This document shows, in pieces, positions 1 to 64,000 of a stretch of 64,000 bases of DNA (position 1 is its first letter; every line of letters begins with the position of its first letter). The notes below the pieces were generated by a model. It saw only the letters and a list, made by a program, of their open reading frames with translations. It was not told the DNA's origin and did not search any database. Source of the stretch: Mobula hypostoma (lineage: Eukaryota); contig NC_086108.1 in assembly GCF_963921235.1 (NCBI RefSeq), positions 4,898,001-4,962,000 of the forward strand. The letters run 5' to 3'. The translations under genes were made by a program, and so were the position numbers.

Positions 1-527
1 CTACCTATTAACTGCTCCCAATTGTGTGTGCCTCAAATAGCCTCTGATAACCAAGTACAGCTCCTGGCCTTCATGTCTGGCTTAGCTACTAAGCCCATTG
101 GAACCTTTTCTAATGACAGGAGAAGGGGCAAAGGTGAGTCACTGGCGCCTTAAAACCAGTTGCTTTGGGCAAATGGGGCTGTGGTTGGCAGCTCATCTAA
201 GAGAAGGAAAACTCTGATCTCAAACCTCCGCTGCCTTGCAGCTATACCCACTCATGGGGAAAGGCTTGGGAGTAAATCCAGAGGGAAAAATCCGGAGCTG
301 GAGTCCCTAAGGCATTCCGACACGGAGTTCAACACTGCCTGGCAACTGCTACGCCGCTGGTGCAAGACTGTATCAGTCTTTGTAGCTCCTTTGGGTTCAT
401 CAGCGGCGTGGAGAGGGGAAGCTTGCTGCATGGGCAACAACTTGCTCTCCATATCGTACTGCCCTGGCTTGTGTATCTGGACAGCTAGGACACAACGTCC
501 ATGGTCGACCCTGACTGACAAAGACCT
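1..527 (+). mobile_element. Non-autonomous interspersed repeat 'family A' (RTE-related 3' end), cut by the window start
   Basis: Similar by eye to copies at ~16305-17165, ~21820-22370 and ~56800-56960. Its 3' end (ggacagctaggacacaacgtccatggtcgacc) resembles the 3' end of the RTE LINE at ~53757-53810. Confidence 0.65.
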
Positions 528-529
528 CA

Positions 530-765
530 CTCAGCAACCCACGACAACCCCAATTTAACCCTTAGTCTAATCTCAGGACAATTTACAAATGACCGATTAA
601 CCTACCCGGTAAATCTTTGGGCTGCAGGAGGAAACTGGAGCACCCAAGGAAACCTTCATATTCCAAGGGACGGATGTACAGAGACACCTTACAGAGGATG
701 CTGGGATTGAACTCGGGCACTCTGAGCTGTAATGGCATCGTGCTGATCACTACGCTACTGTGGTT
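530..765 (-). mobile_element. tRNA-derived V-SINE (HE1-like)
   Basis: Reverse complement of the V-domain (ggaggaaactggagcacccaaggaaacc) and a tRNA-like head. Confidence 0.65.
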
Positions 766-1412
766 TCTGGTAATTTAACGACTGCGACTTCATGGAAAAT
801 TGTTAACCTTCAACCTCCATCAAATCTTAAATACCTATCTTGCATATTTCAGGCAAAGCAAAATTAAAACTGATTATGTCAAGTTTATTGTCATTTAACT
901 ATATACATGTATACCATCAAATGAGACAATGTTTCTCCGAACCAGGGTGTAAACCACTGAGGTACCCATAACATCCAATAACTATTTTAAATTTATATTT
1001 ACTGTAGTTGACAGTGTTTTTGCATATTACCATTGTACTGCTGCTGCAAAGTTAACAAAGTTCACAACACATGCAGGTGATATTAAACCTGATTCTGACT
1101 CTAATGTGGAGGGACTGGTAGAATCATTGGAATGTGGGAAGAAAAGATTACAGAGAATAGGAATGAGCAAATCTCAAAACCGAACTGATTCTACAACCAA
1201 TAGATTCACTTTCAACGAATCGACAACTTGTATTCTTAGTTTTAGTTGTTTATTATTTGCAGTTTGTTTCTTTTACACATTGGTCTGTCAGTCTTTGTGT
1301 GCAGTTTTTCATTGCTCTATTCTATTTCTTTGTTCTACTATGAATGCCTGCAAGAAAATGAATCTCTAGTATTATATGGTACCTTGATAATAAATTTACT
1401 TTGAATTTAATT

Positions 1413-1725
1413 AGGACACCTCAGTAATGTAGCAGTCAGCACAGCGTTATTACAGCTTGGGACATTCCAGATTTTGGAGTTTAATTTCACCACCGTCTGT
1501 GAGGAATTTCTACGTTCTCCCCAAGACCACGCGGGTTTCCTCCGGGTGCTCTGGTTTCCTCCCGCAGTCCAAAGACATACCGGTTAGTAGGTTAATTGGT
1601 CATTGTAAATTGTCCTATGATTAGGCTAGGGTTAAATCAGTGGGTTGCTGGACAGCGCTGCTCAGTGGGCCAGAAGGGGCTGTTCCATGCTCTACCTCGA
1701 AATAGACAGACAGATAAATAAATGT
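1413..1725 (+). mobile_element. tRNA-derived V-SINE (HE1-like)
   Basis: V-domain gggtttcctccgggtgctctggtttcctcccgcagtccaaagac and an A-rich tail. Further copies at ~16370, ~25590(-), ~34230(-), ~45160, ~53825 and ~60755. Confidence 0.75.
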
Positions 1726-2593
1726 TTAAAATATATATATTTAAACTTTGAATTGAATTGCTATGAACCAGCATAGACTCAACAGGCTAAATGGTATTGT
1801 TCCATTGTAAGGCACACACATATCAGAACCTGACACTCAAGGCAGCAATTCCCTTCCCTTGATAGCTTGTATGTATGCACACAACTTAACTTGCAGAGAT
1901 CAAGCCCCACTGTACTCTTCCTTAGGACATATCAAGTATTCAGAGACCATGGAAAGAATTTGCTGCCTCGATGGCTGAACAAATTAGAATAACAGGCAAC
2001 AGAAGCAAAGACAGGAACCGAGGATGAAATCAGGAGGCTCTCAAACAACCAGTGCCTAGCACATGGGAACCTAAGGACACGGAGTGCACAGGTGATGGTC
2101 AGTAATAGTACCATCACTCAAGTCGAGTGTGATGCCCTTGCTGGAGAATGCTTATGTGTGACCTTGTTTAACGGGAGGCTGATACATTGCAGCTACCAGA
2201 CAGTCCGAGTCATAGAAAACTACAGCTCAGAAACAGGTCTTAGCCCTTTTGGTCCATTCCAAATCACTTAAACTGCCTGGTCCCACACAGAATGCATTGC
2301 TTACATCAAATCAAATCAAATCAGCAAAGATTGTGCTGGGCAGCCCTCAGGTATCACCATACTTCTGGTGCCAACGTAGCTCGCCCCAGCTTAGCTGTAT
2401 TAATGAGCAGGTGTGTAGGCGTGCCCAATAAGTGACAATGGAGTGTATTTGCGTCATTTACTACATCAGGTAAAAGTGGCTGTCTGTTTTAATGTTGCTT
2501 TGCCAAACATTTTAGTTTTTATAAATTATCTTCCTTAACAGGGGAAGGGGGGCATTATGTTGATCTAGGAGAAGTCTAAGCCATTATTTAGCC

Positions 2594-2673
2594 CAGAGAT
2601 TCCCAACCCGGGGTCCACGGACCACTCGGTTAATAGCAGGGGTTCATGGTGTCAAAAAGGTTTGGAACCCCTG
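2594..2673. mobile_element. hAT (Charlie-like) MITE, ~80 bp
   Basis: CAG...CTG TIRs (cagagattcccaacc / ggtttggaacccctg). The 8-bp flanks atttagcc / atctagtc match at 6 of 8 positions. Confidence 0.7.
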
Positions 2674-2859
2674 ATCTAGTCCTACACGGGGGATCTCACT
2701 GTAACTATGGAATATTGAAAGGCCTAGATGGAGTCTATGTGGAGAGCAGAGGGCACAGACTCGGCATTGAAGCTCATCCCTTTAGAATAGAGATGAGGTA
2801 CTGAATCTGCGGAATTCATTGCCAGACAGCTGAGTCGATCTTGGCAAGCAATTAAAGTT

Positions 2860-3360
2860 CTTTGAGTTTCTCACATTATCACCCCTGAGGCTTGACATGG
2901 CTATTCTGTCAGAAATCTTCGAAGCAGATGGTCATAGTAGAACTGAGAGTTCCTTGGGAAGACCGGATTGAGGTGGTGTTCAAGCATAAGAAAGGCAAAC
3001 CCCAGGAGCTGGTACAGCAGTGCCAGAGACAGGGTGGAGGACACGGTACGAGCCCACAGAGATGGGGTGTGGAGGTTTCGTTGGCTGCTCGCTCTGCAGA
3101 ACCTACTCTCTCCTTGGCACTACAGGGGGCTGCAAAGAACGAGCCATCAGGATCGTCAGAGAGGCTGCTGAGTGAGCCTCCAGATGGCTATTGATCACGT
3201 GGACCAATGCTGCTGGGACGCAAGCCTCACCAACCCTGGCTGGGTCGCCTGGGCGAGCGTGTCTGATGTTGAAAGACTCGAAACCCCCGATGACCCCAGG
3301 TTACATCAGTGATGATGTGTCCAGCGCACCCAAGGATGTGTCTCCGCATCAGTGTATTCA
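2860..3360 (+). mobile_element. 3' fragment of an RLE-type non-LTR retrotransposon (HERO/NeSL-like)
   Basis: Translates to IVELRVPWEDRIE...ELVQQCQRQG and, after a frameshift, an EMGCGGF motif, matching the ELTVPWE...EVGCRGF restriction-like endonuclease C-terminus. Second copy at 24995-25435. Confidence 0.7.
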
Positions 3361-4269
3361 AAGTGGAGGTTGATAGGTTTTTGATTAGACAGGGTGTCAA
3401 AGGTTATGGGGAGAAGGCAGACAAATGGTGATGAGAGGGATAATAAGTTAGCAATGATGCAATGGCGTTGCAGACACTACGGGCCGTGCCTAATTTAGCT
3501 CCTATATTTTCAAAGGTCAGAGTAAATTTATTATCAAGATACATATATGTCACCACATACAATCCCTAGATTCATTTTCTTGGGGGTTTGAATATTGTCA
3601 CTCCTTTCCGTGCCTTGTGGCACATTGGGCAGCATTTTTTCCATTTCTGTAGCATTTGACTGTTTTTTTTATAAGGCCAGGGTGCTAGCTTGATGCTCAA
3701 CCCAGCACAGATGGAAAGCGTGTAAGGTGCCGTTTGGATTCGAACCCAAGACCACTCGCCTCAAATCCTGGTGCTGATGCAAATAAATTCATATGGGTTG
3801 TATTATGGTCTTATACAAACTGTTGTCACCATCATTTGATGAAGATGACTGGGATTAAAACTTCCAATCATCTTCAAATAGCATCCTGTAGATGTTATCA
3901 TCTGCACAACAGGAAGAGGTTCATAAACAGTTAAAACAGGAAAATCAGGCAGGGACATGAAACACAAGCAACTCTGGGATAGGGAGGGGGACTGTGCAGA
4001 GAATTTGCAAATTGTTTTTCAAAAAGTCTGTTGGCAAAATTATCTCAAATGTGAAGGGAGGCAGAGTTTCCATAAGATGAAGGCTAATAAGCAAATTCAG
4101 AGCAGATAATATCAAACGCAAAGTGACACACCTTATAGTTTGGTAAAGCTCTTCCAAATGGCAAGGCAGGTCTAACAGAACCAAAGAAAACAACAGGACA
4201 CAAACCATTTTATAGCAAGGAAAAATTATATCATCCGGACGCAATGAGGCTGACTGACAGAAAGGAACC

Positions 4270-4905
4270 TTTCCGGTTTAAGATGGTGCTGGTGAAGTAC
4301 AGCGACGACTTGCTGGCAGCAAACACAACTACTAACTACTTTATTACTTGCACAGTTTCTCAAAAGCGATCGCTGCAATCAACAGCTTGTCACTTCCCTT
4401 TTGGAGATGAACTTTTGAACCACCTGTACGACCCTGCCACTTTTGTGGCGAGAAATGAAGGCTCAAAGTGCAGGAGGGCTGTGGTGTGGTGTGTAGTGTA
4501 CAGGCCAAATCAAGTTGCAGAGCCCGGGCCCGAGAGCGAGGAGCAAGCCAGGCTGAATTGGAAAGATCAGGTACGGGCTGAATCGAGGTAGTGGGTTCTG
4601 GGCCTGAGAGCATATCAAAGTGGCAGAGTCAGAGTCTGAGAACGAGGAACAACTCGAGTTAGGCCGATTTAAGCACCGGGCCAGGTGGAAAGGTCAGGGT
4701 GTCAGGGCTGCTCATCTCTGAGCTGAACTGATGCCCAGGCCTGTAACAAACCAGCTCCTGAATTGGCTGCAGTGATGACTGGCTCATGGCCGTGGAATCA
4801 CTTTTGTGAATGTTATTTGCTTACTGGCTGCCTGTAAGAAGACGAATCTCAAGGTTGTATATAGTACACATACTTGGATTATAAATGTACTTTGAACTTT
4901 GAAAT
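4270..4905 (+). repeat. Non-coding LINE-derived repeat with a 5' aagatgg motif and a (tttgaac)n tail
   Basis: The tail gaatctcaaggttgtat...aaatgtactttgaactttgaa recurs many times (e.g. ~1350, ~7160, ~14590, ~35060). A similar architecture occurs at 31898-32805. Confidence 0.45.
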
Positions 4906-6362
4906 CTCTTCAGTTTACAGAAATAATTTATCTTCTGATGGCAATTTTCATTTCCCACTGAAACAAATAACTTCTCTTAGAAGTAGTAACTTCCCATGAG
5001 TCCATCATCAAGGTCCCTCACCATCCAGGCCATGCACTCTACTCGCTGCTGCCATCAGGACGGAGGAACAGGGGTCTTAAGTGCCATGACACCAGGTTCA
5101 GGAACAGTTATTACCCCTCAGCCATCAGGCTCCTGAACCAAAGGGGGTAACTTCACTCACCCCCAGCGCTGAACTGTTCCCAAAAAATATGGACTCACTT
5201 TCAAGGACTTTTCTTCCCATGTCCTCAATATTTATTGCTTATTAATTTATTATTATCATAATCTAAAAAAAGATGTGCTGGCATTGAAAAGGTTCCAGAG
5301 GAGGTTCACGAGAATGAATCCGAGAATGAAAAGATTAACATACGAGGTGCGTTTCATAGCTCTGGGCCAGTACTCGCTGGAGTTTATAAGAATGATGGGG
5401 AGGATCTCATTGAAACCTATTGAATATTGAAAGGTCTAGATGGAATGGATGCAGAGAGGATGTTTCCTATAGTGGATGGGTCTAGGACCAGAGGGACATC
5501 CATTTGGAACAGAGTTGAGGAGGAATTTCTTATCTATGGAATTCATTTGCACAGAAGTCATTGGGTGATAGGTTCTTGATTAGTCAGGACATCAATGGCT
5601 ACAGGGAGAAGGCAGGAGAATGGGATTGAGAGGGAAAATAAATCAATCATGATGCTCTAGCAATGATCCTTGCATCATCAATGGGGACGGGAGAGGTTCC
5701 GGAGGATTGGAGGGTTGCATATGTTGTTCTCTTATTCAAGGAAGGGAGTGGAGATAGCACTGGAAATTATAGGCCAGTGAGTCTTACTTCAGTAGTTAGT
5801 AAGTTGATGGAGAAGATCCTGAGAGGCGGGATTTATGAACATTTGGTGAGGCATAATATGATTAGGGATAGTCAGCATGGCTTTGTCAATGGCAGGTCGT
5901 GCCTTACGAGCCTGATTGAATTTTTTGAGGATGTGACTAAACACGTTGATGAAGGTAGAGCAGCAGACGTAGTGTATATGGATTTCAGCAAGGCATTTGA
6001 TAAGGTACCCCATGCAAGGTTTATTGAGAAAGTAAGGAGGGATGGAATCCAAAGGGACATTGCTTTGTGAATCCAGAATTGGCTTGCCCATAGAGGCAAA
6101 GAGTGGTTGTAGACAGGTCATATTCTAAATGGAGGTCGGTGATCTTCAGGGATCTGTTCTGGGACCCCTACTGTTTGTGATTTTTATAAATGACCTGGAT
6201 GAGGAAGTGGAGGGATGAGTTAGTAAGTTTGCTGATGACACAAAGGTTGGGGGTGTTGTGGATAGTGTGGAGGGTTGTCAGAGGTTACAGTGGGACATCG
6301 ATATGATGCAAAACTGGACTGAGAACTGGCAAATGGATTTCAACCCAGATAAGTGTGAGGTG

Positions 6363-6591
6363 CAAACAACAGGAATTCTGCAGATGCTAGAAATTCAAGC
6401 AACATACATCAAAGTTGCTGGTGAACGCAGCAGGCCAAGCAGCATCTATAGGAAGAGGCGCAGTCGACGTTTCAGGCCGAGACCCTTCGTCAGGACTTCC
6501 TGACGAAGGGTCTCGGCCTGAAACGTCGACTGCACCTCTTCCTATAGATGCTGCTTGGCCTGCTGCGTTCACCAGCAACTTTGATGTATGT
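6363..6591. mobile_element. Penelope-like inverted pLTR insertion with hammerhead motifs on both strands
   Basis: 13-bp TSD taagtgtgaggtg (6350-6362, 6592-6604). The 95-bp inverted arms 6401-6495 and 6498-6592 each contain CTGACGA...GAAACGTC. Confidence 0.85.
6461..6497 (-). ncRNA. Minimal type I hammerhead ribozyme motif (Penelope-associated)
   Basis: The minus strand reads agtc-CTGACGA-agggtctcggcct-GAAA-cGTC-gact: stem I agtc/gact, a stem II hairpin and a palindromic minimal stem III. Confidence 0.7.
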
Positions 6592-7454
6592 TAAGTGTGA
6601 GGTGGTTCATTTTGGTAGGTCAAATATGATGGCAGAATATAGTACTAATGGTGAGACACTTGGCAGTGTAGAGAACTCGGCCTTTTCTCCTTGGAGAGAC
6701 GGAGGATGAGATGTAACCTGATAGAGGTGTATAAGATGATGAGAGGCATTGATTGTGAGAATAGTTTTTTTTCCAGGGCTGAAATGGCTAACACAAGAGG
6801 GCACAGTTTTAAGGTGCTTGGAAGTAAGTACAGAGGAGATGTCAGGGGTAAGTTTTTTTTTTACGCAGAGAGTGGTGAGGCTGCCAGCAACTGTGGTGGA
6901 GGCGGATATAATAGGGTCTTTTAAGAGACTCGTGGATAGGTACATGGAGCTTAGAAAAATAGAGGGCTGTGGGTAACACTAGGTAATTTCTAAAGTCAGT
7001 ACATGTTCGGCACAGCATTGTGGGCTGAAGGGCCTGTATTGTGCTGTAGGTTTTCTATGTTTCTAAATGGCAGAGCAGACTTAATGGGCCGAATGGCCTA
7101 ATCTGCTATGTTTTATGGCCTTTTTTTGTTGCATTCTTGAATTTACCGCTGAGAATGCCTGCAAGAAAATGAATCTCAGGGTTGTTTATGGTGATTTTCA
7201 TGTATTTTGATAACATTTACTTTGAACTTCCAACTTACTGCAAGGACCAATGCAATAAAAACGGCAATTGTCCTTAATGAAGGACTATCAAAAGGCAATC
7301 TTGATATTGGAGATACTATTTATCAACTGGAAATACAGAACAGAGAGAACTGGCCTAATTAGATGGACTTCTGCATTCAATGGATCAGTGGAACATCAAT
7401 CTGTAGTGGAGCATATTACAATTAATTCATGCAATGTCTGTAGAGTTAACTAAA

Positions 7455-7830
7455 GTAACACACACAAAATGCTGGGGAACTCAACAGGTCAGACAGCATC
7501 AATGGAGGGGATTAAAAAGTCGATCTTTCAGGCCAAGACCTTTCATCAGGACTGGGAAAGAAGCCAGAATAAGATGGTTGGGGAAGGGAGGGGGTGGGAC
7601 TTAGGTAAAAGGCTGGGTGATGATAGGTAGAAGTGGTAAAAGGCTGAAGAAGAAGGAATCTGATAGGAGAGGAGAGTGGACCATGAGAGGAAGGGAAGGA
7701 AAGGGGGAACCAGAGAGAGGAGATGGACAGGTGAGGAGAGGAGCATGGATAAGATGGAGGCATAGTGAGCAATAGAAAAAGAGAGAAGGAAAAGGGGAGA
7801 GAAATTGAGGAAGGTTTATGGAATTTACCA
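7455..7830 (-). mobile_element. Penelope-like element 3' fragment/pLTR
   Basis: acacacaaaatgctgg..aactca..aggtca motif, a degenerate hammerhead at ~7518-7554 and a purine-rich tract. Same family as 23440-24065, 35355-35755 and 59620-60210. Confidence 0.7.
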
Positions 7831-8522
7831 TAGTCAGTTTGTGAAGAGGAACTGAATAGCAATCACATTACACATATTATTGTAATGTTGAAGCAGGTTC
7901 ACGGGTTTTGTGAGTGAGTCAGAAATCACTAACTGCGAATAAGCATATTAATTGTTTATTTACACAGTTAAGTTCCCCCAAGTTACACAAACTACAGAAG
8001 TAAATATTCAACAGGTATGTAGTTGAAAGTGCACGTGGAGCACACCTTCCCAAGGGCTCTGTGCAACATGCCTTTGACAAAGGAGAGATAGTGAACCTTT
8101 CACACAGTCTATACTTTATATCCTCAAGGTGCTTGAAACGGGACTCTAGGTGCTATGACGCACAGGCCAAGCAATGGGAAGAGCAGCTGCAGTTTTCAAA
8201 TGCACCAATCACAATCGACACAGTGGAAGTGGCTTCTCGCTGGCAAATAAGCCATTACCCCACACAACAATTACTGTATTGTTTTTAGTGTGACTGTATG
8301 CTTACTGCTATCTTGTATGTGCTATGTGCGCTTTGTGCTGTGTGGGAGTGTTGGGGATGTGTTTTGCACCTTGGCCCAGAAGTAACACTGTTTTGTTTGT
8401 CTGTATTCATGGGTATTCATGCACGTTTGAATGATAATTAAAATTGAACTTTGCAGTCCATTTCCCATCAAACACTGAACAGGCAAAGTTCAAAAGAAGT
8501 CTTGTCCAAACCTCATTATCAC

Positions 8523-9160
8523 ATCAGAATCAGGTTTAATATCACCAGCCCATGTTGTAAAATTCGTTGACTTTGCAGCAGCAGTACAATGTAATAATAG
8601 GAAAAAAACTGTGAATTACAATATTTTAAAATAGTTAAATTAAATATATAGTGCAAAAATAGAAACAAAAAAGTAGTGAGGTAGTGTTCATGGGTTCAAT
8701 GTCCATTCAGAAATTGGATGGCAGAGGGGAAGAAGCTGTTCCTGAATCACTGAGTTTGTGTCTTCAGGCTCCTGTACCTCCTTCCTGATGGAAGCAATGA
8801 GAAGAGGGCATGTCCTGGGTGATGGGGTAGTAATGATGGATGCCGTCTTTTTGATGCATCACTCCATGAAGATGCTGGATACTATGGAGGCTAGTGCCCA
8901 TGATGGAGCTGACTAATTTTAAAACTCCTCTCTGCAGCTTACTTCGATCCTGTGCAGTAGCCAGTATCCCCCACCCCCCATACCAGACAGTGATGCAGCC
9001 AGTTAGAATGCTCTCTACGGTATATCTGTAGAAATTTGCAAGTGGCTTTGGTGACATATCAAATCTCTTCAAGCTCTCAATGAAATATAACCACTGTTGT
9101 GCCTCCTTTGTAGCTGCATCGATATGTTGAGTCCAGGTTAGATCTTCAGAGTTACTAAAC
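8523..9160 (-). mobile_element. Rex1/Babar-like LINE 3' fragment
   Basis: ORF 8764-9162 LYFIESLKRFDMSPKPLANFYRYTVESILTGCITVWYG (DUF1891-type C-terminus) and a (tctgat)n tail. Confidence 0.75.
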
Positions 9161-9963
9161 ATGTTACCGAACGGGTCCCTTCCTCTTCACAACTTTTTCT
9201 CAGCATAAACCTAAGTTACTAAAGGGGTATCTGTGCCATTACACTTTTAACACCTGTAAGAAATTATTTCAGCCTGTGAAACCATACAGACATACGACTG
9301 GTGGCATCTGCTTTTCAGACACTTATCCAGATTTTTAACTCAGTCACTCACGTACAGCCAGGAAATTTTCCAGCTCAGAACATGTGACAAAGAAACCCTG
9401 GACATCTTCTCAAATTTGTTTTGACAAGAAATCATCTTGCATTTAGCTTACCTACTTGATTGAATCTTGCAGGTCAACGACTCATCAGCAGGCTTATAAA
9501 AGTTTTGGTCATGAGAATCACAGCAAACCACAGAACCTGGAAAGAGGGGGAAACAATCAACGTCAGTGATAGTCTGATAATTAAAAAGAATTCAAAATAC
9601 TGTTTCAGAACCCACCCAAAGTTCTTGAATATCAGACACATTTGGAAGATGCCTTAAAATATAACAACAACACAATTTGTTTGCAACTTTCTGGAGCTCA
9701 TTTCAATCCTGTGCAGCGTTTCCACCAATCCCCCATTTCCGGCGGTGATTTCACTGTATGTTTCAATGTACATGGGATAAATAACCTGAATCCAAATTCT
9801 GGCTTACTCTCAACACACACACACACTCAACAATTTAAAAACAGCTTCTTCCCCTTTGCCAACCGACTTCTGAATGGACATTGAACTCACGAGCACTACT
9901 TCACTATTTTTTCCCTCTTTATTTAGCCAACTCGTTTAATTTAACTTCTTTTTCCATAGAGTA

Positions 9964-10020
9964 CTGTGCAAAGGTCTTAGGCACATTTACATAGCTAGGG
10001 TGCCTAAGACTTTTGCACAG
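9964..10020. mobile_element. Tc1/mariner-type MITE, 57 bp
   Basis: TA on both sides, TIRs ctgtgcaaaggtcttaggcac / gtgcctaagacttttgcacag. Another right end at ~24940-24960. Confidence 0.75.
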
Positions 10021-10286
10021 TACTATACTTGTCAATGTAGAGCAGAGAGCAAGTTGTAAATCTGGCGGGAGCAAAGGATGTTGGGAATGGCAGGGGTGGA
10101 ATGCTGCGGGAGGGATGTGGGACAGGTGACAGAGAAGGAGTGGTGGGGGAAGGAGGGAGTGGGTGCAGACACACCCAACCCTGAGTTCAGCGCAGAGCCA
10201 AGTAAACATAGCAGTGTCCAGAGCAGGGCACAAGCCTCAGCTGAGTGCAGAGCTAAGGGCCCAGAGCAGCCGCAGCCTTAGCCTCA

Positions 10287-11154
10287 GGCTACGTCCACAC
10301 TAGACCGGATAATTTTGAAAACACTGCTTTCGCGTAAAAACGACAAGCGTCCACACTAGGCGTTTTTAAAAATACCCCTGTCTACATTAAAACAGATATT
10401 TGGGCGAATCTCCCCCTACTGGGCATGCGTAGGACACACAGAAAACAAGCGAAGAGGAAGCGATATACTTGGTGTGCGTTTGTCCAGTTACAGACTAGAA
10501 AAACTTAAAAGGAAATTGCCAAACGAAAGACTTGGTGCACGTTTGTCCAGAAACATTTCCTACAGCCATAGTCTCTTCACCGATGAAAGGGACAACACCT
10601 ACAACTAAATGCAATACGGCTTGTTACTGGGCAAAAGTGAAATTTGCTGTTACCTCATTTGTTTGCCTTTACTTTTGCCATGTCTTTGTGTATTACTTTG
10701 CAGCATTTAACATGTGCAATAAAATGAGTTACTGAGCAAAAGTGACAATTGTATCTATTGAATGTTTGCACAAGCAATACATTAATAAAGCACCTTGTTA
10801 AATATATAACACATGTCTGCATCAGTGTTATCTTGTATTTCCATACAATGTTACATTAGGCTGTTACACATCTATTGTCAGATATTGTTGTGGTGTTGGA
10901 GGTTGCGTTTAAGAAAACAATGAAATGCTGTGCTGCCGCCTCCGGCACGTCATGACGGCGGTTTTAAAAATAGCCGGTTGGCCCGTACACACTACGCCGG
11001 ATATTAGGCGTTTTCAGATTTATTCACTCTGGAGAGCGTTTCTGAAAATCTCCGTTTTCGGGGGAGGAAAATGCCAATTCAGTGTGGACGGAGGGTCAAA
11101 ACGAAGAGAAAAAGCTTCGGTTAGGGATTCATCCGGTCTAGTATGGACGGAGCC
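10287..11154. mobile_element. Non-autonomous PIF/Harbinger DNA transposon, 868 bp
   Basis: 24-bp TIRs ggctacgtccacactagaccggat / atccggtctagtatggacggagcc (2 mismatches), 3-bp TSD TCA (10284-10286, 11155-11157) and no transposase ORF. Confidence 0.85.
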
Positions 11155-11419
11155 TCAGTTCAGTGCACAGAACAGGCCATGGCCCCAGCCCCAGCCTCAG
11201 TTCAGGGCACAGCCAAGTAAACATCACAAAGCCCACAGATATGAAGCCCGGAGCAGCCGACCAGGCCACAGCTTCAGCCTCAGTTCAGTGCAGAGCCCAG
11301 TTAAGCAGGACAGGGCAGTGAGCGGAACTGGCCCCACCTTCGCCTCTGGGGATAGTGGCCTTTTCAGCATGATAGCTTTGTGAAATTTAGAATGTACACA
11401 AATACAAACAGGAATTTTA

Positions 11420-11612
11420 CAGTGCAACACACACAAAATGCTGGAAGAACTCAGCAGGTAGGTAGCAATCCTGAGTAGTCCTGAAGAAGGGTTTTGATCT
11501 GAAATATCAATTGTTTACTCTTTTCCATGGACGCTGCCTGGCCTGCTGAGTTCCTCCAGCATTTTGTGTGTGTTGCTTGGATTTCCAGCATCTGCAGATT
11601 TTCTCGTGTTTG
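11420..11612. mobile_element. Penelope-like inverted pLTR fragment
   Basis: Inverted arms acacacaaaatgctggaagaactcagcagg / cctgctgagttcctccagcattttgtgtgt and a degenerate ctgaaga...gaaa motif. Confidence 0.7.
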
Positions 11613-11677
11613 TGATTTTGTACTTCAGTATGGGCTAATAACAGAGCTGAGGAAACATTGTTTTAAAATCAACGTCA

Positions 11678-12245
11678 ATTTTTTTAACAAAATATATTTT
11701 ATTCACAATAAAATTATTTCCAATAAACTATTCAATAACTCTGAATACTAACAGACATTACCATTACATTCTATATGTTCTCAGCCTTTCATGTGGCACT
11801 CAGCTGGTTTATATTGTACAACCATTGTTGAGGGGTATACTCCCCGTCACCCAACCCCTCCCACTCCCACAGGAGAAGAACCCTAAACCGTGGTCCTTCC
11901 TCACCGGGCCCTTGCAGTGGCTGCACCGAATTTCAGTGTGTCCCTCAGCACGTACTCCTGAAGACGAGAATGTGCCAGTCGGCAGCATTCTCCCACGGAC
12001 ATCTCTACGTGCTGGTAGACCATCAAGTTTCGGGCCGCCCAAAGAGCGTCTTTCACTGAGTTGATGATCTGCCAGCAGCACCGGATGTTTGTCTCCGTGT
12101 GTGTCCCCAGGAACAGCGTGTAGATCACAGAGTCCTCCGTTATGCAGCTGCTGGGGATGAAGCGTGACACTTTCATCCTCCTCCACGCCTTGTCTGTGAA
12201 CCCACAGTGTGCAAAGAGCTGGGTTACTGACTCCACCCCACTGCA
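11678..12245 (-). mobile_element. L1/Tx1-clade LINE 3' fragment
   Basis: ORF 11901-12236 (ESVTQLFAHCGF...CWQIINSVKDALWAARN) resembles a Tx1 ORF2 C-terminus. AATAAA and an A-tail lie on the minus strand near 11678-11705. Confidence 0.7.
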
Positions 12246-12649
12246 GTCCTCCTGTGGGCAGTGGGATGTGGAGACAATGTTCCCGGCATACAGGAGGGAT
12301 CTGACTGGGAGGGCCCCTCAATTACTGCAGCTCGCTGGCTCACAATCTGTTGTGGTCACTGCAGGACACCTTGTGCTACTAAGCTAATGAAGCATTAATT
12401 TGCCTTTCCTCATTAACAGTTTCAAGAGCCCTTTCCCCTGTTGTTAAAATGTCACACAACTAACTGCAGTATCTGGTTTAAATTCAAATATTTCTTGACT
12501 TCTCATTTCAGTTAAAACAAACATTTCAGACCATCTGGAAAGATCCTGAAGTGCCTTTTATTAAGGGCTACAAGAATTCAGTAGCTGGTAGCAATAACGA
12601 AGGCAGCAATGCGAACTGCCGAGCGACATTGATCTTACGGAACACGCTC

Positions 12650-13470
12650 ATTCTCAAAGTATTGAGTACAGGAGGTGTGATGTTATGTTGAAGTTGAATA
12701 AGATGTTGGTGGGGCCTAATTTGGAGTATTACATGCAGTTTTGGCCACCTATCTGCAAGAAAGATGCACATAAGGTTGAAAAAGGCAGAGAAAATTTACA
12801 AGGATGTTGCAAAGTCTGGAGGATTTGAGTTATATGGAAAGATTGAACGGGTTAGGATTTTATTCCTTGGAACGTAGATTAGCCTGAGAGTGGTGAATCT
12901 GTGGAATCTGTTGCCAGAGGTAGTCATGGAGGCCAAGTTATTGGGTATATTTAAAGCAGAGGTTGATAGATTCTTGATTAGTCAGGGCATGAAGGGATAC
13001 AGGGAGGGAAAATGGATCAGCCATGATGAAATGAGGGGGAGAAGACTCGATGGGCCAAATGGCCTAATTCTGCTCCTATATTTTATGGCCTCATGGTCTA
13101 AGATTTGATAGAGGTATACAAAATTTGAGGGGTATAGACAGGGTAAATGCAAGCAGGCTTTTCCACTGAGGTTATGTAGGACTACAACCAGAGATCATCT
13201 GTTAAAAGTGAAAAGTTTAGAGGACATGAGGGGAAACTTCTTCACTCAGAGGGCGGTGAGAGTGTGGAACAAGCTGCCAGGGTAAGAGGTGCACACGAGC
13301 TCAATTTCAACTTTTAAGAGAGTTTTGGACAAGTACATGGATGGCCGAGGTATTGAGGGCTCTGATCCTGGTGCAGGTCAATGGGAGTAGGCAGTTTAAA
13401 TGGCTCAGCATGAACTAGATGGGCAGAAGGGCCTGTTTATGTGTTGTACTTTTCTGTGATTCTGTGACTC
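12650..13470 (+). mobile_element. CR1 LINE 3' fragments (one nested in another at ~12880-13100)
   Basis: LEYYMQFW and FFTQRAVRVWN-type motifs, CR1 3' UTR and microsatellite tail. Confidence 0.75.
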
Positions 13471-13799
13471 TAATCTCTTTTGTTTCGCTGTGAATTTTCT
13501 TCTCCAAAGACTTATCCCTTTTTCCGATGCTCTAACAGGCAACTCCTCACAGGCCAAAATGACTGCCGTCCTATCCCAGAGAACTTTTGCTTCTCAAGAG
13601 TAACTTTCAGAATCTCAGGATTTTCCTTAAGAATTTACAGTTGAAGTGTTGTGACTGATATAAAGGTAGAAAATACAAGAGCTGAACTGTGCACAAGAAG
13701 TTGCTAGAAGTCTGGAGTAATTCTCCAAATGCTGAAGGACCTCTGTGGTCAGGCAAGATCCAGCCTCTAGCATCAACTTTACTTGGCATACATGTACAT

Positions 13800-14196
13800 T
13801 GGGCGGCTGGGTGAAGATACGTCTCTACCAAAGGAGTTATAGGGTGCTGCTTCCCTCTGCCAGCCTGCAGGTCATCCTTGGGCCAGGTGTAGCACCCGCT
13901 TAGCCCTCTTCCCCCCCAATCAGGGTCGTATGAAGCCATGGGAGCGGGGGAGCGGGGTGGATGGTCATATAAGCAACTGGTGCATATCACAAGTCCTGGT
14001 TATGCGACCACTGATGACATGCATACCATCTCTGAAGAGTATTGATAATGGCTGGGGTCACCCGTCTTGTAATGACACTGCCCAGAAGAAGGCAATGGCA
14101 AACCACTTCTGCAGAAAGATTTGCCAAGAACAATCATGGTCGTGGAAAGACCATGCTTGCCCAATATCATCCGACAAGGCACACAATGATGATGAC
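13800..14196 (+). mobile_element. Non-autonomous repeat 'family B' (RTE-related)
   Basis: Contains gaaggcaatggcaaaccacttct (similar to the RTE/BovB motif) and a (gat)n tail. Other copies at 47015-47340(-), ~49710-49990, ~50770-50870 and ~24755-24830(-). Confidence 0.6.
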
Positions 14197-16304
14197 CATG
14201 TACATGCACACATATTAGGAATCAGCTGTGGTGTGTTGGTCGGGGCACGGCACGCAACAAAAACCAACATTCAACAATTATAGAGAATAAAGATGTATTT
14301 ATAAACAAGTTAGAGTATGGGTATGGAATAAAATGTGTATAAATACACATGTAATGACTGCTCAGCTGCCCCACATAATGCTGCCTGACCTACTGCCCCA
14401 TCATTCAGATGTTCCCACAACTAATGATCTCACTTTAAAGACTCTTATCACATTATCTCATGTTCTTGTTATTTATTGCTATTTATTTATATTTGAATTT
14501 AAACAATTTGTTGTCTTCTGCACTCTGGTTGATCTTTCACTAATCCTGTTATAGTTACGGTTCTATAGATGTGCTGAGTATGCCTGCAGGAAAATGAATC
14601 TCAGGGTTGTATGTGGTGACGTATATGTACTCTGACAATAACTTTTACTTTGAACTTTGTGTTCCTCCACCACCCAAGACGTGCCCTTTTCTCATTGTTA
14701 CCATCAGGGAGGAGGTACAGGAGCCTGAAGACATACACTCAGTGATTTAAGAACAGCTTCTTGCCCTCTGCCATCTGATTTCTGAATGGACATTGAACCC
14801 ATCAACACTACCACACTACTTTTTTGGGGGAATTTTGTACTATTTATATTAACTTAACTATTTAATAGACATATATACCGTACTTAATGGAATTCAGTTT
14901 TATTTCTCAATTTTATATATCATGTATTGCATTGTACTGTTGCCATTAAGTTAACAAATTTCACGACATATATGCCGGTGATATTAAACCTAATTCTGAT
15001 TCTTATTCTGATTATGATTTCGCATGTTGTTCAATATCCCACAAATAGATGATAATCATTGAAGATCATTCGTTTTTTGAGGTACTCAAGGAACACCTCA
15101 CAAAACTCTTGATGCGGTTCAGTTGGTGTGAACTTTCACTGATTCTATCAGGCTTATATGTACTTTAATAATAAAGTTACTTTGAACTTTGATCTTTTAA
15201 AACAGCTTGTTTCGCTTCAATAATGAAGTTAGAGTTACGGGGAAAATTCTACCTTCATTTGCTGCTGACTGTCCCGTGTATAAAAATCTACATATTTCTT
15301 TACCCAAACCACACACTCGTGTGTGAAATACTTAGCGGCGTGCTGCAGAAGCCACAAAACCCAACACTTTACGGTAAGGAGTCTGTGCATTCTCCACGTT
15401 TCTGCATGGTTTCCTTTGAGTGCTCCGGTTTCCTCCCACAGTGCAAAAGACATGGGTTAGGATTGGTAAATTGTGCACATGCTATGTTGGTGCCGGTAGC
15501 AGGGTGACACTTACAACCTGCAGTGATTGAAGATAGCCTGCCACTATCAGAAACAAGTTATCTCATGTGCTTGTGAGAATAGACTGAAGCTCAAGATTAA
15601 CCTGCATCTGAAACTAAATTCTGGAGGAACTCAGAAACATCCTCTCCACATTCACTATCAACGCCTTTCAACATTCGAGAGGTTTCAATGAGATCCTCCC
15701 TCATTCTTCTGAATTCCAATGAGTACAGGCCCAGAGCCATCAAAAATGTTCCTCATACGATAAGCCATTTATCCCAGAATCACTTTTGTGAGATTCCTTT
15801 GAACCCTTTCCAACATCAGGCCATCCTTTTACCCAAAACTGCTCACAATACTCCAAGTGATGCCTCACCATCCAGGCACAAGGTAACTCCAAAATATCGG
15901 ACAATTGAGATTTGGCATTCAGCTGCCACATGAACAAGTGGGAAAGCTGATTATAGGCTAATGTAGTCCTCTGGTAATTTCTGAGCAAATGAGATCCATG
16001 TTGTTTGAAGGTCATCATGAAACAATTTTCTTTAATTGCTGATCCTTATTATATCATTTGCATAGATACCTGCAGCAAGCTTTCTTTCTTTAGACTCAAG
16101 GGCAAAGTTTTAATTGAGCAAATTTTTTCAGTTACCAAGGGGATCAAATGTTCGTAATAATAACTAGATGTGGTAATGTGGTGCAGTTGTAAAGAAAAGA
16201 ATACCCACTTTCCCCTCTGGGATATTTTCAGCACAGGTTAATGAGATGAATGAGAAAAGACTAACACACTTCAGGAATCATTCTAAAATTAGCGAGCTAG
16301 GTTC

Positions 16305-17165
16305 CTTAACGTTGTCATAATTGGAGGAGGTAGTAGGGATAAGCTCCCATTATCCCCACTACCTTGGAGTGGCACGGTAGTGTAGCCATTAGCACAACGC
16401 TTTACAGTACAGGTGATCTGGGTTCAATTCCCACCATCGACTGTAAGGAGTTTGTACATTCTCCCTGTGAATAGATGAGTTTCCTCCCACAGTCCAAAGT
16501 CGCACTGATTGGTAGGTTCATTAGCCACTGTAAGTTGTCCTGTGATTAGGCTAGGGTTAAATCGGGGGAGCTCAAAGGACTGGAAGGGCATATTCCGTGC
16601 TGTATCTCAATAAATAAATAAATCTATCAAATCCTCGCAATAGTGTGTGCCTCAAATAGCCTCGGACAACCAAATCCAACTCCTGGCCTTCACATGTGGC
16701 TTAGCAACTAAGCCCAGCGGAACTGTTTCTACTGACAGGAGAAGGGGGCAAAGGCAGGTTACTAGCACCTTAAAACCAGTCACTTTTGGGCAGATGGGGC
16801 TCGTCAGTCATGGTTGGCAGCTCATCTAGAAGGAAAACTCTAATCTCAAATGTCCATTGCCTTTTGGCTATATCCACTTTTGGGGAAGGTTCCTGGAGTA
16901 AACCCAGAGGGAAAAATCCGGAGCTGGAAACTGTAAGGGAGTTCTACGTTGAGCTCAACACTGACTGGCAACTCCTACGATGCCACTAATGCCAAACTGT
17001 TTTGGTCTGTGCCGTTCCTTTGGGTTCATCAGCTGCGTGGAGAGGAGGAGCTTACTATATGGGCAACAGCTTGCTCTCCATATTGAACTGCCCTGGCTTG
17101 CTACCTATCTGGACAGTTAGGACACAAATTCCATGGCTAACCCTGACCAACAGAGAGCCTCAGAA
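16305..17165 (+). mobile_element. Family A repeat interrupted by a V-SINE (~16370-16625)
   Basis: The family A 5' segment (gttgtcata...gggataagctccc) lies before the SINE and the remainder (aaatagcctc...) resumes after its aataaataaa tail. Confidence 0.7.
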
Positions 17166-17602
17166 GATGTTTGTCATCAAATTGAACACAAAGTTTTCCA
17201 TTTTAACTGTTCTACAAAGGATTCCATCCATATACCATCTCTAAATTTATATTTCATTCGGTTTACAGAAAGAGGATGTCACTGGCATAGCCAAGCATTT
17301 ACTGCACATTCTTTAAATGCCCCAAACTCTGCGTTCATCTGGGTTATTTCAGAGAGCAGCTGAGGCTCAACTTGAGGATCTACAAGTCAGCTGCAGAGTT
17401 GGGACGAAAACCATAGCTTGCTTGAAAGATTATTGTTAGCTTTAATTGTCACATGTGCATCAAAACATGTGTCGTTTGCATCAATGGCCAACAGTCCAAG
17501 CATGTACTGGGGGTAGCCCGCAAGTGTCATCACACTTCCACGCCAACAACTTACTAACCTTAACCCGTACATCTTTGGAACGTGGACAGAAACACCTAGA
17601 TA

Positions 17603-17683
17603 CAGGCGTTCCAAACCTGGGGTCCATGGACCCCTTACTCAATGGTATTGGTACATGGCACAAAAAAAGGTTGGGAACCCCCG
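17603..17683. mobile_element. hAT (Charlie-like) MITE
   Basis: Same family as 2594-2673 (caggcgttccaaacc...ggttgggaacccccg). Confidence 0.7.
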
Positions 17684-17774
17684 ACCTTAGATGTCTGGAT
17701 GTCAGGTGTCGGATTTCCGGGAGACTACCAGCCTCCCCGATGGCCACCTCTGCACCAGGTGGATCAAGGTGGGA

Positions 17775-19050
17775 ACTGGAGCTGTACCTCAAAGACCTTA
17801 TTAGGGAAAGTGAAGCAGTGATAGACAGGAACTACAAGGAGGTAGTCACTCCATGGCTACGGGAGACAGATAAGTGGGTGACTGTCAGGAGAGGGAAGGG
17901 AGAATGTCAGATAGTGGAGAGCACCCCTGTGGCAATCCCCCTCAACAATAAATACTCCATTTTGAGTACTGTTGGTGGTGGGGAGGATGACCTACCTGGG
18001 GGAAGCATCAGTGGCTGTGTTTCTGGCACTAAGTCTGGCCCTGTGGCTCAAAAGGGCAGAGAACTGAAGAGGGGACTCTATAGTTAAGGGAACAGATAGG
18101 TGATTCTGTGGACTCAAAAAATAAACAAGGATGCTAGTTTGCCTCCTCCAGGGTCCACAATGTTTCTGAAAAGGAATGTCACAATATCCACAATATCCTG
18201 AAAAGGAAGGGTGAGCAGCCAGAAGTCGTGGTGCATATTGGTACCAATGACATGGGGAGGAGGTCCTGAAAACAGAAAACAGGGAGTTAGAAAGGAAGCT
18301 GAGAAGCAGGACATCAAGGGTAGTAATCTTGGATTGCCGCCTGTGCCATGTGACAGTGAGGACAGGAATTGAATGAGGTAGCGGATAAATGCGTGACTGA
18401 AGAATTGGAGCAGGGGGCAGGGATTCAGATTTCTTAATCATTGGGTCCTCTTCTGTGGCAGGACCTGTACAAAAGGGACAGGTTGCACTTGAATCCAAGA
18501 GGATATACTTTGTACTAAAAGGACAGACAGGAGGGCAGAGGCAGTGGTGTGGCTCTGTTGGTAACAGGTGGAATTACATCTTTAGAAAGAGGCGACAGGG
18601 TCAGAGAATGTTGAATCTCGTGGGTGGAGTTCAGAAATTCCAAGGATAAAAAAAACATTATGGGAATCATACGTATATAGTTTCCAAGTAGTAGCCAAGA
18701 TGTGGAGATGAGATTGCAAAAGGAGCTGAAAAGGGCATGTAATAAGGGCAATGTCACAATTATAATGGGGGGCTTTAATATACAAGGGGTTGGGAAAATC
18801 AGGTGGGTGTCAGATCACAAGTGAGGAAATTTGTTGGATGCCTACAAAATGGCTTTTTAGAGCAGCTTATGCTTGAGCCTACATGGGGAAAGGCTATCTT
18901 AGATCTGGTGGTGTGTAGTAACCCAGATTTCATTAGTCCACTTAACGTAAAGGAACCCTTAGGAGGCAGTGATCATCATATGATTGAATTCATATTGCAG
19001 TTTGAGAGAATGAAACATAAGTCACACGTGTCAGTATCGCAATGGAATAA
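17775..19050 (+). mobile_element. Degenerate CR1 LINE ORF1 plus the start of ORF2 (APE endonuclease)
   Basis: ESEAVIDRNYKEVVTP...KWVTVRRGKG...PLNNKYS matches ORF1 at 38196. EPTWGKAILDLV...GGSDHHMIEF is an APE motif. Confidence 0.85.
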
Positions 19051-19053
19051 AAG

Positions 19054-19246
19054 ACTTTTCGGGCCAAGACCCTTCTCCAGAAGGTGTCTTCTGCTCCCTT
19101 CGTCTCCAGTCCTGAAGAGGGGTCACGGCCTGAAACGTCAACTGTTTATTTCCCTCCATAGATGCTGCCTGACCTGCTAAGTTCCTCCAGCATTTTGTGT
19201 GTGTGTTACACTGGATTTCCAGCATCTGCAGAATCTGATGTGTTTA
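19054..19246. mobile_element. Penelope-like inverted pLTR with hammerhead motif
   Basis: cagtc-CTGAAGA-gggggtcacggcct-GAAA-cGTC-aactg at ~19107-19144, preceded by a short inverted copy. Confidence 0.75.
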
Positions 19247-19774
19247 GTGAACTTAAACGTTGACGGAGCACTGTTGAACTGTGTTAATATAGACAATTAG
19301 CTTTCACAAACTGTAAAGAGAAATACTCAGATAATTGTGTTTAACTGATGTTGATAGTGATAAAACACACTGATCCAGTAATGCCTTCCTTAAAATAGTA
19401 GATCTGTTTATCCACTTTAATAATAAATTTACTTTGAACTTTGTAGGATGATACACACCACTCCAACAGAAGAAAACTGCACCCGCGGAAAGGAGGCAAA
19501 TTTGCGCGAAAATGAGATGTGTGGCTCGTACTGCTGAACAACCTGCATCACAAGATCACATTTAATTTACAAAGAGCAGTCAGCACTAAGCAGAATGATT
19601 TGTGTGATTGACCTCTTTCAAAGTTTCTACTCATTGAGTGAGATCAGAGTGACTTCAAGGCAGCAGATACAAAGCGACAGAACTGGCTCACTCTGGGCTC
19701 CCATCGTGCATTAATAAACAGCAGGTGTTGGCCAGAAAGAACTAGTTTACAAATTAGTGAATCTGAATGAATCA

Positions 19775-21032
19775 GAGAAGGTAAGACAAGGGAACACAAA
19801 CCAATCCTCATAGAGGAATCAGAAGTGGAGAGAGTGAGCAATTTCAGTTCCTGGGTGTCAGTATCTCTGAGGATCTAGCCTGGTCCCATCATATTGATGA
19901 AGCTATAAATCAGGCATGACAGTGGCTATATTTCATTAGGATTTTGAGGAGATTTGGTTAGTCAACTAAGACACTTGAATACTACAGATGTACCGTGGAA
20001 TACATCTTTTCGCCATTAAAGTAAGAAATGCAATCATTCTACGGGCTGAAGGGGAAAGATTACTAGAAATTTTAGGTAGTCCAAAGATAGCAGTAATAGG
20101 GTGAGGAGAGATATCTATATTTAATACCTTAGAAATAATATTGAAAATATCTCTCCAAAAAGTTTCCAAAGTAGGGCAAGACCAAAACATTGTTTTTTTT
20201 TCACTGTTTTAATGGAGGTCGGGATTGAGGACGTGATTTTAAGTTTAACTCTGTTTGGTTTCAAGTTAGCCCATTGCTTTGCTTTGCTTTTAGTTAGTTG
20301 CACGGTGGGTTTTTTTTTCTTTTTTTTTTCCATTGATATATATAAAATCTAGTATACTATTATGTTATCTTGCTTTCTTATGCTTAAATTACATTGTTTG
20401 TAGTATTTTCTTTTTGGTATTGTTATCTTTTGGAATTTTATTATACTTTAACATTGTATTAATGTTTATATGGCTTACCTTTTTTGTATACTTACTCAAT
20501 AAAAAGATTTAAAAAGAAAAGAAAGATGTACCGTGGAGAGCACTCTGTCTGATTCCATCACAGTCTGGTAATGGGGTGGCGGGGGGGGGGAACTGCACAA
20601 GGTCGAAGCAAGCTGCAGAAAGTTGTACACTCAGTCAGCTCCATCATGTGTACTAGCCTCATTATCTAGTACATCTTCAAAGAGCAGTGCCTCAGGAAAG
20701 TGGTGTCCATCATTAAAGACCCTCATCACTCAGGCTGTGCTCTCTTCTCATTGTACCATCAGGAAGGAAGTTCAGGAACCTGAAAGCACACACTCAGCCA
20801 TTCAGGAACGGCTTCTTCCCAGCTGCCATCTGATTTCTAAATGGACACTGAATCCATGAACACTACCTCAATATTTTTTTACTTTTTTTTGCATTATTTC
20901 AACTTAACATACATATACACTTACTGTAATTCAGCTTTTTCTATATTATCATGCATTGCATTGTACTGCTTCCACAAAGTTAACAAATTTCACAACAGAT
21001 GCTGGTGGTATTGAACCTGATTCTGATTCTGA
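19775..21032 (+). mobile_element. Rex1/Babar-like LINE 3' fragment interrupted by an L1 insertion
   Basis: Collinear with the uninterrupted copy at 28245-28730 once 20000-20537 is removed. Confidence 0.8.
20000..20523 (+). mobile_element. 5'-truncated, 5'-inverted L1-clade insertion
   Basis: 14-bp TSD agatgtaccgtgga (19986-19999, 20524-20537). Minus-strand ORF2 piece MFWSCPTLETFW..., then a plus-strand T-rich 3' UTR, AATAAA and an A-rich tail. Confidence 0.85.
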
Positions 21033-21072
21033 TCAAGGACAGTGGAAGTAGAAAAACTAATTGTTTTTGTTT

Positions 21073-21784
21073 GTGCCAGGGGGTTGAAGAAATGGAGGCT
21101 GCCATTTTGTGAAGCTGCTCTGCATCCTTCATTTTGTGAACGAGAGTTGCTTGGTGTGATTGGTGTTTTAAAGTAGACACAATGATGTTCCAGGTAATCT
21201 GCTGGACTAGACATAATTTCCAAATAAGAATTTATTTGTGAGGTGTTTGTGAATTAGATATAACATGTAGGTTTGTGAATGGTGGAGGTCTGTGTCTGCC
21301 CCAATTGATTCGAGATGGCTACTGGTTTGGTTACTGATTTAGAACAAAGAGCCATAAAATTACCAGATGTCACTCGCAGAAGAAGGGCAACAAATGGATG
21401 CTGGTTTGGATTGGAGCCAATAAGAAGGTGTTAAAGGTCAGTCAGATGACCCATAGCCAATGACACCGAAATGCAACATTTGAACTGATAAGGAAGAAAT
21501 ATAATAGCAGACTTTTGAAGAAAAAAGAGCGATAGCATCAAAGATTAACCATTACAGATACAAGTGTGAGCACCCCTACGTGGAACACGTAGAGAGTGTA
21601 TTGGGACTACGAGGTATGCCAGGCCAGTGTGGACACCTTTCCTTGGGTATTACCTATTGCTTCAGTCATTCACGAAAATATTTGGTTTCTTGAAAAGTTG
21701 TGTGTTCACAGTTGTGACCAGCACATTAAAGGGGCTTAGATTGAGAAACAAGTGAAAATTTCTGTATCTTTGCACTCCCACACC
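21073..21784 (+). mobile_element. Possible solo LTR
   Basis: TG...CA-bounded segment, unique in this window, with gccatttt, several CCAAT boxes and attaaa near the 3' end. No TSD found. Confidence 0.3.
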
Positions 21785-21819
21785 AGAGCCTTTAATGCAG
21801 GTTTAATTCATGAATATTC

Positions 21820-22370
21820 CTTAAGGTTGTTATAGCCAGGGGTAAGAACTGGGATAAGCTCCCTCTACCTAGTAAGTGCTCCTAGTGCCATGCATCTCAA
21901 ATAGCCTCTGATGACCAAGTGCAGATCCTGGGCTTCATGTGTGGCTTTGCTACTAAGCCCAGCGAAACAGTTTCTATTGACAGGAGAAAGGGCAAAGATG
22001 GGTTACTGGAACCTTAAGACCAGTCGTTTGGGCAGATGGGGCTTGTCAGCCATGGTTGACAGCTCATCTAGGAGAAGGAAAACTCTGCTGTCTTGTGGCT
22101 ATATCCACTCATGGGGAAGGCTTCAGGAGTAAATCCTGAGGGCAAAACCTGGAGCTGGAGATGCTAAGACAGTCCTATGTTCGGTTAAGCACTGACTGAC
22201 AACTCCTGCGACATTAATGGTGCCAAAATGTATCAGTCTCCACAATTCCTTTGGGTTCATCAGCTGCGTGTAGAGGGGAAGCTTGTTACATAGGGAACTG
22301 CTTGCTCTCCATATCGTACTGCCCTGGCTGGCTTGTGATTCTAGACAGCTAGAATGCAAGACTGACCAGC
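21820..22370 (+). mobile_element. Family A repeat, near-complete copy
   Basis: Collinear with 1-527 and 16305-17165. Confidence 0.7.
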
Positions 22371-22849
22371 CGGTTCCTCCCCTACCCAGTGCATGAGGAT
22401 CATCACTTTGTTGTAGTGCAGAGACTTGTTAGTTCCTGAGATCCCAACAGCGAAGCTGTCTGAGGTTTATCCATCTGTCACTTAGCTCCTGGTAGAGATG
22501 CCCACGGCAGTAAGGTCAAGGGGGTGGTCCCAGACAAAGGGCGATACAACTAAGACCTCAACGGTGGAGCTGGCGTAAGAAGCGGCAGCAGTGAAGCTTG
22601 AACTCCAGGCCACTGCACCCTGACCCAGTCATCTTGCACCCCATGCCATTGCATCCTGACCCCGATCTGTCAAGGACCGAGTGGTGGCTGCCCGTGCATC
22701 AGCCTCCCCATGCTAAACAAAGTCACACACAGGCATTCTCCATTAAGGGAATTTACCTAACATCACAGTTACGTGGACCCTGCATCAGCTTCTACTGCCA
22801 TCAATAGACAATCCCTTAGGAGAACATCACACACGACCTGAGTGACCCT

Positions 22850-24065
22850 CCTGGCTTCACCTATCACCATTTAGCTGTTCTCCTTCCCCCTTTAATTCTG
22901 GTATCTTTCCCCTTCCTTTCCAGTCTTGATGAAGAGTCATGGCCCGAAATATCAACTGTTTATTCATTTCCATAGATGCTACCTGACCTGCTGAGTTCCT
23001 CCAACAATTTGTGTGTTACTGCGGATTCCAGCATCTGCAGATATTCTCCTGTTTAATCTATTTTGAAGTCCGTATGTCCATGTATTATGAAACAATAAGA
23101 TGAAATCAATTGAACTCCAGTGTATGAAGTAATATTGGCTTTACCGTGAAACCTTTCTGCTCAAGTTGAGTGGGTGATAGGATGGAAAAGATGAAGAAAG
23201 ATGTACTCCTGGGAAAAACATTAATATCTTCCCAAGGAGACTCCTTCTGTCTTTTCATACTAAACAGAGCTATCAGTGCAATCAACAAGCTTCATTAATA
23301 CCACTGGAGGAAAGAAATTAGAGCATCAAGTACTAAAATTATATCCCATCAACATTCCATTGGGACCAGTTCGAGAACACAAAAGCACATTTTTAAAATG
23401 AGTGCTTCAATTAACATGTTGCTAGACAGAATGACAGGTTATAAATACGAGAGACTGTAGATGCTGGAAATCCAAAGCAACACACACAAAGAATGCTGGG
23501 GGGACTCAGCAGGTCAGGCATCATCTATGAAAATCAATAAGTAGTCAATGTTTCAGGTTGAGACCCTTCTTCAGGACTGGAAAGGAACAGAGAAGAAAGG
23601 GGTGGGGGGTGGGGAAGAAGTTAGCTAGAAGGTAATAGGTGAATCCAAGTGGGTGGGAGAGGTCAAGGGCTGGGGATGAAGGAATCTGATGAGAGAAGAG
23701 TGGACCGTAGGAAAAAGGGAAGAAGGAGGGGACCCAGGGTGATGTGATAGGCAGGTGAGAAGAAGTAAGAGGCTAGAGTGGGGAATAGACTGAAAATTAA
23801 ACTGGAAAAAAAATCATAATTCATGCCATCAGGTTGGAGGCTACCCAGATGAAATACAAGATATTGCTCCTCCACCCTGAGTGTGGCCTGATCGTGTCAC
23901 AAGAGGAGGCTATGGACCGACAAGTCAGAACGGGAATAGGAATCAGAATTAGAATGCTTGGCCCCCTCCCTTCTCAGGCCTGAGGGTCATGGCCCAAAAT
24001 GTCGAACATACATTCATTTCCATTCATTACCTGACCTGCTGAGTTCCTCCAGCATTTTGTGTGTA
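22850..24065. mobile_element. Penelope-like fragments (22850-23055 on +; 23440-23965 on -, followed by an inverted + pLTR to 24065)
   Basis: pLTR motifs with degenerate hammerheads. ORF 23663-23875 EEQYLVFHLGSLQPDGMN resembles the C-terminus of a GIY-YIG endonuclease. Confidence 0.75.
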
Positions 24066-24994
24066 TGTGGCAAAAGAAATAGGATAGAATTTATGGAAAA
24101 AATATATATTAACTGACAAAGACTGCCTGACAGTCAGCATGCAAAAGAAGACAGGTTGTACAAATGAAAATAATACAGAGAACATGAGTTGTAAAGAGTG
24201 CTTGAAGGTGAGGCTAAAGAAGCACCAGCAGTAATATAATGAATTTTGTTACTCTGCTATCTGCCAGATCAAAAGTCAGATTCCCTTCAGAGATCCAGGG
24301 AAAAAAAAAGGAGGGTCTGAGATGGGACCATGTGAAGGTGAGCATAAAAAGTAATGAAAATTGTCTTCTCTACGAGTGCAAGAGGAATATGATTGTTATG
24401 TACAAGTAAGAGAATTCAGAATTTTCTCCTTAGATCTCTCTGGCAGGCTACAGCTCCCTTTCAGAATCCCTGTATAAAACCTGTCCCTTTGAGCAGCCTT
24501 TGAATTATTTATCTCTCTCGCTCAGTGCCAAACATGACTTTATTAGTAACACCTTAAGTGCCTCAGGGTCTTCGCAACGTCGTTGTTAACCCGCCAACCA
24601 ACCACCAGCATGTTCTGCTTCAAGTGAGACGTCACCCACGAAAAGGGAGAAGTGTGCTGCTTCATTATCACTTTTTGAGGAATCTTCTGAGATCGTCCAA
24701 ACTGAGAGGATAAACTTGTACCACGGATTACCGTGACTTTCAATACATTATTATTATTTGCTGTGTTATATGACTTGGGCGATCATGGTCTCATGACCAT
24801 GATTGTCCTGGCAAATTTTTCTCTACATTTTACTTTGTCTTTTATTGCTTACTGCTCTTCATAGTAATTTTTTAGAAATTTAAAAACCTCATTTCATTAC
24901 TTTTGAAAGCATCTTCGCTATACAGAACTTTTTTCACGCGTGCCTAGGACTTTTGCACAGTACTGTTTTCATATCAATGTATTAAGCAAACCAA

Positions 24995-25435
24995 GTGACA
25001 AGATGGTAGGTGGTGTCCGAGGACCACAGTCTCCACAAGGTAGTGGTTTGTCATAAATCGGGAAATAAAACCCCAGAAACAGGTACTTATGCTGGTAGAG
25101 CAGAGCCAGAGACAGGGGTGGAGGGCACGGTGCGAGCCTGCAGAGATGGGGTGTACAAGTTTTGCTGGCTGCTTGCTCTGCAAAACCTACTCTCTCCTTG
25201 TCATCACAGGGGGCTGCAAAGAAAAGAGCCACCAGGACCGTCACAGAGGCTGCTAAGTGAGCCTCCAGATGCCTATGGATCAAGAGGTGTGACCCATGGA
25301 CTAATGCTGCTGGGACATAAGCCCGATCTGATGAACCCTGGCTGGGTTACCTGGGAGATATTGAAACACCAGGTGACTCCAGATTGCATCACTGATGATG
25401 TGTCCCAGCACATCCTAGGATGTATCTCAGCATCA
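24995..25435 (+). mobile_element. 3' fragment of an RLE-type (HERO-like) retrotransposon, second copy
   Basis: Collinear with 2860-3360. Confidence 0.7.
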
Positions 25436-27319
25436 TGCACAGTTCACCAGTGCCCTTAAGTGCAGGAGTAGCCATGTGATCTGCAGTATGATCTACGACA
25501 GTATTACATAACATAGATGAGCAAATTCCTAACCAATTTACTCTCTGGGAAAAAGATACCAGCTGTCTACTCTATCTAAACATCACATGTACATCGAAAC
25601 ATCGAAACACAGTGAAATGCTCAATGACTATCACAGTCCAAGGATAAGCAGGGGGCAGCCTGCAAGTGTTGCTTTGCTTCTGGCACCAACAGACCATGCC
25701 CACAATTTACTAGCCCGTACTAACGCGTACAGCTTTGATCTGTGGGAGGAAACTCGAGCATCAGGAGGAAATGCACTTAGTTGTGGGGAGAACGTATAAA
25801 CTCCTTACAGACAGCAGCAGAAATTGAACCCTAATCACTGGTGCTGTAAAGCGTTACGTTGTAAATCTGTGCCTCTCATTCAATTCTAAATCTCCATCAG
25901 ACTCCCCTCCACCATTCCAAGGAAAACAATCCATAATTTATCCAACCACTACTTACAGCACATGCCCTCTAATCCAGGTGGCATGCTGGTAAATCTCTTC
26001 TGCACCCATTCTCGTAGTTGATGCCAACGTGCATTTTGATGTAACAAATGCATAGTTTGTCAAACCAAATGTGAAGTGTTTAACACTGGAGCCAGGCATT
26101 TAGAAATATGCAGCTTGTCATTTGATCAAAATATATTATTGTCAGTAACAGTAGAGACCTGGTCAAGACGGAGCCATTGTACAACACTTCCTCGGTCAAC
26201 ATCTTCCGCATAGTCCAAAAAACTGTTTATTTCACTTGTTTTATGCCTGCTTTTTTATCTTAACTGTATTTCTGGAACTGTGAGAGCCTGTGATTTACAG
26301 TTTGGAGAGCGATTGAGTGATTTTGCACTCTGCGGTCTCCGAAAAGATTCCAGTAAGCAAGCTCGAGCGTGAGCAGCCTCAAGGTGAAGAAGCTTAGAAA
26401 GGGGCATAAGCCCGTGACAGACTTAAGTATTGAAGAAGATTGAAACATCAAGGCTAATGCAAAGGGCAAGCCAACTACCTGCCCCTTGATCGCAGCTGTG
26501 ACAGGACTTTCACTGCTGCAGGAGAAGGAGTCTGTGTGGTAGCCCTATTGCTCGCTGTTGCCCGAGGAAAGGCCTCTGCATTCAAGTGGTATCTCTTTCA
26601 ACACTGTTAGAGGATGGTACCGAAGTTCTGTGATTTATGGATTACACTATGGACTGCGAGCTCTTTCAGTTTTATGGTATTTAATATTCTGCGTTTTCAC
26701 TGTTCTGTCGTGTTGCCATATGGCAGCTACGTGAGTTTTTTTGTGCGGGAGGAGGCGGGGTTTTGGGTTGATGATCGTGTTGCTGTTATTTTTGTGCAGG
26801 GGGTGGGTTTGATATTTTTCTTTGAACGACTTACATGGTTTTCTTTGCTTTGTGGCTATTTGGAGAAGACAAACCTCAGAGCTGCATAGTGCATACATAC
26901 TTTCATAACAAATGAATCTTTAACCATTTGAACTAATAGACACAGGTCTTTTGTATCCAGCTGTCTTCTGACCAGCAGTTCCAAGTCATGAAAGTTAACC
27001 TGACCACCAGATGGTGCATAACAGCACAAAGTGCTTCCCTGACAGAGGGTTGGAACACAACTCCCAATGATACACAATAAACTCAAGAATGCAACCACAG
27101 GGTAATGGCTGCATAAATCTACTAATCCAGGGAACAATGTACTGGAATACCAGTGCCACAATCTTGCCAAGTTATTTCAATCACAATTAGTTAAAAGTGC
27201 ATAACTTTACAAGCAAAAGCTTTTCTTTAGTTGCTTTTAAACCTCCAATATCCTGAAGCGTTTCACTGCCAAAAAAGTATTTTTAAAATACAAAGTTCAA
27301 AGTAAATTTATTATTGAAG

Positions 27320-28115
27320 AACATAATATAGAAAGTAGAGCACAGGAACAGGCCCTTTGGTCCACAACATTGTGCTGAACCAGCTAAAAAGCAAGTCAAA
27401 AAACACCCAAAAGACTAATCCCTCCAACCTACACCATGTCCATATCCCTCCATCTTCCTCACAATCGTGTGCCTCTACTGTATTTGCCTCTATCACCATA
27501 CCTGGCCAGGCAGCACATTCCAGGCATCCACCACTCTCTGAGTAAAAAACTTACCCCTGACATCTCCTCTGTTCCTACTTCCAAGCACCTTAAAACTGTG
27601 CCCTCTTATGCTCCCCAATCCAGGCAACATCCTTGCAAATGTCCTCTGCACCCTTTCTATAGTTTCCACATTCTTCCTGTAGTGAGGCAACCAGAGTTGA
27701 GCACAGTAGTCCAAGTGGGGTCTGACCAGGGTCCTATAAAGCTGCACCATTACCTCTCAGCTCTTAAACTCAGTGGCTGATGAAGGCCAATGTACCTTAT
27801 GCCTTCCTAACCACAGCGTCAACTTGTGCAGCAGCTTTGAGTGTCCTATGGACTTGGACCCCAAGATCCTTCTGATCCACCACAATGCCAAGAGTCTTAT
27901 CATTAATACTACATTCTGCCATCATATTTGACCTACCAAAATGAACCACCTCACACTTATCTGGGTTGAACTCCATTTGCCACTTCTCAGTCCAGCTTTG
28001 CATCCTATCAATATCCCGCTGTAACCTCTGACAGCCCTCCACACTATCCACAACACCCCCAACCATTGTGTCATCAGCCAATTTACTAACCTATCCCTCC
28101 ACTGCCTCATCCAGG
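27320..28115 (-). mobile_element. CR1 LINE 3' fragment
   Basis: ADDTMVGG...WQMEFNPDKCEV, LYRTLVRPHLDYCAQLW and FFTQRVV motifs. Confidence 0.85.
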
Positions 28116-28244
28116 TTCCATAATTTTGTTTTGTGGCTGTCTGTGGGGAAGACAAATCTTAGGGTTGTATACTGCATACATAGTTTGTTAATAAATAAAT
28201 GTACTTTGAATCTTGAATGTGTAATTAGAATGTGAACTTCAGAA

Positions 28245-28730
28245 AGAGTTAGATGAGGGAACACAAATCAGTCCTCATAGAGAAATCAGAAGTGGAGAGA
28301 GTGAGCAATTTCAAGTTCCTGGGTGTCAAGATCTCTGAGGATCTAACCTGGTCCCAACACATCGATGCAGCCATGCAGGAGGCAAGACAGCAGCTATATT
28401 TCATTAGGAGTTTGAGGCGATTTGGTTAGTCACCTAACACACTCGAAAACTTCTACAGATGCACCGTGAAGAGCATTCTGACAGGCTGCATCACTGTCTG
28501 GTATGGGGGGCACACACCGAAAGAAGCTACAGAAAGTTGTAAAATTAGTCAGCTTCATCATGGGTACTAGCCTCTGTAATATCCAAAACAGCTTCCAGAA
28601 GTGGCACCGCATCCATCATTAAATGACTCCAATCACCCAGGACATGCCCTCTTCTCACTATTACCATCAGGAAGGAGGTATTGCATTGTACTGCTGTTGC
28701 AAAGTTAATAAATTTCACAACATAATTATG
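28245..28730 (+). mobile_element. Rex1/Babar-like LINE 3' fragment
   Basis: Same family as 8523-9160. Confidence 0.7.
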
Positions 28731-29559
28731 GATTAGCATTCCATGGTAAAGTGAGGATAATGTGCAGATCAGGAATGCAAAATCCGAGTTGCATTATATT
28801 TAATCATTGCTGAATGCCGAACACAGCAGGGAATTTATTACCAGCAGAGGCAAGCAGGTTCATAAGTGAATATAGCATCCTGCTAAAGATTGAGTGATGT
28901 ATCACTGACGTCAGGTTAACCTTACATCCCAAGTGCAGCAATTTCCTTTCTGTTAACAAGAAAGACTTCAAACCAACTCCACAGCATTACAAAAAAAAAA
29001 GCTCCTGACTTTCAAGCTTGGAAAAGATTTCACAAAACCAGAGGATTGTAAGTGTTTTACAGAGGGTGGTTTTGAAACTGGATGCAAAATATAACTGCTA
29101 TTTGCTTGGAGATTTAGTTGAAAAATTAGGTACTCAAAATTATGAGGGGTACAGATAGAGCAAATCCAAGCTAGCTTTCTCCCTATTGAAGTTGGGTGAC
29201 ATCATAACTAGAGGTCATAGGTTAAGGGCGAAAGGTAAAATGTGGAATGTTTAAGGGGAACCTGACGGGAAATGACTTCACTCAGAGAGTGGTGAGAGTG
29301 TGGAACGATTACCAGCAGATATGGTAGATGTTGGCTCGATTTCAACATTTAAGAGAAGTCTGGATAAATACCTAGATGGGAGAGGTATGGAGGGTTATAG
29401 TCTAGGTGCATATCAATGGGACTAGGTAGAATAATAATTTGGCAAGAACTAGATGGGCCAAAGGTCCTGTTTCTGTGCCCTATGACTCTATATCCAGACC
29501 TCCATTCCTACCATGACATTATGTTTGTAGAAGAGCTTAGGTTTTGGGTTTTTCATTTA

Positions 29560-31169
29560 CAAACCCCATTTCCAGAAAAGTTGGGATATTTTCCAAAATG
29601 CAATAAAAACAAAAATCTGTGATATGTTAATTCAAGTGAACCTTTATTTAACTGACAAAAGTACAAAGAAAAGATTTTCGATAGTTTTACTGACCAACTT
29701 AATTGTATTTTGTAAATATACACAAATTTAGAATTTGATAGCTGCAACACACTCAACAAAAGTTGGAACAGAGTTAAAATAAGATTGAAAAGTGCACAGA
29801 ATATTCAAGTAACACCGGTTTGGAAGACTCCACATTAAGCAGGCTAATTGGTAGCAGGTGAGGTATCATGACTGGGTATAAAAGTAGCGTCCATCAAAGG
29901 CTCAGTCTTTGCAAGCAAGGATGGGTCCTGGCTCACCCCTTTGTGCCAAAATTCGTGAGAGAATTGTTAGTCAGTTCAAAAGGAACATTTCTCAACGCAA
30001 GATTGCAGAGAATTTAGGTCTTTCAACATCTACAGTACATAATATTGTGAAAAGATTCAGAGAATTCAGAGACATCTCAGTGCGTAAAGGGCAAGGTCGG
30101 AAACCACTGTTGAATGCGCGTGATCTTCAAGCCCTCAGGCGGCATGGCCTAAGAAACCATCATGCTACTGTGACAATTATAGCCAGCTGGGCTCGGGAGT
30201 ACTTCGGAAAACCATTGTCACTCAACACAGTCCGTTGCTGCATCCAGAAATGCAATTTGAAACTGTATTATGCAAGGAGGAAATGGGATTTGTACATCAA
30301 CTCTATGCAGAAACACCGGTGAGTTCTCTGGGCCTGAGCTCATCTCAGATGGACCGAAAGACTGTGGAACCATGTGCTGTGCTCAGATGAGTCCACATTT
30401 CAGCTAGTTTTCAGAAAAAATGGGCGCCGAGTTCTCCATGCCAAAGATGAAAACAACCATCCAGATTGTTATCAGCGAAAGGTGCAAAAGCCAGCATCTG
30501 TGATGGCATGGGGGTGCATCAGTGCCCACGGCATGGGTGAGTTGCATGTATGTGAAGGTACCATTGACTCTGAGGCGTATATTAGGATTTTAGAGAGACA
30601 TATGTTGCCATCAAGGCGACGTCTCTTCCCGGGACGTCCATGCTTATTTCAGCAGAACAATGCCAGACCACATTCTGCACAGGCTACAACAGCGTGGCTT
30701 TGTAGACACAGAGTGCGTGTGCTTGACTGGCCTGCTGCCAGTCCAGATCTATCTCCTATTGAAAATGTATGGCGCATCATGAAGAGGAAAATCAGACAAC
30801 GGAGACCACGGACTGTTGAGCAGCTGAAGTCTTATATCAAGCAAGAATGGACAAAATTTCCAATTGTAAATCTACTACAATTAGTATCCTCAGTTCCAAA
30901 ACGATTAAAAAGTGTTATTAAAAGGAAAGGTGATGTAACACAATGGTAAACATGCCTCTGTCCCAACTTTTGTTGAGTGTGTTGCAGCCATCAAATTCTA
31001 AATTTGTGTATGTTTACAAAATACAATTAAGTTGGTCAGTAAAACTATTGAAAATCTTTTCTTTGTACTTTTGTCAGTTAAATAATGGTTCACGTGAATT
31101 AACATATCACAGATTTTTGTTTTTATTGCATTTTGGAAAATATCCCAACTTTTCTGGAAATGGGGTTTG
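29560..31169 (+). mobile_element. Full-length Tc1-like transposon (IR/DR type), 1610 bp
   Basis: TA TSD (29558-59, 31170-71). The 214-bp TIRs (29560-29773, 30956-31169) carry outer and inner aaagttgg(g/a)a direct repeats. Confidence 0.95.
29921..30949 (+). pseudogene. Tc1 DD34E transposase, inactivated
   Basis: Single reading frame with in-frame TGA at 30320 and 30335. GQGRK, SDES and SPDLSPIE motifs are present; the second catalytic D reads N (QQNNA), with 34 residues to E. Confidence 0.92.
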
Positions 31170-32267
31170 TATTTTTTAGCCAGTTCAGCACAACATTGTG
31201 GGACTCAGTTGTAGTGTTCCATATTCTATGAGGAATTGAGAGAGTAGTATATAGGGTTCAGCTCAGCCCTCACCTTAATGATTCTCCTTTCCTACCCATT
31301 CTCAATCAAGATTCAAAGATTCAAAGTACATTTATTTCAATGTATGCAGTATATAACCTCGAGATTCCTCTTCCCACAGACAGCCACGATACAAAGAAAC
31401 ACCATGGAACCCTTTCAAAGAAAAACATCAAACTACCCCCTCCCACCCCAGCACACACAATCAGCAACAAAAAAAAAGCAAGAAACTCAGAATATAAAAT
31501 ACAAAATAGAAAGAGTCCAGGCACATTCAGTTCAGCTCTGTTATCTGCAGTCTGCCCAGGTTCAAAGTCGCCCAAAAATAGTAACCGAGAAAAGCAGCAA
31601 CCAGAACCTGAAACATATTATCACGTCAACTACAGTCCAATCTGAATTGGAACATGACATCCACAACAGCAGCCGCTCCCACCACGCCACACGCCTCCAC
31701 GACACACCAGGAATTTGGTGCTCTCAGCCGCCGCACTGGTTTTCCCAGTGAGAAGAATTAGGAAATGTAAAAAAATCCTCACAACAATCACCATCACAGT
31801 AAACTTAATTTAGAGTTTAGACAAATTCTAAACTTGTAAACTCTTATTATACTATATACTTTGAAAATAATGGCACACAACAGTGATGAGTAACTAAAGA
31901 TGGCGCCAGAGATTTTTGCAGACCTGGGCGATTTCTTCCAGTTCATTCTTGGAACAGTTTAATTTCACCTCTTCTCGTGTCTCTTTATCTTTTCAAGGTG
32001 GCTGGGGTCCTGTCAGAGTCCATGGTCTACATCGGCACTCAAACTACTGTTCCTCAAGGATGGTGGGTTCTGGCTTTTGGAGTTCACCGAGCAGCCTGGC
32101 ATTTCACTATCTCCAGATGAGGCCTGGAAGACGTGCACCTTCAGGGTGCGGCTCTGTGGGCGACCCGATTCCTCCCCGGTGGCGCTAACCGAAATGTAGG
32201 CAGGTGGTGTGTGCAGTTGTTGAACGGAGGCCTCTTCTTTCTCTTTCTAGAGAGAGACTGGGTACGG

Positions 32268-32272
32268 GAGAC

Positions 32273-32313
<41 letters not shown>
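32268..32313. repeat. (GA)n microsatellite
   Basis: Read directly from the sequence. Confidence 0.9.
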
Positions 32314-32316
<3 letters not shown>

Positions 32317-33257
32317 TGGGTGTCTGGGTGTGTGTCTGTCCATCTGTTGGTCCTCAAGTCAGGGGAATTCGAATAAGCACTGCTGCAGATTGTAACATCG
32401 ACAGAGCGAACCACAAGCCTCCCCTCATCTGTTGCAGGAGCGATTTTGCTCTCTCCTTCACTAGTGAGACAGAGCCTGTCTGAGATACTGAAGTGTTGGG
32501 ATAGACAATAGTTTTTGATGAACTTTTGACATGATCTTTAGCAGCTTTGCTATTGCCAGCATGGTGTGGTGGGGGGGGGGGGCGGAATTGATGCTTTTGC
32601 TGGAGCAAGTGGGGGAGGGGATTGATGCTTTTGCTGCTGTTTGTGCAATGGGAGGGGGAGGTGGGGCTTTAGAGTTCTAACGTTTTCCTGCCAGTCATTC
32701 TTTGGGTGTTTCTTCTGTATCGTGGATGTCTGTGAAGAGTAAGGATTTCAGGTTGTATACTGTATACATTCTCTGATATTAAATTGAACCATTGAGCCAT
32801 TGAACTGAATTAGTGCAGAAGCCCATCAAAGTACAGAAACACCAGTGGCCAACATATAGGTGCAGTTACAAAGGTCGATGTGCTCTGCTTAATCAACACA
32901 TTAAATCACATACTTAACAGGTCATATGCACTTCCTATTCCCATGGCAAAACAATTCTTTTTTGAATAGACTATAATGATACATGATCAGAGAGCACGGT
33001 TTTAGGTTCAAGACTTTTAACTCACCATTGTGAACACTAAAATGAGAACTTTTTCTTTCGGGAAAAACAGTGGACGTTCTCCTTTCAATGCCCTCCGAAG
33101 TAAATTTCAACCTTGCTTTTATGGTTTGACCTTTGTTCTTACTGTAATTCCCTAAGTGACAATGGCTGGCACTGTATTAAGTTTCGTATGCCCTTTTGTT
33201 CTGTTGATACACAGTGCAGTATATGAAAGAAAGCTGGTTTGTAATTGGATGGAAACA

Positions 33258-33830
33258 GAATCGGAATCAAGTTTATTACCACTGACATAACTTGTGCAAT
33301 TTTTAACTTTGTGGCAGCAAAGCAGTCTTGATGAAGGGTCTCAGCCCAAAATGTCGACTGTTTACTCTTTTCCATAGATGTTGCTCGGTCTGCTGAGTTG
33401 CTCCAGCATTTCATGTGTATTACAGTGAGGTAGTGTTCATGGGTTCAATATCCATTCGGAGGGGAAGAAGCTATTCCTGAATCATTGAGTGTGTGCCTTC
33501 AGGCTCCTGTACCTCCTCCCTGATGGTAGCAATGAGAAGAGGGCATGTCCTGGCTGATGGCATTCCTTAACGATGAAAGCTGTCTTTTTGAGGCATTGCT
33601 CCGTGAACATGCTGGATACTACAGAAGCTAGTACCATGATGGAGCTGACTAAGTTTACAATTCTCTGCAGCTTATTTCAATCCTGTGCAGTAGCCCCACC
33701 CCACCCCCATACCAGATGGTGATGCGCCAGTTAGAATTTTCTCCACAGTACATCTGTAGAAATGTGCGAGTGTCTTTGGTGATGTACCAAATATCCTCAA
33801 ACTCCTAATGAAATATAGCTGCTGCCATTG
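33258..33830 (-). mobile_element. Rex1/Babar-like 3' fragment with a Penelope pLTR inserted (~33323-33425)
   Basis: QLYFIRSLRIFGTSPKTLAHFYRCTVE motif and cagtcttgatgaagggtctcagcccaaaatgtcgactg. Confidence 0.7.
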
Positions 33831-35354
33831 GGAGTTTGAGGAAATTTGGCATGCCACCTAAAACAGTCACAAATATCTACAGATGTGCCATGGAGAAACA
33901 AAGGAAACTAGCAGAGTAAAAGCTGAAAACAGGGAGCACGTCAACAGGAGCCTTTCCCAAAAGGCTGTGAATAGCTCAATCACGTCCAAGCAGCTGTTAA
34001 ATTCTGTATTGAGAACACAATGGAAGACTATATTCAGAACCTCGAGACTACAGTCCAAGGTCAGAGAAACTTCTGATCAATATCCAAATCCCTTCGCTAT
34101 TTCACCTTATCACCTGGCAGCTTCTCACTTCATCCCCTCCTCCTTCCACTCACTCCCCTTCACTCTCAACCGGCTTCACCAACCACCTGCCAGCTCGTAC
34201 TCCTTCTTCACTTTATTGATTGAGATGCAGCGCGGTAAAGGCCCTCCTGGTCCTTTGAGCCTCGCCGCCCAGCAACCCCCAATTTAATTGTAGTGTGCTC
34301 ACAGGACAACGTACAATGACCAACGGGCTGTGGGAGGAAACTGGAACACCTGGTCATACCAACTCCTTAAAGACAGCGGGGTGAGGCGTGGGAGGGAGGG
34401 TCACTGGTATTGTGAAGCATTGTGCTCACCACTACACTACCGCACTGCCCCTTCTGGCTTCTCCCTGCTTCCTTTTCAGTCCTGATGAAGGGTTTCTACT
34501 TGTAACGTCGACTCTTTATTCCCCTCCATAGATGCTGCCTCAGCTGCTAAGTCCCTCCAGTGTTTTGTATGTTTTACTCTGGATTTCCTGCAGCTGCAGA
34601 ATCTCTTGTCTCTATCAGCTCAACCACACCAACACATTAGCCATACGTATAGAAATCAGCCACACAAGACACTTTGAGGATAAAGTCGACCTGGGAATGA
34701 GAATGATAAGAAGTTATCATGGAATGATAAGAATAGGAATGATAAGAAGTTAACATCTACAAGACAGTAGAAATGGAGGGAAAACTCGTGGATGAGAGTT
34801 AACAAATTTCACATCACATGCCGGTGAGAATAAACCTGATTCTGAGAGAGGTCCTACAACCATATGTCTTGAACTGGTGTGGATAACTTCACTCACCAGA
34901 ACTCTAAACTGTTTCCACAACCTAAAGACCCACTTTCAAGGACTCTTTAGAACTCATGCTCTCAGTATCTTTTATTTGCACAATTTATCTTCTTCTGCAC
35001 ATTGGTTACTTGTGTATGTATAGCTTTTCATAAATTCTATTTTATTTTCCTGTAAATGCCTGCAAGAAAACGAATCTCAAGTATATAGTAGTGCACACAC
35101 TTTGATCAAAATCTTACTTTGAACTTTGAAATTCAAAATTTCTTCCACTGCAATGCACTTTTAACCTAAAATCTTATGAGGCTTTGTTTAGGAATCACAT
35201 TAAAATGGCAGGATTTTAAACTGTGGATCCTGTGATGGATTACGATTACCTGAGTGATTTAATAAGTTGTTAGTGAGGTGGGGAGCTTTCAAACAAGTCC
35301 AAAGTAAAAGATACTTTGCTCTGAAAACAGGTTACTCTGAGGGTGGAGGGGAAA

Positions 35355-35755
35355 CAGCATAGATTCCGTCTGGGTAGCCTCCAACCTGATGCATGAATAT
35401 TGATTCCTCCTTCCAGTAAAAAAAATGTCACCTCCCCCTCCCCACTTCTATTCCCTACTCTGGCCTCTCACTTGCCCCTTGGTCCCCTTCTGCTTCCCAT
35501 TCTCCTATGGTCCACTCTCTTGTCCTATTAGATTCCTTCCTCTCCAGCCCTTTACCTTTCCCACCCACCTGGCTTCACCCATCACCTTCCAGCTATCCTC
35601 CCTCCCATCCCCGCCATTGTATTCTTTCCAGTCCTGAAGAAGAGAATTGGCCCAAAACGTCAACTATTTATTCATTTCCACAGATGCTGCCTGACCTGAT
35701 GAATTCCTCCAGTGCTCTGGACTTCCAGCATTCACAGAAACTCTTTGTGTTTATG
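35355..35755 (+). mobile_element. Penelope-like 3' fragment/pLTR
   Basis: ctgggtagcctccaacctgat (LGSLQPD), a pyrimidine tract and a ctgaaga hammerhead remnant at ~35630. Confidence 0.7.
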
Positions 35756-36344
35756 GTAGGCTGCACTCCAGATGTTAGACAAACCAAAGGCAGTTTCTGG
35801 TCTATGCAGAGAGTATCTTTTGCAAAAATGTCTTTCAATGTGAACTGAACACCAGATTAAAAGGAAGTGTTATTTGGTATTAGCTCATCAGTTAAACAGA
35901 GGACTTGGCTCCCAGAGTAGTGCTATCTCTTCCGTCATTCCAAAGAAGGCTAGCATCAAGCCACTGACCCATGTCCAAATGGTTCTGCATCAAATCCCAT
36001 TCAAACGAAGCTGATACAATTAGCTTAATCAGTTAAAGCTGTGCTGTATTCTTGAAATAGTTGCCTGTTATAAATTTGCTTCCTTTAATCTTGGATTAAA
36101 ATTTGCTGTAGCAAACAGAACGTGTTCATGAGTCAGCAGTTTCTGCTGCTTCACTTTCCAAATTCCTGTAATACAATCTTTCTCTTTTGGGTGCTTTTAC
36201 CCTTGAACTATCTCATCATCACCATGTTGTATGATTGTTCTTAGCCAATTTTCCTACCCGTATCTACCAGTGTCATAAAAACAGAAGATGTTGTATACAC
36301 TTAGCAGGGTTTGGCAACAACTGTGGAAAGAAAAATGTACTGTA

Positions 36345-36638
36345 AGGGCCGGCTGGTGGCGCAATGACATCAGCGCCGGACCCGGGAGCGGAGGTTCCCG
36401 GGTTCGAAACCAGTCGGGTCTGCTCCCGAGTACGCTTTCCATCCGTGCCGGGTTGAGTGTCGAGATCGCAACTCGACATCGTAGAATAAAGGGAGAAATA
36501 CTGCGAGGGTGTCTGTGTGAGGAGTGGCGTGTCACACAGTCTCTCTCTCACTCCGTGCCTTGTAAAAGCCATGAAAAAGACATCATCACAAACGTATGCG
36601 CATACCCACATGCAGAGACGCACACGCACAGGCCAAAA
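36345..36638 (+). mobile_element. Young tRNA-derived SINE inserted 9 bp into the 5' LTR
   Basis: A box tggcgcaatg (36357), B box ggttcgaaacc (36401), A-tail and a 14-bp TSD aaaaatgtactgta (36331-36344, 36639-36652). CpG-rich. Confidence 0.88.
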
Positions 36639-36643
36639 AAAAA

Positions 36644-36841
36644 TGTACTGTATGGCCTACAGTATAATAAGGGACTACTTTATGTTGTAGGGACACGTCG
36701 TTGCATGCACCATTAGGCACGTATTAATCTGTACATGTGTGCTGAGTTTGGGTTCTGCCAGTAAAGAAACATGAAACTTAGCTCCTGTCTCTGGCGTTTT
36801 TATTAATAGCATTGTTGTGTAACCAGGCCACATACACAACA
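36644..36841 (+). repeat. 5' LTR (198 bp, TG...CA)
   Basis: Direct repeat of 43985-44207, with about 10 substitutions by manual alignment plus one 25-bp indel. Confidence 0.95.
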
Positions 36842-36844
36842 ATT

Positions 36845-36857
36845 TGGCGATGAGGTT
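36845..36857 (+). promoter_or_regulatory. Primer binding site, probably tRNA-Ser(GCT)
   Basis: tggcgatgaggtt lies 3 bp after the LTR, versus TGGCGACGAGGAT expected from the tRNA-Ser(GCT) 3' end (recalled). Confidence 0.75.
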
Positions 36858-37211
36858 AATGAACCTACACCGTATTAGAACGCCGTGTTTTAATTGATAA
36901 CGACACTCGGAAGAAGAGCGCAAGGAACGAGCCAAGGAGCGGGAGAAGGAGGCAGAGAGAGTCCACGAGTCTGAAAGAAAGCGGGTGCACATGCGGGAGA
37001 CCAAGAGACACAGTCGGAGCCACGGCACGTCCAGCCGAGACCACAGCCGGCGCTGACTCCCAGGGGCTGAGGATCTGCCTGCCTCAGAAGGGAGATAAAA
37101 AGGAGCAACACACACACATCTAGATGGAGTATGCTCGTGGCGCTAGCAGAAAGGACACGCGAGTCAAAAAGGAAAATAAGGGGAGAACAGGGCTAAATTA
37201 ACATAACAAAG

Positions 37212-37933
37212 ATGGTGATGATTGGAACCATTACAGCATTTGATAGTGGCATTGAAGACTGGGCAACTTACATTGAAAGAGTGGAGTTATATTGTGAGGC
37301 TAACGGTGTTAAGGATGAAAAGATAGCCAGCGTCTTACTCAGTATTATGGGAGCAAAAACATACGGCCTGCTACGGAGCTTGTTAACCCCTGAAAAGCCA
37401 GCTGACAAAATGTTCAAGCAAATAGTAGGCACTCTCCAACAGCATTTAAACCCCAAACCACTGGTCATTGCTGAAAGATTTAAATTTTATAATCGGAATC
37501 AGAGCAAAAATGAAAGCATTTCTGAATATTGTGCTGAATTGCGCAAATTATCAGAACATTGTCAGTTTGGAGCTGGTTTAGCGGATGCATTGAGGGACAG
37601 GTTAGTGTGTGGCATGCACTGTGAAACCACACAGAAGAAGCTTCTGTGTGAAAGATACCTTACATTCGAGACCTTACATTGCTAAACATTGTAATATCAA
37701 CAGAAACAGTGGCATTGTGTGCTTCCGAGATACAACAAAAATCTCTGGAATATGCCACTAATAAAATGTCACTGAACAGGAATGAAGGAAAGAAATGTTA
37801 CCGTTGTGGGAACAGGTCACATGTTGGTTTAAAGACAAAGAATGCAGAAACTGTGGCAAACAGGGCCACACTGGCAGAGTATGCAAAGCTAATAAACAGC
37901 AGAAAAAGTACAAAATACAGAGAAACAAGAAAC
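37212..37933 (+). pseudogene. Gypsy gag, frameshifted
   Basis: EDWATYIERV...AERFKFYNRNQSKNESISEYCAELRKLSEHCQFG...LRDRLVCG, and a CCHC knuckle CRNCGKQGHTGRVC at 37843-37884. Confidence 0.9.
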
Positions 37934-38195
37934 GTGTGATGTCGGGCAGTGCAGCGCGGCAGATTTAAAAGGGCAGAAATCCTGCTTCGGGTTTGATTCG
38001 AAGAAGGAAGTCTGAGAGTCTGAGTGGGAGTGCCGAGAAAGACATTTTTGAAATTCTAGTTTTTTTTTCTCCAACGGCATTCAGAGAGGCGGGACTGCGC
38101 AGGCGTGTGACGTCGGGCAGTGCAGCGCGGCAGATTTAAAAGGGCGAGGAAGGTTTGGCATTCATTTTCTGTTGCTATTTGAGGAGAGGGGCATT

Positions 38196-39131
38196 ATGAC
38201 TGTGAGGGCAGTTTGCTGTTCTCGGTGTCGGATGTGGGAGGCCCTGGACGCTCCAAGCCTCCCGGACGTCTACATCTGCGCCAAGTGCATCGAGATGCAG
38301 CTCCTAAGGGACTGCGTTACGGAACTGGAGCTGCAGCTCGATGACCTTCGTCTGGTCAGGGAGAGTGAGGAGGTGATAGAGAGGAGTGGAAGGCAGGTGG
38401 TCACACCGCGGCCACGGGAGGCAGACAAGTGGGTCACGGTTCGGAGGGGGAAGGGGAAGAGTCAGGTAATAGGGAGTACCCCGGTGGCTGTGCCCCTTAA
38501 CAACAGGTACTCCTGTTTGAGTACTGTTGGGGGGGACAGCTTACCCGGGGGAAGCAACAGTGGCCATGCCTCCGGCACAGAGTCTGCCCCTGCAGCTCAG
38601 AAGGGTAGGGCAAGGAAGAGGAGGGCAGTTGTGATAGGGGACTCGATAGTAAGGGGGTCAGATAGGCGATTCTGTGGACGCAGTCCAGAGACCCGGATGG
38701 TAGTTTGCCTCCCTGGTGCCAGGGTCCGGGATATTTCTGATCATGTCCAAGATATCCTGAAGTGGGAGGGTGAGGAGCCAGAGGTCGTGGTACGTATAGG
38801 TACCAATGACATAGGTAGGAAAAGGGAAGAGGTCCTGAAAGGAGAATATAGGGAGCTAGGTAGGGAGTTGAGAAAAAGGACCGCAAAGGTAGTAATCTCG
38901 GGATTACTGCCTGTGCCACGTGACAGTGAGAGTAGGAATGCGATGAGGTGGAAGATAAATGCGTGGCTGAGGGATTGGAGCAGGAGGCAGGGATTCAAGT
39001 TTTTGGATCATTGGGACCTCTTTTGGCGCAGGCGTGACCTGTACGAAAAGGACGGGTTACACTTGAATCATAGGGGGACCAATATCCTGGCAGGAAGATT
39101 AGCGGGGGCTACTGAGGTGACTTTAAACTAG
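38196..39131 (+). CDS. CR1 ORF1p (zinc finger/leucine zipper plus SGNH esterase-like domain), open frame
   Basis: CxxC...CxxC, coiled coil, and VIGDSIVRG, GTND and DGLHLN blocks. Confidence 0.88.
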   Translation: MTVRAVCCSRCRMWEALDAPSLPDVYICAKCIEMQLLRDCVTELELQLDDLRLVRESEEVIERSGRQVVTPRPREADKWVTVRRGKGKSQVIGSTPVAVPLNNRYSCLSTVGGDSLPGGSNSGHASGTESAPAAQKGRARKRRAVVIGDSIVRGSDRRFCGRSPETRMVVCLPGARVRDISDHVQDILKWEGEEPEVVVRIGTNDIGRKREEVLKGEYRELGRELRKRTAKVVISGLLPVPRDSESRNAMRWKINAWLRDWSRRQGFKFLDHWDLFWRRRDLYEKDGLHLNHRGTNILAGRLAGATEVTLN

Positions 39132-39368
39132 AATGGTTGGGGGGTGGGAATCAAATTAAAGAGGCTAGGCGAGAGGAGGTTAGTTCACAACAGGGGGATG
39201 GGAACCAGTGCAGAGAGACAGAGGGGTGTAAAGTGAGGGTAGAAGCAAAAAGTACTAAGGAGAAAAGTAAAAGTGGCAGGCCGACAAATCCAGGGCAAGC
39301 ATTAAAAAGGGCCACTTTTCAACATAATTGTATAAGGGCTAAGAGTTGTAAAAGAGCGCCTGAAGGCT

Positions 39369-42150
39369 TTGTGTGTCAATGCAAGGAGCATTCGTAATAA
39401 GGTGGATGAATTGAAAGTGCAGATTGTTATTAATGATTATGATATAGTTGGGATCACAGAGACATGGCTCCAGGGTGACCAAGGATGGGAGCTCGACGTT
39501 CAGGGATATTCAATATTCAGGAGGGATAGACATGAAGGCAGGGGAGGTGGGGTGGCGTTGCTGGTTAAAGAAGAGATTAACGCAATAGAAAGGAAGGACA
39601 TAAGCCGGGAAGATGTGGAATCGATATGGGTAGAGCTGCATAACACTAAGGGGCAGAAGACGCTGGTGGGAGTTGTGTACAGGCCACCTAACAGTAGTAG
39701 TGAGGTCGGAGATGGTATTAAACAGGAAATTAGAAATGTGTGCAATAAAGGAACAGCAGTTATAATGGGTGACTTCAATCTACATGTAGACTGGGTGAAC
39801 CAAATTGGTAAAGGTGCTGAGGAAGAGGATTTCTTGGAATGTATGCGGGATGGTTTTTTGAACCAACATGTCGAGGAACCAACTAGAGAGCAGGCTATTC
39901 TGGACTGGGTTTTGAGCAATGAGGAAGGGTTAATTAGCAATCTTGTCGTGAGAGGCCCCTTGGGTAAGAGTGACCATAATATGGTGGAATTCTTCATTAA
40001 GATGGAGAGTGACATAGTTAATTCAGAAACAAAGGTTCTGAACTTAAAGAGGGGTAACTTTGAAGGTATGAGACGTGAATTAGCTAAGATAGACTGGCAA
40101 ATGACACTTAAAGGATTGACGGTGGATATGCAATGGCAAGCATTTAAAGGTTGCATGGATGAACTACAACAATTGTTCATCCCAGTTTGGCAAAAGAATA
40201 AATCAAGGAAGGTAGTGTACCCGTGGCTGACAAAAGAAATTAGGGATAGTATCAATTCCAAAGAAGAAGCATACAAATTAGCCAGAAAAAGTGGCTCACC
40301 TGAGGACTGGGAGAAATTCAGAGTTCAGCAGAGGAGGACAAAGGGCTTAAGTAGGAAGGGGAAAAAAGATTATGAGAGAAAACTGGCAGGGAACATAAAA
40401 GCTGACTGTAAAAGCTTTTATAGATATGTAAAAAGGAAAAGACTGGTAAAGACGAATGTAGGTCCCCTACAGACAGAAACAGGTGAATTGATTATGGGGA
40501 GCAAGGACATGGCAGACCAATTGAATAATTACTTTGGTTCTGTCTTCACTAAGGAAGACATAAATAATCTTCCAGAAATAGTAGGGGACAGAGGGTCCAG
40601 TGAGATGGAGGAACTGAGCAAAATACATGTTAGTAGGGAAGTGGTGTTAGGTAAATTGAAGGGATTGAAGGCAGATAAATCCCCAGGGCCAGATGGTCTG
40701 CATCCTAGAGTACTTAAGGAAGTAGCCCAAGAAATAGTGGATGCATTAGTGATAATTTTTCAAAACTCGTTAGATTCTGGACTAGTTCCTGAGGATTGGA
40801 GGGTGGTTAATGTAACCCCACTTTTTAAAAAAGGAGGGAGAGAGAAACCGGGGAATTATAGACCGGTTAGCCTAACGTCGGTGGTGGGGAAACTGCTGGA
40901 GTCAGTTATCAAAGATGTGATAACAGCACATTTGGAAAGCGGTGAAATCATCGGACAAAGTCAGCATGGATTTGTGAAAGGAAAATCATGTCTGACGAAT
41001 CTCAGAATTTTTTGAGGATGTAATTAGTAGAGTGGATAGGGGAGAACCAGTGGATGTGGTATATTTGGATTTTCAAAAGGCTTTTGACAAGGTCCCACAC
41101 AGGAGATTAGTGTGCAAACTTAAAGCACACGGTATTGGGGGTAAGGTATTGATGTGGATGGAGAATTGGTTAGCAGACAGGAAGCAAAGAGTGGGAATAA
41201 ACGGGACCTTTTCAGAATGGCAGGCGGTGACTAGTGGGGTATCGCAAAGCTCAGTGCTGGGGCCCCAGTTGTTTACAATATATATTAATGACTTGGATGA
41301 GGGAATTAAATGCAGCATCTCCAAGTTTGCAGATGACACGAAGCTGGGTGGCAGTGTTAGCTGTGAGGAGGATGCTAAGAGGATGCAGGGTGACTTGGAT
41401 AGGTTGGGTGAGTGGGCAAATTCATGGCAGATGCAATTTAATGTGGATAAATGTCTAGTTATCCACTTTGGTGGCAAAACTAGGAAAACAGATTATTATC
41501 TGAATGTTGGCCGATTAGGAAAAGGGGAGGTGCAACGAGACCTGGGTGTCATTATACACCAGTCATTGAAAGTGGGCATGCAGGTACAGCAGGCGGTGAA
41601 AAAGGCGAATGGTATGCTGGCATTTATAGCGAGAGGATTCGAGTACAGGCTGCAGTTGTACAAGGCCTTGGTGAGACCACACCTGGAGTATTGTTTGCAG
41701 TTTTGGTCCCCTAATCTGAGGAAAGACATCCTTGCCATAGAGGGAGTACAAAGAAGGTTCACCAGATTGATTCCTGGGATGGCAGGACTTTCATATGAAG
41801 AAAGACTGGATGAACTGGGCTTGTACTCGTTGGAATTTAGAAGATTGAGGGGGTATCTGATTGAAACGTATAAAATCCTAAAGGGATTGGACAGGCTAGA
41901 TGCAAGAAGATTGTTCCCGATGTTGGGGAAGTCCAGAACGAGGGGTCACAGTTTGAGGATAAAGGGGAAGCCTTTTAGGACCGAGATTAGGAAAAACTTC
42001 TTCACACAGAGAGTGGTGAATCTGTGGAATTCTCTGCCACAGGAAACAGTTGAGGCCAGTTCATTGGCTATATTTAAGAGGGAGTTAGGTATGGCCCTTG
42101 TGGCTACGGGGATCAGGGGGTATGGAGGGAAGGCTGGGGCGGGGTTCTGA
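39369..42150 (+). pseudogene. CR1 ORF2p (APE endonuclease plus reverse transcriptase) with one frameshift near 41005
   Basis: NARS, GITETW, GDFN, SDH, NYRPVSLTS, DFQKAFD and FADD motifs. The frame breaks at CLTNL/EFFED and PQGS reads SQSS. Confidence 0.93.
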
Positions 42151-42275
42151 GTTGGATGATCAGCCATGATCATAATAAATGGCGGTGCAGGCTCAAAGGG
42201 CTGAATGGCCTACTCCTGCACCTATTTTCTATGTTTCTATGTTTCTAAACCCCAGAAAGGAAAATACAACAATGT

Positions 42276-42700
42276 ATGGAAGAAAGCAGTTCTGATGAAA
42301 ATGACTCAGACGAAAGTGAATTGTTTTGTCTGCAACTTCACAGCATGAAAGAGACAGATGATCGAAGAGTAATAAGGATCACTCCACAAGTGGCAGGCGT
42401 GAGACTGAAAATGGCGTTGGACACAGGCTCAGCTTTAACAGTGATCTCTGTAGACGACTACAAATGACTGTTTTCTCACATAACTCTGAAATGAACTAAA
42501 CTACTGCTAAAGACTTACACAGGACAGAAAGTGCATCCCAAAGGCAAAATTAAAGTGACAGTGACCTAAGGAGACAAAATACAGCAGCTGAACCTCTCTG
42601 TACTGAAAAATGGAGGACGACTGTTGCTGGGGCGGGAATGGCTCAGGAAAATCCAGTTGGATTGGCACACCATCAAGACACTAGATGTGTCAACACAGGA
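42276..42700 (+). pseudogene. Gypsy aspartic protease with in-frame stops
   Basis: LDTGSALTVIS...LKTYTG...LLGREWL in one frame, with stops at 42465, 42492 and 42567. Confidence 0.9.
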
Positions 42701-42719
42701 GGGCAGTTCAGCGGGGAAG

Positions 42720-43626
42720 ATGTCCGCGGCTCTCTTCTCATTCATTGTCGATTATTACAAAGATGAGGAGGAGCTAGACAACATCAACGATGAGGATGAA
42801 TGCAGTATCCGTGGCCGCGACTCGGATGAAGATACAGAAGATGCAAGGGAGACAGATATTGCCAATAAGCAGGATGATGAAGACTACCTGGAAGTAAAAG
42901 AGCAGATGTACCAGGAGAAATTGGCATCTCTCAAAAGACAGCTACAGCAGTTACAGGAAGGCACTTTGTAGGAGTATCAGAAAAGGATGAAGAAACTAGC
43001 TCAACAATACAAGGAAAGAATTCGAAATGCAGAGCTTTTTCTGCAGCTGGAGACGGAACAAGTGGGAAGGAATTATATTAAAGAGAAGAAAGCAGCAGTG
43101 AAGGAATTTGAGGATAAAAAGATTGAGTTAGAAAAAAGAAAAAGATGATTGAGAATGAGAGGTTAACAATGGAACTCACAGGAGATTCTATGGAGGTAAA
43201 GCCAATAATGACCCTGTTCCAATTACAGACAAAAGACGAAAACCTGCACCTGCGCAGTTAAATTACTTGTTAACAGATGAACAGATAATGGAAGATCTGC
43301 GAACTCTCAATAAGCTTAAGTATCCGAAAAGACCAGCATCTCCGTCTGCTCCTGAGCATCTTCCCAGTCCTCCTGCAGAATCACCAGCACAAAGATATGA
43401 AGCACGAATAGAAGATGGAAAGATATATAACGATAAGAGATGGTATCATAAAGGTCAGACTATCTATTTGGATTCTAAGGAGAATACGAAGATTGGCTGT
43501 GTAATTAGCTCATTTAAAACAAATGAGATATGGGTAAGGAAGACAAGCGATAGCACAAAGATGGGAATAAAACTAGGACAGCTGCACAGAGGAGTCTTCA
43601 TTATACGGAGGCGATCTGCTGCCTAG
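42720..43626 (+). pseudogene. SUDS3: Processed (intronless) copy of Sin3 HDAC corepressor complex component SDS3
   Basis: MSAA...[12 protein letters not shown]...[33 protein letters not shown]...[16 protein letters not shown]...[13 protein letters not shown]...[30 protein letters not shown]...[13 protein letters not shown]...IRRRSAA* matches vertebrate SUDS3 as I recall it, from start to stop. It has a TAG at 42969 and two frameshifting deletions (~43130, ~43210). Confidence 0.95.
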
Positions 43627-43716
43627 AATTCTTAGCAAGTTGGAGGCGCACACCTTCTTAACTCCCTATGCTCAAAGGTCAACTTTTCATGACTTCTATA
43701 TGGAAATCTGTATTAA

Positions 43717-43722
43717 AATAAA
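43717..43722 (+). promoter_or_regulatory. Poly(A) signal of the captured SUDS3 3' UTR
   Basis: AATAAA ~90 nt after the stop codon and ~15 nt before retroelement sequence resumes. Confidence 0.6.
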
Positions 43723-43971
43723 CAAGTTTATTGACAGTCATTACCCGGAGAGGCAGAGAAGAACCCCCCCAGAGACTTGAGTTATAAATGGGTCTTAGAC
43801 CAAAAGTTAAAAAAAGGCTTGTTATAATTTGATATTATTATGTTACTTTGTTATGATTTGATATTATTAAGTTACTAAGTAAACAAATGGTAGGTGTTTG
43901 TATATTAAGGATAGACATATTTGTTCAGCATAGTGACCCAGTAAAAAAAACAGTTGATACACTATTAAGAT

Positions 43972-43983
43972 AAAAGGGGAGGA
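43972..43983 (+). promoter_or_regulatory. Polypurine tract
   Basis: aaaaggggagga immediately before the 3' LTR. Confidence 0.88.
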
Positions 43984-43984
43984 C

Positions 43985-44207
43985 AGTACTATATGGCCTA
44001 CAGTATAATAAGAGACTACTTTATGTTGTAGGGACACGTCGTTGCATGCACTATTAGGCACATATTAAGCTTGCGCTATTAGGCGCGTATTAATCTGTAC
44101 GTGTGTGCCGAGTTCGGATTCTGCCAGTAAAGAACCATGAAACTTAGCTCCTGTCTCCGGCGTTTTTATTAATAGCATTGTTGTGTAACCAGGCCACATA
44201 CACAACA
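43985..44207 (+). repeat. 3' LTR (223 bp)
   Basis: Direct repeat of 36644-36841. The first base is A rather than T, and there is an extra 25-bp tandem unit. Confidence 0.95.
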
Positions 44208-45899
44208 AAAAACAACATTTACCTTTTAATTCTGAGACTCTTCATCAGATCTGGGAAAGAAAGAGACCAAGGGGGTATTGAGGAGTGGATTTATAGCAGA
44301 TGTCCCCAGCCACCAGGGTCCTTGTCCATGGCATAAAAATAGGTTGGGAACCTCTGATCTATTGGATAGATGGAATACCTCTGATAGGGTGAGACCAAAT
44401 AGTTAATATAATAGATAGATGTTGCTCAAGAGCAGTTTCTTTCCTACAACCATTATATTGTGGAGTCTGCTTGTACAACGATAAAGCTACTTCAGTAATG
44501 GACTCTACAGACCACCTCTTCCACTTGTCTTCAATCATGTCTTACTTCCTCAGCTTTTCTACCTCCCAACTGCGAGCTGTGTGGGGTGTTCAGGGAGGGG
44601 TAGCACCTCTGGTGAAAGGATCTTGTGTGTTCATTCCTGGGCAGCTCGCTCACCTTTGGTCCTCACCTGTTTGTATATGACAGCAGCCACACCCCGGTAC
44701 ACCACTGTGACAGGCGGCTAAACCAGGTGAGGGTAGCCGGTGGCTTCATCCCCTGTGAGATAGGGGCATATCTGTCCCAGCACGCAAAGCCAGCTCCGGC
44801 GGACTGGGCAGATGAGACCTACAGTGAGATCTAACAGCCAGAAGGCCGTTCTGCAACGCTCCATGGGCGGCGAAGGGCATGACAAGGCACAGAAGACAAT
44901 ATGGTCGTCCACAGCAACCTAGAAAGATCCCAGTTTGTGACGCATGTTCACACCACTGGACTTGGACTTCTGAGGTCAAAAGAGTGGAACTGCTCCACTG
45001 CAAAGGATTTTCCCTTTTAAATACTCTCCCACACAGGTCTCCTGTCATCGCTGGACACAAAGGACAGCTACCACCACCACCCCCAAATGTATATGTTTAC
45101 AAATAATTGATATTCTGTAGGCACTGTACCGAGCTGCCTGTGATGCTGCTGAAAATTTAGCACAACACTTTACGCTACCAGCGACCCAGGTTCAATTCCC
45201 GCCATTATCTGTAAGGAGTTTGTACATTTTTCCCTTGACCGTGTGGGTTTCCTCCAGGTTTTCCGGTTTCCTCCCACAGTCCAAAGATGGTAGGTTAATT
45301 GGTCTTTGTAAACAGGATAGGGTTAAATCGGGGATAGCTGGGCAGCTCAGCTCAAAGGACCGAAAGGGCTCATCCCATAAGTAAAAAATAAAAATAATTT
45401 AAAATCCCTCCGAAGTTTGTACTTTATTCCAGATTGCAGTCTCTGTCTAAGTCCTTTTCTGCTTCAGGCCACCACTTTGCAGCTGTGTTTAATATTTTCA
45501 GATCACTCATTTTTCCTCACTGCACTCACACGTTATCCTCATGAAGGTGAAAAGGCATTCAGCATGCAGGCACATGCCGGCCTAGAGGAGTGGAGGGAAT
45601 GGAAAATCGATCCTCTCCCCCATTCAAAGTACAAAGTAAATTTTATTATCAAAGTATGTACATGTCACCACAAAAAAAAACCCTGGGATTCATTTTTCTG
45701 TGGGCATACTCAGCAAGTCTATGGAAATGTAACTATAACAAGATCAATGAACGATCAACCAGAGTGCAGAAAACAACAAACTGTGCAAATACAAATATAA
45801 ATAAATAGTAATAAATTATGAGAACATGAGATAAAGAGTTCTTAAAGAGTCCAAATCATTGGTTGTGGGAACATTTCAAATGATGGGGCAACTGAGTGC

Positions 45900-46270
45900 A
45901 GTTATCCCCTTTTGTTCAACAGCCTGATGGTTGAGGGGTAGTAACTGTTCCTGAACCTGGTGGAGCGAGTCCTGAGGCTCCTGTACCTTCTACCTGATGG
46001 CAGCAGTGAGAAGAGAGCACCGCCTGGGTGGTGAGGATCTCGGATGATGGATGCTGCTTTCCTACGACAGCATTTTGTGCAGATGTGCTCAGTGTTTGGG
46101 AGGGTTTTACCCATAATGTACTGAGTTGAATCTATGAGTTTCTGTAGGACTTTCGACTCAGGGACATTAGAGTTCCTATATCAGCTGCGATGCAGCCAGT
46201 CAATACACTCTCCAGTACACATCTACAGACTTTGTCAAAGTTTTAGATGTCATGCTGAATCTCTGCAGAT
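45900..46270 (-). mobile_element. Rex1/Babar-like LINE 3' fragment
   Basis: KAASIIRDPHHPGGALFSLLPSGRRYRSLRTRSTRFRNSYYP. Confidence 0.75.
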
Positions 46271-47014
46271 TCAATTAACCTTTCCAGATTCTAAACTGCA
46301 GAAATTCTGTACTGAACAGATTATTTTTTGCTTTATTCTCCTGTAGAAGGAAATGATTAGAGAACAAAGTTCTTTCATCCACAATGTACATAACAGAAAC
46401 AGATGTCCCCCCCCCCCCCACAACGCCCCGAGGATTATCTGCACAAAGCGTATACTAAGAGAAATAATCAGCATCATAAAGAGCACAGACCTGCCCGTAA
46501 AAAATGCTAAACTCTAGTCAAATTCAAATCGGGAATAGAGAACACAGCCAGTGGCAACCTGCAGATCAAAATAAGAAATATTAAATTTCAAGTACGCTCA
46601 AGTTTAACCACAACAGAACTTCCACTGAAACTTCTAACAGCAAAGCAAGGCAGCGAGCACTGTTTTGAGAAGGACTGTATAATTTAGTTTCACCGAACTG
46701 TTTCATGGGGAAAGTTCAAAGGGAATGCGAGGGGCAAGTTTTTTTTTCTCAGAGAGTGGTGGGTACCTGGAGTGCACTGGCTGATCTGGTGGTAGAGACA
46801 AAGACATTACAGGCTCTTAAGAGAGGTTTGGATAGGCACATGGATGTCAGGAAGATGGAGCAATATGGACATTGTGTAGGTAGGAGGGATTAGTTTCTGG
46901 AGTATTTTGATTTACTTTTTAGCTGGTTCAGCCCAACATTCTAAGCTGAAGGGCCTGTTCCTGTGCTGTACCATTCTATGAATTTCACCATTTTCATCTT
47001 TAGTTTTCAGTGCT

Positions 47015-47340
47015 CATCATCACCATCATTACCTGCTGTGTCGTATGCTGTGGGCGATCACGGTCCCATGACCATGATTGTTCTTGCCAAATTTTTCTAC
47101 AGAACTGGTTTGCCATTGCCCTCTTCTGGGCAGTGTCCTTACAAGACGGGTGACCCCAGTCGTTACCAATACTCTTCAGAGGGTGTCTGCCTGGCGTCAG
47201 TGGTCTCATAACCTCACACTGTCAGGGTGGGGGGCTAAGCAGGTGCCACACCTTGCCCAGGGTAACCTACAGGCTAGTGGAGGGAAGGAGAGTCTTACAC
47301 CTCCTTTGGTAGAGACACAATCCCACCCCACCACTCACAG
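47015..47340 (-). mobile_element. Family B (RTE-related) repeat
   Basis: Reverse complement of 13800-14196. Confidence 0.65.
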
Positions 47341-48654
47341 TCATCATAATCAGTTTATAGTCAACGCCTTCCACCTGTCTGACATCCCACTGTGTAATGC
47401 TTACTTTGTGCAATTTTTTTTCCCAAAGGCAAACAGAATGTCATAATAAATCTCACCGATTTTTTTTACCTGACTGAAACCCACCTGTTTGGTCTCAAGG
47501 TTAGATGGTATTGTGCTGTATCTGTCTTCAAGTATTGTCTGTGATAGGCTATAGCTATGTACACAACACCTGACCATCATTACCCTTCAAAGTTCAAAGT
47601 ATATTTATTAACCAAGTATGTACAGTATACAGTATAGGGATTCTTCTCCTTACAGGCAGCCACAAATCAAAGAAACCCAAGAGCACCTTTCCTTATAACT
47701 CAAGTGTTCCAGACCCGGCAATATCCTTGTAAAATTTCTCTGTACTCTTTCAATCATATTTACATTTTTCCTGTAGGTAGGTGACCAAAACTGCGCACAG
47801 TTTTAATGGTGTTGCTGCTTGTGTTCAAAGCAAATTTATTATCAAAGTACATATATGTTACCATATACAATTTTGAGATGCGTTTGCTTGAAGTAATAAA
47901 TCTGCAACAGAATAATAACCATAACAGAACCAATGAAGGACTGCACCAATCAGTGTGCAAAAAACTGTACAAAACATAAAGAAAGAAAAATAATAAATAA
48001 ATAAGGAACAAATATTGAGAACATGAGATGAAGAGTCCTTGAAAGTGAGTCCATAGGCTGCCCACCCCCACCCCCAGAACATCCTTGGGTTCTTAACGCA
48101 AAAAATACATTTCACTGTATGCTTTGATGTACATGCGATAAGTAAATTTGAATCGGAATCTGTGTCTGAGGCTCAAGTCAGCTGTGGCTGAACTGGTCGT
48201 GCATTAAGCAATAATCATCTCACCCCCATATACCAGCACAGACACCATAACAACAGTTACACCAGACTTTAACAGTTCAAAAGTACCTTTATTATCAGGG
48301 TGTGTATACAGTATACACCCCTGAAATTTGTCTCCCCCACAGACAACCACAAAATAAAGCAAAAAAAAACAAATCAAAGACCCAACAGGCCAAATACAAA
48401 GAACAAAGCGTGCAAACAGGAAAAAAAAACAAGAAAAACCACAAAATGTATAACATCAAACCACAGAGTCATTGAAACGGTCTAGGAATGTTCAGTTTAG
48501 GTCAGTTCAGTTCAATTTAGTGTTTTGTTGTTCACTGACTGCAGGCCCCAGAACCAATCTGCCCAAATCAAAATTTCAAAGCAATGCAAGAATTTCACAC
48601 AAGGTAAAATGCTATAACCATCAAGTGGCTTTTTTATTCAGACTTCAGGCTGCT

Positions 48655-49440
48655 AATCAGAATCAAAATTAGGTTTAACATGACTGGCATATGTCATGAA
48701 ATTTGTTAACTTTGTGGCAGTAGTACAATTCAATACGGATAAATATAGAAAAAACCTGAATTACAGTAAGTACATATGTATATGAAATAGCTAAATTAAA
48801 TAAGTAGTGCAAAAACAGAAATAAGAAAGTAGTGAGGTAGGGTTCATGGTTCAATGTCCATTCAGAAATTGGATGACAGAGGGGAAGAAGCTGTTCCTGA
48901 ATCACTGAGTGTGTGCCTTCAGGCTCCTGTACCTCCTTCCTGATGGTAACAATGAGAAGAGGGCATGTCCTGGGTGGTGAGAGTCCTTAATGATGGATGC
49001 CGCCTTTTTGAGGCACTCCTCCTTGAGGATGTCCTGGATACTATGAAGGCTAGTGCCCATGATGGAACTGATTAATTTTGCAACTCTCTGCAGCTTATTT
49101 TGATCCTGTGCAGTAGGCCCCCGCCCCCCCATACCAGACGGTGATGCAGGCAGCCAGAATGCTCTCCATGGTACATGTGTAGAAATTTGCGTGTGTTTTC
49201 GGTGACATACTAAATCTCCTCAAACTCCTAATGAACTATAGCCCGCTGTCTTGCCTTCTTTATAGCTGCATTAATATGTTGGGACGAAATTAGAACCTGA
49301 GAGATACTGACATCCAGGAACTGAAATTGCTCACTCTCTCCACTTCTGATCCCTCAATGAGGATTAGTGTGTGTTCCCTCGGCTTACTATTTCTGAAGTC
49401 CACAATCAGCTCTTTGGTCTTACTGACGTTGAGTGCAAGG
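48655..49440 (-). mobile_element. Rex1/Babar-like LINE 3' fragment
   Basis: LNVSKTKELIVDFR and KAASIIKDSHHPGHALFSLLPSGRRYRSLK motifs. Confidence 0.8.
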
Positions 49441-50265
49441 TTCAAATTGTTTGTATCCAGTACCACTGAAAGGCCTCCCACAGAACCCTTTCTCACATTA
49501 TCGAATTCTGGATCAGCACCACCAATGTTTGGACTCGGAGAGGCGCCAATTATCCAGCCGGACACTGGCAACTGGCCATACAATGTCAACTAGCACTTCT
49601 TCTCAGCCTTATAATCATTCAAAATTTCGAGAGCATCACATGCTTTGAGGGTTACTGAGCCCTTTGTTTATATCACAGCAAAGGGAACAAGCCAAGAGCC
49701 TTTTTTCCACTATGCTGGGTGGTGGGGTGGACATACATCTCTCCTTCTCTCCACTAGCCTGCAGGTGACCCTTGGGCAAGGTGTAGTACCTGTCTAGCAA
49801 CCCCCCCCCACCCTCACCCATCAGGGTTTTTGAGGTTTTTACTTCTGTTTCGAGCATGTCTGCGAAGAGTAATAAAAGTAAGAATTTCAGGTTGTATACT
49901 GTATACATTCTCTGATATTAAATGGAACCACTGAAGTCATGGAAGCAGGTGGTGGATGGTCGTATGAACAGCAGGTGCATATCACAAGTATATATATATA
50001 TATATACACACACACATACATACACACACACACACATAAATACAGATACTATATATATATATATATTTAAAATAGTTAAATTAAATAAGTACTGCAAAAA
50101 TAGAAATTTATTGAAGTCATGTTCATGGGTTCAATGTCCACTCAGAAATCGCCATATGTGCACCATAGACCTGTTGTGGTGACAGGCTAATTGGAGTCTG
50201 CCCAGGTCCTTGCTAAGACATCTCAAAGCACTTCATCATTGCAGATGTGAGTGCTACCTGATGAT

Positions 50266-50451
50266 TGACGTTTCGGGCCGAGACCCTTCGTCGGGGTCCA
50301 AGACAGGGGTCACAGGTGTCCTGACGAAGGGTCTAGGCCCGAAACGTCAACTGTACCTCTTCGTAGAGATGCTGCCTGGTCTGCTGTGTTCACCAGCAAC
50401 TTTGATGTGTGTTGCTTGAATTTCCAGCATCTGCAGAATTCCTCGTGCCTG
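50266..50451. mobile_element. Penelope-like inverted pLTR with hammerhead motif, inserted in a Rex-like RT fragment
   Basis: gtc-CTGACGA-agggtctaggccc-GAAA-cGTC at ~50318-50348. Flanks gctacctgatgat / gctacttgatgat. The host ORF VPTCFKRAIIIPVPK lies on the minus strand. Confidence 0.75.
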
Positions 50452-51854
50452 GCTACTTGATGATAGTCATTAAGGCAGCTCACCCTGCTCATCTTGGGTA
50501 CTGGTATAATTATTGCTCTTTTGAAGCAGGTGGGAACTTCCAACTGTAGTAATGAGAGACTGAAAACGTCTTTGAACACCCCCACCAGTTGGTTGGGACA
50601 GGTTTTCAGCTGCCTCACCAGGTGCTCCATTGGAGCCTGTCACACTGCAAGGGTTCACCCTCTTGAAAGATGTTCTGATGTCGGCCTCCAAGACAGAGGT
50701 CACAGGGTCACTGGGTGCTGCAGGGACCCACACGGCCGTAGTTTTATTCTGACTCTCAAAGCCAACGTAAGAGGCAATGGCAAACCACTTCTATAGAAAA
50801 ATTTGTCAAGAACAATCATGGTCAGAAGACCACGGTCGCCCACATCAGACGACATGGCACATGATGATGATAAAATTGATAAAATTATTTCCACCTAGGC
50901 AAGGTTCAGTTGCCATTCGGAATCAGTCGTAGAGCACTTTAGCACAGAAGAAATGCAGCACAGCTTAATGCCATTCCAATGCAAACAGCTCCTAACTCAC
51001 CATTTTTCATGGACAAAAAACACTACCTATAATCTTTGATTAAATTGAAGTTAATACCTCACACTAATACACTACTGGGACACCTGCCAGGCAGTTTTCT
51101 CCGAGCATTTAACAAAAGCACTGCTCCCAGAGGGTTAGCATTGACAAGGCATTTGTTATATTTAATTGATCCAGCCCTGTCTGCCGTGTTTTCACCAGTC
51201 AAGTGTTTAAGCTGTGTGGAACTGTCAACCCCAGCATCCCCCACCACAAAACTCTTCCTCTTTACATTGCACTTCAAAACTCCTCACCTCTAAGATTTTA
51301 GTCATCTACTGTAATTTCTCCCAGTATGGCTCATACGTATTAATTGAGGCACCTTGGAATATTTATGGCCCAGCCTATCATGGGTAAAGCCCTCCAAACC
51401 ATTGAGCACATCTACATGAAATGCTGCTGCAGGACATCATCAAAGGCCCCCACCACACACGACACGTTCTCTTCCCGCTGCTGGCAGCAGGAAGAAGCTA
51501 CAAGAGCCTCAGGACTTGCATCACCTCAACCATCAGGCTCGTGAGCAAAGGGGATAACTTCACTTGGCCCATCATTAAAATGTTCCCACAACCAATGGGC
51601 TCACTTTCAATGACTCTTCATCTCATGTTCCCGATATCTATTGCTTAAGAAATGATTATTATTATTTCTTTTTGCATTTGCTCAGTTTATTGTCTTCTCC
51701 ACTCTGGTTGAATACTCTAGCTGGGTGGCCTTTAGTTGATTCTGTTATGGTTATTTTTCTATAGATTGGTCATGTACATCCACAAGAAAATGAATCTCGT
51801 GATTGTATATGGTGGCATACGTGTACTTTATTTTGAACATTGAATATTTCACTA

Positions 51855-53815
51855 AGATACTACTTGGTGGCATATCTCCAGATCAAAATTCAACACAAGG
51901 TTTCTTGGAGACACCCTCACTCCAGATACTGGCAGCGGGCTGGACACAATCCTGGTCAGATGCACCTTCCTCGACAGCGTGCTTTTTTGCACACTCCTAC
52001 TGTAGCACCCTGGGAAAGGTTTCACTGCTAGTGTGATGGTTTCTCTGTAAGCAACAGTGTTCGAGTTATGACCAGAGATGACGGGGGCTTTGGAATGTGC
52101 GCTGTCCAATGAGGGGACTGTTTTCTTTCTTGTGTGCCCGGGAGCGAGGGATTCGCGGTCTTTTGTTCGGCAAATGATGGAGAGAGAAGATGCCGGAACA
52201 GAGAGGTCATAGTCTGCAAGACGGAGTGGACTTGGAATGGAGCCGAGAGTCGATGAAGCCCGGGGGGAAATCGACGGAGAACTAGCAGATGAGAAAACCG
52301 TGAGCTCCAACATGCTCATTAGACTGTTCCATTAAAATGGGCCTTTTTTTTTGTTTTCTTTACTAACCCTATAGTCAAATTAAGAATTATAAAGCTCAAT
52401 CATTTAATTGCATATGGTGTACTGTCTGATTATTTCATGGTACGGATTTGTAACAGGAGAACACATCGTGCAGCATCCACACAAATGAGATTTCACAAGT
52501 TTGGCGGGGCCAGAGACTGTCTTCCCTAGACTAACGCCGCCAGCCCAATCTGAGGGTTACACTACCATGACAAAGACTGCGACACAACACTCACTGGTGT
52601 GCTGCAAGATCAGACTACAATCAAAGAAATTCCATCACGTTAAACAAGGAGGGAACCTTCCCATTGATGTCAGCAAGATGTCTCACTCAGATTTGCTGGA
52701 GCAGTTTGCTTAGTCCTTCAAGAAAGAATTGAGCGCCTAGCAGCCTTGTCACCACAGAAGTGGGAACTTCAGTGGACTACTATCTACAGCACAGCCTCAG
52801 CTACCTTCGGGAAAACTCTGAAAACCAAAGCCAAATCCAACAAGATGACCCCTGTTATTGAAGCCAAGCGTGCTGCCCTAGCCTAGTATCAGTGTTCACT
52901 AACTGAAAGGAACCTACAGATCCTCAGGGCTGCTAGAAATTAAGTTCACTGGACTGCCAGACACTGCGCCAACGAGTACTGGATGCGGTTCAGTGAAAAC
53001 ATCCAGACCGTGGCATGCTCGACAGCACCTCCAGAGCTTGATGGATCGCTTGTTCATCAGTTCACATAGCTGGGGTTCAGCATCAGTGACAACCTCTCCG
53101 TGGACTCAGAAATCAACAAGCGCATTGGGAAGGTTGCAACAACTCTTGTCTGCATCACCACGTGAGTCTGGAAAAACTCCAAACTCTTAGTAAAACAAAG
53201 ATGGCAGTGTATAATGCTTGCATTACAATGCTGTTCGGCAGCAAAACCTTGACAACACACCTAAGCAGGAGAGAAGGTTCAGCACATTCCACTTAAGGCG
53301 CCTTCATCACATCTTGGGCATCTCCTGGAGAGAGGGAGCACCCAATGCTGAGGTTCTCTCTCATACCGGCCTCCTAAGTGTGTACGCCCTGCTCAGGCAG
53401 TGTAGGCTGCACTGACTGGGCCATGTCTGTCCATCCTCTATGGTGAACCGGCTTCAGGAAAGAGAATCACTGGCTGCCCACAACTGCGCTACAAGGATGT
53501 CTGCAAGCGGGACATGAAGGTATTGGACATCAACACTGAGTCCTGGGAGGAACTTGCAGCTGATCGCACCAGATGGAGAAGCACCCTGAAACAACAGTGT
53601 AAGTCAGGCGAGGGAAATAATCCTGAAAGCAGCTGAAGACAAATGGGCCCATAGGAAGGAACACTGTATCTCCAGCAGAGCCGAGACCACTTACAGATGT
53701 GACCTCTGCAAAAGAGACTGTCACTCTCGCTTTCATCTTATTAGTCACCAGCAACGTGGATAGCTAGGATGTAACATCCATGATTGACGTCGGCCAACGG
53801 AGGACTACCACATCT
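51855..53815 (+). mobile_element. Degenerate, internally deleted RTE-clade LINE
   Basis: Endonuclease-end remnants (HPHSRYWQ...HSLVCCKIRL) and RT C-terminal motifs DSEINKRIGK, FHLRRLHHILGISW and PQLRYKDVCKRDMK. Confidence 0.8.
52032..52561. mobile_element. Solo LTR (530 bp) inserted in the RTE element
   Basis: tgtga...ttaca termini and 4-bp flanks ctag/ctac. CpG-rich. RTE coding remnants continue on both sides. Confidence 0.7.
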
Positions 53816-56800
53816 ATTTAGTGGGTGGCATGGTAGTGCAGTGGTTAGGATAACACTCTACAGCACCAGTAATCAGAGTTCAATTCCCACGGCTGTCTAA
53901 GGAGTTTGCACGTTCACCCAGTGACCAGGCGGGTTCCCTCCAGGTGCTCCAGTTTCCACCCATATTCCACAGACATATAGGTTAAGGGTAAGGTTAATAA
54001 ATTGTGGGCATGCTATACTAGGCGCCGGAAGCGTGGCAACACTTGCAGGCTGCCCCCAGCACTTCCTCGGACTGGGTTGGTCATTGAAATAGATGATGCA
54101 TTGTATGCTAACAACAACGCTACCATGCTGCCCACTAAGTAGATGTGGCCCTTTACATAGGCCTGTACATGGTCCAAATCCCTCCATTCTCTGCCAGTCC
54201 TGTCATAAATGGATATGAAGAAAGAAATTCCTTGGGTTGTAGTTTCACATAGATGTTTTGATGTACATACATGTGACAAATGAAGCTAATCTTAATCTAC
54301 TAACCAAGTGCATGTTGCACTGTTAAACTATCTCTCAGAAGGTTATATATATTAAAACTATATAACTTTTACTTTACGACCACAGGCTTTGAAGTTACCA
54401 ATCCTGCAAAGTCTGTTCTAATAGTGTGGTACAAGTCCATACCCCTGAAGCAACGATAACTTCTACAGAAATTATTCTTTTTCTTTTAAAAGTGCAGTGA
54501 GTGCTTTCCCACACAGAATGAGGCAGGATTAAGAATATAATTTAACAAATAGTATATGGCTGTGACACCCACACAGGTATGTCATATCATGCGTTTTTTC
54601 TTGGTCCATTAATAACACTTTCAATGTTATGAACTTCCAGAATTAGAGATCAGGTATCTTGTGTATGCATTCATCAGCCCTTGAAATGAAGTCTCCAATT
54701 ACAGCTGTGGGGTTGCCTCCGAGAGGTGAAACTTAAACCTATATAAAGGCAATGTTAGAAACTGCTGTCTTTTTTATTTAATAATACTTTTTGTAAGATT
54801 TGTAGTTTTTAACAAGCTCATGTATTTCTCACACTCACTGGCAGAAAGCCATATAGCAGCTAAACTAACAGTTTATGATCTTCCTCATTTTTCAGTGGCT
54901 AAGTATTAGCACATTACCCACGTGATGCAATTGTTTTAATTATGTAGCCTGCTAGCTAATTCATTTCTATTTAAGGAATTTCCCTTGGCTATAAAAGTGA
55001 TGGGTTTTTCATAAGCACCATTTTTTATTCCTTTGTCTTACACCAACTGTTGGCATTTAGGCCAGCAATGAAGGTCCTCCATCTGTGACAGTAGTGAAAG
55101 CCAAACTAATGACATGGTGAAGGAAACCCTGAACACCGCCAGTCATGCAAGTCCCGGTGGGGACTCAGGAATACAGATGTAGAAGGATTCCTCATTGTTG
55201 CTTCTGTAACAATTTTGTTTGACCAGTCAGGGTTGTTAAGCCGTAAACTGAACTCCCAAACCTGGAGGACCGGTGGGCCACTCTTGGTTTGGTCTGAAAA
55301 ATAAGTGAACCTCTTGACCATGACCACAAGTTTTTTATGCACCAAGTTGCTCCACATGATTGGCTGATTAGATATGTGTATTAGTGAGCAGGTGTACAAG
55401 TTTAGATAGACTCTTGATTAGTCAAGGAGAGGATGTTTCCTATGGTGGGGGAGTCTACAGCCAGAGGACACAAGCCTCAGAATAGAGGGCATCCTTTCAG
55501 AATGGAGGTGAGGAATTTCTTTAGCCAGAAAATAGCAAATCTGTGGAGTTTTGATAAATGCTTGATTATTCAGGACATGAAGGGATACGGGGAGGAGGCA
55601 GGAGATTGGGGTTAAGAGGGAAAGTGGATCAGCCATGATGAAATGGCAGAGCAGACTCGATGGGCCGAATGGCTCAATTCTACTCCTATATCTTATGTGT
55701 ATTATTGCACATTTTCGTTTAAATGCACCCTATACACCAAAGGTTGGTACATCTGTTGACTCAGGTTTTATACTTGTGAACAATTTTGCTGAAAACTAAT
55801 AATATCTAAAAACTTCCCCATCCAGAACTATAAGTTAAAATGAAAGAACTCAAATGTCTCCATTAACTCCTACCAATTTTTATTGATGCACCATAGAAAG
55901 CATTCCGTCTGGACAGGTAACAGCTTAGAATGCTAAATGCTCTGCCAGAGACCACAAGAAACTGTAGAGTCATGGACACAAATCAGCAGATCAGAAAATC
56001 CAGCCTCTCCTCCACAGACTCTGTCAGCACTTCTCGCTGCTTCAGTAAAGGAGCGAGCATCATCAAAGACCACATCCACTCCAGGCATTTTCTCTTCTCC
56101 CCATTCCACCTGGCTTAAGATACAAAAGCCTGAAAGCATGGCTCAGGGGCATCTCCTACTCCACTATTATCAGACTCTTGAACGGATCTCTTGTACAACA
56201 AGATAGATTCTTGGCCTCAAAATCTACTTCATTATGATCTTGCCCTCTATTGCTTACCTGTACTGCACTCTTTTAGTAGATTTTACATTTTATTGTTGTT
56301 TCTCATCGCACCTCGTGGCACATCGGGTGGCAACCTTGCCATTTCTTTAGCATTCGTCTGGTTGTTTACAAGGCCGACTTGCTAGCTCGACGTTCAACCC
56401 AGCATGGATGGGAAAGGGCGGGGAAGAAGCAAGCTGGGTTCAAACCCAGGACCACTCGCCTCAAAGCCCAGTGTGGATGCCACCACACCACCAGTCGGCT
56501 TTTTCACCTTATTCTGCATTGTTAGTGTTCTACCTTATTCGAGCTCAATGCACTGTGTAGTGAGTTCACTGTTTCTCAGTACACTTGACAAGAAACCAAC
56601 ACCGATACCAAATCCGGGTCATATTCCAATGCATACATTCAACAAAGTGCCACTAGTTCTATGACCTATGCTATGATCACATAATTTTCCTGAGTTTGAC
56701 AAGTACCCTGACAGCATAAACACATTAGGATTGTATCTCAGAATGGAAATTAAACATTGATGGGACAATTACACAAAATCTCAACCTGCACTGACTGCGG

Positions 56801-57214
56801 TTCCTGGAGGTTGTCATAGCTGGGGGTAGTAATGGAGGACAAGCACCTACTATCTATTAAATACTCCCAATGGTGTGCACGTCAATAGCCTCTGACAACG
56901 AAGCCCAGCTCCTGACCTTTGCATGTAGCTTAACTACTACACCTGGCAGAATTGTTTCTCCTAAGATTTGCCATAACTTCCTGCCAATTGCCATCTCCAG
57001 ATTTCCTAAAGAATCCCCTGATTATCTCAGATACAATTTCATGCGTAAATTGAGATCAGTGAGGAAGAGCAAAGACTCCAAACAGAGAACACCAAGGTGA
57101 AAACACTGGGAATTAAACCTGAAGACGAGTCACAAATTAGTGGTAATAGGTGGTTCCCTGTACACAGGCAATACAAATATAATTCAAATATGCCTGGCAA
57201 GAACAATTGAAAGA

Positions 57215-58250
57215 ATAGAAGTTTGGCTGACTGGCAGGAGACAAAGAGTGGGAATAAAGGAGGCTTTTTCTGATTGAGTGTCAGTGACATCCAGTGTACT
57301 GTAGGGGTCGGTGTTAGGATGACTTCTTTTCACGTTATATGTCCATAATTTGAATGATAGAATTGATGGCTTTGTGACCAAGTTTGCAGATGAAACAAAG
57401 ATAAGCGGAGGGGGACAAGTAGTGTTGAGGAAGCAGGGAGTCTGCAGAAGGACTTGGACAGATTAACAAAATGGGCAAAGAAGTGGTAGATAGAATATCG
57501 TGTAGGGTCATGCACTTTAGAATGAATAGAGGCTTAGACTATTTTCTAAGTGGGGAGAAAATTCAGAAATCAAAGGTGCAAAGAGACTTGGGAGTCCAGA
57601 TGGAGGATTCCCTAAAGGTGAGGCTGTGGTGAGGAAGGCAGATGCAATCTTAGCTTTGATTTTCAAAGGACTGGAGTATAAAAGCAAGGATGTGTTGCTG
57701 AGGCTTCATAAGGCATTGGTCACTTGGAGTATTGAGAGCAGCGTTAGGCCCCTTATGTAAAAAAGGATGTGCTGGTATCGGAGACGGTCCAGAGGAGGAT
57801 CACGAGAATAAGCTTGGGAATGAAAGGGTCGTCATTCAGAGGAGTGCTTGATGGCTCAGGGCCTGTACTCACTGGAGTTTAGAAGAATGAGGGGGGATTT
57901 CATTGAAACCTATCAAATACTGAAATGCCTAGGCAGAGTGGAGGTGGAGGGGATGTCTCCTATAGTGGTTGAGTCTAAGACCAGACAGCACAGCTTCAAA
58001 ATAGAGCAATGTCCATTTAAAACTGAAATGAGGAGCCAAAATGTTGAATCTGTGGAATTCGTTGTCACAGATGGCTGTGGAGGGCAAGTCACTGGGTATA
58101 TTTAAGGCTGAAATTGAAAGGTTCTTGATTAGTTACTGTGTCAAAGGTTACAGGGTGAAGGCAGGTGAGAAGGATAATAAATCAGTCATGATGGAATTGT
58201 AGAGCAGACTCAATGGGCTGAATGGCCTACTTCTGCTCCTTGTTCTTATG
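57215..58250 (+). mobile_element. CR1 LINE RT/3' fragment
   Basis: KFADETK and GLYSLEFRRMRGDFIETYQILK motifs and a CR1 3' UTR. Confidence 0.85.
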
Positions 58251-59020
58251 GCACATTTAATTCCAAGATGTTTCGAGACCTGGTCTGAGCACATAGTGAA
58301 AATTAATAAAAATTCTCTCCGGAGAAAAGAGATTCACATAGAGAATAAATGTTCAAAAACTGTTACTAGCACACAGTCAATACAAAAAAAAACAAGCAAT
58401 TTTGGAAAACATTTTTTCTTCAATTTTTCATCAGAAGATTAAATTTGACATGGGATTCAAGGGCACGTCATAATCCTGCCTCTAATGGAGATTTACGAAG
58501 CAAAGCATTTGGTTTAAGGGGGTTTTTTTGAGGTTCTGATGTTTTTCTGTCATTCACTTATTGGGGTTTTATTCTGTTTTGTGGATGTGTGTGAAGAGTA
58601 AGAATGTCAGGTTGTATGGTGTAAAACTTCTCTGATATCAAATGGAAAGACTGAACCATAGAAGTTCCACTTAATGGACCCGAGCATGAACAAAACAGCT
58701 GTTATCCCTCCATGCTGTCAGAGGTGCAGATTTCCAGATGAGATGCTAAGCCTATAATTTTGACTGCCTGAGGTGCAAGTAAAGGATGGACCACCACACT
58801 ACTTTGAAGATAAGTTAGATATTACTCCTAATGTCCTGGCCAATCTCCATCAGCACAATCTAATGATCAAATAACCATCCACTATTTGTGGCAACTTGCT
58901 ATGGGCAAAATGACTGCTATGATCACTTTCCACATTAACTATCAATCCTTGAGATAATCTAAGGTTATGAAAGAGCTGACATAAATGGGACTTGTTCTGC
59001 AATGATTTAAGATTCAAGAT

Positions 59021-59445
59021 TTGACGTTGCAGTGATTGCCGAGCTTGGCAATTAGCTTGCAGATGCTTCAAAGTGACATCTTCAGTGCAGAGTTTTTGGT
59101 GTTTCTCTCTGGGAATGCTTGTGTTTATATAGCCCCTGTTTGCCTGCCTTTGGTCCTAGTTGGTTACCCCTTCTATTGACCTTGGAATTCTATTGGCTCG
59201 CGTTTCTTGGCTATTGGCTCTTCCGATGCTCTCTTATTTCAATATGTTTGTCTACTGAGTTATCAGAAAGTCAACTGAAGGGGTAGCCAATCAGGATTGA
59301 GGCAAACAAATGGAGGGGGGGGGGTCTATATGAACTTGAGCACTCCCAGAGAGATACACCAATATCTGCTCACTGAGGATGTCACCTGACTGGTGATGAA
59401 CCATCTGCAAGCTAGTTGCCAAGCTCGGTGAATGCCCAACGTCAA
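59021..59445. mobile_element. Second Penelope-like family, inverted pLTR pair
   Basis: Inverted arms ~59021-59172 and ~59277-59445, with a hammerhead remnant ctgagga-tgtcacc-tgact-ggtgat-gaac at 59373. Confidence 0.6.
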
Positions 59446-59619
59446 ACGCCCCAACCCGAACTACCAATATTCACCAAGACTCAAGGTTGTTTAATGTCAT
59501 TTCCAGTCGACAAATGTAAAGGAGAACAAAATAATTATTACTCCAGAGCTGGTGCAGTATAAAAATAACACAAGATAAAGAACACAATAATAATTTTTTA
59601 AAACCATTAAATATAATAA

Positions 59620-60210
59620 CATGGGAAAATCTGCAGATGCTGGAAATCCAAAGCAAAACATATAAGATGCTCGGGAACTCAGCAGGTCAGGCAGCATCTA
59701 TGGAGGGGAATAAACAGTTGATGTTTCAGGCCGAGACACTTCTTCAGGACTGGAAAGGAAGAGGGAACATGTCAAAACAAAAAAGGTGGGGAGGGGGGAG
59801 GAGAAAGCGGATAGCTAGGAGGTGATGGGTGAAGTCAGCTGGGTGGGAAGCATCAAGGGCTGGAGAGGGAGGAATCTGATAGGAGAGGAGAATGGACCAG
59901 AGGAGAAAGGAAAGGAGGAGAACCACCAGAGGATGGTGATAGGCAGGTGAGAAGAGATTAGACGCCAGAGTGAGGATTAGAAAAGAGAGTGAGAGGGAGG
60001 GAATTTTTTCCCCCAGCAGGAGAAATTGATATTCATACCATCAGGTTAGTGTCTACCCGGACAGTGTTGCTCCTCCACCTTGTGGGTGGCCTTATCTTGG
60101 CACAAGAGGTGGCCATGGACAGACATGTTAGAACAGGAAAAGGAACGGGAATTAAAATGTTTAGCCCCTTGTAAGTTCCGCTTTTGGCAGATGGAGCAGA
60201 GGTGCTCCAC
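59620..60210 (-). mobile_element. Penelope-like 3' fragment/pLTR
   Basis: Same family as 23440-23965, with a hammerhead remnant at ~59716-59752. Confidence 0.75.
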
Positions 60211-60932
60211 CCTGTACTATATATGCAGTGATTGATTGTATGTCCGTAAAGTAACGCTGGTCACAGGAGTGTCTGTACGTACAGTGACTGACAGGAAATG
60301 ATAAAGTAGTGGTGGTTGGGGGGTGTGGAGAAGTGGGTTAATGGATGGAGGTGTCAATCAGCCTTGCTGGAACTGTTTTTCAGTCTGGTGGTCCTGCCAT
60401 GGATGTTATGTAGCCTCCTCCCTGATGAGAGTGGGACAAACAGTCCCTGAGCAGGGTGGGTGGGATCCTTCATGAGGTTAATGACCCTTTTCAGGCACCT
60501 TTTATGACCTTGGTGGTTAGTATTAGTTTTAGACAGACAAAACGGCAAGGCTTAGAATCTACTCATCCAATTTACTTTGCTAACAGAAGTTACTACAGGA
60601 GTAGAAATCTTTTACAATTAACTGGGACTTTAATGTGAACATTAGATCTCCACTAAATCAAAGCTAGACCTCAGTATATGTATCATATTTTCCCATGTAT
60701 GGGTATAGGTCACATTATGTCAATAGCTCCAGACAGTCACCTACAACAGACTGGGGTGGTATAATAGCATAATGGTTAGCACAACGCTTCACATTACCAG
60801 CCGCTGCCTATAAAGGTTTATATACTCTCCCTGTGACCGTGTGGATTTTCTCCTGGTGCTCCGGTTTCCTCCCAAAGACCCACCAGTTGGTAGGATATCA
60901 AAATCAGAATCATGTTTAATATCACCAGCACA

Positions 60933-62545
60933 CAGTGGCATGCAAAAGTTCGGGCACCCCGGTCAAAATTTCTGTTACTGTGAATAGTTAAGTGAGTAGA
61001 AGATGAACTGATCTCCAAAAGTCATAAAGTTAAAGATGAAACATTCTTTTCACATTTTAAGCAAGACTAGTGTATTATTTTTGTTTTGTACAATTTTAGA
61101 GTGAAAAAAAGGAAAGGAGCACCATGCAAACGTTTGGGCACCCCAAGAGATTTGAGCTCTCAGATAACTTTTACTGAGGTCTCAGACCTTAATTAGCTTG
61201 TTAGGGCTATGGCTTGTTCATAGTCATCGTTAGGAAAGGCCAGGTGATGCAAACTTCAAAGCTTTATAAATACTCTGACTCCCCAAACCTTGTCCCAACA
61301 ATTAGCAGCCATGGGCTCTTCTAAGCAGCTGCCTAGCACTCTGAAAATTAAAATAAGTGATGCCCACAAAGCAGGAGAAGGCTATAAGAAGATAGCAAAG
61401 CGTTTTCAGGTAGCCGTTTCTTCAGTTCGTAATGTAATTAAGAAATGACAGTTAACAGGAACGGTGGAAGTCAAGTTGAGGTCTGGAAGACCAAGAAAAC
61501 TTTCTGAGAGAACTGCTCGTAGGATTGCTAGAAAGGCAAATTAAAACCCCTGTTTGACTGCAAAAGACCTTCAGGAAGATTTAGCAGACTCTGGAGTGGT
61601 GGTGCACTGTTCTACTGTGCAGTGACACCTGCACAAATATGACCTTCATGGAAGAGTCATCAGAAGAAAACCTTTCCTGTATCCTCACCACAAAATTCAA
61701 CGTCAGAAGTTTGTAAAGGAACATTTAAACAAACCTGATGCATTTTAGAAGCAAGTCCCGTGGACTGATGAAGTTAAAATAGAACTTTTTGGCCGCAATG
61801 AGCAAAGGTATGTTTGGAGAAAAAAAGGGTGCAGAATTTCATGAAAAGAACACCTCCGCAAATGTTAAGCACGGGGGTGGATCGATCATGCTTTGGGCTT
61901 GTGTTGCAGCCAGTGGCACGGGGAACATTTCACTGGTAGAGGGAAGAATGAATTCAATTAAATACCAGCAAATTCTGGAAGCAAACATCACACCGTCTGT
62001 AAAAAAGCTGAAGATGAAAAGAGGATGGATTCTACAACAGGATAATGATCCTAAACACACCTCAAAATCCACAATGGACTACCTCAAGAGGTGCAAGCTG
62101 AAGGTTTTGCCATGGCCCTCACAGTCCCCCGACCTCAACGTCATCGAAAATCTGTGGATAGACCTCAGAAGAGCAGTGCATGCAAGACAGCCCAAGAATC
62201 TCACAGAACTAGAAGCCTTTTGCAATGAATAATGGGCAAAAATCCCCCAAACAAGAATTGAAAGACTCTACAGAAAGCATTTACAAGCTGTGATACTTGC
62301 CAAAGTGGGTGTTACTAAGTACTGACCATGCAGGGAGCCCAAACTTTTGCTTCGGGCCCTTTTCCTTTTTTGTTATTTTGAAACTGTAAAAGATGGAAAT
62401 AAAAAAGTAATCTTGCTTAAAATGTTAAAGAAATGGGTCATCTTTAAATTTATGCCTTTTGGAAATCAGGTCATCTTTTACTCGCTTAGCTATTCACAGT
62501 AACAAAAATTTTGACTAGAGGTGCCCAAACTTTTGCATGCCACTG
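60933..62545 (+). mobile_element. Full-length Tc1-like transposon (second family), 1613 bp
   Basis: Termini cagtggcatgcaaaagtt / aacttttgcatgccactg. The right flank is TA and the left is CA (mutated TSD). Inner direct repeats at ~61124 and ~62335. Confidence 0.93.
61311..62325 (+). pseudogene. Tc1 DD34E transposase with multiple stops
   Basis: MGSSKQL..., SGRPRK, WTDE, VKHGGGSIMLW, QQDNDPKH, 34 aa to E in SPDLNVIE. Confidence 0.92.
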
Positions 62546-62633
62546 TATGTCATGAAATTTGTTTAAAAAAAACTGAATTACAGTAAATACATACATATAT
62601 TATAGATCTATTATATGCAATATATATATATAT

Positions 62634-62669
<36 letters not shown>

Positions 62670-63429
62670 GAATGTACCTACAATAGTTAAATTAAATAAG
62701 TAGCGCAAAACAAGAAGAAACAAAAAAAAGTAGTGTGGTACTGTTCTCGACAATACATCTGTAGGAATTTGGTTAATTGATCATTGTAAACTTTCCCGTG
62801 ATTGGGCTAGGGTTGCTGGGTGGCATGGCTTGGAGGGCCAGACGGGCCTATTCCACACTGTATCTCAATTAATAAAATTTCACACAATAACACTGCTGTC
62901 CTACGTTATAATCTATTAGCATAAAACTCTCTACAGCTGCACACAGCCGGGCCCTTTGTGCATCCTTATTCTTCAGGATAAATACAAAGTTAAAACATTT
63001 CACGGGTTCTGAAAAACTTTCCACAACGAATTTCTATCCAGCACAGGCAAAGCCCTCCCTACCACTGAGCACATCGACAAGGAGCACTAACACAGGAAAG
63101 CCGCATCCTCAAGACTGCCACCACCCAGGCCATGCTCTCTTCTCACTGCTGCCGTCGGGAAGGAGATACAGAAGCCTTAGGTTCCACAATGACAGGCTCA
63201 TCCATCAGGATTTGCACAATATGTTGCATATTGGTTGTTTGATTTCCAACATGCTGAAGGGTCTTGGCCCAGAACGTCAACTGTACTCTTTTTCACAGAT
63301 GCTGCCTGGCCTGCTGGGCTCCTGCAGCATTTTGTATGCATTGGTTGTTTGCCCATCTTTGCTAGCGTGCACCTTTTCATTGATTCTATTGTGTTTCTTT
63401 TTATTTACTGTAAATGCCCACAAGAAAAA

Positions 63430-63880
63430 GTGACAGAGTTACAGAGAAAGGCTGAATAGGTTAGGACTTTATTCCTTGGAGCGTAGAAGAATGAGGGGAG
63501 ATTTGATAGAGGTATATAAAATTATGATGGGTATAGATAGAGTGAATGCAAGCAGGCTTTTTCCACTGAGGCAAGGGGAGAAAAAAACCAGAGGACATGG
63601 GTTAAGAGTGAACGGGGAAAAGTTTAAAGGGAACATGGGGGAGGGCTTTTTCACACAGAGAGTGGTGGGAGTGTGGAATGAGCTGCCAAATGAAGTGGTA
63701 AATGCGGGCTCACTTTTAACATTTAAGAAAAAAATTGACAGGTACATGGATGAGAGGTGTATGGAATGGTATGGTCCGTGTGCAGGTCAGTGGGACTAGG
63801 CAGAAAAATGGTTCAGCACAGCCAAGAAGGGCCAAAAGGCCTGTTCCTGTGCTGTAAAGTTCTATGGTTCTATGGCTCTA
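63430..63880 (+). mobile_element. CR1 LINE 3' end
   Basis: RRMRGDLIEVYKIM...FFTQRVVGVWNELP and a (ttctatgg)n tail. Confidence 0.88.
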
Positions 63881-64000
63881 AAATAAGCTTCCATAAGTCC
63901 ATAAGATATAGAAGCACAATTAGGCCACTCAGCCCATTTCATCATGCCTGATTTATTATTCTTCTCAATCCGATTCTTTTGCCTTCTCCACCACCATGAC

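Follow-up and report, generated by a model that had tools for sequence, protein, structure and literature searches.

The window, i.e. the whole 64,000-nt stretch of Mobula hypostoma DNA analysed here, carries at 36336-44208 a Ty3/Gypsy-derived LTR element whose reverse transcriptase (RT), RNase H and integrase have been replaced by an intronless SUDS3 cDNA, which is in frame with the protease at the junction. The SDS3 match (E 1.8e-30) and the genome-wide recurrence of both junctions are far above chance. With high confidence we regard this element as an old and decayed member of a non-autonomous family whose unit measures about 3.2-3.5 kb. The best explanation overall, which we hold to be very probable, is capture of SUDS3 by a Gypsy element followed by amplification.

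The layout of the element is given in Table 1. The order LTR - PBS - gag - protease - leader - SUDS3 - pol stub - PPT - LTR, proposed in an earlier sequence-only reading of this DNA, was borne out, as was the claimed absence of RT, RNase H and the integrase core: none of these was found between the protease and the pol stub in the window, and they are absent from the family. They are present in a partner copy on contig C50 (see below); the family, which lacks them, is therefore a non-autonomous Ty3/Gypsy derivative. The LTRs (about 200-225 nt, direct orientation, TGTAC...ACAACA ends) align with 189 matches, 9 mismatches and one 25-nt indel. The beginning of the 5' LTR, TGTACTGTA, recurs at 36643 in the window copy, and TGTACCGTATAGCC is the start of the LTR in other copies. 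The SINE-like insert that separates the two parts of the 5' LTR gave no match in Rfam or with ARAGORN. The PBS-like sequence begins with TGGCGATGAGG, and TGGCGA(C/T)GAGG is kept in the autonomous partner as well as in 22 listed copies; the PPT, AAAAGGGGAGGA, adjoins the 3' LTR. The gag part, with CCHC knuckles near 37796-37869, is 60-66% identical to Gypsy polyproteins, 450 of which match gag/protease at E<=1e-5 (best identity 66%). The protease spans 42249 to about 42700 and has an LDTGS motif at 42417-42431; its Pfam matches lie under the gathering scores (E 2e-4). The CR1-like LINE, bordered on both sides by AAAC, is absent elsewhere, i.e. other copies fuse 37933 directly to 42247.

Table 1. 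Features of the SUDS3-carrying element in the window and microhomologies at the joins of the family.
Feature	Position	Strand	Remarks
TSD, left copy (AAAAA)	36331-36335	.	precedes TGTAC...; at the other end ACAACA is followed by AAAAA
5' LTR start, about the first 10 nt (TGTACTGTA)	36336-36345	+	severed from the remainder by a SINE-like insertion
SINE-like later insertion, poly(A) end	36346-36642	+	missing from other copies; outside the family unit
Remainder of 5' LTR	36643-36842	+	LTRs are direct repeats, 93-94%
PBS-like sequence (TGGCGATGAGGTTAATGA)	36845-36862	+	2-3 nt past the LTR in 22 listed copies and the autonomous copy
gag (capsid part and two CCHC knuckles)	37212-37933	+	frame broken; interrupted by the LINE at 37933
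CR1-like LINE, later insertion	37934-42246	+	Pfam: GDSL esterase ORF1, endonuclease, RT; window copy only
gag end and aspartic protease	42247-42706	+	the last 9 nt, GGAGGGCAG, form the end of the homology to the autonomous element
SUDS3 5'UTR leader, 13 nt	42707-42719	+	read in frame from the protease
SUDS3 coding sequence, intronless, broken	42720-43626	+	ATG 42720; stop 43624-43626
Captured part of SUDS3 3'UTR, short (window) variant	43627-43737	+	GACAG at the end overlaps pol GGCAGAC
Gypsy pol stub, last ~14 codons (integrase C-terminus, ...YPERQRRPPQRLEL and stop)	43738-43786	+	frameshifted; aligned to autonomous copy L062
Gypsy 3' untranslated region with polypurine tract	43787-43983	+	PPT 43972-43983
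3' LTR	43984-44208	+	holds a 25-nt tandem duplication, not in the 5' LTR
TSD, right copy (AAAAA)	44209-44213	.	after ...ACAACA
Microhomology, 5' junction			GGGCAG, up to 6 nt; based on contig alignment ends, not on the parental first exon
Microhomology, short-type 3' junction			CAGAC, 5 nt
Microhomology, SUDS3/YBX1			AGAGAAGAAAG, 11 nt
Microhomology, YBX1/RNF213			GGACAAAATC, ~10 nt

The identity of the cargo follows from matches to the SDS3 structures 4zqa (E 1.8e-30) and 2n2h (E 9e-8), from 88-91% identity to a ray SDS3 and from Pfam Sds3 scores above the cut-off in more intact copies; the window's own SUDS3 pieces give a single weak Sds3 match (E 0.009). In copy L047, a single 497-aa ORF spans weak gag, protease and Sds3 domains. 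The sequence-only reading described a complete SUDS3 coding sequence within a full-length spliced mRNA. The copy is indeed spliced and intronless, but its frame is broken by an in-frame TAG (42969-42971) and by deletions of 1 nt after 43133 and of 28 nt after 43205, in addition to a family-wide 24-nt in-frame loss, and the mRNA was copied only in part, from 13-19 nt before the ATG to inside the 3'UTR. A functional SUDS3 gene copy is not supported, given the stop and two frameshifts in the window, the lack of a whole gag-to-SUDS3 frame in all 40 copies fetched and a selection contrast in SUDS3 that is not significant (see below). The AATAAA at about 43717, noted earlier as a feature of the 3'UTR, is present in letters, but it is a change specific to the window. 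Other copies and the parental gene have AAAAC(A/G)AACAAG, and the parental 3'UTR runs on past the matching site.

Retaining its LTRs, PBS, PPT, gag and protease, the chimera integrated at well over a hundred sites and duplicated 5 bp of the target. When the protease/SUDS3 junction and the 3' junction were used as queries, all 40 scored matches to each were full length (89-100% identity), and the first-look candidates numbered 617 and 725, respectively; copy numbers of the family are such candidate counts, not a census. The 150 listed places collapsed to at least 131 distinct loci on 29 contigs. Several copies with identical junctions and different flanks, the pattern that the sequence-only reading had named as the mark of an amplified family, were thus found. 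In the 27 copies with both LTRs located, the 5-bp TSDs, compared by eye, were identical in 15, differed by one mismatch in 5 and by two in 1, and were not assessable in 6; they vary from copy to copy. The copy tree is star-like, with structural variants intermixed and forming no clades on the 5' half, and its long branches are copies with insertions. As the tree gives no support for any order of the variants, the order presented here rests on junction logic.

Alignment to the parental multi-exon SUDS3 gene, located on contig C78, placed the beginning of the copies' homology at an exon boundary. In 32 copies it opens at the first base of the last exon (median identity 94.4%), which in the parent is directly preceded by ...tttcttacag, and its end lies at parent position 751 in the long copies (10) and near 526 in the short ones (20). 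The 24 nt lost by the family lie in an internal parental exon, bordered by AG and GT. A search of 3.48 Gb that allowed up to 2 mismatches found this 24-mer a single time, in the parental exon, and it is missing from all 35 tested copies, which argues for a single founder. In that founder, host SUDS3 mRNA sequence, beginning 13-19 nt ahead of the ATG and reaching about 340 nt past the stop, stood between the protease end and the last ~14 pol codons. The form found in the window arose secondarily, by recombination, from this fuller capture, which carries 225 nt more of the 3'UTR. A reading of these additional 225 nt as a degenerate pol stub was rejected, as the parental 3'UTR matches through to their end. 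Contigs that are mRNA-like, and which may be DNA, reach past the two junctions by 328 nt and 1044 nt.

An autonomous Gypsy partner sharing the LTR, postulated in the sequence-only reading, was also found, and it delimits both breakpoints. The one partner copy compared (G000:C50:36859329-36863264) matches residues 2-1311 of a 1311-aa Gypsy polyprotein and carries 7 stops. It has the LTR, PBS, gag and protease in common with the window element (87-90% identity): its DNA is 86.6% identical over 36644-37933 and 89.9% over 42247-42706, then continues into RT. The homology halts exactly at 42706 and restarts at 43735, with the pol end, PPT and LTR.

Recurring junctions, partner-defined breakpoints and the parental gene support the earlier proposal that SUDS3 was captured during reverse transcription. 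We suggest that in a virus-like particle the reverse transcriptase, while on Gypsy RNA, switched to a spliced SUDS3 mRNA packaged alongside it and later returned, and that the autonomous partner would have supplied in trans the enzymes for copying and integrating the chimera. Such trans-mobilization is deduced from structure, because all 40 fetched copies have an incomplete gag-to-SUDS3 frame and the partner copy has its 7 stops. Further template switches probably generated (i) the 24-nt in-frame deletion, between TGAGTT repeats and already in the founder, (ii) the short type seen in the window, in which CAGAC marks the return to partner pol sequence, (iii) lineages with an antisense RNF213 fragment, (iv) a lineage with spliced YBX1 cDNA replacing the rest of SUDS3, through 11-nt and 10-nt microhomologies, and (v) several shorter derivatives. 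The long-type (original) 3' junction has 0 nt of microhomology at the join, with CCGGA similarity only nearby. The later captures were recognized as an antisense RNF213 fragment in some sublineages (E 2e-39) and as spliced YBX1 cDNA in another (YB-1, E 1e-45), whose parent has seven exons (C75:3285070-3305314). The SUDS3/YBX1 junction is in frame, and the 81-nt 5'UTR is read through without a stop.

It is most likely that the cargo is a passenger. The repeated keeping of one long frame, gag-protease-SUDS3(-YBX1), may come from a need for the genomic RNA to stay translated and stable rather than from SUDS3 activity. It could also be supposed, although we think this unlikely, that the Gag-protease-SUDS3 and later the SUDS3-YBX1 fusion were selected as helpful to the element and are not a passenger. 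The fusion might titrate or redirect the Sin3/HDAC silencing corepressor, supply an RNA chaperone, or provide a long frame shielding genomic RNA from decay, variants to which even jointly we give a low probability. The frame was kept in three successive rearrangements (the protease/SUDS3 junction, the 24-nt deletion and the SUDS3/YBX1 junction), with a rough chance of about 0.01; however, both this value and the frame argument are post hoc. Selection was tested on 33 of the 40 copies, leaving out L031, L033, L048 and L060 (poor alignment), L025, L051 and L054 (YBX type), as well as the two window pieces and the partner. In gag-protease, the ratio of nonsynonymous to synonymous changes was lower in variants shared by at least 3 copies (62:39) than in singletons (342:115; Fisher p 0.009). 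The corresponding SUDS3 ratios were 30:17 and 182:61, but this contrast is not significant (p 0.15). Pairwise dN/dS was 0.59 for SUDS3 and 0.53 for gag-protease, yet the NG86 method is biased low and recurrent CpG changes occur among the shared variants. Moreover, sublineages with the antisense RNF213 fragment broke SUDS3 and were amplified nonetheless (156 candidates), and no intact copy is present among the 40 fetched. It is improbable that the lineage was selected to keep host proteins on its Gag-protease, i.e. a near-whole Sin3/HDAC corepressor subunit and then a Y-box RNA chaperone. If it was, the family would constitute a germline analogue of an oncogene-transducing retrovirus, with a cargo that benefits the parasite as an anti-silencing factor, a packaging factor or a translated spacer guarding the genomic RNA.

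Far less probable, and already contradicted, is the origin of the cDNA as a LINE-made processed SUDS3 pseudogene inside a Gypsy copy, with pol deleted later and segmental duplication spreading the composite. In its favour, this genome has active CR1-like LINEs, one of which inserted in the window element. However, the cDNA lacks the 3' end of the mRNA, which extends at least 1 kb in the contigs and in the gene. A poly(A), a TSD of the cDNA's own and pol running across the cDNA, which the sequence-only reading had listed as signs against capture, were all looked for and are absent, and the replacement of pol is exact, from the protease end to the last 14 codons. Segmental duplication does not fit, because the copies lie on 29 contigs and have individual 5-bp TSDs at their LTR ends. 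The remaining alternative, a chimeric assembly join between Gypsy and a SUDS3 retrocopy, found no support, has the slightest probability of all and is contradicted by the same joins at at least 131 loci and by contigs (possibly DNA) from four public runs with four organism codes that bridge the protease/SUDS3 junction.

The mechanism behind a capture of SUDS3 by a Gypsy element, LTR-mediated retroposition, is known; its scale and the serial capture are unusual. Searches of the literature on SUDS3, LTR retrotransposons, retrocopies and gene transduction gave no description of a SUDS3-carrying element. Acutely transforming retroviruses are helper-dependent and replication-defective, and carry spliced host cDNA in place of pol or env, often as a Gag fusion. 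The SUDS3 family resembles them in being replication-defective, with pol replaced by spliced host cDNA fused to gag-protease, and would likewise depend on a helper. It differs in being a germline retrotransposon without env, for which no sign of a cellular effect was found, and, to judge from its junctions, its capture did not require transcription through from an integration upstream. LARD/TRIM elements, and ETn with MusD, are trans-mobilized non-autonomous LTR elements with non-coding or unknown internal sequence. They too have LTR, PBS and PPT in common with an autonomous partner, which is outnumbered, whereas the internal part of the SUDS3 family is a recognizable spliced host mRNA joined to gag-protease. 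The plant element Bs1 of maize has a low copy number and differs in its cargo genes and element family. Like the SUDS3 family, it is a non-autonomous LTR element with pieces of several cellular genes, as cited in the available text of Tan et al. 2016 (PMC5131818).

The same text describes LTR-mediated retrocopies of metazoans, with a median junction microsimilarity of 6 bp. As there, an internal cDNA replaces a part of the ORFs between discontinuous halves of an LTR element, the mRNA is partly copied, without poly(A) or its own TSD, multi-parent chimeras occur and the outcome can behave as a non-autonomous element; microsimilarity is seen here at some of the junctions. Unlike the retrocopies in those sections, found at single or two or so sites, one capture is present here at at least 131 loci, gag and protease are kept, the cargo is in frame and shared junctions allow the later captures to be put in order. 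The capture of FAM8A1 by HERV-K, as presented there (PMC5131818), likewise joins a vertebrate LTR element and a captured cDNA and shows microsimilarity at the fusion points, as some joins of the SUDS3 family do, but it is a single untranscribed locus and not an amplified family.

According to the available text of a 2026 preprint (10.64898/2026.06.26.734816), SUDS3 is among the top five retrocopy parents in cartilaginous fishes, and such lists are explained by formation bias and selective retention; in its main text, to the extent available, the terms 'Gypsy', 'LTR-mediated' and 'template switch' are absent. The SUDS3 family would explain the rank of SUDS3 as a prolific "pseudogene" source in these fishes. 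Since in this genome one capture was multiplied as transposon cargo, tallying its copies as independent retrocopies is misleading. The family also constitutes a natural record of reverse-transcriptase template switching, in which seven joins are represented by donor, acceptor and product alike, including exon-shuffling of three host genes in a vertebrate. The family further affects public gene models: those named 'SDS3-like' in two species of devil ray are missing the same 8 residues, and in two cases protease-junction residues are part of the model. These models are copies of the element and not host paralogues.

The element is a non-autonomous, Ty3/Gypsy-derived LTR retrotransposon in which a spliced SUDS3 cDNA, truncated at both ends, sits exactly where pol was, and one set of junctions is common to all copies. 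The layout of the window copy, which has AAAAA on either flank, is given in the table below.

Layout of the SUDS3-carrying element in the window
Feature	Position	Remarks
True 5' LTR start	36336	TGTACTGTA
SINE-like insert, poly(A) end	36346-36642	separates the first ten bases of the 5' LTR from the remainder
Direct repeats (LTRs), ~200-225 nt	36643-36842 and 43984-44208	identity 93-94%
PBS-like TGGCGATGAGG	36845	downstream of 5' LTR
gag, two CCHC knuckles	from 37212	
CR1-like LINE	37934-42246	inside gag; GDSL-esterase, endonuclease and RT domains
gag end and aspartic protease	LDTGS at 42417-42431	
13-nt leader and SUDS3 coding sequence	coding sequence 42720-43626	same reading frame as protease
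SUDS3 3'UTR, 111 nt		after coding sequence, before short pol stub
Polypurine tract	43972-43983	precedes 3' LTR

The SUDS3 identity of the cargo, as judged by protein similarity, is well established: a better-preserved copy aligns with chains of mouse SDS3 (E 1.8e-30 and 8.9e-8) and exceeds the cut-off of the Pfam Sds3 model. The sequence-only reading had described a complete, intronless coding sequence. It is indeed intronless, but its frame in the window is broken by a TAG (42969-42971) and by losses of 1 nt after 43133 and 28 nt after 43205.

When aligned, the two LTRs of the window copy give 189 matches, 9 mismatches and one 25-nt indel. A 25-nt tandem duplication (44040-44090) is present in one LTR and missing from the other, and the same asymmetry (gaps of 25-31) was seen in L026, L027, L034, L037, L039, L040 and L053, individual copies fetched from the genome. 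Since the LTRs of one element are expected to match exactly when it inserts, the pattern suggests that slippage or loss has recurred at this repeat. The SINE-like insert has a tRNA-like head (GGGCCGGCTGGTGGCGCAATG...) and was recognised neither by ARAGORN nor by Rfam. The CR1-like LINE is nearly full-length: its ORF1 (359 aa) encodes a GDSL esterase, and its endonuclease and RT lie in two ORFs (559 and 384 aa) that overlap near 41000. A duplicated AAAC borders the LINE on either side, a tandem repeat of 171 nt (37933-37974 / 38104-38145) lies at its 5' end, and its tail is (ATGTTTCT)n. All fetched copies that span the site join 37933 straight to 42247, so this LINE is unique to the window copy; it is younger than its host element.

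With a 301-nt query spanning the protease/SUDS3 junction, 617 first-look candidates were obtained, and 40 of the 40 matches scored were full-length, at 89-100% identity; a 426-nt query at the 3' junction gave 725 candidates (40/40 scored). Together with two later searches, 150 listed places collapsed to at least 131 distinct loci on 29 contigs, a floor and not a census. Stretches of 5.5 kb were fetched for 40 loci. Among the 27 copies in which both LTRs were located, the 5-bp flanks, inspected by eye, were identical in 15, differed by one mismatch in 5 and by two in 1, and were not assessable in 6. These flanks vary from copy to copy, thus each copy is an integrase-type insertion, and the expectation of shared junctions in different surroundings was borne out. 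LTR-to-LTR mismatch is 5.4-11.4% (median 9.1%, n=24 copies), and the family burst is old. None of the 40 fetched copies has the whole gag-to-SUDS3 frame, and the longest ORF among them is 497 aa, in L047. In this copy, a purine-rich insert of ~430 nt that includes a (GA)n run lies precisely where the SUDS3 3'UTR meets the pol stub (oriented 3790-4222). The copy tree is star-like except for L028 and L029, near-identical sisters 1.7 Mb apart on G000:C68, which may reflect segmental duplication instead of two transpositions.

The autonomous Gypsy partner postulated from the window was found. The family gag-protease is 60-66% identical to fish Gypsy polyproteins (single ORF, ~1310 aa), and a genome search with one of these revealed many pol-bearing copies. 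One, on contig C50, covers polyprotein residues 2-1311 with 7 stops, and its 5' part matches the window at 86.6% over 36644-37933 and 89.9% over 42247-42706, a closeness like that among the family copies themselves. GGAGGGCAG is common to the two as far as 42706, past which the partner goes on into RT and the family into SUDS3. The shared sequence resumes at 43735 and runs through the PPT and LTR. As the partner pol terminus (...RRYPERQRRPPQRLEL*) aligns there, the earlier identification of an integrase C-terminal stub is confirmed: the segment is the last ~14 codons of pol.

The parental gene was traced by aligning contigs from public sequencing runs to a long-variant copy. High-depth, mRNA-like contigs contain 24 extra letters encoding KENLIAEL and overrun the 5' junction by 328 nt and the 3' junction by 1044 nt, the latter lying 225 nt further out than that of the window type. 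Each of two short stretches taken from these contigs has one exact genome match, both on contig C78, 20 kb apart. There, on the minus strand, the last SUDS3 exon is preceded by a ...tttcttacag acceptor, and in the comparison with this multi-exon locus copy-parent homology (32 copies, median identity 94.4%) starts with the first base of the exon; its far limit is parent position 751 for 10 long copies and about 526 for 20 short ones. The 24 nt lie in an internal parental exon with AG and GT borders, where a TGAGTT repeat stands on each side of them. Since 35 of 35 copies lack this 24-mer, which has no further match in 3.48 Gb at up to 2 mismatches, all copies derive from one founder. The AATAAA noted earlier in the 3'UTR is a private substitution of the window (AAAATAAACAAG, parental AAAACGAACAAG) and not a poly(A) signal; the parental 3'UTR extends past it.

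In the long type, with an additional 225 nt of SUDS3 3'UTR, the pol join reads ...GGACAATC|CAGAGAAGA and shows no microhomology at the join itself. In the short type, which includes the window, the 3'UTR runs as far as GACAG(AC), after which comes GTTACCCGGAGAGG, partner pol sequence missing from the long type. The simplest reading is that the short type would have arisen by a later switch, at CAGAC, involving one RNA of the long type and one of the partner.

Further host sequences were acquired. A ~950-nt insert at 43334/43343, with the 10-nt repeat CAGCATCTCC on both sides, encodes in antisense the RNF213 RING region (E 2.3e-39); it is 87-94% alike across 6 copies, and a genome search gave 156 candidates. 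In a short derivative, SUDS3 extends to 43364; next come 58 nt and antisense RNF213 (positions 1-515), and the 3'UTR picks up at about 43658. Another class (e.g. G000:C2:184212554-184213195) has no more of the antisense RNF213 fragment than positions 1-640. In the YBX1 type (39 candidates, all scored, ~28 of them full copies), SUDS3 up to ...VERNYI(K/R)EKK is followed by the cDNA of a Y-box protein (E 1.1e-45 to YB-1; Pfam CSD match), the short RNF213 piece and the SUDS3 3'UTR. This cDNA corresponds to the seven exons of YBX1 at C75:3285070-3305314. The SUDS3/YBX1 join falls within 11 nt (AGAGAAGAAAG) that the SUDS3 exon has in common with the YBX1 5'UTR; the YBX1/RNF213 join falls within ~10 nt (GGACAAAATC) present both in YBX1 exon 7 and in the RNF213 piece. 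The SUDS3 frame stays open across the 81-nt YBX1 5'UTR into the YBX1 ATG.

It seems improbable that the cargo works for the element. Three consecutive frame-preserving rearrangements are suggestive, albeit as a post hoc argument; however, lineages whose SUDS3 is broken by the RNF213 piece spread nonetheless. By a method biased low, pairwise dN/dS over 33 copies came to 0.53 in gag-protease and 0.59 in SUDS3. Variants in at least three copies are less often nonsynonymous than singletons (N:S 62:39 and 342:115 in gag-protease, Fisher p 0.009; 30:17 and 182:61 in SUDS3, p 0.15). We favour the cargo being a passenger, alongside which selection for a long translated frame is possible.

We suggest that the capture occurred by RT template switching between co-packaged RNAs, a described route of LTR-mediated retroposition (PMC5131818), and that the family would have been mobilised in trans. 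The pol-bearing partner is contemporaneous with the family, and most later joins show microhomology. A LINE-made processed pseudogene is excluded because the cDNA has neither poly(A) nor a TSD of its own, as noted from the window, and also lacks the 3' end of the mRNA. An assembly artefact is excluded by the high copy number of the joins and by contigs bridging the junction in four runs under four organism codes.

LTR capture of host cDNA is already known as a kind, and no description of a SUDS3-carrying element was found in the literature searched. This family stands out for its copy number, for having kept its cargo fused to gag-protease and for a series of captures, from three host genes, that can be traced. 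SUDS3 is among the five top retrocopy parents listed for cartilaginous fishes in a 2026 preprint (10.64898/2026.06.26.734816), in the searched main text of which LTR capture is unmentioned. The other four in that text are MIPOL1, SDF2L1, SLU7 and ZNF276, whose copies, too, might be transposon cargo. Among the public gene models of two devil-ray species are several 'SDS3-like' ones without KENLIAEL (8 residues), which is kept in the genuine SDS3 of one devil ray and of one sawfish. Two of the models, P0195 and P0130, begin with protease-junction residues. The protein models P0126-P0130, P0132 and P0195 are copies of the SUDS3-carrying element, not host paralogues.

What the first reader, a model, noticed from the sequence alone, without database searches (positions are those of the whole stretch)
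42276..42971. Captured SDS3 is fused in frame to the retrotransposon protease
Seen in sequence: the protease (42276), the LGREWL segment (42624) and the SUDS3 ATG (42720) share one frame with no stop across the junction (…[27 protein letters not shown]…). The interrupting stops look like point mutations. Inference: the ancestral chimera could express a (Gag-)PR-SDS3 polyprotein with SDS3 in the place of RT, where the element's protease might release it, as in gag-onc fusions. SDS3 is a core Sin3/HDAC corepressor subunit (established), so carrying it might alter host silencing, which is speculative. In-frame fusion has a 1-in-3 chance probability, and gag and protease are not in the same frame in this copy.
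Basis: partly seen in the sequence, partly recalled or inferred. Interest (0 to 1): 0.72.

Follow-up and report, generated by a model that had tools for sequence, protein, structure and literature searches.

The report
Ray retrotransposon keeps captured genes in-frame
This is one dead copy of a ray jumping-gene family of roughly 330 copies that swapped its copying enzymes for a spliced host SUDS3 message joined in frame to its own gag and protease; the family likely needed that reading frame kept open, but nothing shows that it needed the SUDS3 protein itself.

Summary
Observation confirmed: protease and SUDS3 share one frame. The window holds a decayed copy (36644-44207, split by a younger CR1 LINE) of a non-autonomous Ty3/gypsy family. 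In it, a spliced SUDS3 mRNA replaced RT-RNaseH-integrase at a 7-nt microhomology. There are 329 SUDS3-type junction matches (one should be the host gene) against 197 RT-type. The in-frame join is family-wide (103 of 105 copies), and gag and protease share that frame. Copies decayed neutrally after insertion (dN/dS 1.07). SDS3 function shows no selection: conserved residues changed, 8 coiled-coil codons are gone, shared variants are 6 nonsynonymous to 0 synonymous, and 29 of 80 copies lose the C-terminus. The frame itself looks kept: a second capture (YBX1) is also in frame, and 7 of 8 shared length changes are multiples of three, against 63 of 197 private ones. One removes the whole protease. 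Best reading: trans-mobilised cargo, probably selected for an open frame, not for SDS3. The mechanism is known (Tan 2016); the scale and the frame-keeping signal are the addition. The scan noted this family before at other loci.

The parts
36644..36841 (+). 5' LTR (TG...CA), preceded by the AAAAA target-site duplication
   Evidence: 93-94% to the 3' LTR; LTR-LTR distance 0.052; flanks
36844..36856 (+). primer-binding-site-like motif just after the LTR; tRNA not identified
   Evidence: sequence; role inferred from position
37212..37933 (+). gag with Cys/His knuckles, broken by private indels and stops
   Evidence: weak Retrotrans_gag hit, E 0.11, below cut-off; continuous with the protease in other copies
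37934..42246 (+). younger CR1-type LINE inserted in the gag-protease linker (esterase ORF1, endonuclease-RT ORF2, short-repeat tail)
   Evidence: absent from the other copies; GDSL hit; about 96% to other LINE copies
42247..42700 (+). linker and aspartic protease (DTG at 42420), stops at 42465, 42492 and 42567
   Evidence: weak gag-asp_proteas hit, E 0.02, below cut-off; 91-93% to RT-bearing sister copies
42701..42707 (+). 5' switch point: 7-nt microhomology between the element's pol frame and the host SUDS3 5' UTR
   Evidence: RT-bearing copy L201, window, host
42708..42719 (+). rest of the captured SUDS3 5' UTR, read in frame
42720..43626 (+). spliced SUDS3 coding sequence (all 11 introns gone), with the family-wide 24-nt deletion plus a private stop, a frameshift and a deletion
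   Evidence: maps to the 12 host exons at G000:C78:8380638-8439639
43627..43737 (+). captured SUDS3 3' UTR (short junction class); no poly(A) tail; ends at a second microhomology
43738..43984 (+). last codons of the element's pol, 3' tail and polypurine tract (about 43972-43983)
   Evidence: same sequence precedes the 3' LTR in RT-bearing copies
43985..44207 (+). 3' LTR with a 25-nt internal duplication, followed by the AAAAA target-site duplication

Best explanation
A Ty3/gypsy element of a ray has its RT, RNase H and integrase replaced by a spliced host SUDS3 mRNA joined in frame behind gag and protease, likely by template switching at short shared sequences, and the product likely spread to about 330 sites using the enzymes of its RT-bearing sister family. 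Shown: anatomy, switch points, copy counts, one family-wide frame, neutral decay after insertion, and later captures of antisense RNF213 and in-frame YBX1. Inferred: the lineages that kept multiplying were filtered for an open frame running from gag through whatever cargo followed. The likeliest reason is that an early stop would destabilise the RNA or take it out of translation before packaging. SDS3 served as translated filler, not as a corepressor.
For: Host gene with 12 exons; element has all introns removed, no poly(A), microhomology at both ends. RT-bearing sister with the same LTR, gag, protease and tail: 11 of 39 protease-picked copies. No fixed difference separates its gag-PR from the chimeric copies, and LTR ages overlap. 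Exact 5-bp target duplications in 25 of 54 copies. 329 against 197 junction matches, controls 0. Frame-keeping: YBX1 capture in frame in 20 of 28 copies. Length changes of 4 nt or more shared by 3 or more copies are multiples of three in 7 of 8 cases, against 63 of 197 private ones (Fisher p 0.003). With a repeat-phase baseline of 0.45, p is 0.018, or 0.002 with the two UTR junctions. No selection on cargo protein: shared variants are 6 N: 0 S in SDS3 and 8 N: 2 S in YBX1, against 21 N: 23 S in gag-PR (p 0.007).
Against: The frame test is post hoc and rests on few events. Two of the eight (-9, -7) recur across subfamilies and may be slips, and two (-480, -201) sit in the same four copies. In RNF213-bearing classes (29 of 80 copies) the frame ends soon after entering antisense sequence and leaves roughly 0.9-1.7 kb untranslated (my arithmetic), as long as an out-of-frame SUDS3 join would leave; this weakens an RNA-decay explanation. 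Six of 28 YBX1 copies are 1 nt short in one homopolymer run, and five share a 1-nt loss inside YBX1. Three family-wide CpG-type changes in SDS3 are all synonymous (3 of 18 against 0 of 38, p 0.029), a hint of protein-level selection. Ty1 shows no cis-preference for its own RNA (PMC3945221, passages).
Confidence: 0.5

Rival explanations
1. Pure passenger: the same capture and spread in trans, but the frame is a 1-in-3 accident and the later in-frame events are chance plus the codon periodicity of repeats. Only gag and protease were ever under selection, largely in the RT-bearing partners with which the chimeras recombined.
For: 24 of 44 shared gag-PR variants also occur in RT-bearing copies. 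Repeat pairs are in phase 37-50% of the time. Frame-ending RNF213 classes thrived. No selection on cargo residues.
Against: The four cargo-specific deletions and two independent UTR junctions are all in frame (joint p about 0.005-0.007). Shared length changes outside the ORF are multiples of three in only 3 of 15 cases.
Confidence: 0.36
2. One reading: the founder made a Gag-PR-SDS3 polyprotein, and the SDS3 part (coiled coil shortened, Sin3-binding segment kept) interfered with Sin3/HDAC silencing and so helped the burst.
For: Family-wide open frame. The near-complete coding sequence was captured. The chimera outnumbers the RT-bearing family about 1.7 to 1. The three family-wide CpG-type changes are synonymous. 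The R1 and R2 truncations fall just after the segment matching PDB 2N2H (residues 195-219).
Against: Family-wide changes at P187 and S263, unchanged in the shark and ray host proteins that cover those positions, and an 8-codon loss in the 4ZQA dimerisation helix. The 12 synonymous differences fit the 9-13 expected on the host branch alone. Shared variants are 6 N: 0 S. Lineages lacking the protease, or nearly all of SDS3, still multiplied. A protein acting in trans would help all elements, not only its carrier (inference).
Confidence: 0.12
3. Ordinary LINE-made SUDS3 processed pseudogenes that landed in gypsy relics, or segmental duplications of one locus.
For: Rays are LINE-rich, and a vertebrate survey ties retrocopy abundance to non-LTR elements and lists SUDS3 among the top parents in cartilaginous fishes (bioRxiv 10.64898/2026.06.26.734816, passages).
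Against: One shared 5' junction and one shared 24-nt deletion, no poly(A), pol replaced rather than interrupted, and a separate LTR pair and target duplication per copy.
Confidence: 0.02

Closest known systems
LTR-mediated retrocopies of animals (Tan et al. 2016, Genome Res, PMC5131818; passages read)
   Same: Internal ORFs replaced by spliced mRNA, microsimilarity at the switch points (median 6 bp there; 7-11 nt here), no poly(A), multi-gene chimeras, further rounds as non-autonomous elements, often in frame with the parent protein.
   Different: The passages read describe young loci with few insertion sites. Here about 330 copies outnumber the autonomous partner, three host mRNAs were taken up in series, and the frame is continuous with gag-PR across subfamilies.
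Maize Bs1 (known here only from Tan 2016's passages: three host genes in an LTR element, 1-5 copies with shared switch points)
   Same: Serial capture, shared switch points, cargo partly in frame and partly not.
   Different: Vertebrate, far higher copy number, dead copies; no evidence of a retained host function.
TR-GAG non-autonomous LTR elements of plants (search listing only; definition recalled)
   Same: LTR-gag-(protease)-LTR without RT, RNase H or integrase, mobilised in trans.
   Different: Carries host mRNA cargo in place of pol; animal Ty3/gypsy.
gag-onc fusions of acutely transforming retroviruses (recalled)
   Same: Host mRNA fused in frame behind gag, pol lost, helper-dependent.
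   Different: No env seen in the family, germ-line amplification, and the cargo protein shows no selection, whereas oncogene cargo is selected for its function.

Membership tests
Ty3/gypsy LTR retrotransposon | LTRs with TG...CA ends, target-site duplication, PPT | tested here: met
   (25 of 54 exact 5-bp duplications)
Ty3/gypsy LTR retrotransposon | pol order protease-RT-RNase H-integrase | tested here: met
   in the sister copy L105: RVT_1, RT_RNaseH, Integrase_H2C2 and rve in that order; absent from the chimera
Ty3/gypsy, Mag lineage | placement on an RT tree with named elements | not tested
   suggested only by recalled gag motifs and the single gag-pol frame
LTR-mediated retrocopy (Tan 2016) | intron-less host mRNA replacing internal ORFs | tested here: met
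LTR-mediated retrocopy (Tan 2016) | microsimilarity at switch points, no poly(A) | tested here: met
LTR-mediated retrocopy (Tan 2016) | secondary retroposition as a non-autonomous element | tested here: met
LTR-mediated retrocopy (Tan 2016) | co-transcription from the LTR | tested here: inconclusive
   only contigs of runs not on record as RNA
gag-onc-type functional transduction | cargo in frame with gag | tested here: met
gag-onc-type functional transduction | cargo protein under selection for its function | tested here: not met
   low power, and one contrary hint
gag-onc-type functional transduction | fusion protein made and processed | not testable with these tools
   needs protein or ribosome data
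functional retrogene at this locus | intact ORF | tested here: not met
   four stops, frameshifts and a LINE insertion

The most novel reading that the evidence does not exclude
A vertebrate LTR family worked as a serial mRNA-capturing vector whose replicating lineages had to keep one frame open from gag through the cargo, producing Gag-PR-SDS3 and later Gag-PR-SDS3-YBX1 polyproteins. In its founder, a dimerisation-damaged SDS3 that still carried the Sin3-binding segment acted as a stolen dominant-negative of Sin3/HDAC silencing and drove a burst larger than that of the autonomous parent.
Probability: 0.1. Interest if true: 0.85.

Novelty: new variant of a known kind. Interest (0 to 1): 0.5.

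Why it matters
It gives a mechanism for SUDS3 being a top retrocopy parent in cartilaginous fishes. The copies come from one capture amplified by an LTR element, not from repeated LINE retroposition or selective retention as the general model in a recent survey implies. The annotated 'SDS3-like' and 'YBX1-like' genes of Mobula and Hemitrygon examined here carry this family's marks, so gene-family counts in rays are likely inflated. If the frame-keeping signal holds, the family is a natural experiment, with hundreds of copies and several independent rearrangements, on whether a non-autonomous LTR RNA must stay translated through its cargo to be copied.

Tried and rejected
Expression: no RNA holder listed; this is no evidence either way. 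Contigs bridge the junction in 3 of 4 laid runs (X5, X6, X9), which shows presence only; with hundreds of copies, DNA carry-over could give them, and no silent control stretch was laid. A 1134-nt contig in X6 seemed to join protease to an undeleted SUDS3. I rejected it as a likely assembly mosaic: a second run of the same organism has the host message with its own 5' UTR plus separate element-type contigs. A protease stop shared by 67% of 43 aligned copies looked inherited. I rejected that: it occurs in 32 of 73 pattern-picked chimeric and 6 of 19 RT-bearing copies (p 0.44) and is linked to no gag-PR variant, so it is recurrent mutation at a hypermutable site. The 950-bp insert was first taken for a retained SUDS3 intron; it is antisense RNF213. 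The first 7-to-1 indel count was distorted by the coordinate copy's own indels and was redone. A gag-PR tree is star-like and does not separate chimeric from RT-bearing copies. The protein search among longer proteins showed no full gag-PR-SDS3 product among the 120 listed of 499 hits; only P0008 and P0011 carry the junction. Polarising the synonymous differences failed for lack of outgroup DNA, except nt 9, where host-type contigs of two other coded organisms show no difference from the host. No structure or complex prediction was run. Literature: searches and a term search of a manta-genome preprint found no description of this element; bioRxiv supplements were not seen and could hold SUDS3 copy lists.

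Full report
Observation. Read from 42276, the window gives a linker, the protease motif LDTGS, LLGREWL and then MSAAL... of SUDS3 in a single frame. Stops lie at 42465, 42492, 42567 and 42969, with none across the join. The surroundings are an LTR element. LTRs lie at 36644-36841 and 43985-44207, with AAAAA on both flanks; gag starts at 37212; and a younger CR1-type LINE at 37934-42246 is missing from other copies. The host is a ray: its SDS3 equals the Mobula birostris protein apart from an alternative-splice insert.

What it is. A junction search returned 621 candidates, and all 40 scored matched across the whole junction. Junction patterns with up to two mismatches give 329 SUDS3-type places (one should be the host gene) and 197 RT-type places; reversed controls give 0. 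Of 39 copies picked by protease similarity, 28 continue into SUDS3 and 11 into RT. A sister copy has RT, RNase H and integrase in gypsy order. The parent gene is at G000:C78:8380638-8439639, with 12 exons, and the element lacks all 11 introns. The 5' switch lies in the host 5' UTR at a 7-nt sequence shared with the element's pol. The 3' switch lies in the 3' UTR, in two classes (nt 113 or about 342), joined to the last codons of pol with no poly(A). Copies have their own target duplications (25 of 54 exact 5-bp matches). Median LTR-LTR distances are 0.116 (37 chimeric), 0.104 (9 with RNF213) and 0.098 (8 RT-bearing). Gag-PR of the two kinds shows no fixed difference and a star-like tree. These features match the template-switch model of Tan et al. 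2016 (passages read), with spread in trans alongside the autonomous partner (inferred). Annotated 'SDS3-like' proteins of Mobula carry the same 8-codon deletion, and a Hemitrygon 'YBX1-like' protein carries gag, the junction, YBX1 and the RNF213 tail. The family therefore occurs in two ray families; I have no measured rate for an age.

Is the frame ancestral? Yes, by counts on real copies. The last 30 nt before the ATG are unchanged in length in 103 of 105 copies. The protease Asp-to-ATG distance is a multiple of three in 68 of 99 (63 at the modal 300 nt). The modal gag-ATG-to-Asp distance is 906 nt (printed as 907 from an anchor one base early; 13 of 73). In 70 aligned copies one phase of gag-PR has no majority stop. 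The one majority stop seen in 43 longer copies is as common in RT-bearing copies and is recurrent. After insertion the SDS3 part decayed neutrally: dN/dS 1.07, 112 stops against 126 expected, and only 5 of 97 copies free of stops and frameshifts in codons 1-220 (108 copies examined).

Did SDS3 protein matter? Family-wide differences from the host are 12 synonymous and 2 nonsynonymous changes (P187 and S263, unchanged in the shark and ray host proteins that cover them). There is also a 71% variant at S43 and a 24-nt deletion inside the dimerisation helix solved as 4ZQA (the dimerisation role is from PMC8800102, passages). The host branch alone should supply about 9-13 synonymous changes, so nothing is left to show purifying selection. 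Shared non-CpG variants are 6 N: 0 S in SDS3 and 8 N: 2 S in YBX1, but 21 N: 23 S in gag-PR (p 0.0003 against neutral at a 12% threshold, 0.098 at 18%; 24 of 44 also occur in RT-bearing copies). Of 80 pattern-picked copies, 45 have full SDS3, 26 have it cut by antisense RNF213, 3 have it cut at codon 127 by YBX1, and 6 are otherwise cut short. One hint points the other way: three family-wide CpG-type changes are all synonymous (3 of 18 against 0 of 38, p 0.029). They are unpolarised except nt 9, which looks element-side.

Did the frame matter? This is what the follow-up adds. YBX1 exons 1-7 were captured through its 5' UTR and lie in frame with SDS3 in 20 of 28 copies, 19 at the modal spacing. 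Among 142 copies, length changes of 4 nt or more shared by three or more copies are -24, -57, -480, -201, +15, +45, -9 and -7. Seven of the eight are multiples of three, against 63 of 197 private changes and 3 of 15 shared changes outside the ORF. Repeats in this coding DNA are in phase 37-50% of the time. At 0.45, p is 0.018 for the eight, and about 0.005 for the four cargo-specific deletions plus the two UTR junctions. The -480 and -201 lineage (4 copies) lost the whole protease and nearly all of SDS3 yet stayed in frame, which points to the frame rather than to either protein. Against: the test is post hoc; -9 and -7 may be recurrent slips; six YBX1 copies are one base short in a homopolymer run; and the RNF213 classes end the frame early, leaving up to about 1.7 kb untranslated. 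The reason for frame-keeping is inferred, not shown. RNA stability or translation before packaging is my best guess. A Ty1 paper suggests that some translation is needed for RNA stability but reports no cis-preference (PMC3945221, passages).

Expression. No RNA holder was listed. Contigs bridge the junction in three coded organisms, which shows presence only, and the one striking contig was a likely mosaic.

Comparison and verdict. It works like, and meets the tested features of, an LTR-mediated retrocopy acting as a non-autonomous element. It resembles gag-onc fusions in layout but fails the test of selected cargo. I found no published description. A 2026 survey lists SUDS3 among the top retrocopy parents of cartilaginous fishes and ties retrocopy abundance in general to non-LTR elements (supplements not seen). 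The scan has already noted this family at several other loci; those notes agree with my reading and were not used as support. New variant of a known kind; interest 0.5. Without a consensus-based branch test, the founder's exact coding state rests on the column counts above.

Noticed in passing
L032:340-1320 and about a third of the copies: Antisense RNF213 RING-region fragment inside SDS3 in two junction classes. R1 leaves at nt 677 and returns at nt 668 between short repeats; R2 leaves at nt 698 and loses the SDS3 C-terminus. The fragment reads as one 127-aa stretch, so it is likely spliced; the host RNF213 gene was not located.
   Followed up: partly
L221-L249; host gene at G000:C75 near 3.285-3.305 Mb: 28 copies carry spliced YBX1 exons 1-7 in sense, joined through an 11-nt microhomology in its 5' UTR, in frame with SDS3 and ending in the RNF213 fragment. 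Hemitrygon P0008 has the same order of parts.
   Followed up: yes
   Followed up: partly
G000:C78:8398854-8395736: Host SUDS3 intron 7 has AT-AC ends (minor-spliceosome type); it is cleanly removed in the element.
   Followed up: partly
window 37934-42246: Near-full-length CR1-type LINE with an esterase-domain ORF1 and a short duplication of its 5' end (37933-37974 and 38104-38145).
   Followed up: partly
run X5 on window 42800-43150: Contig depth in the thousands over the SDS3 5' half, and a loose end at 43092 resembling the YBX1 junction; possibly capture data or a strongly expanded subfamily in that organism.
   Followed up: no
window 43985-44207 and many copies: LTRs come in two lengths differing by a 25-nt duplication; some copies, this one included, have one of each, suggesting recombination between co-packaged RNAs.
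   Followed up: no
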